DNA from: an uncultured Eubacteriales bacterium
GTDB taxonomy: Bacteria > Bacillota > Clostridia > Oscillospirales > Acutalibacteraceae
Assembly (NCBI GenBank): GCA_900321665.1
Contig: ONWY01000001.1
Location: 1 to 27,484 of the forward strand
Length of the DNA: 27,484 nucleotides
Direction of reading: 5' to 3'
The notes beneath the pieces were generated by a model, which worked only from the letters and a program-made list of their open reading frames with translations, did not search any database and was not told the DNA's origin. Each line of letters opens with the position of its first letter. Positions within the stretch are counted from its first letter, which is position 1. This document shows, piece by piece, positions 1 through 27,484 of the stretch. Both the position numbers and the translations under genes were made by a program.

Positions 1-711
1 TAAGTGCGCACTCTTTTTGAAATCGCCCTCTAATGCCGCCTGTGCAATGTTATGTGCTTCGAGCGGCATAATGTTGGATAACACCGAAATGACGCCCTTT
101 GCACCAAGTGCCATAAAAGCAGTGGTTTGGTCATCGTTGCCGGAGTAAAAGGTCAAATCATCTCCGCAAAGCTCGATGCTCTTTGCGAGCGCGGAAATAT
201 CACCGTTTGCCTCCTTTGATGCCACAATCATCGGGTGCTTTGCCAAGCGGGCATAGGTTTCGGGCAAAATGTTCATCCCGGTGCGAGAGGGAACATTGTA
301 TAAAATAATCGGCTTTTTTGCCCTGTCAGCGATATAGGTGTAGTGATGAATTAATCCCTCTTGCGAGGTTTTATTGTAATAGGGCGTTACAAGCAGAAGC
401 GCATCTGCACCGCACGAAGCAGCATCATCCGCCAGGCTGACACCGTATGCCGTATCGTTACTGCCTGCACCCGCAATGACCGGCACTTTGCCTGCCACCT
501 CATCTGCCACAAATTTGATTACCTTAATATGCTCGTCGGTATTCATGGTTTTGGCTTCGCCGGTGGTACCGCAAACAACGATAGCATCGGTTTTATTTTT
601 TAGCTGAAAATCAACTAATTGCGCCAACACATCATAGTTGACACTGCCATCGGCATACATCGGTGTGGCAATGGCGACCGCTGCGCCTTCAAATATAATA
701 GGTTTGCTCAT
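1..711 (-). CDS. dapA: 4-hydroxy-tetrahydrodipicolinate synthase (partial, 3' end runs off the window)
   Basis: Hand translation from ATG at 711: MSKPIIFEGAAVAIATPM...VVCGTTGE...MIVASKEANGD. It has the GTTGE motif and the Schiff-base Lys, and the frame is open to position 1. Not in the ORF track because it has no stop. Confidence 0.95.
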   Translation of the reverse strand, partial: MSKPIIFEGAAVAIATPMYADGSVNYDVLAQLVDFQLKNKTDAIVVCGTTGEAKTMNTDEHIKVIKFVADEVAGKVPVIAGAGSNDTAYGVSLADDAASCGADALLLVTPYYNKTSQEGLIHHYTYIADRAKKPIILYNVPSRTGMNILPETYARLAKHPMIVASKEANGDISALAKSIELCGDDLTFYSGNDDQTTAFMALGAKGVISVLSNIMPLEAHNIAQAALEGDFKKSAHL

Positions 712-728
712 AAAATTTCTCCAAAGAA

Positions 729-1820
729 TTAGTCAAAGTAGCCCTTAGCGGCAAGAAGCTCAGCCATCAGCACTGCACCGCCGGCAGCACCGCGCATGGT
801 GTTGTGCGCAAGGCAGACAAACTTGTAATCAAACTGTGTATCCTCGCGCAGTCTGCCGATGGAAATCGCCATGCCGTTTTCCAAATCTCTCTTTTCTTTG
901 CACTGCGGCTGATTGTCTTCGCTAAAGTAATGTAAAAACTGCTTGGGAGCGCTCGGCAGGCAGAGCTTTTGCGGCTCGCCCTTGTAGGCTTCCCAAATTT
1001 TTAAACATTCCTCCTTGGTCGGTTTTTTGCCTTCCTCAAAGCGCACATATACAGCGCCGGTGTGGCCATCACTGACCGGCACGCGAATACATTGCGCGGT
1101 GAAATTCGGGGTGGTGCTGTCTTTGATGACATCGCCCTCAATATTACCCCAGATTTTAAGCGGTTCTTTTTCGCTCTTTTCCTCCTCGCCGCCAATGAAG
1201 GGGATGACATTGTCTACCATCTCCGGCCAGGAATCAAAATTCTTGCCGGCACCGGAAATTGCCTGGTAGGTACAAACTAAAACATCCTTAACTTTATAGC
1301 CTGCCTTATCAAGCGGGAACAAAGCGGGGACATAGCACTGAATCGAGCAGTTCGGTTTAACGGCAATAAAGCCGCGCTTTGTGCCAAGGCGCTTTCTTTG
1401 CTTTTCGATAATCTCAGCATGCTCGGGGTTTAACTCGGGCAGGAGCATCGGCACATCATCTGTATGTCGATGGGCGCTGTTGTTGGAAACAACAGGGCAC
1501 TCCAAGCGCGCGTACTTTTCCTCAAGTTTTTTAATATCTTCTTTTTTCATATTAACAGCGCAGAAAACGAAATCCACAAGGGAAGCAATTTTTTCAGCAT
1601 CCGCTTCGGCATTGAAGATAACCATTTCCTTCATCGATTCCGGAATGGGTGTGCTCATTTTCCAACTGTTTTTGACAGCTTCGCAATACTTTCTACCGGC
1701 GCTCCTTTCGCTTGCTGCGAGCAGGATTACCTCAAACCAAGGATGGTTATCGAGAAGGGTGGCAAATCTTTGACCGACCATACCTGTTGCACCGATAATA
1801 CCAACTTTATATTTTTTCAT
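729..1820 (-). CDS. asd: aspartate-semialdehyde dehydrogenase
   Basis: Rossmann motif VGIIGATGMVG, SNNSAHR, catalytic KPNCS, C-terminal HNTMRGAAGGA; adjacent to dapA. Confidence 0.97.
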   Translation of the reverse strand: MKKYKVGIIGATGMVGQRFATLLDNHPWFEVILLAASERSAGRKYCEAVKNSWKMSTPIPESMKEMVIFNAEADAEKIASLVDFVFCAVNMKKEDIKKLEEKYARLECPVVSNNSAHRHTDDVPMLLPELNPEHAEIIEKQRKRLGTKRGFIAVKPNCSIQCYVPALFPLDKAGYKVKDVLVCTYQAISGAGKNFDSWPEMVDNVIPFIGGEEEKSEKEPLKIWGNIEGDVIKDSTTPNFTAQCIRVPVSDGHTGAVYVRFEEGKKPTKEECLKIWEAYKGEPQKLCLPSAPKQFLHYFSEDNQPQCKEKRDLENGMAISIGRLREDTQFDYKFVCLAHNTMRGAAGGAVLMAELLAAKGYFD

Positions 1821-1847
1821 TTTTTAACCCCCTGTTAAAAATAAATG

Positions 1848-1876
1848 TTGTAATGCGCCGATTTATGCATTATAAT
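1848..1876 (+). promoter_or_regulatory. sigma-A type promoter for queA
   Basis: TTGTAA (1848-1853), 17-nt spacer, TATAAT (1871-1876). Confidence 0.6.
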
Positions 1877-1887
1877 AGTAAATCGGC
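1857..1887. repeat. 9-bp perfect inverted repeat enclosing the queA -10 box
   Basis: GCCGATTTA (1857-1865) ... TAAATCGGC (1879-1887), 13-nt loop. Confidence 0.8.
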
Positions 1888-1903
1888 AATTATAATTATT
1901 TAT

Positions 1904-1932
1904 ATTTTATCATTAATATAAATATTAGTCAA
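1904..1932 (-). promoter_or_regulatory. sigma-A type promoter for asd-dapA
   Basis: Minus strand TTGACT (1932-1927), 17-nt spacer, TAAAAT (1909-1904). Confidence 0.55.
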
Positions 1933-2021
1933 TTCCTATTATTTGTTTATTTTTATAAATGGAGTATGCATGAAAAAAAGTGATTTTTACTATGATTTGC
2001 CGGAGCGGCTGATTGCCCAGC

Positions 2022-2149
2022 ATCCCTTAGAGCGCAGAGACAGCTCGCGCTTGATAATGCTTAATAAAAAAACCGGTGCTACAGATCCCCTTAGAGCGCA
2101 GAGACAGCTCGCGCTTGATGGTGCTTGATAAAAAAACCGGTGCTACAGA
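2022..2149 (+). repeat. tandem duplication inside queA, period 64 nt (63 nt plus one extra C)
   Basis: 2024-2085 and 2088-2149 are 62-nt copies differing at 3 positions (A2056/A2057/A2063 vs G2120/G2121/G2127). Confidence 0.97.
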
Positions 2150-3030
2150 ACACCGCGTATTTTCCGATTTGACGGAAATCTTAATGCCCGGCGACAGCTT
2201 AATATTGAATGACACGCGTGTTTTACCCGCGCGCATCTATGGCGAGAAGATATCTACCGGTGCAGTGGTTGAATTTTTGCTTTTAAAGCAGCTTTCCGCA
2301 AGTCAATGGGAATGTATTGTCAAACCCGGCAAAAAGGCGCGAGAAGGTGCTGCATTTGATTTTAGCGGCATCATGCAGGGGACAATCACTCAGGTGCTCG
2401 AAACCGGCAACCGAATCATTGATTTTTCGTTTGAAGGCAATTTCTTCGAGCTTCTTGAAAAAATCGGCTATATGCCCATTCCGCCTTACATTAAAGAAAA
2501 GCTGGAGGATAACGAGCGCTATCAAACCGTTTATTCCAAGCATTTAGGCTCTGCAGCTGCGCCGACTGCCGGCTTGCATTTTACAAAGCAAATGCTGCAG
2601 GCATTGGAGCAAAAGGGCATTAACATCGGCTATGTGACTTTGCATGTCGGGCTTGGAACCTTCCGCCCTGTCAAGGCAGATAACATTGAAGAGCATGTCA
2701 TGCACTCCGAGCACTACCGCGTGCCGGAGGAAACCGCCGCGCTGATTAACGCTACTAAAGCCAAAGGCGGCAGGATTATTGCCGTTGGCACCACCAGCTG
2801 CCGCACACTTGAGACAGCGGCTGATGAAAGCGGAAAGTTGCAAGCGAGCGAAGGTGAGAGTAAGATTTTTATTTACCCCGGTTACCGCTTTAAGTGTATT
2901 GATGCGCTTATTACCAATTTTCACTTGCCGGAGAGCACGCTGATTATGCTTGTCAGTGCGCTGGCCGGCAGAGAAAATGTGTTGCGTGCATATGAAACAG
3001 CAGTGCGCGAGGAATACAGATTCTTTTCTT

Positions 3031-3049
3031 TCGGCGATGCGATGTTTAT
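3031..3049 (+). repeat. queA 3'-end core, copy A (inside the current gene)
   Basis: TCGGCGATGCGATGTTTAT; reads GDAMFIV* with stop at 3054-3056. Confidence 0.9.
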
Positions 3050-3076
3050 AGTTTAAAGGATGTATAAAAATTCACA

Positions 3077-3120
3077 TCATATAAACCGTAAGCATCGGCG
3101 ATGCAATGTTTATTCTATAA
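3077..3120 (+). repeat. queA 3'-end core, copy B, with upstream TCATATAAAC motif (att-like junction)
   Basis: TCATATAAAC (3077-3086), 8 nt, TCGGCGATGCAATGTTTAT (3095-3113); reads GDAMFIL* with TAA at 3118-3120. Confidence 0.85.
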
Positions 3121-3143
3121 TTTGTATATTAATATGATAGAAT

Positions 3144-3176
3144 ATTGTTGACAATTACATATTATTTGCATATAAT
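3144..3176 (+). promoter_or_regulatory. consensus sigma-A promoter of the TA operon, with a palindromic candidate operator over the -35 box
   Basis: TTGACA (3148-3153), 17 nt, TATAAT (3171-3176); ATTGT-TG-ACAAT palindrome at 3144-3155. Confidence 0.85.
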
Positions 3177-3199
3177 ATTATTGAAGGGTGGTGTCAATA

Positions 3200-3466
3200 A
3201 TGGCTCAAACTAATGTTAATATTCGTATGGATGAACAAACTAAAAAAGAGTTTTATGCTTTTTGTAATGAGATTGGTATATCTGTAAGTTCAGCTTTTAA
3301 TATTTTTGCTAAAACTGTTGTTCGAGAGCATAGAATTCCTTTTGAGATAACTACTGATGTTCCAAATTCAGACACAATAGCTGCTATCGAAAAAGCTGAT
3401 AAGGGTGTAGATGTTTTCGGACCTTTTAATACAGTTGATGAATTGATGGAGTCATTAAATGCTTAG
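3200..3466 (+). CDS. RelB/DinJ-family ribbon-helix-helix antitoxin
   Basis: MAQTNVNIRMDEQTKKEF...GISVSSAFNIFAKTVVREHRIPFEI. ATG 3200 is preferred to GTG 3188 because of the promoter position and the upstream GGGTGG; overlaps the toxin start. Confidence 0.92.
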   Translation: MAQTNVNIRMDEQTKKEFYAFCNEIGISVSSAFNIFAKTVVREHRIPFEITTDVPNSDTIAAIEKADKGVDVFGPFNTVDELMESLNA

Positions 3467-3737
3467 AATAGAATATACAGGTCAGTTTAAGAAAGATTAC
3501 AAACTCGCCATAAAAAGAAACTATGATATTAATGAGTTAGTTAATGTTATTAATATGTTGGCTAATGAAGAAAAGCTGCCGGAAAAATTCAGAGACCACG
3601 CATTAGTAAATTATTCTAAGAATGCTAATGTTCGTGAATGTCACATCAGACCTGATTGGTTATTGATATATAGAATCTATCAGGATAGACTCGTTTTAGA
3701 ATTATTGCGAACCGGAACGCATAGTGATTTGTTTTGA
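3459..3737 (+). CDS. yafQ: YafQ-family (RelE superfamily) mRNA interferase toxin
   Basis: FKKDYK, RDHAL, RECHIRPDWLLIY, RTGTHSDLF: the His/Asp/Trp/His/Phe residues conserved in YafQ are present. Confidence 0.93.
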   Translation: MLRIEYTGQFKKDYKLAIKRNYDINELVNVINMLANEEKLPEKFRDHALVNYSKNANVRECHIRPDWLLIYRIYQDRLVLELLRTGTHSDLF

Positions 3738-3742
3738 AAAAC

Positions 3743-3775
3743 AGGTGCAGGATTATCTTGCACCTATACTTTTTA
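3743..3775 (+). terminator. intrinsic terminator after yafQ
   Basis: AGGTGCAGGA-tta-TCTTGCACCT stem (one G-U pair) followed by ATACTTTTT. Confidence 0.75.
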
Positions 3776-3815
3776 TTTGTTATGATTATTCATAATAAAG
3801 GTACGATTATAAGAG

Positions 3816-3856
3816 TCATATAAACTATACACATCGATGCGATGTTTATCAGGTAG
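3816..3856 (+). repeat. queA 3'-end core, copy C, probably the displaced original queA terminus
   Basis: TCATATAAAC (3816-3825), 8 nt, TCGATGCGATGTTTAT. It reads DAMFIR* and its TAG (3854-3856) overlaps the tgt RBS AGGAG (3855-3859). Confidence 0.85.
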
Positions 3857-3865
3857 GAGAATACA

Positions 3866-4993
3866 ATGAAAATTATCAAACAAGAGGGAAGCGCGCGGCG
3901 CGGTGAATTTAAAACGGTTCACGGCACGGTGCAAACACCTGCTTTCCAAAATGTGGCGACAGCAGCTGCCATCAAAGGCGGGCTTTCGGCATTTGATTTA
4001 AAAGAAAATGCTTGCCAGGTAATGCTGTGTAATACTTACCACCTTCATTTAAGACCGGGTGATACCATTGTAAAACAGGCAGGCGGATTGCACAAATTTA
4101 CCGGGTGGAACGGTCCGATTTTAACCGACAGCGGCGGATTTCAAGTTTTTTCGCTTGCAAAATTAAATAATATAAAAGAGGAAGGTGTGACCTTTGCTTC
4201 GCATATTGACGGCAGACGCATTTTTATGGGGCCCGAGCAAAGCATGCAAATTCAGTCGAACTTAGGTTCCACGATAGCGATGGCTTTTGATGAGTGTGTC
4301 AAAAATCCTGCGCCGTATCGCTATGCAAAGGAATCAAGCGAGCGCACCATCCGTTGGCTGCAGCGCTGCAAGGCGGAAATGCAGCGGCTCAATGCGTTAC
4401 CGGATACCGTGAACCCGCACCAGCTGCTGTTCGGCATTAACCAAGGGTGCTGCTTCGAGGATATTCGTATTGATAATATGAAGCGCATTGCCGATATGGA
4501 GCTCGATGGCTATGCTATCGGCGGCTTGGCAGTAGGCGAGCCGAAGGAGGAAATGTACCGCATTATCGGCGAGGTAGAGCCGCATATGCCGGCAGATAAA
4601 ATTCGCTACTTGATGGGTGTCGGTACACCGGGGAATATTTTAACCGGGGTAAAGCTCGGGGTAGATTTATTTGATTGTGTGATGCCCTCGCGCAATGCAA
4701 GGCACGGGCATGTGTTTACTTGGGATGGTATCATAAACCTCAATAACGCGCGCTATGCCGATGACTTTGAGCCGATTGACGAGCGCTGCGATTGTGAGGC
4801 TTGCAGGCATCATTCGCGCGCCTATATTCGGCACCTGCTCAAAGCGGGCGAGATGCTCGGTATGCGCTTAGCGGTCATTCATAACCTGCATTTTTATAAC
4901 AAGCTGATGCAAAAAATCAGAGATGCCATTGAGCAGGGGAATTATGAGCAATTTTATCGCGAAAATGTAAACAAATTGGATACGCGCATATAA
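3866..4993 (+). CDS. tgt: tRNA-guanine transglycosylase (bacterial type)
   Basis: NTYHL, TDSGGFQVFSL, FDEC, GGLAVGE, RYLMGVG, FDCVMPSRNARHG, Zn site CDCEAC. Confidence 0.98.
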   Translation: MKIIKQEGSARRGEFKTVHGTVQTPAFQNVATAAAIKGGLSAFDLKENACQVMLCNTYHLHLRPGDTIVKQAGGLHKFTGWNGPILTDSGGFQVFSLAKLNNIKEEGVTFASHIDGRRIFMGPEQSMQIQSNLGSTIAMAFDECVKNPAPYRYAKESSERTIRWLQRCKAEMQRLNALPDTVNPHQLLFGINQGCCFEDIRIDNMKRIADMELDGYAIGGLAVGEPKEEMYRIIGEVEPHMPADKIRYLMGVGTPGNILTGVKLGVDLFDCVMPSRNARHGHVFTWDGIINLNNARYADDFEPIDERCDCEACRHHSRAYIRHLLKAGEMLGMRLAVIHNLHFYNKLMQKIRDAIEQGNYEQFYRENVNKLDTRI

Positions 4994-4998
4994 AATAC

Positions 4999-5027
4999 TT
5001 GCATTTCTTTTTATTTTCATATATAAT
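4999..5027 (+). promoter_or_regulatory. internal sigma-A promoter for yajC
   Basis: TTGCAT (4999-5004), 17 nt, TATAAT (5022-5027); GGAGG RBS at 5045-5049. Confidence 0.7.
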
Positions 5028-5057
5028 AACTAAGATATTGATTCGGAGGAAAATAGT

Positions 5058-5474
5058 ATGAATTTATTTACTTTAGCTGCAGCCGGTACCACAGGAACCG
5101 GTGTTAGCGGATTTTTTGGTAGCACATGGGGCATGCTTGTTTTAATCGGCGGTATGTTTGTTTTAATGTACTTTTTGATGATAAGACCCCAAAACAAAAG
5201 GCGTAAAGAAGAAGAGGAAATGAGAAGCAATGTGGAAATCGGCGATGATATTGTCACCATCGGCGGCATCATCGGCAAAGTTGTTTCCACAAAAGACGAT
5301 GCTTTGATTATTGAAACCGGTGCCGATAGAAACAAGATGAAAATCAGCCGTTGGGCAGTGCAGACCAACCTGACCAGGCAGGCAGCACAGCAGGAAGCAG
5401 CGCAAAAGGCGAAGGAAGCAAGAGAAGCTGCCAAGGCTGAGAAAAAGAAAAAGAAAGAAGAAGCAAAAAAATAA
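5058..5474 (+). CDS. yajC: preprotein translocase subunit YajC with a Lys/Ala/Glu-rich C-terminal tail
   Basis: One TM helix then YFLMIRPQNKR, GDDIVTIGGIIGKV; follows tgt. Confidence 0.96.
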   Translation: MNLFTLAAAGTTGTGVSGFFGSTWGMLVLIGGMFVLMYFLMIRPQNKRRKEEEEMRSNVEIGDDIVTIGGIIGKVVSTKDDALIIETGADRNKMKISRWAVQTNLTRQAAQQEAAQKAKEAREAAKAEKKKKKEEAKK

Positions 5475-5489
5475 GCATAAACAAATTCA

Positions 5490-5533
5490 TCCCGCAGTAT
5501 CTTTTAGTAAGAAGATATTGCGGGAGTTTTTTT
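5490..5533 (+). terminator. intrinsic terminator after yajC
   Basis: TCCCGCAGTATCTT / AAGATATTGCGGGA stem followed by G and T7. Confidence 0.8.
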
Positions 5534-5935
5534 ATGTTACAAAAAAGTTTAAAGCCACTCTTGAAAGCGACGCTTTTCACAATAGCAGCAGCGGCACTGC
5601 TTTATGGCTTGGCGGCATTGTTTTTGCTCAAAAAGCAAAGCAGCTCGCAAAGCTATTTTTATGCTGCCGTTGCCATTCACTTAGTCCTCGGCGCGCTGAT
5701 TACCGTGCTATTTCGCAAAGAGGATTACAGTTTTATTTATCTTTTTCCCCTCTTGCTGCTACAGCTGCTGTTACCGGTTGTGTTTCACAGCTTTGAATTA
5801 AAGTTTCTTTTACTACCGGCAAGCGTGGCGGCAGTGCATTTTTTAATCCGTTTCATCATAAAGCACAAGAAATCAAGCAAAAAAAGAAATATGCATCAAA
5901 TCAGGAGAAAATATGAAAGGCTACATAAAAAATAG
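5534..5935 (+). CDS. small multi-pass membrane protein (position suggests YrzE/TIGR04086-like)
   Basis: About four hydrophobic segments and a basic C-tail; GGGAG 7 nt upstream. The family call rests mainly on its position after yajC. Confidence 0.6.
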   Translation: MLQKSLKPLLKATLFTIAAAALLYGLAALFLLKKQSSSQSYFYAAVAIHLVLGALITVLFRKEDYSFIYLFPLLLLQLLLPVVFHSFELKFLLLPASVAAVHFLIRFIIKHKKSSKKRNMHQIRRKYERLHKK

Positions 5936-6533
5936 TATTTTCAGCACAAAGGTTTTTATTAAGGATAATACATTAAGTATCATTTTTATTACTCTTTTTA
6001 CCATCGGCAGCTTAGTGGGCACACTGGCGCTCAATTTCGGGAAGGATACCTCCGCGTCTTTGATTTATCTGTTAACGACCTATTTTAAAGAAAACGCGAG
6101 CCTTTCCGTAATTGCTCTTTTCAGTAGAAATTTGATTAGTGCGCTTGTGTATTTAGGGGTGATGTATATTGGAGGACTGTGCGCAATCGGATTGCCTGTA
6201 GTAGGAATAATCCCTTTATTAAAGGGAATTGCGCTTGGTATGATTATATCTTATCAATACGTATATAATGGTATTAAAGGCTTTTTGTATGCATTGGTGA
6301 TTATTCTATTGCCGCAAGCGCTTTTACTTGCAATTTTGAGCATCGCTTACGGGGAAGGTATCTATATGAGCTTAACGGTTTCCAACGGTATCTTTAACGG
6401 CAAGCCGAGAGAAACAAAATACCGACTGAGCTTTATGACCTTTTCCAAAAGGTACTTAATTTTCGCAGTCGGTATTGTGATAGTGTCTATTATTGAGGCT
6501 GTGCTCGATTCCGTGTTTTCAAAGGTGCTTTAG
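5913..6533 (+). CDS. spoIIM: stage II sporulation protein M-like membrane protein
   Basis: 206 aa polytopic protein with the SpoIIM-like pattern (F.IGSLVG, LFSRNL, GLCAIGLP, KGIALG, LLPQALL, SIIEA); AGGAG RBS. Confidence 0.8.
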   Translation: MKGYIKNSIFSTKVFIKDNTLSIIFITLFTIGSLVGTLALNFGKDTSASLIYLLTTYFKENASLSVIALFSRNLISALVYLGVMYIGGLCAIGLPVVGIIPLLKGIALGMIISYQYVYNGIKGFLYALVIILLPQALLLAILSIAYGEGIYMSLTVSNGIFNGKPRETKYRLSFMTFSKRYLIFAVGIVIVSIIEAVLDSVFSKVL

Positions 6534-7507
6534 CCTTCGTTTGCTTTGGAAAGCGGGTTAGCATTCATAGCGTTTCTGATTTGTCCGGAATCGGTATGGG
6601 TGTAGATTTCGGTGGTATTCAGGTTTTCATGTCCTAATATTTCTTTGAGCACCAAAACATCCGCATCACCGCTTTGGTACATCAGCGTTGCTGCCGTATG
6701 GCGCAGCTTGTGCACCGAAAAGCCTTGGTCGCCAAGACCTGCTTTATCGAGATACTTTTGCACCATTTTTTGCACCGATTCGCGGCTCATGCGCTTTTTT
6801 TGAGCAGAGATAAAGAGGGCTTTTTTATCAATTACGCCATCCACCGGGCGCACGCGCATATAATCTCTAATCGCTTTTAAGCAGGCATTATTGAGGTAAA
6901 CCACGCGCTCTTTATTGCCTTTACCGGTTACATCGATGGTGCAATCCTCGCGAATGTCACCGTAATTGAGCGAGCACAGCTCTGCTAAGCGCAAGCCGCA
7001 GTTTAAAAAAAGCGTAATAATGCAATAATCTCTCTCTTTATTTTTGCCTTCAACAGCATTTAAAAGGCGCGTTGCCTGCTCAAGGGTTAAGTATTTCGGG
7101 CGCGCCGCTTTTTTAAATTTCGGCATCTCTAAATCAATCATCGGGTCTTGCGGGATGCGCTTTACCTTGCGATACATATAATCAAAGTAGGATTTCAGTG
7201 TCGATACCTTGCGCGCTCTTGTGCGGTCGGTATTGCCGCGCTCATCCTTGCAAAATACCAAGTAGTTATAGGCATCCATCAGGGTGATGGATGCGATAAA
7301 GGCATCATCAATATCGCGAATATCAATTTCATCAAATGCACAATCGGCAGGGCAGAGGGCTCTGCTTTTTTTTAGAAAGCGGAAAAATGTGCGCAAATCC
7401 GAAGCATACTCTAAGGTGGTTAAGTCGGATTTTCCTTTGATAACGCGCAAATGGGTGACATACTCCTGCACACTCAGCGGCAAATATTGTAATTCTTCTT
7501 TTCTCAT
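6530..7507 (-). CDS. xerC: XerC-like tyrosine recombinase (conserved chromosomal clostridial type)
   Basis: Catalytic set is complete: GLR, TGKGNKER, HKLRH, LGH, TEIYTH. 325 aa, no phage-integrase arm-binding extension, no adjacent mobile genes. Its stop overlaps the spoIIM stop by 4 nt. Confidence 0.88.
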   Translation of the reverse strand: MRKEELQYLPLSVQEYVTHLRVIKGKSDLTTLEYASDLRTFFRFLKKSRALCPADCAFDEIDIRDIDDAFIASITLMDAYNYLVFCKDERGNTDRTRARKVSTLKSYFDYMYRKVKRIPQDPMIDLEMPKFKKAARPKYLTLEQATRLLNAVEGKNKERDYCIITLFLNCGLRLAELCSLNYGDIREDCTIDVTGKGNKERVVYLNNACLKAIRDYMRVRPVDGVIDKKALFISAQKKRMSRESVQKMVQKYLDKAGLGDQGFSVHKLRHTAATLMYQSGDADVLVLKEILGHENLNTTEIYTHTDSGQIRNAMNANPLSKANEG

Positions 7508-7517
7508 GGGGCACCTC

Positions 7518-7532
7518 GTGAAACAGTTTCAC
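7518..7532. repeat. 7-1-7 palindrome next to the xer RBS
   Basis: GTGAAAC-A-GTTTCAC; RBS GAGGTG on the minus strand at 7512-7517. Confidence 0.7.
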
Positions 7533-7541
7533 AAAATAACA

Positions 7542-7556
7542 AAATTACACAAAATA
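7542..7556. promoter_or_regulatory. 15-bp exact copy of one arm of the 8091-8126 palindrome, candidate operator half-site
   Basis: AAATTACACAAAATA at 7542-7556 equals 8093-8107; partial copies at 7528-7538 and (inverted) 8151-8161. Confidence 0.7.
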
Positions 7557-7566
7557 CTATATTACT

Positions 7567-7594
7567 ATTGTAACAGAATTAGAAAATAATGCAA
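7567..7594 (-). promoter_or_regulatory. sigma-A type promoter for the xer gene
   Basis: Minus strand TTGCAT (7594-7589), 16 nt, extended -10 TGtTACAAT (7575-7567). Confidence 0.55.
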
Positions 7595-8090
7595 GCATAA
7601 CCTTAAGTTAAATCATTTAGAATAGGCAGGAAGAGGCACCTATAGAATAAGTAAGTCCGTAAATAGAAACCGGCAGCGAAGATGTATTAAATAACTTTTT
7701 TCTTAATTATAAAACATTGTATTTATGAGCATTGCGATATAATATCTAAGAAAAAAACAAAAGCCGGTATTTATATCAAATATAAATAATTTAAATGATA
7801 CTTTGATGGTTCAAAATATAATTATCGGATACAGTTCTATCGAATAAAAATTCTTTAAATGATACAATGATGCCTGCGATTAAAATGATCAAATACAAAA
7901 TGGAAATAGAAATAGTAATTTAAAACTGTTTCAAGGCAAGCAACGCTTAATGCACAAAGCTGAGAATATAAGTTTATCCTAAAAAGGCTACAATAAGTTT
8001 AATGTAATAAACAAAAAAGCAAAAACCAATTATCAGGCAAAAATGTGCGAAAATTCCATAAAACAGCAAAAAACGGCTTTTTTCACTCCC

Positions 8091-8126
8091 CTAAATTACA
8101 CAAAATATACATTTTGTGTAATTTAG
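8091..8126. repeat. perfect 36-bp palindrome, candidate dif-like recombination site
   Basis: CTAAATTACACAAAAT-ATAC-ATTTTGTGTAATTTAG. On the minus strand it parses as ...ACAAAA-TGTATA-TTTTGT... The repeat is certain; the function is inferred. Confidence 0.9.
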
Positions 8127-8240
8127 ACTATATTTTTCTCCCTCCTTCATTTTTTGTGAAATAATCGATTCCCTTTCTCTTTTTAACTTTAAAGATGATG
8201 AAAAGTGAAAGGATTTGTCTGCCGATATGTGTGCATTATT

Positions 8241-9239
8241 CTATTTTGCAATTGCCGTATTCTCTACTTTCGGTTTATCTTTGAAAACAACTGCTGTAAG
8301 CTTTTCAATTTGCTTTCTGAAAATAAATGCCGCCAATACGACTGCTATTCTGTAAGCTGTATTGAGTGCCGCAACTGTAATGGTATTCATTTCCAAATCA
8401 CTCCAAAGCAGACCAATCGGTGCGATATAATAGATAATGCTGCCGAGTAAAGCGCCGAATACATTTACCGCTAAATAAGATAATGCGGCTTTTTTTGCCT
8501 GCTTATTCTTCCCCACCGAGGATAACAGAACCGGCAGCGATGCGCCGATACCGATGCCGAGTGTTAAAAAATAGCAGCTGCGAAAGCCGACAGCGCCCGT
8601 TGCGCTGAAGGTTTGCAAAATACCGACGGATGCGGAAGCGCTCTGCAGTAATGCCGCGATGGCAAGCCCGGCGCATAAGAGCAGTGGCGGAAAATTTAAC
8701 CGATTGACCCAATCTAAAAGCGCTTTATTGCCTTTTATCGGTTCCACAGCTTGTGTGATAAGGTGAATACCAAGCATTAAAACGGCAAATCCGAGCAGTA
8801 ATTCACCGACTCGCCTAACATTCCTCTTTTTGCCGAAAAGCTTTAAAATAATGCCTCCTGTGGCACATACGGCGCTAATGACAGATGCGGAAAATACAGA
8901 GAGAATGCCTGCATTGATTTCAAGCGAGGAATATGCGATGAGCCACCCTGTGACAGCGGTTCCCGCAATCGAGCCCAAGATAAGCGGCAAAGCCTGTTGA
9001 AATCGAATAATACTGCTTTCCACCAAACCGACCACCATGGCGCACACGGCTGAGGAGGATTGTAAAAAAGCTGTTACTCCCGTACCAAGCAGTAAGCCCT
9101 TTAACGGATGCTTTGTTACTCGCGCGAGAACCGGCTCAAGCCTTGTTGCGCCCAATTTTTTCAAATGGTCGCTCATCAGGTTTAAACCGAATAAAAAGAG
9201 TGAAATTCCAAGCAACAGATTCAAAACGATGCATATCAT
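8241..9239 (-). CDS. Na/Pi cotransporter family protein (short form, no PhoU-like tail)
   Basis: LFLFGLNLMS, LGTGVTAFLQSSSA, second repeat LLQSASASVG, LGIGIGAS. Confidence 0.85.
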   Translation of the reverse strand: MICIVLNLLLGISLFLFGLNLMSDHLKKLGATRLEPVLARVTKHPLKGLLLGTGVTAFLQSSSAVCAMVVGLVESSIIRFQQALPLILGSIAGTAVTGWLIAYSSLEINAGILSVFSASVISAVCATGGIILKLFGKKRNVRRVGELLLGFAVLMLGIHLITQAVEPIKGNKALLDWVNRLNFPPLLLCAGLAIAALLQSASASVGILQTFSATGAVGFRSCYFLTLGIGIGASLPVLLSSVGKNKQAKKAALSYLAVNVFGALLGSIIYYIAPIGLLWSDLEMNTITVAALNTAYRIAVVLAAFIFRKQIEKLTAVVFKDKPKVENTAIAK

Positions 9240-9273
9240 CCCCTATCTATTCTATAGAATTTGCAAAAAGGTT

Positions 9274-9303
9274 AAAAAAATTAGTCCGCAAGCGGACTAA
9301 TTT
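9274..9303 (-). terminator. intrinsic terminator after divIC
   Basis: AAATTAGTCCGC-aa-GCGGACTAATTT inverted repeat followed by a T-run on the minus strand; overlaps the divIC stop. Confidence 0.8.
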
Positions 9304-9614
9304 ACATCGTAATAAATTTTTTCATCGGGAAATACATAGCCTAAGCGCTCTCTGGCTATACGTTCTATAATATCGTTTTCATCAGCATTTTTGAGCAAAT
9401 TTTTGGTATTTTTATTATCATCGATAATTGCATCATATTGGCTCTTTGCGAGCTTTATTTTTTCATTGGTATCGCCGATTTTGATGCCTGTTTCAATTGC
9501 GGTTACTGCCAAATAGATGACAAGGCAAGTAAAAGCAAAGGCGACAATCAAGCTTCTCAAGGGTTTAGCTTGCCTTTGTTTTCTTTTTTTCCTTTTGACC
9601 GGATTTTTCGGCAT
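9297..9614 (-). CDS. divIC: septum formation initiator (DivIC/FtsB family)
   Basis: Basic N-terminus, one TM helix, coiled coil, IERIARERLGYVFPDE; follows yabQ. Confidence 0.88.
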   Translation of the reverse strand: MPKNPVKRKKRKQRQAKPLRSLIVAFAFTCLVIYLAVTAIETGIKIGDTNEKIKLAKSQYDAIIDDNKNTKNLLKNADENDIIERIARERLGYVFPDEKIYYDVN

Positions 9615-10095
9615 TTTGTGCTTTTTTGCTCCTTAAACTTACTTTGCCTTTTGCCAATCGGGATAGTTTTGCTTGAAAAGACCTGATAAAATTATACACC
9701 ACATCATATGCCTTTTTCAATATATTTTTAAATTTATTAATAATATATTTACAGTGCCTAAAGACAGGGCGAAAGAGCTTATCGGATAAAAAGGATTGCA
9801 CGGCGAGCGCAATTTTATCGCTTCTTTTCTTCAGCAAAATCAAAGTGAGTATCAGAGCAGTTAAAAAAGCAATCATTTGGTAAACGCGCAGCGCTGCATC
9901 CTGCATCACGATATTAACACAAACGATTAATAACACCGAAAGCAAGCAATAAATAAAATCACAAATGACTGCCGCCTTCCCTTTGATTGCTTTCGAGCAA
10001 AGCAGCAGTGCTAAAAGTCCGTCTACCACGCCGGCGCACAGGCTGTATAGAAAGAATTTTGATTGCGCGAGAAAACCGATATCGTGGTAATACAT
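9565..10095 (-). CDS. yabQ: spore cortex biosynthesis protein YabQ-like
   Basis: Hydrophobic N-half (FLYSLCAG, CDFIY, LRVYQ); lies between yabP and divIC. Confidence 0.8.
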   Translation of the reverse strand: MYYHDIGFLAQSKFFLYSLCAGVVDGLLALLLCSKAIKGKAAVICDFIYCLLSVLLIVCVNIVMQDAALRVYQMIAFLTALILTLILLKKRSDKIALAVQSFLSDKLFRPVFRHCKYIINKFKNILKKAYDVVYNFIRSFQAKLSRLAKGKVSLRSKKAQNAEKSGQKEKKKTKAS

Positions 10096-10376
10096 TATTT
10101 CATCAGCCTGCCAAAAAAGGAAGTGCTTTTTTGAGGTGTACTTTCGCTGTAAAAGACAGATTGAATCAATCCGTCAACCAGCAGCTCGCCGCTGTCGACA
10201 TCGAGCTTCGCAATTTTCAAATTCTCGCCGGTGATGACCAAATCCCCTTTTTGGGTTTTTGCACTGATGTTAAAATCATCAAAATTATCCACATCCTTGA
10301 CACCGGTCAGTCGGAGCTTTTCTCTATTTTCAATGTATAGGTTGGATTGAGTATAGATGCCTTCGTTTTCGTTCAT
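10095..10376 (-). CDS. yabP: sporulation protein YabP
   Basis: IENREKLRLTGVKDVDNFD...GENLKIAKLDVDSGELLVDGLI. ATG 10376 is preferred (GGGTGG 8 nt upstream); GTG 10388 is the alternative start. Confidence 0.92.
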   Translation of the reverse strand: MNENEGIYTQSNLYIENREKLRLTGVKDVDNFDDFNISAKTQKGDLVITGENLKIAKLDVDSGELLVDGLIQSVFYSESTPQKSTSFFGRLMK

Positions 10377-10407
10377 ATCATTCGCCACCCGTAAAAGTTT
10401 TTATTAA

Positions 10408-10436
10408 AACATATGCGGCGAAGGCGTGGGATATGC
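10408..10436 (-). promoter_or_regulatory. sporulation (sigma-E-like) promoter for yabP-yabQ
   Basis: Minus strand GCATA, 16 nt, CATATGTT, matching ATA-N16-18-CATAnnnT; yabPQ is sigma-E controlled in B. subtilis. Confidence 0.55.
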
Positions 10437-10437
10437 C

Positions 10438-10680
10438 CTATTTGATCATTTTATACATTTTATCCGCATCCTCTTTGCGGACTGTTTCCAAAACATTGAG
10501 GACTTCATACTCGTGCGAAGAGGCGCCTAAATTGACTGTCAGCACATCCCCTGCCTTCACGGCATAGGATGCGCGTGCCGCTTTGCCGTTGACTAAGATT
10601 CTGCCTGCATCGCAAGCATCGTTTGCAATGGTGCGCCGCTTAATGATTCTCGATACCTTCAAATATTTATCTAATCTCAT
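10438..10680 (-). CDS. rqcP: S4-domain RNA-binding protein, RqcP/YabO family
   Basis: MRLDKYLKVSRIIKRRT.A...C..GRI.VNGK; lies between hup and yabP. Confidence 0.88.
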   Translation of the reverse strand: MRLDKYLKVSRIIKRRTIANDACDAGRILVNGKAARASYAVKAGDVLTVNLGASSHEYEVLNVLETVRKEDADKMYKMIK

Positions 10681-10741
10681 TTTTTCACCGCCTTTGTAGG
10701 TATTATATCATATATTTTTTAAAATAGAAACCGCTTTGCGG

Positions 10742-10774
10742 AAAAAAGAAACTGCCTCACGGCAGTGAGACAGT
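10742..10774 (-). terminator. intrinsic terminator after hup
   Basis: Minus strand ACTGTCTCAC-tgcc-GTGAGGCAGT followed by TTCTTTTTT. Confidence 0.8.
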
Positions 10775-10803
10775 ATCTTTATAAAAATGCATTAGGATTC
10801 TAA

Positions 10804-11076
10804 TTATTTAACAGCATCCTTGAGAGCTTGACCTGCTCTGAATGCAGGAAGCTTAGAAGCCGGAATTTCCATAGCTTCGCCTGTTCTCGGATTGCGGCCT
10901 TGCTTAGCAGCTCTTTCTCTGACTTCAAAAGTACCAAAGCCAACAAGTTGAACCTTCTCGCCCTTCTTAAGAGCATCAGTGATAGCAGCAGTTACAGCGT
11001 TGATTGCCTTTTCTGCATCCTTGTTGCTAAGAGCGCTTGCATCTGCTACTGCTTTAATAAGATCCTTTTTGTTCAT
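10804..11076 (-). CDS. hup: DNA-binding protein HU
   Basis: MNKKDLI...[32 protein letters not shown] 11076 has a GGAGG RBS (the ORF-track start at 11112 is too long). Confidence 0.97.
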
Positions 11077-11119
11077 TTTTAATGTCCTCCAAAATAATAT
11101 TTCTAAAGGCATAAAGCCT

Positions 11120-11923
11120 TTATTTGGTTAGTTTCTTTGCTTCCTCCCAAAGAATGTCAAGCTCTTCGAGTGAAGCGGTTTTCATATCGATCGAGCGCGC
11201 GGCAGCTAATTGTTCCACAATACTGAAACGCTTGATAAATTTTTCGTTTGCAAAAGTGAGCGCCTGCTCGCTGTCTGCCTTGATAAATCTTGAAACATTG
11301 ACACAGCTGAATAATAAGTCGCCCAACTCTTCAAAAGCTGCGCTTTCATTACCGCGGCGAATTTCAGCAGCAAGCTCATCACACTCGCTATGCACCTTTT
11401 CAAGCGCACCGCTTGCATCCTCCCAATCAAAGCCGACCTTTGCCGCCTTTTTTTGGATTTTTTCCGCGCGCATCAGCGCCGGTAATTCCTTAGGGATGGT
11501 CTGCATAGCTTGGGTGGCGGATTTCAACTGCTTGGTTTCGGTTTTTACCCTGTCCCAGGTGTTGAGCACTTCCTCCGCCGTCTCGCAATGCTCTTTACCA
11601 AAGACATGCGGGTGGCGCACAATCAGCTTTTGCGCAAGCTCATCGACAACATCATCAAAAGTGAAACTGCCGGCTTCACTTTCCATTTGCGCATGCAACA
11701 GTATTTGCATCAGCACATCGCCAAGCTCCTCGCGCAGCATCACCGGGTTATCTTTATTAATTGCCTCAACTACCTCATAGGTTTCCTCAATGAAATTTTT
11801 CTTGATGCTTTCATGAGTCTGTTCCCTATCCCAAGGGCAACCTTCGGGGGTACGCAGCAGGCGGATGATTTCCACTAAATCGGAAACACCATATTTAGTT
11901 TTAAACTCGAAATTTTCTATCAT
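11120..11923 (-). CDS. mazG: nucleoside triphosphate pyrophosphohydrolase MazG
   Basis: [40 protein letters not shown], second domain ELGDLLFS. Confidence 0.95.
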
Positions 11924-11940
11924 TTACCACTATATATTAT

Positions 11941-11969
11941 ATTTTATCCTAAAACATGAATTTTTTCAA
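11941..11969 (-). promoter_or_regulatory. possible sigma-A promoter for mazG
   Basis: Minus strand TTGAAA (11969-11964), 17 nt, TAAAAT (11946-11941). Confidence 0.45.
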
Positions 11970-13650
11970 GTACTTTTGCGATTTTTTCGCCTGCAGGCAG
12001 CATTAATACATCCTCTTTTGAGAGCGCTTTAATCAAAAGCAGCACAGCAGCATACACAATTACAGCAGCTAAAATAGCGGCAATGGTATTTACCGTGTTA
12101 CCGAAATGCGCAAATTTAAGAAGTAAATAGTGGGTTCCCCATGCTGCCGCGCCGGAAAACAGCGATGCAATCACAGGCTTAACGGCAACGGATACAAAAT
12201 TGAATTTTACTTTTGTATATTTAAACAAATAGAATAAGTTGACCGCTACGCTGATGGCATAGCAAGCCACTGTGCTGATAGCGGCACCCTTGATGTTAAA
12301 CTCGGGCATACCGACAAGCACATAGTTTAATACAATTTTCACGGCGCAGGCAATACCGAAGGAAATTGCCGGTACTTTTGCCTTGCCGATTGCCTGCAAC
12401 AGCGTTGTAACAGGCGAAGAAAGCGCGTATAAAAACAGAGATATACCGAATATTGCCAAAATATCTTTGCACATAAAAGGTATATCCGGCTGGCTTCTGC
12501 CGTAGAGCAAGGTCAATATCGGTTGAGAAAGTACAGCCATACCGATACCTGCCGGCATGGAAATGAGCATACAAATTCTCAAGACGGACTCAATGCTGAT
12601 GCGGATATTCTTTTTATCATTCACTGCCCAATACTGCGCAAGCGCCGGTAAGGAGCTGACACCAAGCGTTAAGGTGATTTGCGGCACCATATTCCTCAGT
12701 GTTTCATCCACATCGAAGCAACCGTAAAGGTACACATTGAGTTTATCTGTCCCCTTCGGGATAAAGGGATACATTTCGCGAATTATATTTTCACCGTTGG
12801 CAACTGCAACTGCGAGCCTGTTTTGTACGGTCGCCGCATCTATCAAGGTGGCAACATTTGAGATCAAAGAGGTCAGCACAATCGGGATTGCCAGGTTAAT
12901 TAAAGTGCGCAAAATTTGCTTGTTGGAATCGGCTTTCGGTGCCAAAAACAGCTCTTCCTCGGTAAAACCGAAGCCGTCTTTTTTCATCTTTATCCACAAA
13001 TAGATTTGCGAACCGAGTGTGCCGAAGGTAACACCCAAGATAGCTGCCGAGGCTTCTATCGGGTAGCGCACCTCGGGCTTTGTGATGCCGTTGGCTTGAC
13101 AATAGCGAATAGCAAGGTAGGTTAAGCCCAAGCCGAACACAAGCTTTACGAGGCTTTCCGTGATTTGAGAAATCGCAGTCGGGAACATATTTCTCATGCC
13201 CTCGTAATAACCGCGATAAGCGCTCATGACGCAACAAATCAGAATTGCCGGTGCTATGCACAAAATGACCGGCAAGGCTTCGGGCGCTCTGGCCACATAT
13301 TTTACATAGGGGTAAGCAACCGCCGCGAGCAATAAAGTGCCGGCTGTGCCCGTAACAATAAATGCGCGCAGTGAAACCTTAAAAATACTCTTAACATTGT
13401 TATATTTCCCGAGTGCCATATTTTCGGAAATCAGCTTGGAAACGGCAATCGGCAAGCCTGCCATGGAAATTGACCAAATCGGTAAATAAATTTTGTAGGC
13501 AGTTGTATAGTACCCCATACCGATACCGCCGATGTAATTGGTGATGGGGATTTTATAGATAGCACTAATGAGCTTCACGATGATAGTTGAAGCAACGAGA
13601 ATCAACGCACCGCTTAAAAGTGTTTGGTTTTTTCGTTGGTTGTTAGACAA
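11944..13650 (-). CDS. MOP-superfamily flippase (YabM/SpoVB/MurJ-like polysaccharide biosynthesis protein)
   Basis: LSGALIL...IVKLISAIYKIP, GLPIAVSKL, YRGYYEG, PTAISQITE; many TM helices; usual position upstream of mazG/yabN. Confidence 0.9.
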   Translation of the reverse strand: MSNNQRKNQTLLSGALILVASTIIVKLISAIYKIPITNYIGGIGMGYYTTAYKIYLPIWSISMAGLPIAVSKLISENMALGKYNNVKSIFKVSLRAFIVTGTAGTLLLAAVAYPYVKYVARAPEALPVILCIAPAILICCVMSAYRGYYEGMRNMFPTAISQITESLVKLVFGLGLTYLAIRYCQANGITKPEVRYPIEASAAILGVTFGTLGSQIYLWIKMKKDGFGFTEEELFLAPKADSNKQILRTLINLAIPIVLTSLISNVATLIDAATVQNRLAVAVANGENIIREMYPFIPKGTDKLNVYLYGCFDVDETLRNMVPQITLTLGVSSLPALAQYWAVNDKKNIRISIESVLRICMLISMPAGIGMAVLSQPILTLLYGRSQPDIPFMCKDILAIFGISLFLYALSSPVTTLLQAIGKAKVPAISFGIACAVKIVLNYVLVGMPEFNIKGAAISTVACYAISVAVNLFYLFKYTKVKFNFVSVAVKPVIASLFSGAAAWGTHYLLLKFAHFGNTVNTIAAILAAVIVYAAVLLLIKALSKEDVLMLPAGEKIAKVLEKIHVLG

Positions 13651-13663
13651 AATAAGCTCCTAT

Positions 13664-14020
13664 TTACTTGATTTGCGCACCGCATTTCGGGCAAAAGGAA
13701 TTATCCTCATTGATATCTGCACCGCACGAAGGGCATCTGACAGTGTTTTTGATGGCACTGATGATATCTCTTTTCTCTTCGATATCTGCCTTCAATAAAT
13801 CAATTTCTTCAATCAACGCAGCAAAATCGGGTAATTCCTCCCCTGCTTTTACAGCGTCATAAACCTTTTTGCCGATAGACATATAGTTTTTATCGAGCTT
13901 CATATTTAACTGTGCAATTTCCACCTTGTTTTTGGAAATTTGATACAGCTCTTGAGATTTTTCGCCTGCGGTTGAGGCAAGCACCTTTGCTTTATCTAAA
14001 ACTTCATTAATATCTGCCAT
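13664..14020 (-). CDS. coiled-coil protein with C-terminal zinc ribbon
   Basis: CPSC...FCPKCG; AAGGAG RBS. Confidence 0.85.
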   Translation of the reverse strand: MADINEVLDKAKVLASTAGEKSQELYQISKNKVEIAQLNMKLDKNYMSIGKKVYDAVKAGEELPDFAALIEEIDLLKADIEEKRDIISAIKNTVRCPSCGADINEDNSFCPKCGAQIK

Positions 14021-14055
14021 AATGCATCATTCTCCTTTATAAAAATTCAATCCTT

Positions 14056-14084
14056 ATTTTACCACGAATACTGTGTAAAATCAA
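14056..14084 (-). promoter_or_regulatory. sigma-A promoter for the zinc-ribbon/flippase genes
   Basis: Minus strand TTGATT, 17 nt, extended -10 TGgTAAAAT. Confidence 0.6.
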
Positions 14085-15553
14085 GGTTTTTGCCACTTTT
14101 TAATGATGTTTGCCGCCTCGTGTTTGCGCGCCAGCATGGTATCAAAGCCCGAAATGTATTCATAAGGGTATTTGTAGTTAAAAACGCGCGCGATTTGTCC
14201 GCTGCCTTTATCACTGAGCCTGGTGACCGCACCCGCACCTGCTCCAAAGACAGTTTGCACCTCTTCCATCATAAAAATATTGTATTCACATATTTTTCCG
14301 GGCTTTGCCCAACCGGTGTTTTCCAAATTACCGACCGATTTACTCTGGCGGTACATATAATACGGAATATAGCCGCTGCTTTCAAGCATTTCTCCTGCTT
14401 TTTGAATCATTTCATTGGTGATGGAAAGCACACTTCCCTTTTTCTCATCTCTGGTGATAAGAAAGGAGGAGCGCTTGAGCGCAAGCGTGTGCACCGTGAT
14501 GTTTTCCGCTTTCAAATCAATGGCGGTTTGTACCGATTGGAGAAAGCTCTCCACACACTCCCCCTCCAAGCCTGCAATCATATCGGTATTGATATTATCA
14601 AAGCCGAGCCGTCTTGCGATTTCATAAGCTTTGCAAACATCTGCACCGGTGTGGTTTCTGCCGATTGCTTTTAGTACCTCATCATTAAAGGATTGCGCAT
14701 TAATGGTGATGCGTGTAATCGGAGTGCTTTTTATAAAAGCGAGCATTTCCTCGCTCAGCGTATCGGGTCTGCCGGCTTCAAGTGTAAATTCGCTAACCTT
14801 AGAGGTATCAAAATCGGCATAAATTTCATCGATAAGAGCTTGCAGCATATCGGTGCTGAGCACGGTCGGTGTGCCGCCGCCGATGTAAACGGTTCTCAAG
14901 TGAAGCTTTAATTGCGCCGTCAGGATGGCGATTTCCCTAATTTCCTTGCAAAGGAGCTTCACATAGTCCGGAATCAGCTTTTTTAAGGATGCATAGGAAT
15001 GTGAAATAAAGGAGCAATATGCGCACCTGGAAGGGCAAAACGGCAAGGACACGTAGAGCGAAAATTCATCTGCTTCAGAAGAAGCCATGGTTGCCATTTC
15101 ATTGCGGCATACTTTTTGCACCAACTGCGCTTTTTGCGGCGAAATAAAAAGGCTATCTTCTAAATATTTTACGGCTTGCTGCTCGCTGTTATTCCTTAAA
15201 AGGTTAAAAAATATCTTGGTCGGTCGAACACCGGTTTGCATACCCCAAGGCGGTGTGTAGCCGGTGTGCTCGATTAACATGCGGTAAAGCATCTCGCAAG
15301 CTTTCAGCTCGCCTGCTTTATATAAATCCTCGCCGCTTAATGCAACGGTTTCGCTATTGTCATAATCCGCAAAATGAATTTGAGTTTTAATATCAATTGA
15401 GCTTTGGCTTTGCCGTGTTTCGCAGAGAATAAATTCACCTTTTTTTAAAGGTGAATTAAAAATCTTTTCTAACCGAATATCCGGCAAAAAAACGCGCACA
15501 AGCTGTTCAATTGCGTAGTGATAATCATTTCCGTTAATATATAAATGCATCAT
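14081..15553 (-). CDS. hemZ: radical SAM protein HemZ (coproporphyrinogen dehydrogenase-like)
   Basis: PPWGMQTGVRPTK, YVSLPFCPSRCAYCSF (CxxxCxxC), YIGGGTPT, EAGRPDT, PYYMYRQ. Confidence 0.93.
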   Translation of the reverse strand: MMHLYINGNDYHYAIEQLVRVFLPDIRLEKIFNSPLKKGEFILCETRQSQSSIDIKTQIHFADYDNSETVALSGEDLYKAGELKACEMLYRMLIEHTGYTPPWGMQTGVRPTKIFFNLLRNNSEQQAVKYLEDSLFISPQKAQLVQKVCRNEMATMASSEADEFSLYVSLPFCPSRCAYCSFISHSYASLKKLIPDYVKLLCKEIREIAILTAQLKLHLRTVYIGGGTPTVLSTDMLQALIDEIYADFDTSKVSEFTLEAGRPDTLSEEMLAFIKSTPITRITINAQSFNDEVLKAIGRNHTGADVCKAYEIARRLGFDNINTDMIAGLEGECVESFLQSVQTAIDLKAENITVHTLALKRSSFLITRDEKKGSVLSITNEMIQKAGEMLESSGYIPYYMYRQSKSVGNLENTGWAKPGKICEYNIFMMEEVQTVFGAGAGAVTRLSDKGSGQIARVFNYKYPYEYISGFDTMLARKHEAANIIKKWQKP

Positions 15554-16158
15554 CTGAAAAAACTGTTTACCCTTCTTTGAGTCGCTATATCCGTTACTCC
15601 CATATGACCGGGATAGAGCTGATAATCACCTAAAGCGGAGATTTTGGCAACACTTTTCATAATTTCAAAAAAGGAGCCGGTTGGCAAATCGGTTCTGCCG
15701 ATTGAGCCGTCAAACACGGTATCACCGCAAAACAAATGGTTTAGGTATAAATAACAAACACTGCCCGAGGTGTGCCCCGGAGTGGCAATCACTTGAATGG
15801 TTTGACCGCAAAATGGAATAGTATCGCCGTCGTTTACTAAAACCGCAGGCGCGGCAAAGCGCTCCCTTTCGCAAAAAACACCGCGAGAGCTTAATATATT
15901 TTGATAATCCGCTTCACTGATAACCACTTTTGCCAGCGGGTAGCGGGCGATAAAGCGCAATACATCTGCACAGTGGTCATAGTGACCATGGGTTAAGAGC
16001 AAATATTCGATTTGCAAGTCCTTGCTATCAATAAACTCAAAATATTTGTTTGAAATGCGGTCGCTGACATCCACACAAAAGGCTTTTTTACTTGCTTCGT
16101 CATAAACAATAAAGCAATTTGTGCCGATGGAACCTTCTTCAAAAAGCTTTATTTTCAT
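15550..16158 (-). CDS. MBL-fold metallo-hydrolase
   Basis: THGHYDH, TPGHT, GD, PGH motifs; usual position between dtd and hemZ. Confidence 0.92.
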
Positions 16159-16613
16159 TTTTTGATTAAATCCTTTGAATCTAAAAGTATGGTAAACGGG
16201 CCGTTATTGATAAGGCTGACCTTCATATCGGCACCGAAAATTCCGGTTTGTACAGGTTTTTGCAAAAGCTGCTCCAAGCAGGAGTTGAAATATATGTACA
16301 GTGCGTTGGCTTCCTCGGGCGGTGCCGCGTGAATAAAGGAAGGTCGTCTGCCATGGGAGCAATCTGCCAAAAGTGTGAATTGAGAAACGCTTAAAATGTC
16401 GCCGCCGACATCTTGAAGGCTTAAGTTTGTTTTACCGGCGCTATCTTCAAAAATGCGCAGGTTGACAAGCTTATTTGCCAACACTTCGCAATCGGATTTA
16501 GTATCATTTTCTCCTACCCCAACCAATACCAAATATCCTTTTTCTATAGCGCCAACGGTTTGTTTATCAACCTCCACCTTGGCGATATCGACAATTTGAA
16601 TCACAAGTTTCAT
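16155..16613 (-). CDS. dtd: D-aminoacyl-tRNA deacylase
   Basis: SQFTL, GRRPSF, NxGP motifs; follows rel. Confidence 0.95.
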
Positions 16614-16624
16614 CTGCTTCCCCT

Positions 16625-18829
16625 TTACATACTTGCTCTTTCAACACTGATAATATTATCGACCTTTTTCAATCTCGCAAGAAAGTTGTTTAAATGCTCG
16701 GTATTATCCACCACAATGCCTAAGGTGATAATGGAATTGCCGTTTTTAAGCACCCTTGCCTCGATATTGGAAATATTAATTTTTATCTCATAGCATGCCT
16801 TCATAATATCTGCCAAGAGGTTTTCCCTATCAATACAGAAAATACTCAATGTTGTGTTGAGATTAAATTTAATATCATCATCCCAATAGGCATTCAACCA
16901 CCTGCCGGGCTCTTCACTTTCGGCAATATCCCGCGGTACATTCATACAGTCTCTCTTGTGGATAGAAACACCGTGACCTCTTGTGATAAAGCCGATAATT
17001 CTGTCACCCGGCAACGGATTACAACACTTCGAGAGCTTAATTTGGCAATCGTCGAAGCCCTCTACAATGATGCCGTCTTTATTGGAAAGCGAGTGGCGGT
17101 TTGGTTGCGGCATTGCAGGCTTTGGCGGCAATGCATCGGAATCCTCCAAGACAAATTGTTTATACAGGTCTTTAATCGAGGGCATAATCCTGGAAACGGA
17201 AATGCCGCCGTAGCCGATTTTTGCATAAAGCTCATCCGCTGTATTGCACTTTTGGCGCGCCACTAAGCGATTGATAAACTCATCGTATTTATCATCACTT
17301 AAGCGGATATAATTGCGCTTAAATTCCTTTTCAAGCTCTGATTTTCCGGCAACAATGTTTTCCTCGCGCTTTTCCTTTTTAAACCAGGAGCGGATTTTAT
17401 TGCGCGCTTCGCTTGTTCTGACAATGTTCAGCCAATCTCTGCTCGGTCCTTTATCCTCCTGCTTTGTGGTGATAATATCGCAAATCTCACCGGTGTGCAG
17501 AATGTAATCGAGCGGCACCATTCTGCCGTTTACCTTGGCACCTGTCATTTTATGGCCGACTTGGGTGTGAATGGCATAGGCAAAATCTATAATTGTAGAA
17601 TTTTTTGGCAGTGTTTTCACATCGCCTTGCGGGGTAAATACAAAAACTTCTTCAAATTCCAAGTCACTTTTGACAGTGTAAAGAAATTCTTCCGGGGTTT
17701 CGCCGTCGGTTTGCTCATTTTGCTTGTCAACCATCTCATGTATCCAGGCAATTTTTTCATCAAATTTATCATCCTTACCCTTAACACCGGATTTATATTT
17801 CCAATGGGCGGCGATACCGTATTCCGCGGTGCGATGCATTTCCCAAGTTCTGATTTGTACCTCGAAGGGTATTCCCTCTTTGCCAATCACCGTAGAGTGC
17901 AAGGATTGGTACATATTCGGCTTCGGTGTTGCAATATAGTCTTTAAACCTGCCGGGAATCGGGCGGAACATATCGTGGATGACACCTAAGCAGTTGTAGC
18001 AATCATTGACCGAATCCACAATAATGCGCACGGCATAAATATCATAGATTTCATCAAAAGAGCGGTTTTGCATATACATTTTGCGGTAGATACCGGTCAC
18101 GGATTTAATTCTGCCGTCAATATGCGGGTTTTCCACGGTTTCCTTTAATCTTTCGGATATCTTGCGAATGATGGAAGGGATTAAATCCTTGCTGACAACG
18201 CTGTTTTGCGATAATCTGTTTTTGATTTCCTCGTAACCGACCGGGTCAAGGTGGCGAATTGCCAAATCCTCCAACTCTTCCTTGAGTGCGCGAATACCGA
18301 GGCGGTGCGCAATCGGCGCAAAGATTTCGAGCGTTTCCAATGCCTTTTCCCTGCGTTTGGCTTCATACATAAAATCAAGCGTGCGCATATTGTGCAAGCG
18401 GTCTGCGAGCTTGATGATGATAACACGCACATCCTCCGCCATGGCAAGGAGCATTTTGCGGATGTTTTCCGCTTGCTGCTCCACCTTGCTTTTGATATCT
18501 ACCTTGCCGAGCTTGGTCACGCCTTCCACTAAAAAGGCAACATCCTTGCCAAACTCCTTTTCGACATCCTCCTTGGTTTCATCGGTGTCTTCAATCACAT
18601 CGTGCAGCAAAGCGGCAACAATGCTTTGGGTATCTAAGCCGAGAGAAACAAGAATTTTCGCCACTTCAATCGGGTGAATTATATACGGCTCGCCGGAAAA
18701 GCGGGTTTGCCCCGCATGGAGCGCCTCCGCTTTTTTGTATGCTTTTATGATTAAATCTCTATCGTATGAATTGCTTTCATCTACCATTGAAAGCAATTCA
18801 TCAAAGCCGTTTCCAAATTGTTTGTCCAA
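16625..18829 (-). CDS. relA: bifunctional (p)ppGpp synthetase/hydrolase Rel
   Basis: HD hydrolase motif [21 protein letters not shown], synthetase RIKS/YQSLH/EVQIRT, TGS and ACT domains. Confidence 0.97.
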
Positions 18830-18841
18830 AAAATATCACCT

Positions 18842-20887
18842 CTAAAGTGTTTCGCTTAATTGTAACATATGTTGAAATAGTGCAGAGTCCGGAATATTCA
18901 CTTTTGTCGGCTCAATCGGCAAATCGATTCTGCCTCTTTCGGTATCCTCAATGACCAAACCGAGCTCCTTCATAATTTCAAGCGACAGGCGCATTTGCGC
19001 ATAATTCATGATTACAGGCCTTAAATTCATATATAGCTCTTCAAGCGAGAATTTCCAGCCGTTATTATCGCGCAAAAAGCGATAAATTTGTGCAATGTGG
19101 TCGCGATTGGTTAAAATGTAATCTATCTCTTTACGATTGGTTTCGCGGCGCACAAAGTTTTCAAAAACACGCATACCGCTGACAATGTTATCATCCGAAA
19201 AGCCGCTATAGCGAATCGCTTTTAAAAAGAGCGAAACGGTTGTTTTACCGTAGTATTCATTTTTTTCGACACTCAGCGCCAAATCGACTGTATCCCCTTT
19301 TCGATACGGTACGGAGGTGGTGGAATAGCCGAAATATATCACGCTGAAGGTTGTGTTGTTTTTGGCAAGGGTAAGCTTGATGTGCTTGTTGCCGCTTATA
19401 GGAGAAATCATGATGATTTGTGCTTTAAATATACCGAAAATCGGTTTGGCATTTCCCATGCCGAAGGGCTGAAAGCGCTCAATGGCATACAAAGTATCCA
19501 AAGAAATGGAAGCGGGGTTGATTTTAAAATCAATATTGATTTCACCCGAGGGCATATAGCGAAACATTTTAGCGGCATAATCATTAATCAGCGCGCGAAA
19601 TTCCTCTACCCTCTCGCGTTTGACGGAAAGACCGGCAGCTAAAGTATGTCCGCCGAATTTTTCAAGGCAATCACAGCAGGCACTGAGTGCTTCAAAAATA
19701 TCAAAGCCCTTGATACTGCGGCAGGAGCCTTTTAAGACAGTTTCGCCGCTATCGGCAATGATAATGCACGGCTTGCCGAACTGCTCGCAAATTTTAGAGG
19801 CTACAATGCCGGAAATGCCACTGTTCCAGCCGGGCGCGCTCAGTACCAGCACTCTGTCCCTTGCATAGGATTCATCGGTAAGAATATCCAGCGCGTCCTC
19901 CAACATCTCGCTTTCAATGCGGATGCGCTGTGTATTGCACTCGTTAATTTCTTCTGCCAGGCGAATCGCTGTATCGGCATCCTCCGTAATCAACAGCTCT
20001 ACGGCTTTTGCAGCAGATGCAATTCTGCCGGAAGCATTGATACGCGGCGATAAAACAAATGCGATATCGCCGGAGTTTAACGCTTTATCGCCCACACCGG
20101 CAACACCTTTCAGTGCTGCAATCCCTAAGCGCTTGGTATTATTAATCAGCTCTAAGCCTTTTTTAATTAAAAATCTGTTTTCCCCGGTCACGGGAACAAT
20201 ATCGGCAATGGTACCGATACATATTAAATCCGCATATTCCTCGAGGATTTCTTCTTCGCCGCCGGCAATCGCGCATACAAGCTTAAATGCCACCCCGACA
20301 CCTGCCCAATCCTCGTATTCACACTCGCTGTCATTGCGGTGCGGATTGACAACCGCAACTGCATCCGGCAAAAGCGTGCCCTGCATATGGTGGTCGGTCA
20401 CGACAACATCTATCCCATGCTCGGCGGCAAAAGCAACCTCATCGAGAGCGCTGATGCCGTTGTCCACCGTGACAATTAAGGTGATTTGTCGCTCGATGAA
20501 TTTTTCAATTGCACCTTTACTTAATCCGTAGCCCTCAAGGTTGCGGTCCGGTACATAATAAATCACATCGGCATCGACGCTCTTTAAGTAGGAATACAAA
20601 AGTGCAGTAGCGGTGACACCGTCGCAATCGAAATCGCCGAAAATCGCAATTTTTTCATGCGTATCAATCGCTCTGCCGATGCGGTCAACCGCCAAATCCA
20701 TATCCGGGAGAGTAAACGGGTCTATATACTGATAATCGTCGCTGAAAAAAGTATGGATTTCCTCCGGGTCAGTCATCCCCCTTGCCGATAACAAAACGGC
20801 ACTGACCGCATCAATATCACAGGTATCCATCAACTCTTTTGCGGTTTGCTTATCATATTGTGAGATATTCCATCGCTTAAACGCCAA
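18842..20887 (-). CDS. recJ: single-stranded-DNA-specific exonuclease RecJ
   Basis: GDFDCDG, TVDNG, TDHH, GTIADIVP, PRINASGR, GGH (DHHA1). Confidence 0.96.
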   Translation of the reverse strand: MAFKRWNISQYDKQTAKELMDTCDIDAVSAVLLSARGMTDPEEIHTFFSDDYQYIDPFTLPDMDLAVDRIGRAIDTHEKIAIFGDFDCDGVTATALLYSYLKSVDADVIYYVPDRNLEGYGLSKGAIEKFIERQITLIVTVDNGISALDEVAFAAEHGIDVVVTDHHMQGTLLPDAVAVVNPHRNDSECEYEDWAGVGVAFKLVCAIAGGEEEILEEYADLICIGTIADIVPVTGENRFLIKKGLELINNTKRLGIAALKGVAGVGDKALNSGDIAFVLSPRINASGRIASAAKAVELLITEDADTAIRLAEEINECNTQRIRIESEMLEDALDILTDESYARDRVLVLSAPGWNSGISGIVASKICEQFGKPCIIIADSGETVLKGSCRSIKGFDIFEALSACCDCLEKFGGHTLAAGLSVKRERVEEFRALINDYAAKMFRYMPSGEINIDFKINPASISLDTLYAIERFQPFGMGNAKPIFGIFKAQIIMISPISGNKHIKLTLAKNNTTFSVIYFGYSTTSVPYRKGDTVDLALSVEKNEYYGKTTVSLFLKAIRYSGFSDDNIVSGMRVFENFVRRETNRKEIDYILTNRDHIAQIYRFLRDNNGWKFSLEELYMNLRPVIMNYAQMRLSLEIMKELGLVIEDTERGRIDLPIEPTKVNIPDSALFQHMLQLSETL

Positions 20888-20909
20888 TTGGTCTCACGCC
20901 TTCTTTCTT

Positions 20910-23900
20910 TTAAAACTCAAACAGGCTCACTTGGTTGGTATCGGGCAAGCCTTCCAATGCGCCAAATTCATCTAATGCAGCGATAACAGCGGTAGAAACA
21001 CCGCTTTTGGAGGCGAAATCCTCCTTGGAGATGAAAGATTCATCTCCCTGTTGTTGCACGGCATCATAGATTGCCTTTGCTGCATTGGTGCCGACACCGT
21101 CGAGCGCGGAAAACGGCAAGCGAAGCTTGTCGCCTTCTATTTTATAGACTCTCCAATCGGATTTATACAAATCCACAGGCAGGAAACCGAAGCCTCTGGC
21201 AAGCATTTCAACGACAATTTTCATAATATCGTACTGCGCTTGCTCTTTATCGCTCGCTTCCTTCCCCTTAGCAGTGATTTCCGCCATTCTCATTTTTACC
21301 GCCTGCATGCCTTTTGAAGCTGCTAAAGAGTCTATATCCTCACCGCGCACGGTAAAGAATGCGGAGTAAAAATGAATCGGGTAATAAATCTTATACCACG
21401 CTATGCGCAGCGCTGCGATAACATAGGCAGCAGCATGCGCCTTTGGGAACATGTATTTAATTTTATAGCACGAATCAATATACCATTGCTCTACACCGAT
21501 GGTTTTCATGGCATCCTCAAAGGGCGGCAGCATTTTCGGCGCCTTTCCCTTTCTGGTGTATTCCATAATACTGAAGCAATCCTTCTTGGAAAGGGGTGAT
21601 TTGGAGCCGGTGCGCTGCTCGTAGCTTTCGGCAACGTGAATGAGGTGCGTCATAATATCATCACGGCAGCCGATAACATCGGAAATGGTACAAATCTTAT
21701 TGTTGATTAAATCTTGCGCATTTCCCAACCACACATCCGTTCCGTGTGAAAGGCCGGAAATTTGCAGTAAATCCGCAAAGGTTTTGGGTTTAGCATCGGT
21801 CAGCATGCCGATGACAAAGGGGGTGCCCATTTCCGGGATACCCAAGGTGCCGGTCGGGCAAGAGATATCCTCCGGCGTCACACCAATCGGGTCGGTAGAA
21901 ACGATTAACTCATATAACTTCGGGTCGGATAAATCCGCATCCATCACCGGGATACCGGTGGAATCCTCAAGAAATTTGTAGATGGTCGGATTATCGTGAC
22001 CGAGCTCGTCTAATTTTAAAAGGGTGTCGTGAAGGGAGTTTTTGAAATCAAAGTGGGTTGTGTAGGTACCCTTCCTCTCATCATTGGAGGGAAACTGAAT
22101 CGGGGTGAAATCCTCCACCGTGTATTCACTCGGCACAACGACCATGCCGCCCGGGTGCTGCCCTGTGGTACGCTTAATACCGGTGCAGCCAATCGTTAAG
22201 CGGTCAATTTCCGCTTTTGGAGTTGACTCACCTACACCGTGCTCATCTAAGTACTTTTTCACATAGCCAAAGGCGGTTTTATCCTTAACCGTTGCCATTG
22301 TACCGGCTTTAAAGACAAATTCCTTGCCGAATATTTCTTCGGTATAGCGGTGAATTTCGCTTTGCACATCGCCGGAAAAATTCAAGTCAATATCGGGCTC
22401 TTTATCCCCGTCAAAGCCTAAAAAGGTTTCAAAGGGTATTTCGTGGCCGTCACGCTTCATGGGTTGCCCGCACTTTGGGCAATTTTTCGGTGGCAGGTCA
22501 AATCCGGAGCCGTATTCTCCATGGAGGAAAAACTCGGAGTGCTTGCAATTCTTGCAGTAGTAATGCGGCGGCAAGGGATTTACCTCGGAGATACTGCCGA
22601 AATGCGCCACCAAAGAGGAGCCGACAGACCCTCTTGAGCCGACTAAATAGCCTCTTCTTTCGCTTTCCGCGACCAGCTTTTTGGCGATGACATATAGCAC
22701 GGCATAGCCATGAGAAATGATAGAATCCAATTCTCTTTGCAGGCGAGAAGCAATGTGCTCGGGAACCGGGTCGCCGTAAAGCTCCTTGGCTTTTTCCCAA
22801 CAGCTATCGGTTAAAATCTGTTCCGCGCCGTCAATATGCGGCTGGAAGGTGCCGGGCGGAATGGGCGGAATGTTGTCTTGAATCATATCCGCAATTTTGC
22901 CGGGATTGTCTATGACAAATTCTTTTGCCCTGCTGCCTGCCCAGGCGAAATCATCGAGCATTTCATCGGTTGTTTGAAAATACAAAGGTGCTTGATTATC
23001 CGCATCCGTAAAGCCTTTTGAGTGCATTAAGATGGCTCTGAATTTTGCATCCTTTTCATCTAAAAAGTGCACATCGCCGGTGGCAACCACGAGCTTGCCG
23101 AGCTTATCCGCCAGCGCCACGAGCTTTTGGTTGATTTTAATTAAATCCGCCTCGCTGTTGATGTTTTTATGCAGTTCCCTATCGGAGCGAATCATAAAGG
23201 CATTATTGCCGTTGGGCTGCAGCTCAATGTAATCGTAAAAGGCAGCAAGCTCTTCAAGCGTTTCATCGCTTTCCCCGCGCAAAACCGCTTGGATTAATTC
23301 ACCCTGCTCGCAGGCGGAGCCGACCAAAATGCTATCTCGCTTTTGCGCTAAGAGCGATTTCGGTATCAGCGGCCTGTTTTTGAAGGTTTTTACGCTGGAG
23401 TGCGAAACAAGCTCGTAGAGGTTCTTTCTGCCGTATTTTCTGTTTTCTTTTGCTATCTCTTTATCAAGAGAGCTGTCTTCTTTAACAAGTAAAATGATGT
23501 GATGACGGCGAAACTCCTTTAATTTCATATTCATAAAGTCAGGATACAGGCTGTCATCAACTAAATAGCCTTCCATACCGAGGATAAGCTTGATACCGCA
23601 CTTTTTGGCTGCGGCATATGCCTCCGGCAAGGCTTGCACTACACCGTGGTCGGTAACGGCAATCGCTTTATGCCCCCAAGCCGCTGCGCGCTCGACAAGC
23701 TTTGTCGGTGCACTCATACCGTCCATTTCCGAAAAAGAGGTATGCAAGTGCAGCTCTACCCTCTTTTCGGCTGCCGTATCTTCCTTGATATACTTTTTGA
23801 CTGCACTGATGCAATAGGGCTCCAGCACATAGTTTTTATCATATTCATCATACTTTTGCTTGCCGACAACGAGCACGGTCTGCCCTTCATACAAATCCTT

Positions 23901-24833
23901 TCGGATTTTATTGGCAAGCGGTGCGTCTCTCATAATTTTCATTGTAAGAGACGAAGTATAGTCTGTGATTTCAATTTCTAAAATCACTTTTTTGGTGCGT
24001 GTTTCGCGCGAATCAATTTTAAAAATATCGCCCCAAACGGTGAATCTGCCGTCCTTCCCGACAATGTCTTTCATTGCGACAGGGTCTTCAAGCGGCATTT
24101 TTTTGCCAAATAATCTGACAGCACCTTCCGGATAAATCGGTGCGGTTTTTGACATTTCACCGATCGCTTTCACACTTTTTACATCATGCACCGCAATTTT
24201 AGTCACCAAATCATCTTCGCTGATAACCGCCATCACATCATCATTTAATTCCGGCGGTTGCTCTTTGTTTTCCGGCGGTGCCTGGTACTCTTCAATGGGC
24301 GGTATATCGTCGCTTATCGGCGGTTCCGGTTCCTCAATCGGTGTTTCATCCACCTTAATGCCGAGCTCAATGGGGTCAATTAATTTCACGCGGTATTTCA
24401 GTGAAAACTCCTCCTCGATAATCGTGGAGACAAGCGCGCAAAAGCCGTTTTCCTCTAAATACGCAATGTTATTATTAAGTGAGACAACTTCAATGGTGTT
24501 GCCATTAATGCGAGACATGGTTTTTTTTAAAAAGTTATTGAGTACAGGCTTTCTGAACTTTGCTTCCAAAACAACCTGCGAAAAATACTGCTCAATAAAG
24601 CTTTCCTTCGGGTAGTGCGGAATAATATGTACAGAATTGATGGAAAGCGTATTTTGAAGGTATTTCTGCGCATTAAAAATGTAGCTTTTGCGCATCAGAG
24701 TGCCGTATTCGGCATAAATTGTGACCGCCTTTAAAGCCTTGCTAACCTCAATGTGTGCAATTTCACCTTGTCCGACCTTTTGCAGCTCTTCCCCAACTTC
24801 ACCAACATAAAAATCGCAAATTCTTTTCATCAA
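20910..24833 (-). CDS. polC: DNA polymerase III PolC-type alpha subunit lacking the internal 3'-5' exonuclease domain
   Basis: OB fold, PHP (ELHLHT, TDHG), GSRGSVGSS, Zn finger CKNC..CPKC, PDIDLNFSG, TTGQHPGG, YMFPKAHAAAY; 1307 aa. Confidence 0.95.
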   Translation of the reverse strand: MMKRICDFYVGEVGEELQKVGQGEIAHIEVSKALKAVTIYAEYGTLMRKSYIFNAQKYLQNTLSINSVHIIPHYPKESFIEQYFSQVVLEAKFRKPVLNNFLKKTMSRINGNTIEVVSLNNNIAYLEENGFCALVSTIIEEEFSLKYRVKLIDPIELGIKVDETPIEEPEPPISDDIPPIEEYQAPPENKEQPPELNDDVMAVISEDDLVTKIAVHDVKSVKAIGEMSKTAPIYPEGAVRLFGKKMPLEDPVAMKDIVGKDGRFTVWGDIFKIDSRETRTKKVILEIEITDYTSSLTMKIMRDAPLANKIRKDLYEGQTVLVVGKQKYDEYDKNYVLEPYCISAVKKYIKEDTAAEKRVELHLHTSFSEMDGMSAPTKLVERAAAWGHKAIAVTDHGVVQALPEAYAAAKKCGIKLILGMEGYLVDDSLYPDFMNMKLKEFRRHHIILLVKEDSSLDKEIAKENRKYGRKNLYELVSHSSVKTFKNRPLIPKSLLAQKRDSILVGSACEQGELIQAVLRGESDETLEELAAFYDYIELQPNGNNAFMIRSDRELHKNINSEADLIKINQKLVALADKLGKLVVATGDVHFLDEKDAKFRAILMHSKGFTDADNQAPLYFQTTDEMLDDFAWAGSRAKEFVIDNPGKIADMIQDNIPPIPPGTFQPHIDGAEQILTDSCWEKAKELYGDPVPEHIASRLQRELDSIISHGYAVLYVIAKKLVAESERRGYLVGSRGSVGSSLVAHFGSISEVNPLPPHYYCKNCKHSEFFLHGEYGSGFDLPPKNCPKCGQPMKRDGHEIPFETFLGFDGDKEPDIDLNFSGDVQSEIHRYTEEIFGKEFVFKAGTMATVKDKTAFGYVKKYLDEHGVGESTPKAEIDRLTIGCTGIKRTTGQHPGGMVVVPSEYTVEDFTPIQFPSNDERKGTYTTHFDFKNSLHDTLLKLDELGHDNPTIYKFLEDSTGIPVMDADLSDPKLYELIVSTDPIGVTPEDISCPTGTLGIPEMGTPFVIGMLTDAKPKTFADLLQISGLSHGTDVWLGNAQDLINNKICTISDVIGCRDDIMTHLIHVAESYEQRTGSKSPLSKKDCFSIMEYTRKGKAPKMLPPFEDAMKTIGVEQWYIDSCYKIKYMFPKAHAAAYVIAALRIAWYKIYYPIHFYSAFFTVRGEDIDSLAASKGMQAVKMRMAEITAKGKEASDKEQAQYDIMKIVVEMLARGFGFLPVDLYKSDWRVYKIEGDKLRLPFSALDGVGTNAAKAIYDAVQQQGDESFISKEDFASKSGVSTAVIAALDEFGALEGLPDTNQVSLFEF

Positions 24834-24839
24834 TACACC

Positions 24840-25883
24840 TTATAATGTTTCAATTTCCTCAAATAATTTATCAATTAATTCGTTTTCCGGCACCTTCATA
24901 ATGGTTTTGCCTTTTTTAAATAAGAGACCTTCACCGTCGCCGCCGGCAATACCGATATCTGCTTCTCGCGCTTCTCCGGGACCGTTGACAATGCAGCCCA
25001 TCACGGCTACTTTAATCGGCTTGTGAACATCCTTTAAGCGCTTTTCAACCTCAGAGGCAAGATGAATCAAATCAATTTTGGTTCTCCCGCAGGTAGGGCA
25101 ACTGATGAGATACGGCTCGTCCTTTTTCATATCGAGCGCTTTTAAAATTTGGTTGGCAGCATCTATTTCTTCCACCGGGTCAGCAGTAAGAGAAACTCTT
25201 ATTGTATCGCCTATACCCTCGTGTAGAAGTGCACCGATACCGATGGCGGATTTGACTATGCCCATTTGCTTGGTACCGGCTTCCGTTACGCCTAAATGCA
25301 ACGGATACGGGCACTTTTGAGCTAAAAGACGGTATGCTTCAATCATGGTGTGCACATGAGAGGATTTTAAAGAAATAACGATATCCGTAAAATCAAATTT
25401 TTCCAATAATGATGCGTGGTAAAGGGCGCTTTCCACTAATGCCTCGGCGCAGGGAGAGCCGTATTTATTTAAAATATTTTTTTCCAAAGAGCCGGAATTC
25501 ACACCGATGCGAATCGGAATACCGTACTCCTTGCAGGTATCGGCGACCGCCTTTACTCTGCTGTCATCGCCAATGTTGCCGGGGTTGATTCTGATTTTGT
25601 CGACGCCCGCCTTGGCACAAGCAATCGCAATGCGATAATCAAAGTGAATATCTGCCACTACAGGCATGTGCACTTCTTTTTTTAGAGCAGTAATCAGTGC
25701 GGCATTTTCAATGCGCGGTACCGCGGCGCGAATAATCTCGCACCCTGCCTTTTCCAGGCGCAGCGCCTGTTCCACATTGCCGCGAATGTCATCTGCCGGT
25801 ACATTGAGCATGGATTGCACCGCGACCGGGTGACCGCCGCCAATGGTAAGATTTCCGATTTTAACTTCTTTTGACTGTCGCAT
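24840..25883 (-). CDS. ispG: (E)-4-hydroxy-3-methylbut-2-enyl-diphosphate synthase
   Basis: VADIHFDY, RINPGNIG, IRIGVNSGSL, HLGVTEAG, GDTIRVSL, CPTCGR, GCIVNGPGE. Confidence 0.98.
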   Translation of the reverse strand: MRQSKEVKIGNLTIGGGHPVAVQSMLNVPADDIRGNVEQALRLEKAGCEIIRAAVPRIENAALITALKKEVHMPVVADIHFDYRIAIACAKAGVDKIRINPGNIGDDSRVKAVADTCKEYGIPIRIGVNSGSLEKNILNKYGSPCAEALVESALYHASLLEKFDFTDIVISLKSSHVHTMIEAYRLLAQKCPYPLHLGVTEAGTKQMGIVKSAIGIGALLHEGIGDTIRVSLTADPVEEIDAANQILKALDMKKDEPYLISCPTCGRTKIDLIHLASEVEKRLKDVHKPIKVAVMGCIVNGPGEAREADIGIAGGDGEGLLFKKGKTIMKVPENELIDKLFEEIETL

Positions 25884-25885
25884 AA

Positions 25886-26947
25886 TTACCCCTTAAAAAT
25901 ATTGATAATATCATTTGCCGAAACAATGGCGATAAAAATTAATAATATGACCAAACCGACTGTGTTGATTAACGCTTCGTGCTTAATCTTAATTTTATCT
26001 CTTGTGATACCTTGAATGATAAGGATGAATAACCTGCCGCCGTCCAGCGCCGGAATCGGTAAAAGGTTAAAAACACCGATATTGATGGAAATAAAGGCGA
26101 TAATAAACATTAAGTTTTCAAAGCCGTAGGAGGTGGATTCCGCCACCGCTTTAACCGTTCCGATAGGTCCCGAAAGCTCCGAAAAACCGATTTGCCCCGT
26201 AAACAGGTCATAAAGGCTGATAAAGACCAGGCGCGCAAAAGAAACGGTTTGCTTGGCACCTGCGGCAATAGAAGTAAAAAAAGTCGGTTTTTGACCTAAT
26301 AGCTTAAAATCATAGCGAATAATGACTTTGTTTTTACCGTAGGCTTTATCGCTTTGCTCGGTTTCAAAGGTGACATCTTTGAGCAACTTCTTTTCGCCGT
26401 CGCGCTTCACAAGGAAATCCACCTTGCCGTCATCATCGCGCATTAAGCCGATTTGAATATCGTAATCGGATATGCACCGCATACCGTTGATGCTGATGAC
26501 TTCATCCCCTTCTTTTAAAAACCGATTGCTGATTGCCTCATCGGAGAATTGCGCAATGGTTTTGGTGCCGATTAAAGGTTGTGCGGAGAGTAAAACCGTG
26601 ATAATGAGAAATCCTGTGAAAATATTCATCAAAGCGCCGGCTGCGATGATGAAAAAGCGCTTCGGCTTGCTTGCGCGCTGAAATGCGCGGGCATCTTCAC
26701 TCTCATCATCCTCGCCTTCCATGGCGCAGTAGCCGCCAATCGGAAAGAGCCTCAGGGTATATTTTGTTTCCTTTTTGCCGAATTGAATCAGCTTCGGCCC
26801 CATGCCGATGGCAAATTCATTCACTTTCACACCGCTGAGCTTTGCTGCAATAAAATGCGCAAATTCATGCACAAAGATAATCACGCAAAACAGTGCTATT
26901 GCAACCGCAAACGGCCAAACTTTTTGAAATACAGCAGCTATACTCAA
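25886..26947 (-). CDS. rseP: RseP/RasP intramembrane zinc metalloprotease (M50)
   Basis: HEFAH (HExxH), FAIGMGP, PDZ-like region, NLLPIPALDGG; TTG start with GGGAG RBS. Confidence 0.95.
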   Translation of the reverse strand: MSIAAVFQKVWPFAVAIALFCVIIFVHEFAHFIAAKLSGVKVNEFAIGMGPKLIQFGKKETKYTLRLFPIGGYCAMEGEDDESEDARAFQRASKPKRFFIIAAGALMNIFTGFLIITVLLSAQPLIGTKTIAQFSDEAISNRFLKEGDEVISINGMRCISDYDIQIGLMRDDDGKVDFLVKRDGEKKLLKDVTFETEQSDKAYGKNKVIIRYDFKLLGQKPTFFTSIAAGAKQTVSFARLVFISLYDLFTGQIGFSELSGPIGTVKAVAESTSYGFENLMFIIAFISINIGVFNLLPIPALDGGRLFILIIQGITRDKIKIKHEALINTVGLVILLIFIAIVSANDIINIFKG

Positions 26948-26959
26948 AAAAGAAACTCC

Positions 26960-27403
26960 CTATTTAATATTTTCAAGCACATATTCCCTCGCCTGCTTGT
27001 CGGCGGCAAAAATATCCTCCAAAGTGATATTGCTCGCTTGCGGTGCTCTTTCCATCGCTTCGCGCACAACAAGCGGAATTTCATAAAAGCGGATTTTGTC
27101 TTCTAAAAACAGCTTCACAGCCGCTTCATTCGCACCGTTTGCCGCTGCCGGGTAAACACCGCCCTTTTGAATGGCATCGCGACAAATGTCGATACACTTA
27201 AATGTATTATAATCCGGTTCATAAAATGTCAATTTCGGGTAATCCGCAAAGGAAAGCGTGCTTACCGGTGACTCAAAGCGCTCGGGATAAGTCAGTGCGT
27301 ACTGAATCGGAATGCGCATATCCGGCACCCCCATTTGAGCAATAATGGAGTTGTCCTGAAACTCTATCATAGAGTGGACAATGCTCTCTCTGTGCACAAC
27401 GAT
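26960..27403 (-). CDS. dxr: 1-deoxy-D-xylulose 5-phosphate reductoisomerase, C-terminal part only
   Basis: IVVHRESIVHSMIEFQDNS, PDMRIPIQYAL, NGANEAAV..FL; precedes rseP as usual. The sequence beyond about 27403 is not Dxr-like. Confidence 0.92.
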   Translation of the reverse strand: MVVHRESIVHSMIEFQDNSIIAQMGVPDMRIPIQYALTYPERFESPVSTLSFADYPKLTFYEPDYNTFKCIDICRDAIQKGGVYPAAANGANEAAVKLFLEDKIRFYEIPLVVREAMERAPQASNITLEDIFAADKQAREYVLENIK

Positions 27404-27484
27404 ATGGTTGCCTTCGCTGTCAACCACCGCCACACCCTCGTCGGCGTCATATCCTTCCACGGTGGCTATTTTTCCATTGAAGAA
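27404..27484 (-). other. non-Dxr coding fragment fused in frame to dxr at the window edge
   Basis: Reads FFNGKIATVEGYDADEGVAVVDSEGNH where Dxr should read roughly NKGLE.IEA.WLF; the other two minus-strand frames contain stops. Confidence 0.7.

Follow-up and report, generated by a model that had tools for sequence, protein, structure and literature searches.

The window, meaning the whole 27,484-nucleotide stretch of DNA that was analyzed, is contig C111 of a 1.72-Mb MAG that comprises 294 contigs and is 73% complete. The gene order in the window is asd (minus strand), queA, a 0.8-kb interval, tgt, yajC, two small ORFs (one of them spoIIM-like), and a gene for an Xer-like recombinase on the minus strand. 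The interval between queA and tgt holds repeated copies of the queA 3' terminus, here labeled A, B, and C, and two elements, E1 and E2. In the following list, P and P' denote half-sites of the elements, and B and B' denote those of queA.

1970..3056, plus strand: queA (S-adenosylmethionine:tRNA ribosyltransferase-isomerase; Pfam Queuosine_synth, 7e-135)
3012..3062, plus strand: attL-type junction, composed of queA half-site B, central GA at 3036-3037, and the left end P' of E1 (TGCGATGTTTATAGTTTAAAGGA); the same junction occurs in L046
3038..3101, plus strand: E1, 64 bp, with no cargo and no ORF, composed of P', 14 bp, P (TCATATAAAC-CGTAAG-CATCGGC), and GA
3075..3126, plus strand: interior junction P(E1)-GA(3100-3101)-P'(E2), an attP-like form that gives the second queA terminus, GDAMFIL-stop
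3102..3837, plus strand: E2, 736-bp toxin-antitoxin cassette, with P' at the left and P at the right
3148..3176, plus strand: E2 promoter, TTGACA-17-TATAAT, matching 12 of 12 consensus positions
3200..3466, plus strand: RelB/DinJ-family antitoxin, 88 aa (Pfam RelB, 7e-19; NCBIfam RelB_DinJ, 3e-22)
3459..3737, plus strand: YafQ/RelE-family toxin, 92 aa (Pfam YafQ_toxin, 5e-32; NCBIfam RelE_StbE, 5e-24)
3743..3775, plus strand: E2 intrinsic terminator, a 10-pair stem followed by a T-run
3816..3865, plus strand: attR-type junction, composed of P(E2) (TCATATAAAC-TATACA-CATC), GA at 3836-3837, and the native queA tail B' with its stop and the tgt ribosome-binding site (RBS)
3866..4993, plus strand: tgt (queuine tRNA-ribosyltransferase; native downstream gene; ATG at 3866; Pfam TGT, 8e-158)
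6530..7507, minus strand: Xer-like recombinase, 2.7 kb downstream of the array, beside the spoIIM-like gene in conserved synteny

In this MAG only, the queA reading frame is broken by a 64-bp tandem duplication within the gene (2024-2151). Twenty other assemblies have an intact queA of 340 aa, and none has the internal duplication.

The original prediction held that the core of the queA terminus occurs three times, each copy with its own stop codon, and exact matching bore this out. The sequence GATGCRATGTTTAT is present at 3036, 3100, and 3836, its only three matches in the window (about 0.07 expected by chance; none of 100 shuffles reached three), and it is found nowhere else in the 1.72-Mb MAG. 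Copies A (3031-3049), B (3095-3113), and C (3835-3849) each continue in frame to a stop, giving ...MFIV-stop (3054-3056), ...MFIL-stop (3118-3120), and ...MFIR-stop (3854-3856), respectively. The stop codon of copy C overlaps AGGTAGGAG, the RBS of tgt, and the last seven codons of queA as it stands in the window come from E1. A common motif had also been predicted ahead of copies B and C; it is present at both, as TCATATAAAC-N6-CATC (3077-3097 and 3816-3836), with no control hits in the genome. Further copies of the element ends in the same genome were not found above control level. The inverted arms flanking copy B are likewise real and turned out to be a portion of a larger dyad. TGTATA does follow copies A and B, as had been noticed, but it is not a conserved feature of the wider family, so its occurrence there is probably due to chance.

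In most assemblies of the species copy C reads CATCGGCGATGC, and in the window and three others it is 3 bp shorter. Three of four public runs mapped to the window contained these 3 bp. The ancestral repeat is therefore longer than the window suggests, the window having lost 3 bp. The missing bases (GGC/CGG) belong to the P half of E2 beside its center, and their loss probably fixes E2 in place in the window.

Two related elements of 64 and 736 bp, arranged in tandem and without a recombinase, had been predicted, and both were recovered. E1 consists of P' (~25 bp), 14 bp, and P (~25 bp), and by this composition it would be a bare attachment site. E2 is a complete transcription unit with promoter, relB/dinJ, yafQ, and terminator. 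It conforms to a type II RelB/DinJ-YafQ system, as both proteins score above the Pfam and NCBIfam cut-offs, the toxin and antitoxin genes overlap (by 8 bp), and the unit has its own consensus promoter.

The original prediction had proposed an alignment of queA-tgt intervals in relatives as its check, and these included empty sites and alternative cargo rather than one invariant interval. Five congeners (G002, G003, G004, G005, and G007) have the empty site, in which queA ends in GDAM(F/L)I-x-stop and is followed by AGGAG and tgt, with 16-20 bp between the genes. Because queA lies directly before AGGAG and tgt in these congeners (as in GDAMFIQ-stop-AGGAG-tgt), copy C with the RBS is the native junction, in line with what had been proposed. 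E2 lies between queA and tgt in all of the ~40 conspecific contigs obtained from other metagenomes. E1 was present in six and absent from nine of the assemblies of the species that were read, and in the assemblies lacking E1, queA runs straight into copy B. One public contig mapped to the window skips exactly 64 bp (3041 to 3106), and one sample (X9) has both the E1+ and the E1- forms. Two short alleles (L029 and L044) carry G instead of A at the polymorphic base, and these G-type alleles would fit E1 loss through either repeat-mediated deletion or a recombinase. Neither a joint skipping E2 nor a circle junction was found among the contigs of four public runs, which, being assembled, drop rare forms.

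The predicted mobility of the elements is supported by the presence or absence of E1 within the species and by the recurrence of both elements at the queA end of another genus. The goat-rumen MAG Eubacterium sp. RGIG3418 (L046) carries E1 at its own queA end, and the unit with its cores is identical to the window at 77 of 77 positions; the preceding queA codons and tgt are 64% and 66% identical to those of the window, respectively, and the native queA tail differs (GDAILII-stop). A sister species of L046 (L273; 78-82% identical) also has E2 at its queA end; over 683 bp this copy shares 90.8% identity with E2 of the window, against 66% for tgt. More distant relatives of E2, with toxins 76% and 74% identical, also lie right after queA. 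The same pattern was seen for other units: 742-bp RelB/YafQ cassettes and ~150-bp units recur whole, ends included, in hosts with queA or tgt genes that are 65-66% identical, and the RelB/YafQ cassettes of L244 and L253, for example, are 84% identical, ends included, next to queA genes that are 65% identical. In L277, queA is followed by two cassettes, one RelB/YafQ and one PemK, and tgt is not downstream. Since cassettes lie behind queA without tgt in this case, the target is queA itself and not the queA-tgt spacer.

To determine the extent of the family, each species was represented by one genome, in which queA termini preceded by a non-queA CATCGG were sought. This yielded 63 loci, of which ~35 were from Clostridia and had a common right end, and similar arrays were found in ~30 other gut and rumen Clostridia. 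Many of the family loci contain two to four termini in an array, and their units measure either 64-153 bp or 0.7-1.1 kb. The cargo was a toxin-antitoxin system in every cassette scanned (DUF4160/DUF2442, Gp49-HigB/HTH, RelB/YafQ, Fic-Doc, and HicB), with at least five toxin-antitoxin families represented in the other arrays. A separate scan for tandem termini was swamped by chance hits and gave eight real cases after filtering. Two of these eight (L108 and L134) have the appearance of simple tandem duplications of the queA end. The large queA-tgt gaps of three genomes (G035, G040, and G028) contained no second queA terminus. When the right-end motif was searched for, the window was the sole match among 400 genomes of its own family, JGI metagenome contigs gave one random hit only, and IMG/VR viral contigs gave 20 hits, all of them random and none followed by the queA core. 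Literature searches found no paper naming queA as an attachment site and no description of such a family, consistent with the earlier suggestion that it is undescribed. Three features appear to be undescribed: the use of queA as the target, units miniaturized to as little as 64 bp of att sequence alone, and cassettes common to different genera.

A consensus of the attachment site was built from ~50 junctions of ~30 genomes, aligned on the GA of GGN-GA-YGC. It reads ..aaTC-tTATAT-cCCGTAAa-CATCGGc for P, then the center GA, then TGCGATGTTTAT-aGta-TAAAAGAttt for P'. When P is reverse-complemented, its consensus agrees with that of P' at ~18 of 24 positions, and the mirror identity per junction was 11.6 of 24 at offset 0 versus 5.2-7.6 at every other offset. 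Because the mirror identity peaks at offset 0 only, the site is a dyad of ~50 bp centered on the non-palindromic GA of GGC-GA-TGC. This GA lies in the Asp codon of F-G-D-A-M-F-I. Comparison of junctions places the crossover only within TCGGCGATGC(R)AT, and the inner 12 bp of every P' are the same as those of B', the native tail. The attP sites of large serine recombinases (LSRs) are ~50 bp long, with two half-sites of ~25 bp that form an imperfect dyad about a central dinucleotide; this dinucleotide is not palindromic, and strands are exchanged there with a 2-bp stagger. The queA-site dyad agrees with this description in its length, in its imperfectly mirrored half-sites, and in its non-palindromic central dinucleotide. 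A dif-like reading of TCATATAAAC and TGTATA was dropped, as the flanking "XerC arm" positions were not conserved among family members.

The proposed search for recombinase-carrying parent elements was successful, but the parents bear an LSR rather than the tyrosine recombinase that had been predicted. In the complete genome of Clostridiales bacterium CCNA10 (G421) and in an Oscillibacter genome (G422), the queA terminus and a second copy of it are 103.5 kb apart. The right end of this 103-kb element has the same high-information positions as the small cassettes, and the sole recombinase at its ends is a 599-aa LSR (domains Resolvase, Recombinase, and Zn_ribbon) encoded 250 bp from the queA stop and convergent on queA. 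PF00589 had no hit inside the element. A joined P-GA-P' form of the 103-kb element was found in L258. L205 has an intact LSR gene at the same position beside queA, 52% identical to that of the 103-kb element, and C-terminal stumps of LSR genes also occur: the one in L206 follows an interior junction, and the one in G035 comes immediately after queA. The LSR has 3,657 homologs at E ≤ 1e-30, and all three that were sampled (P0109, P0032, and P0071; 60-77% identical) are encoded 40-70 bp from a queA stop, adjacent to CI/Cro-like genes. The sampled homologs belong to temperate phages. An LSR gene was thus near one att site, 40-250 bp from the queA stop, in all autonomous members examined (G421/G422, L205, and P0109/P0032/P0071). 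On these comparisons, an LSR is more likely than a tyrosine recombinase to be the enzyme of the family.

The window itself has no LSR gene, and no LSR of the queA clade was found in its MAG (73% complete). The only LSR of this MAG (C219, DUF4368-type) was considered as a partner and rejected; its identity is 27%, and no queA-like site adjoins its gene. In five other cassette-bearing genomes, all of them MAGs, the search for a cognate LSR gave at most 38% identity.

In our assessment, the interval is probably an array formed by accretion, through LSRs whose target is the final codons of queA. An incoming element would carry P-GA-P', with target and elements sharing a ~50-bp site of mirrored half-sites around GA, and exchange would take place at the GA itself. 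After integration, queA would read B-GA-P', where P' encodes the same D-A-M-F-I followed by a new stop, and the old tail B' would be displaced downstream behind P-GA. E2, found in every assembly of the species, may have arrived first, and the still polymorphic E1 may have entered later at the junction next to queA; such an order would parallel the one assumed for SCC elements. The autonomous relatives are temperate phages and the 103-kb element, with the LSR gene convergent on queA. The small units may travel by hitch-hiking, through co-excision with a phage inserted beside them, and a 64-bp circle as a free intermediate seems implausible. As no cognate LSR was found in the MAG of the window or in the five other cassette-bearing genomes, we only infer that an LSR acts on the small units in trans. 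Standard LSR rules allow attP x attB only and, taken alone, do not predict stacking. The shared inner 12 bp of P' and B' might enable it, by making each junction reusable as a partner site. Toxin-antitoxin cargo may predominate because it is resistant to deletion.

A stronger form of this proposal, which we regard as possible though doubtful, is that the small P'-cargo-P units function as a cassette system, equivalent to the integron but based on a serine recombinase, in which phage LSRs capture, stack, and export them at the queA stop. Through the imitation of the queA tail by P', every junction would regenerate a usable entry site, and the units would be self-contained cassettes, mostly toxin-antitoxin, together with bare att units of 64-150 bp.

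Other explanations of the array were weighed against accretion by LSRs. The original prediction was that a tyrosine recombinase inserted both elements in trans, which could occur via a 6-8 bp overlap (GCGATG) between the inverted core arms, with the Xer-like gene (6530-7507) or a phage-type integrase as the candidate enzyme. Like dif-type 11-6-11 sites, the queA site has inner arms (CATCG / CGATG) around 6 bp, and, with arms that begin 3 bp from the center, the letters alone also allow an 11-6-11 tyrosine/Xer-type inner site. The Xer-like gene is 2.7 kb away, and tyrosine-integrase ICE/CIME systems are the classic setting for tandem accretion that includes recombinase-less elements. However, this gene is also present where the site has only E1 (L046) and outside the 103-kb element, and it looks like a housekeeping gene; a palindrome near it (8091-8126) has nothing in common with the queA site. 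The symmetry of the queA site reaches ~±24 bp, longer than a simple tyrosine core site, and PF00589 was found neither in the 103-kb element nor next to queA in five prophage/element cases, every one of which has an LSR. With autonomous relatives that share the ends of E1 and E2 and carry an LSR beside queA, and with a 50-bp dyad around GA, we consider the involvement of a tyrosine recombinase improbable. Miniature transposons are a still weaker candidate, and we think it very improbable that the units are such elements, with 21-bp terminal inverted repeats (CGATGT.TATAGTTTA...), a 6-bp target-site duplication (GCGATG), and a DDE transposase preferring the queA end. The ends are indeed inverted repeats (18 of 21 positions), the period equals the element plus 6 bp, and the 64-153 bp units resemble MITEs, but the genome has no other copy anywhere, every family member was found at a single target, the queA stop region, and the repeat is 13-22 bp rather than 6 bp. 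No transposase with these ends was found, but LSR-bearing parents were.

A further alternative denies the mobility of the small units, which would be immobile fossils, left by internal deletions of full LSR prophages and never moved as small elements, with E1 being lost by slippage between the 19-bp repeats. LSR gene stumps in arrays (L206 and G035), the lack of a resident LSR among the genes found, the G-type short alleles that fit repeat-mediated deletion, and the damaged P half of E2 in the window all agree with it. We nevertheless judge it unlikely, as an identical 64-bp unit in two genera would need the same deletion end-points twice, and as E2, the 742-bp RelB/YafQ cassettes, and the ~150-bp units recur whole with their ends in hosts that are 65-66% identical at queA/tgt. 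That the array is an assembly artifact or a plain tandem duplication of the queA end can be practically dismissed. The MAG is in 294 contigs and has a second 64-bp duplication, in queA, seen in no other assembly, and plain tandem duplications of the queA end do exist elsewhere (L108 and L134). However, independent assemblies, produced in several studies and with several assemblers, show the same E1+E2 arrangement, the intervening units bear no relation to queA, and the three copies have different flanks.

The closest analogs of the array, accretion by LSRs being the preferred reading, are the SCC/pseudo-SCC islands at rlmH and the Dehalococcoides ssrA islands. By analogy the queA array would work like them; since target, hosts, and recombinase module all differ, it is a member of neither. 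SCC/pseudo-SCC composites at the rlmH/orfX 3' end are inserted by the LSRs CcrAB/CcrC and form tandem stacks separated by att copies, with ccr-less elements between att pairs and the element nearest the gene taken as the newest (PMC13739063). In both systems, elements enter a conserved RNA-modification gene at its 3' end by way of an LSR and stack in tandem, and some members lack a recombinase. They differ in that the queA arrays hit queA, not rlmH, in gut and rumen Clostridia, that the LSR of the queA family is a single phage-type gene and not a Ccr pair, and that the queA units are far smaller (64 bp to ~1 kb), carry toxin-antitoxin systems where scanned, and have no resident recombinase that was found. 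The ssrA islands (DsiB/DsiA; McMurdie et al. 2011) stand in tandem behind a single-copy gene, each bounded by a 20-bp 3'-end repeat with a conserved motif just upstream, with a reverse-strand serine recombinase adjacent to attL and recombinase-less members proposed to be cis-mobilizable (PMC3146451). They resemble the queA arrays in the serine recombinase, the gene 3'-end repeats, the tandem stacking, and the recombinase-less members. In contrast to queA, their target is an RNA gene (tmRNA), the islands are ~10 kb long with dehalogenase cargo, and they differ from the queA arrays in phylum and in recombinase module (DsiB plus DsiA).

At ICESt1/ICESt3-type att sites, recombinase-less CIMEs retain attL and attR, accumulate next to an autonomous element, and move with it in cis. 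CIME/ICE accretion is also named in the ssrA-island paper (PMC3146451). They rely on tyrosine integrases and on a core that is long and identical, whereas the evidence at queA points to an LSR and a dyad around a 2-bp center. No parent examined had PF00589 beside queA, nor did the 103-kb element contain it. Integron gene cassettes (attC / IntI) form arrays of single-function units, often toxin-antitoxin, each with an imperfect palindromic site and the newest nearest the entry point. The queA arrays are similar in being composed of single-function cassettes that often carry toxin-antitoxin genes and end in an imperfect palindromic site, but IntI, an integrase-adjacent attI, and RYYYAAC/GTTRRRY boxes are all missing from them, their entry point is inside a housekeeping gene, and their cassettes have their own promoter. 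The nearby Xer-like gene scored 67 bits against the integron integrase profile (cut-off, 265), and the site consensus has no R''/R' boxes.

The conserved F-G-D-A-M-F-I codons of queA would provide a natural attB, and with it a new and sharply defined LSR target. LSRs are major tools of genome engineering, and the queA system offers dozens of natural P and P' variants together with a large clade of cognate enzymes (the 3,657 homologs). The stacked junctions and the 64-150 bp att-only units bear on whether the attP x attB rules are relaxed when a half-site mimics the target. For annotation, toxin-antitoxin genes just after queA in Clostridia may be read as cargo or survivors of LSR elements, and repeated queA termini may be read as att junctions rather than as alternative C-termini with a function of their own.

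At the right end of E2, the 736-bp RelB/DinJ-YafQ cassette in the queA end, the P half-site (the element half of the attachment site) is short of 3 bp (GGC/CGG) adjoining the central GA (window positions 3834-3835). This loss is common to three other assemblies or contigs carrying the window's locus (L032, L034, and L045) and to the public run X2, and the 3 bp are kept in other assemblies. Loss of these bases should shift the register of the half-site and fix E2 in place. Scaffold breaks or N-runs were found just upstream of the E2 right end in three independent scaffolds (L027, L029, and L041; around window positions 3806-3812), in each case exactly 3' of ..ACGATTATA, and in L029 this point is joined directly to GATGTTTATCAGG. 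Strain heterogeneity could account for these breaks, as could a variant with a deletion at this end of E2 or an artefact of scaffolding.

At the opposite side of the array, L043 (positions 1-350), another contig with this locus, has E2 and tgt sequences nearly identical to those of other strains and a clearly divergent queA end, the divergence covering the last ~150 nt of the gene, which is the whole queA portion of this short contig. This pattern points to a recombination breakpoint in or close to attL, which in the window is the junction between queA and the 64-bp unit E1.

In L258 (~4280-4350, minus-strand orientation), the right and left ends of the 103-kb queA element, an autonomous relative bearing a large serine recombinase, meet via one core (P-GA-P'). 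The metagenome contig has captured either the element in its excised, circular form or a tandem copy of it.

Units of 134-153 bp without cargo lie between queA termini at six loci of other Clostridia genomes (L244, L252, L215, L204, L249, and L250). Long inverted repeats rich in G+C (GTAGGGCGG...CCGCCCTAC) lie within these units, which are 77-92% identical in pairs from different species and appear to form a second att-only family of mini units. Repeated G+C-rich units also occur downstream of queA in two further Clostridia genomes (~250 bp each in L048, 540-869, and ~310 bp each in L051, ~800-1500), and these are unrelated to the att family.

Elsewhere in the window, a Xer-like tyrosine recombinase gene (6530-7507) adjoins a spoIIM-like gene, and a perfect 36-bp palindrome (8091-8126) lies 0.6 kb from it. 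The Xer-like product scored about 200 bits against the XerA, XerC, and XerD models, under their cut-offs. The original prediction named gene and palindrome as a possible single-recombinase dif system; the palindrome has no sequence relationship to the queA site.

The reading frame of queA is broken in the gene's 5' part by a 64-bp tandem duplication (2024-2151). Its copies are 94% identical, with three G-to-A changes in copy 1, and all 10 of the other assemblies checked have just one copy here, which is of the copy-2 type. As it is private to the window's MAG, the duplication stems either from misassembly or from a recent mutation. In period it coincides with E1.

Follow-up and report, generated by a model that had tools for sequence, protein, structure and literature searches.

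The window, meaning the whole stretch of 27,484 nucleotides analysed here, belongs to a MAG of an uncultured member of the Oscillospirales (1.72 Mb, 294 contigs, 73% complete). Within it, the genes for a divergent Xer-family tyrosine recombinase (P0001) and a Na/Pi cotransporter-family protein are separated by a gap that contains a long palindrome. The features of this locus were as follows.

5913..6533, plus strand: spoIIM-like gene (TIGR02831, 54 bits, below cut-off), convergent with xer and marking the flip in gene orientation
6530..7507, minus strand: divergent Xer-family tyrosine recombinase of 325 aa, P0001 (Pfam PF00589 and PF02899)
7518..7532, no strand assigned: second palindrome, GTGAAAC-n-GTTTCAC (7-1-7), from the alignment of loci
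7542..7556, minus strand: half-site, an exact 15-nt copy of one arm and 2 nt of the centre, in direct repeat with 8093-8107
7567..7594, minus strand: xer promoter-like element, TTGCAT-16 nt-(TGT)TACAAT, read from the sequence
7557..8079, no strand assigned: AT-rich spacer between the full site and the half-site, ~28% GC (over 7557-8092)
8080..8094, minus strand: one-sided conserved flank, TTAGGGGAGTGAAAA, from the alignment of sites (family consensus TnAGGGGAG)
8091..8126, no strand assigned: extended palindrome with 16-nt arms and a 4-nt centre, from the repeat analysis of the window
8095..8122, minus strand: candidate dif core of 28 bp (11-6-11), ATTACACAAAA-TGTATA-TTTTGTGTAAT, from direct reading, conservation and single-copy occurrence
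8241..9239, minus strand: Na/Pi cotransporter-family gene, upstream of the site, from profile matches

The gap at 7508-8240 measured 733 bp, with a GC content of 28% compared with 44% for the window, in agreement with the sequence-only reading, which had described an AT-rich, gene-free gap of ~730 bp. That reading had also placed the palindrome ~585 bp upstream of the recombinase gene; with the start codon at 7507, the core lies 587 bp upstream.

The recombinase P0001 combines a SAM-like N-terminal domain (PF02899) with a Phage_integrase domain (PF00589). Its catalytic set was complete (R173, K199, H266, R269, H293 and Y302), consistent with the earlier description of a xerC-like gene with all catalytic residues. 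The family placement of P0001 was based on HMM scores, and its best NCBIfam matches were Xer models only, each of them under its equivalog cut-off. The nearest model, XerA (NF040815), was sub-threshold at 201.9 bits (cut-off 220), followed by XerC at 200 bits (cut-off 335), XerD at 190 bits (cut-off 330), XerS (NF003462) at 157.7 bits (cut-off 267), with good alignment in the C-terminal half only, and XerH at 63 bits. The nearest solved structures by sequence were Pyrococcus XerA (4a8e, 101 bits) and E. coli XerD (96 bits), and the relatives of P0001 carry the database names 'recombinase XerC' or 'XerD'. The MAG also encodes an FtsK gamma domain (PF09397, 93 bits, contig G000:C180).

The palindrome consists of two 16-nt arms (8091-8106 and 8111-8126) that are 100% complementary and enclose the 4-nt centre ATAC. 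It had been announced as a perfect 36-bp palindrome; this is right for the arms, but the element as a whole is a 16-4-16 structure of the hairpin type and lacks strict self-complementarity. When read on the minus strand from 8122 to 8095, the core gives ATTACACAAAA-TGTATA-TTTTGTGTAAT, in keeping with the 11-6-11 partition originally proposed, and direct comparison reproduced the 8/11 match of the right arm to the E. coli XerD arm. The central hexamer TGTATA is the same as that of E. coli dif; however, it is particular to the genus of the window, the hexamer varies among relatives, and the family consensus is TGAATA. Since the consensus centre differs, the sharing of TGTATA by this genus and E. 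coli is a coincidence.

Two properties that might have marked the site as dif were dropped as evidence. Palindromy was set aside because long perfect hairpins are frequent in the MAG, where dozens with arms of at least 16 nt were found, mostly terminators. Likeness to the dif sites of E. coli and B. subtilis was also abandoned, as the 20/28 match of the palindrome to E. coli dif was equalled at two unrelated genomic places. The full 28-bp site occurred once in the MAG. Five exact copies of its 11-nt arm were present in the 1.72 Mb compared with 1.1 expected, and three of the five clustered within 580 bp at the window locus. A canonical dif of the Firmicutes type was not found in the MAG or in the genus, and none was found within 100 kb of the terminus in two closed relatives (G033 and G016). 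One further palindrome, with 22-nt arms and TTGTATAAT-like words (G000:C63:5738-5787), proved unrelated; it is made of TTGTATACAA words, resembles an operator and occupies a divergent promoter region.

To what extent the site recurs was assessed across the order. Orthologues of P0001 were present in 36 of 41 relatives, with amino acid identities of 42-90%, and an 11-6-11 palindrome of the same family lay within 1.5 kb upstream of xer in ~22 of the 30 fetched loci. Conservation upstream of orthologous xer genes, which the sequence-only reading had proposed to look for, therefore extends across the order. The site often overlaps the xer promoter or leader and lies 28-160 bp upstream of the gene in many relatives. 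A whole-genome pattern search, in which the reversed pattern served as a control and gave ~0 matches, retrieved the 28-bp site from 23 of the 41 relatives and from 131 of 301 genomes of the order that were at least 90% complete. It was nearly always found once per genome, so that the single-copy occurrence anticipated for the MAG holds among the positive genomes as well; the rare double sites were located around small elements or at contig ends. The frequency by family was uneven, with 16/21 or 19/21 genomes positive in some families and 0/22 or 0/21 in others.

The consensus of 25 non-redundant sites was ATTAtACAAAA-TgaAtA-TTTTGTaTAAT, and in the extended palindrome the outer 4-5 pairs varied among species. 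Changes in the arms were symmetric in 18 cases and asymmetric in 7, and such mirrored changes are expected if one protein species reads both arms. Identical arms were found in the window and in most relatives, including the XerD-positive genomes described below. The site was unlinked from xer in several genomes, with distances of 8 kb in G033 and 100 kb in G028, and likewise in G027, G023, G039, G013 and the genomes of family f27, where the best-scoring Xer-like genes were at least 44 kb from the site; in several of the unlinked relatives, site and xer were on different contigs. A position upstream of xer is thus correct for the window and many other loci but fails as a general rule. Judged from these alignments and searches, a putative symmetric dif-type site is widespread in rumen and gut Oscillospirales.

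Conservation was not confined to the palindrome. With the asymmetric centre as reference, the flank TnAGGGGAG never changed sides, and contigs of other organisms in public runs matched the window over 8086-8122 only. The conservation of this flank implies a functional unit larger than the palindrome itself. An assignment of the flank as the xer ribosome-binding site was dropped because it is retained at sites with no gene behind them, and it is not a simple permissive KOPS, its G-rich motif pointing away from the site. The flank resembles a KOPS/SRS motif and could represent a polar barrier, an FtsK loading signal or a site for an accessory factor. We suggest that it contributes to the polarity of a site that is otherwise symmetric.

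The position of the site on the chromosome was determined in closed genomes. In five closed chromosomes the site was located at 44.5-51.4% of the chromosome from dnaA, and in these and one 500-kb contig the GC-skew maximum was between 27 bp and 12 kb away, as listed here.

G033, 2.23 Mb: site at 1,145,998 (~51%), dnaA at 325, skew maximum at 1,143,585, 2.4 kb away
G016, 2.54 Mb: site at 1,130,782 (~44.5%), dnaA at 431, 12 kb from the skew maximum
G233, closed: site at 1,613,651, 49.5% from dnaA, 243 bp from the skew maximum
G259, closed: site at 2,457,412, 50.2% from dnaA, 27 bp from the skew maximum
G093, closed: site at 196,238, 50.3% from dnaA, 5.9 kb from the skew maximum
G220, 500-kb contig: site at 270,737, 39 bp from the skew maximum

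In the window, the cumulative GC skew peaked at 6.6 kb, the skew being positive between 2 and 8 kb and negative over all of the remainder beyond 8 kb; genes were encoded on the plus strand at 2076-6533 and all on the minus strand at 6530-27484. A location at the skew switch, raised beforehand as a property to look for, was accordingly observed in the closed relatives, and the flip in the window falls at 6.6-8 kb. The pattern was ambiguous in G028, which exhibited two plus-to-minus GC-skew switches, suggesting an inversion or another rearrangement around the terminus. These switches are ~85 kb apart (G028:C1:90000-185000), one near the site and the other ~25 kb from xer. As xer is distant from the site in G033 and in the f27 genomes, the link with the terminus is a property of the site rather than of the gene.

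A further observation concerns the genes beyond the Na/Pi cotransporter-family gene. The region at 9297-13650 of the window contains a cluster of yabP, yabQ, a mazG-domain gene (possibly yabN), a polysaccharide-synthesis/MurJ-family gene (possibly yabM) and a possible divIC. A cluster of the yabP/yabQ type is origin-proximal in Bacillus subtilis; in the window it directly adjoins the terminus.

Several mobile elements carry or border copies of the site. In two genomes (contigs G230:C24 and G289:C66), two sites 1.5-2.4 kb apart enclosed a gene for a rolling-circle replication protein (REP_ORF2-G2P) like those of filamentous phages, and one of the paired sites had a degenerate arm. Paired sites around a Rep gene, one of them degenerate, are the signature of Xer-exploiting integrative elements, and these elements would have entered by integration at the site. 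The G289 element also encodes a short tyrosine-recombinase fragment of 207 aa (L096 1496-2119). Separately, a tyrosine-recombinase fragment was noticed in G093 (C1:197547-197999, a 203-aa frame) 1.3 kb from the dif-type site; being similar in size to that of G289, it may point to a family of small site-targeting elements. A 25/28 mimic of the site, TTTATACATAA-TGAATA-TTTTGTATAAT, was located in an intergenic position of the microvirus MG945286.1 (circular, 5.3 kb, elk faeces), in which an integrase is absent. In addition, an 8.8-kb 'Bacteriophage sp.' scaffold from human faeces (MT836776.1, 8672-8704) contained a complete site with the bacterial-type flank TAGGGGGAG near its end, which may be a prophage-host junction or host DNA in the virome.

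In this lineage, the palindrome very probably functions as chromosomal dif. The interpretation that we favour, and hold to be probable as a whole, is that 8095-8122 together with the flank to ~8086 constitutes chromosomal dif and that the neighbouring Xer most likely acts on it alone. After replication, FtsK would bring the two site copies of a dimeric chromosome together at the septum, where one 325-aa Xer monomer would bind each of the four identical 11-bp arms. Tyr302 is predicted to cleave at the edges of the 6-bp centre, and two successive strand exchanges would convert the dimer into monomers. The recombinase would most likely work as a homotetramer without a partner, because the arms are identical and XerD was not found in the genus.

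If the enzyme is indeed homomeric, the asymmetric centre and the one-sided flank would supply the polarity of the reaction. The fully specified form of this proposal, in which a single Xer acts on a symmetric dif while the asymmetric 6-bp centre and the TnAGGGGAG flank dictate in which order strands are exchanged and in which direction FtsK activation runs, is speculative and we regard it as rather doubtful. Were it true, polarity from centre and flank would be a new answer to the Xer polarity problem, in an abundant gut order.

Whether one recombinase or two act on the site is where the best-surviving alternative arises. It also takes the site as a true dif, but one served by a classical pair, with P0001 as the XerC equivalent, XerD or a paralogue unassembled, and the near-identical arms read by both enzymes; we consider it unlikely, although several relatives speak for it. 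Canonical XerD was found in 11-12 of the 41 relatives, with TIGR02225 scores of 325-330 bits, at the cut-off of that model. Its gene belongs to a proC-spoIIM-xerD operon and, in G033, G016, G018, G040 and others, lies beside or near that of the P0001 orthologue, in genomes with the same perfectly symmetric site. G033 contained exactly two tyrosine recombinases, namely XerD and the P0001 orthologue. Since XerD is kept alongside a symmetric site in these relatives, symmetry alone is no proof of homomeric action. Furthermore, P0001 scores slightly higher with the XerC model than with the XerD model, and a second recombinase could have escaped assembly in a MAG that is 73% complete. Additional Xer-like genes also count against a single enzyme: G007, a member of the window's genus, has an extra one of 301 aa, and the f27 genomes encode several Xer-like paralogues. 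Two of the relatives' loci display the operon clearly, with XerD as the last gene of proC-spoIIM-xerD (L031 7766-10341 and L032 4285-6835).

Against such a pair, XerD was not found in any of the eight genomes of the genus (73-99% complete, including genomes of 99, 98 and 96%) or in ~70% of the relatives, many of them 97-100% complete. It was likewise not found in G028 (100% complete), and the three closed f27 genomes had none above the cut-off. In the 99%-complete congener G002, the other tyrosine recombinases were weak matches, with at most 125 bits on the XerD model. The arms of the site are perfectly symmetric and covary, and the syntenic position of XerD is empty in the window, where spoIIM directly abuts the convergent xer gene. 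The spoIIM-xer junction itself looks as if xerD had been deleted.

A canonical dif with a XerC/XerD pair elsewhere had been named among the findings that would speak against a single-recombinase system; neither a canonical dif nor XerD was found in the genus. The single-recombinase claim is therefore upheld for the genus by the lack of XerD in its eight genomes, but does not extend to the whole clade, ~30% of the relatives having kept XerD. Given that the site is dif, a system with one recombinase is likely in this genus, the grounds being the identical arms and XerD not being found there. Across the clade, a two-enzyme system seems to be giving way to one with a single enzyme.

The gap between site and gene holds further conserved elements, all of them close to xer. 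Immediately downstream of the promoter-like element of xer, six species of the genus retain the half-site (7542-7556) as TAGTATTTTGTGTAATTTT, and the block TTGC..TGnTACAAT of that element is kept in the genus alignment, although a promoter consensus scan gave 7567-7594 no score. The second palindrome sits between the half-site and the xer ribosome-binding site. Its sequence GTGAAAC-n-GTTTCAC was invariant in eight loci of two genera (L001-L008) and recurred with one left-arm mismatch (ATGAAACTGTTTCAC) in L023, from a distant family; it is probably the site for some regulator of xer. The arm copy is best read as a putative autoregulatory half-site, through which the recombinase bound at the xer promoter would probably repress its own gene. 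Alternatively, an old integration could have left it as a scar.

In comparison with these three conserved blocks adjoining xer, the spacer of ~550 bp could not be aligned even between congeneric species. A conserved element or small gene within it was for this reason dropped from consideration, and no Rfam family was detected in the spacer region. Two imperfect tandem repeats of 63 nt, 73% identical, occupy 7771-7897 of the spacer at the terminus, and congeners share a block of weak conservation around TCCGATAA..AATGATAC.

The arrangement of repeats around this spacer leads to another explanation, in which the adjacent recombinase would serve a 551-bp segment, either mobile or invertible, whose two ends are the full site and the half-site, as in an att pair or a phase switch. 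The segment is bracketed by the 15-nt direct repeat (7542-7556 and 8093-8107) and by a 14-nt inverted repeat (7542-7555 and 8111-8124), and its sequence is wholly different between species. On the other hand, six species of the genus have an identical layout and the left repeat lacks a second arm; no joints of excision, deletion or inversion were seen in the contigs of four public runs, a search of low power because contigs were used. A mobile segment would also leave the terminus position and the order-wide conservation of the site unexplained, and we consider this explanation very unlikely.

It is highly improbable that the palindrome is only an operator for xer transcription, bound by the recombinase or another dimeric regulator and without a role in dimer resolution. 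Such a function would suit the many relatives whose site falls 28-106 bp ahead of the xer start codon, overlapping the promoter or leader, as well as the arm copy on the xer promoter in the genus. However, the site remains single-copy at the skew switch even where xer is on another contig or at a distance of between 8 kb and more than 100 kb, and its duplication around rolling-circle elements and its mimic in a microvirus fit a crossover site. The chance that the site is the intrinsic terminator of the upstream Na/Pi cotransporter-family gene is negligible: it does lie 115 nt past the stop codon, folds as a 16-17 bp hairpin and was flagged by the scan as terminator-like, solely on the plus strand, where no gene ends, but only 3 of its 16 pairs are G-C, the tail on the strand of that gene (minus) is GGGGAGUGAAAAAAG with no U-tract, as the sequence-only reading had noted in calling it a poor terminator, and, unlike terminators, its primary sequence is kept across families beside unrelated genes and once per genome.

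The dif reading can be placed among known systems. A close counterpart is XerS/difSL of streptococci and lactococci, in which one recombinase acts at a terminus site (reviewed in PMC5357621; Le Bourgeois 2007; Nolivos 2010). The two systems have in common their occurrence in Firmicutes, an Xer-type enzyme, a terminus site often linked just upstream of the gene, and the presence of FtsK. In contrast to difSL, an atypical site of 31 bp (PMC5357621), the site described here is 28 bp long (11-6-11) with identical arms and a one-sided flank. P0001 differs from XerS in length (325 aa versus ~356) and reaches 158 bits with NF003462, compared with the cut-off of 267. Linkage to the gene is broken in many genomes of the order and amounts to 587 bp in this genus.

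The 28-bp 11-6-11 format, the terminus location and the use by integrative elements are shared with the XerC/XerD-dif system of E. coli and the CodV/RipX-dif system of Bacillus subtilis. The arms are of the general XerC/XerD-dif type nnTnnnCAnAA, with the 8/11 match given above, and some relatives have XerD in a spoIIM-linked operon like that of B. subtilis. Unlike in the two-enzyme systems, the arms are identical, the genus and most relatives are without a canonical XerD, no canonical dif sequence is present, and P0001 falls under both the XerC and the XerD equivalog cut-offs, which sets it apart from the canonical pair.

Dimer resolution by a single recombinase has been described for XerL/dif of Legionellales (PMC9765430) and XerH/difH of Helicobacter and Campylobacter (PMC5241119). 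The system proposed here resembles these, and archaeal XerA/dif, in its likely use of a single recombinase for dimer resolution, but it differs from XerL, XerH and XerA in protein subfamily and in lineage (Clostridia, Oscillospirales). The arms of difH are asymmetric, whereas those of the Oscillospirales site are perfectly symmetric. The dif of Legionella was revealed through a mobile element mimicking the site (PMC9765430), and mobile elements mimic the host site in the Oscillospirales as well. Among IMEXs, the CTX, TLC and VGJ phages, the gonococcal island and the Enterogokushovirus prophages reside at dif (PMC7062461). As with these, the rolling-circle Rep elements and the microvirus found here contain the host site or are bordered by copies of it, of which one is degenerate. 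The differences from known IMEXs are the Oscillospirales host site and recombinase and the additional tyrosine-recombinase fragment of the G289 element; for the elements found here, integration is what the paired sites would indicate.

The site was not described in the Xer review (PMC5357621), which does not mention Clostridia, or in the tyrosine-recombinase classification. The rows retrieved from the dif survey of Kono 2011 (PMC3025954) included a few for Clostridium and Desulfitobacterium and, among these rows, none for Oscillospirales, Ruminococcus or Eubacterium; one prediction in them, for C. botulinum, was ~174 degrees from the skew shift. Searches of the literature with the sequence and related terms yielded no published description of the site or of Xer/dif/IMEX in Clostridia, in accordance with the initial remark that the site was not known to have been characterised. 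The finding is a variant of the single-recombinase Xer/dif systems, and the one-sided flank and the promoter half-site are its new details.

Oscillospirales of the Ruminococcus and Faecalibacterium types are among the dominant bacteria of the rumen and gut. For thousands of fragmentary MAGs, the 28-bp site is an exact marker of the terminus, and it accounts for the assembly breaks and hypervariable DNA found there. It would also be the entry point for small integrase-less phages and rolling-circle elements in the Oscillospirales. Together, the site and the enzyme make a simple recombination tool for bacteria in which genetics is currently absent. Furthermore, XerD has been lost patchily while the symmetric site stayed unchanged, which makes a natural series for studying the transition from two enzymes to one.

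Follow-up and report, generated by a model that had tools for sequence, protein, structure and literature searches.

An exonuclease-less PolC with an intact PHP metal site from a clostridial lineage of the Acutalibacteraceae

The polC locus and its shortened junction

We analysed a stretch of 27,484 nt (the window) that carries polC on the minus strand (20910..24833), a gene with a TTG start that encodes an exonuclease-less PolC-type DNA polymerase III alpha subunit of 1307 aa. Upstream on the same strand lie the housekeeping genes dxr (cut by the contig end), rseP and ispG (24840..27484), and downstream recJ and relA/spoT (16625..20887, also minus); no DEDDh exonuclease gene was found in the window. 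All features of polC given below are on the minus strand.

The product scores 1371.7 bits against NF001688 (cut-off 873) and 1233.4 against TIGR01405 (cut-off 1043.45), and its best relatives among solved structures are 3F2B and 9QPC. PHP, Pol III alpha, finger and HhH domains are detected by Pfam. The N-terminal region (residues 1 to about 230; 24144..24833), made up of the NI/NII subdomains and an acidic linker, matches PF14480 (E 0.1) and PF11490 (E 0.023) only weakly and below cut-off; the two families are annotated in many homologues. It is followed by an OB domain with approximate boundaries (residues about 240–350; 23784..24116), recognizable from its alignment to the OB regions of 3F2B and 9QPC. 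The first half of the PHP domain (PF02811; 23553..23765) supplies metal ligands His362, His364, Asp371, His396 and Glu421, and the second half (22869..23510) His445, Cys508, Asp587 and His589. By homology, Asp814 and Asp816 (22386..22394) and Asp942 (22008–22010) would be the catalytic aspartates of the polymerase, and all three are invariant among 100 aligned PolCs. A C-terminal QVSLF motif (20919..20933), seen in the sequence and with equivalents in relatives, is presumably the beta-clamp binding site. The order expected of PolC, NTD-OB-PHP-core-HhH plus C-terminal clamp motif, is thus present, with weak Pfam matches for the NTD. Domain order, catalytic aspartates and clamp motif are shared with the canonical PolCs of Geobacillus kaustophilus (3F2B) and Enterococcus faecium (9QPC), and the PolC cut-offs are passed; the protein differs from them in the missing DEDDh exonuclease and in PHP position 8, which is Asp (Asp587) and not Asn. 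Among congeners dN/dS is 0.03–0.11 in the PHP domain and 0.03–0.06 in the core, with dS near saturation, and polC is under strong purifying selection.

Canonical PolC carries its DEDDh exonuclease inserted in the PHP domain, and here that insertion is missing. As originally predicted, GMEGYLVDD (residues 419–427) is separated from RRHH (442–445) by a linker of just 14 residues (23511–23552), and a Pfam scan of the whole protein for RNase_T was negative, with no match in residues 400–520 at E ≤ 1. A hidden Markov model trained on 46 exonuclease inserts from the PolCs of relatives likewise found no match in the protein at E ≤ 10; an exonuclease elsewhere in the chain was therefore found by neither search. 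As a positive control, the PolC of an exonuclease-bearing relative (G010) gave RNase_T at 1.5e-37. At the canonical insertion point, ligands Glu421 and His445 (23499..23573) are 24 residues apart; the corresponding span is 215 in G. kaustophilus (Glu405/His620) and 186–218 in 47 exonuclease-bearing relatives. Since most of these relatives have spans of 212–215, about 190 aa are missing. In the predicted structure of residues 340–700 (mean pLDDT 88.9), the junction is a short loop joining two PHP strands (pLDDT about 96). The top fold match of this model is 3F2B, an engineered delta-Exo construct that aligns with our PolC in one piece across the junction.

An assembly artefact, or a decaying copy alongside a complete polC elsewhere, has practically no chance of explaining these observations. 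With a completeness of just 73% and 294 contigs, the source genome does not directly exclude a second gene; a search for a second complete polC revealed one polC, together with a dnaE split across two contig ends. Nevertheless, in each of five relatives (96–100% complete, one assembled into a single contig) there is one exonuclease-less PolC and one DnaE, and purifying selection on polC is strong. The possibility of a collapsed deletion was checked on assembled contigs: those of three independent studies span positions 22900–24200 unbroken, with an identical junction, 7–9 substitutions and no gaps. The insert is also absent from all seven congeners and from 80 of 80 named loci of the genome collection, which belong to animal-gut Clostridia MAGs and Eubacterium coprostanoligenes; source-labelled sequencing runs are gut, bovine and sheep metagenomes. 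Since the deletion is common to three independent assemblies and all seven congeners, it is not an artefact, and the decaying-copy reading is already refuted by the assemblies, the named loci and the single copies of the relatives. The single joint recorded in this comparison stemmed from another, diverged contig of comparable length (657 versus 636 letters) and not from a version with the insert.

A second, degenerate PolC-like reading frame of 771 aa does occur in a relative (L045:3230-5545, G007:C16) and also in locus L046 (G001:C77). It has no NTD, OB or exonuclease domain, has lost the PHP ligands and lies directly upstream of an SNF2-type helicase; it is no replacement replicase.

Distribution of the exonuclease-less state

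Exonuclease-less PolCs have been described before. In the survey by Timinskas et al. (NAR 2014, PMC3919608) they made up 6% of the PolCs and 16% of the systems that combine PolC with DnaE1, and nearly all came from Clostridia or Negativicutes. Our gene, which is likewise from a clostridial genome and has Clostridia MAGs and Eubacterium coprostanoligenes as its nearest named relatives, is a further member of this published variant: it is alike in the missing insertion, the pairing with DnaE1 and the conserved PHP metal site, and shows no difference in kind. Since the variant is already catalogued, the gene is no discovery in itself. Compared with that survey, loss is commoner in the present family, the Acutalibacteraceae, and is polyphyletic here: a query of PolC residues 350–620 matched across the junction, with no insert, in at least 55 of the 200 family genomes sampled. 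A count of losses within one family, DnaQ-free genomes and a catalytically dead intermediate were not found in the papers searched.

The history of the insert was followed on a tree of 100 PolC sequences from which the junction columns were left out. The set was deliberately enriched for both states, and its 53 exonuclease-less and 47 exonuclease-bearing members thus do not represent a frequency. The best tree has 15 changes of state, at least 10 of which are forced by well-supported branches, and a single origin, with all exonuclease-less sequences held together, is rejected (p-AU 2e-48). The Glu–His span of the 53 exonuclease-less PolCs has a median of 24 and a range of 14–40 residues, and linker sequence varies widely between lineages. 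Since the insert is present in most other families of the order and junction lengths are lineage-specific, repeated loss of the exonuclease within the family is the simplest reading, with a direction that we infer from these features. Recombination between polC alleles is a further conceivable route for changes of state.

Several individual cases deserve mention. The PolC of G045 (L243, G045:C1) has a 186-residue insert that matches the exonuclease model (E 4.6e-11) and is devoid of the DxET motif, and it is possibly an intermediate with a catalytically dead exonuclease. Loci L188 (G219, exonuclease-less) and L202 (G041, exonuclease-bearing) belong to one genus and come out as sisters in the PolC tree with support 99; they represent a recent loss and a good pair for comparison. 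A polC filed in the same genus as ours (L015, G002) has another junction and no extra loop and groups apart from its congeners, which reflects either an independent loss or a discord between gene and taxonomy. Locus L161 (G040) encodes a highly diverged PolC of 1334 aa on a very long branch, with an exonuclease-sized insert and apparently degenerate PHP ligands. At the thresholds used, the near-complete genomes G044, G221, G083, G096, G123 and G130 of the family, as well as G017 and G028, gave no PolC match; such genomes may have lost polC and rely on DnaE1 alone.

Alternatively, the lineage would have weaker proofreading and be a mild constitutive mutator, with mismatch repair absorbing most errors. 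We give this reading little credence. Before phylogeny is taken into account, genomes with exonuclease-less PolC have a lower median size (1.8 versus 2.2 Mb), but the difference vanishes once pairs independent in the phylogeny are compared (2.6 with, 2.1 against), and we therefore reject a link between exonuclease loss and small genomes. Some exonuclease-less tips are longer than their exonuclease-bearing sisters (G099 0.59 versus G009 0.21; G100 0.38 versus G150 0.22), whereas other sister pairs are equal in length (G219 0.19 versus G041 0.17; G167 0.24 versus G109 0.24), and protein branch length is not mutation rate. Moreover, the exonuclease-less state persists across a large, old clade in which mutL is retained (28 of 28 exonuclease-less genomes searched).

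Stand-alone nucleases and the extra loop

The original prediction allowed for an epsilon-like subunit acting in trans: a stand-alone DEDDh nuclease would dock on PolC, perhaps on an extra loop, and proofread for it. The genome does contain two stand-alone DEDDh genes. One, present in all eight genomes of the genus, encodes a KapD-like protein of 287 aa whose C-terminal region carries pairs of cysteines. However, it occurs in 21 of 30 exonuclease-less and 26 of 30 exonuclease-bearing genomes; it thus does not track exonuclease loss, and we reject it as a PolC partner. The other codes for a 407-aa DEDDh-BRCT protein next to an S24 repressor, and searches of the near-complete congeners did not recover it. 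No stand-alone protein of the genus passes the dnaQ cut-off.

An excised PolC exonuclease encoded elsewhere in the genome was sought with an exonuclease query and the exonuclease model, and was not found. With the same query, inserts 47–90% identical were recovered in exonuclease-bearing genomes, whereas exonuclease-less genomes gave only matches of 27–38%, in 11 of 36. Eight exonuclease-less genomes (96–99% complete) yielded no RNase_T match, which falls short of proven absence. Since no excised exonuclease was found and eight exonuclease-less genomes are without an RNase_T match, an epsilon subunit in trans is disfavoured, and we regard it as very improbable. The arrangement also differs from the alpha–epsilon pair of Escherichia coli, with its degenerate PHP site and dedicated stand-alone DnaQ, as the PHP site is intact here and no co-occurring DnaQ was found.

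The extra loop is real, being 13 residues longer than in other PolCs (23445..23480, boundaries within 1–2 residues), but it is not located at the junction itself; it sits past the next strand, which contains His445. Its suggested role as a docking site was not supported, since 43 of the 53 sampled exonuclease-less PolCs are devoid of it, a distribution that also speaks against a partner in trans. The remaining 10 belong to a single subclade, this genus and most relatives of E. coprostanoligenes, to which the loop is private. The nearest exonuclease-less sisters have the same junction and no loop (it is absent from G023, L124, L125, L127–L130, L132 and L134), so that exonuclease loss is older; moreover, loop length varies, reaching 24 residues in some members. 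The loop would be a surface insertion acquired later and independently of exonuclease loss.

With regard to the stand-alone genes themselves, the S24/Cro repressor and the DEDDh-BRCT gene that follows it (L001:117-1949, G000:C103) are probably part of a mobile element. The KapD-like DEDD nuclease with its C-terminal cysteine pairs (L176:1429-2292, L180, L002) is conserved and widespread in the family, and in G007 and G002 its gene lies downstream of one resembling the C-terminus of a topoisomerase subunit.

The PHP site, DnaE1 and proofreading

As predicted, the PHP metal ligands are intact. All nine are present and conform to the motif HHDHEH[C/H]DH defined in a 2026 survey (PMC12926913). The set is complete in 100 of 100 PolCs, including 47 of 47 exonuclease-bearing relatives; it is the family default with or without the exonuclease, and intact ligands are therefore no sign of compensation. 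The ratio of PHP to core rates does not differ between PolCs with and without the exonuclease (1.16 versus 1.14, overlapping intervals), and we thus reject a tighter constraint on the PHP domain following the loss. A site that was kept before the loss fits redundancy and not a new adaptation.

Five PHP positions (402, 406, 489, 523 and 632; window positions 22938–23630) are conserved in exonuclease-bearing and variable in exonuclease-less PolCs; Leu632, for example, is found in 47 of 47 of the former and 32 of 53 of the latter, counts that ignore relatedness. Judged by this pattern, the positions possibly mark a former contact surface of the exonuclease.

Evidence on whether the PHP domain of PolC is a nuclease is conflicting, as it is inactive in G. 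kaustophilus in vitro and leads to a mutator when altered in Clostridium thermocellum. The G. kaustophilus enzyme has Asn at position 8 (PMC3666897). This is the same change as D226N in Mycobacterium tuberculosis DnaE1, which abolishes the exonuclease of that enzyme (PMC5636811), whereas our PolC has Asp at this position. The mycobacterial protein shares the nine-ligand signature and has no DnaQ domain in its chain, but it is of the DnaE type and its PHP exonuclease has been shown, while that of our PolC is inferred. Where PolC inserts its exonuclease, M. tuberculosis DnaE1 has a plain loop that lines the path of the primer into the PHP site (PMC5636811). A primer-splitting hairpin also guides the primer in that enzyme, whose loop, with 29 residues, is longer than the 24-residue span of our PolC; our span matches those of Thermus aquaticus DnaE (23) and the DnaE1 of our own genome (21). 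In C. thermocellum, which also pairs PolC with DnaE1, genetic evidence identifies PolC C669Y as a hypermutator although DnaE1 is present (bioRxiv 10.1101/2021.07.30.454558), and Cys669 corresponds to ligand Cys508 here. It should be noted that this PolC keeps its exonuclease and that a bulky Tyr replaces Cys, and the mutation could therefore act by distorting the fold. We found no paper reporting exonuclease activity in a PolC PHP domain, and the only one reported as tested is inactive.

The PolC PHP domain might instead be structural or have another phosphoesterase role, with DnaE1 either synthesizing most of the DNA or proofreading the errors of PolC in trans. The possibility was raised by Timinskas et al. 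(PMC3919608) because every exonuclease-less PolC co-occurs with DnaE1, and this co-occurrence, with an intact PHP domain and a clamp motif in DnaE1, is also seen in the present lineage. DnaE1 has nine of nine PHP ligands in 18 of 18 genomes checked, as does the split dnaE of our own genome, and in congeners it is full length (about 1147 aa) with the clamp motif QVGFF. These proteins score above the NF005298 cut-off and were assigned to DnaE1 rather than DnaE3 by signatures, not by a tree. Proofreading in trans between the two polymerases has been reported for Bacillus subtilis, in the opposite direction, and the inactive G. kaustophilus PHP domain also favours a structural role. Nevertheless, we consider a non-proofreading PolC PHP domain rather unlikely, as purifying selection on PolC is strong and its catalytic and clamp motifs are preserved, and as the C. 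thermocellum PHP mutant is a mutator despite the presence of DnaE1. Reading frames of 1451–1462 aa in G003, G005 and G007, which suggested a DnaE with a fused exonuclease, proved to be loci with a normal DnaE of 1147 aa; the extra length probably comes from an in-frame upstream gene.

Proofreading by the PHP domain is the best-supported of the three options originally put forward, on the strength of literature and homology. We consider it reasonably probable that the exonuclease-less PolC proofreads through the zinc-type site of its PHP domain, with support from mismatch repair and from a DnaE1 whose PHP site is intact. An ancestor would have lost the inserted DnaQ-like exonuclease through an in-frame deletion, one of many in the family, and redundancy of the module would have made the loss tolerable; three candidate proofreaders are usual in Clostridia (PMC12926913). 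Mispaired 3′ ends would then be removed by PolC's own PHP site, as in mycobacterial DnaE1, while the DnaE1 PHP domain and mismatch repair would serve as back-up. The protein is best explained as a functional chromosomal PolC in a rumen lineage of Clostridia whose replication system combines PolC with DnaE1.

A natural exonuclease-less PolC is a test case for PHP proofreading that is free of confounding DnaQ activity. The family offers close sister pairs with and without the exonuclease for comparison, and a cultured relative, E. coprostanoligenes ATCC 51222 (locus L122), has the same junction. The chances are about even that the exonuclease-less PolCs of the family are true PHP-only proofreading replicases, in which a redundant DnaQ insert was shed at least ten times, in some cases via a dead intermediate such as that of G045, with some members lacking any RNase_T-family protein. 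If true, PHP-only proofreading in these bacteria would for the first time directly document a PolC PHP domain with nuclease activity.
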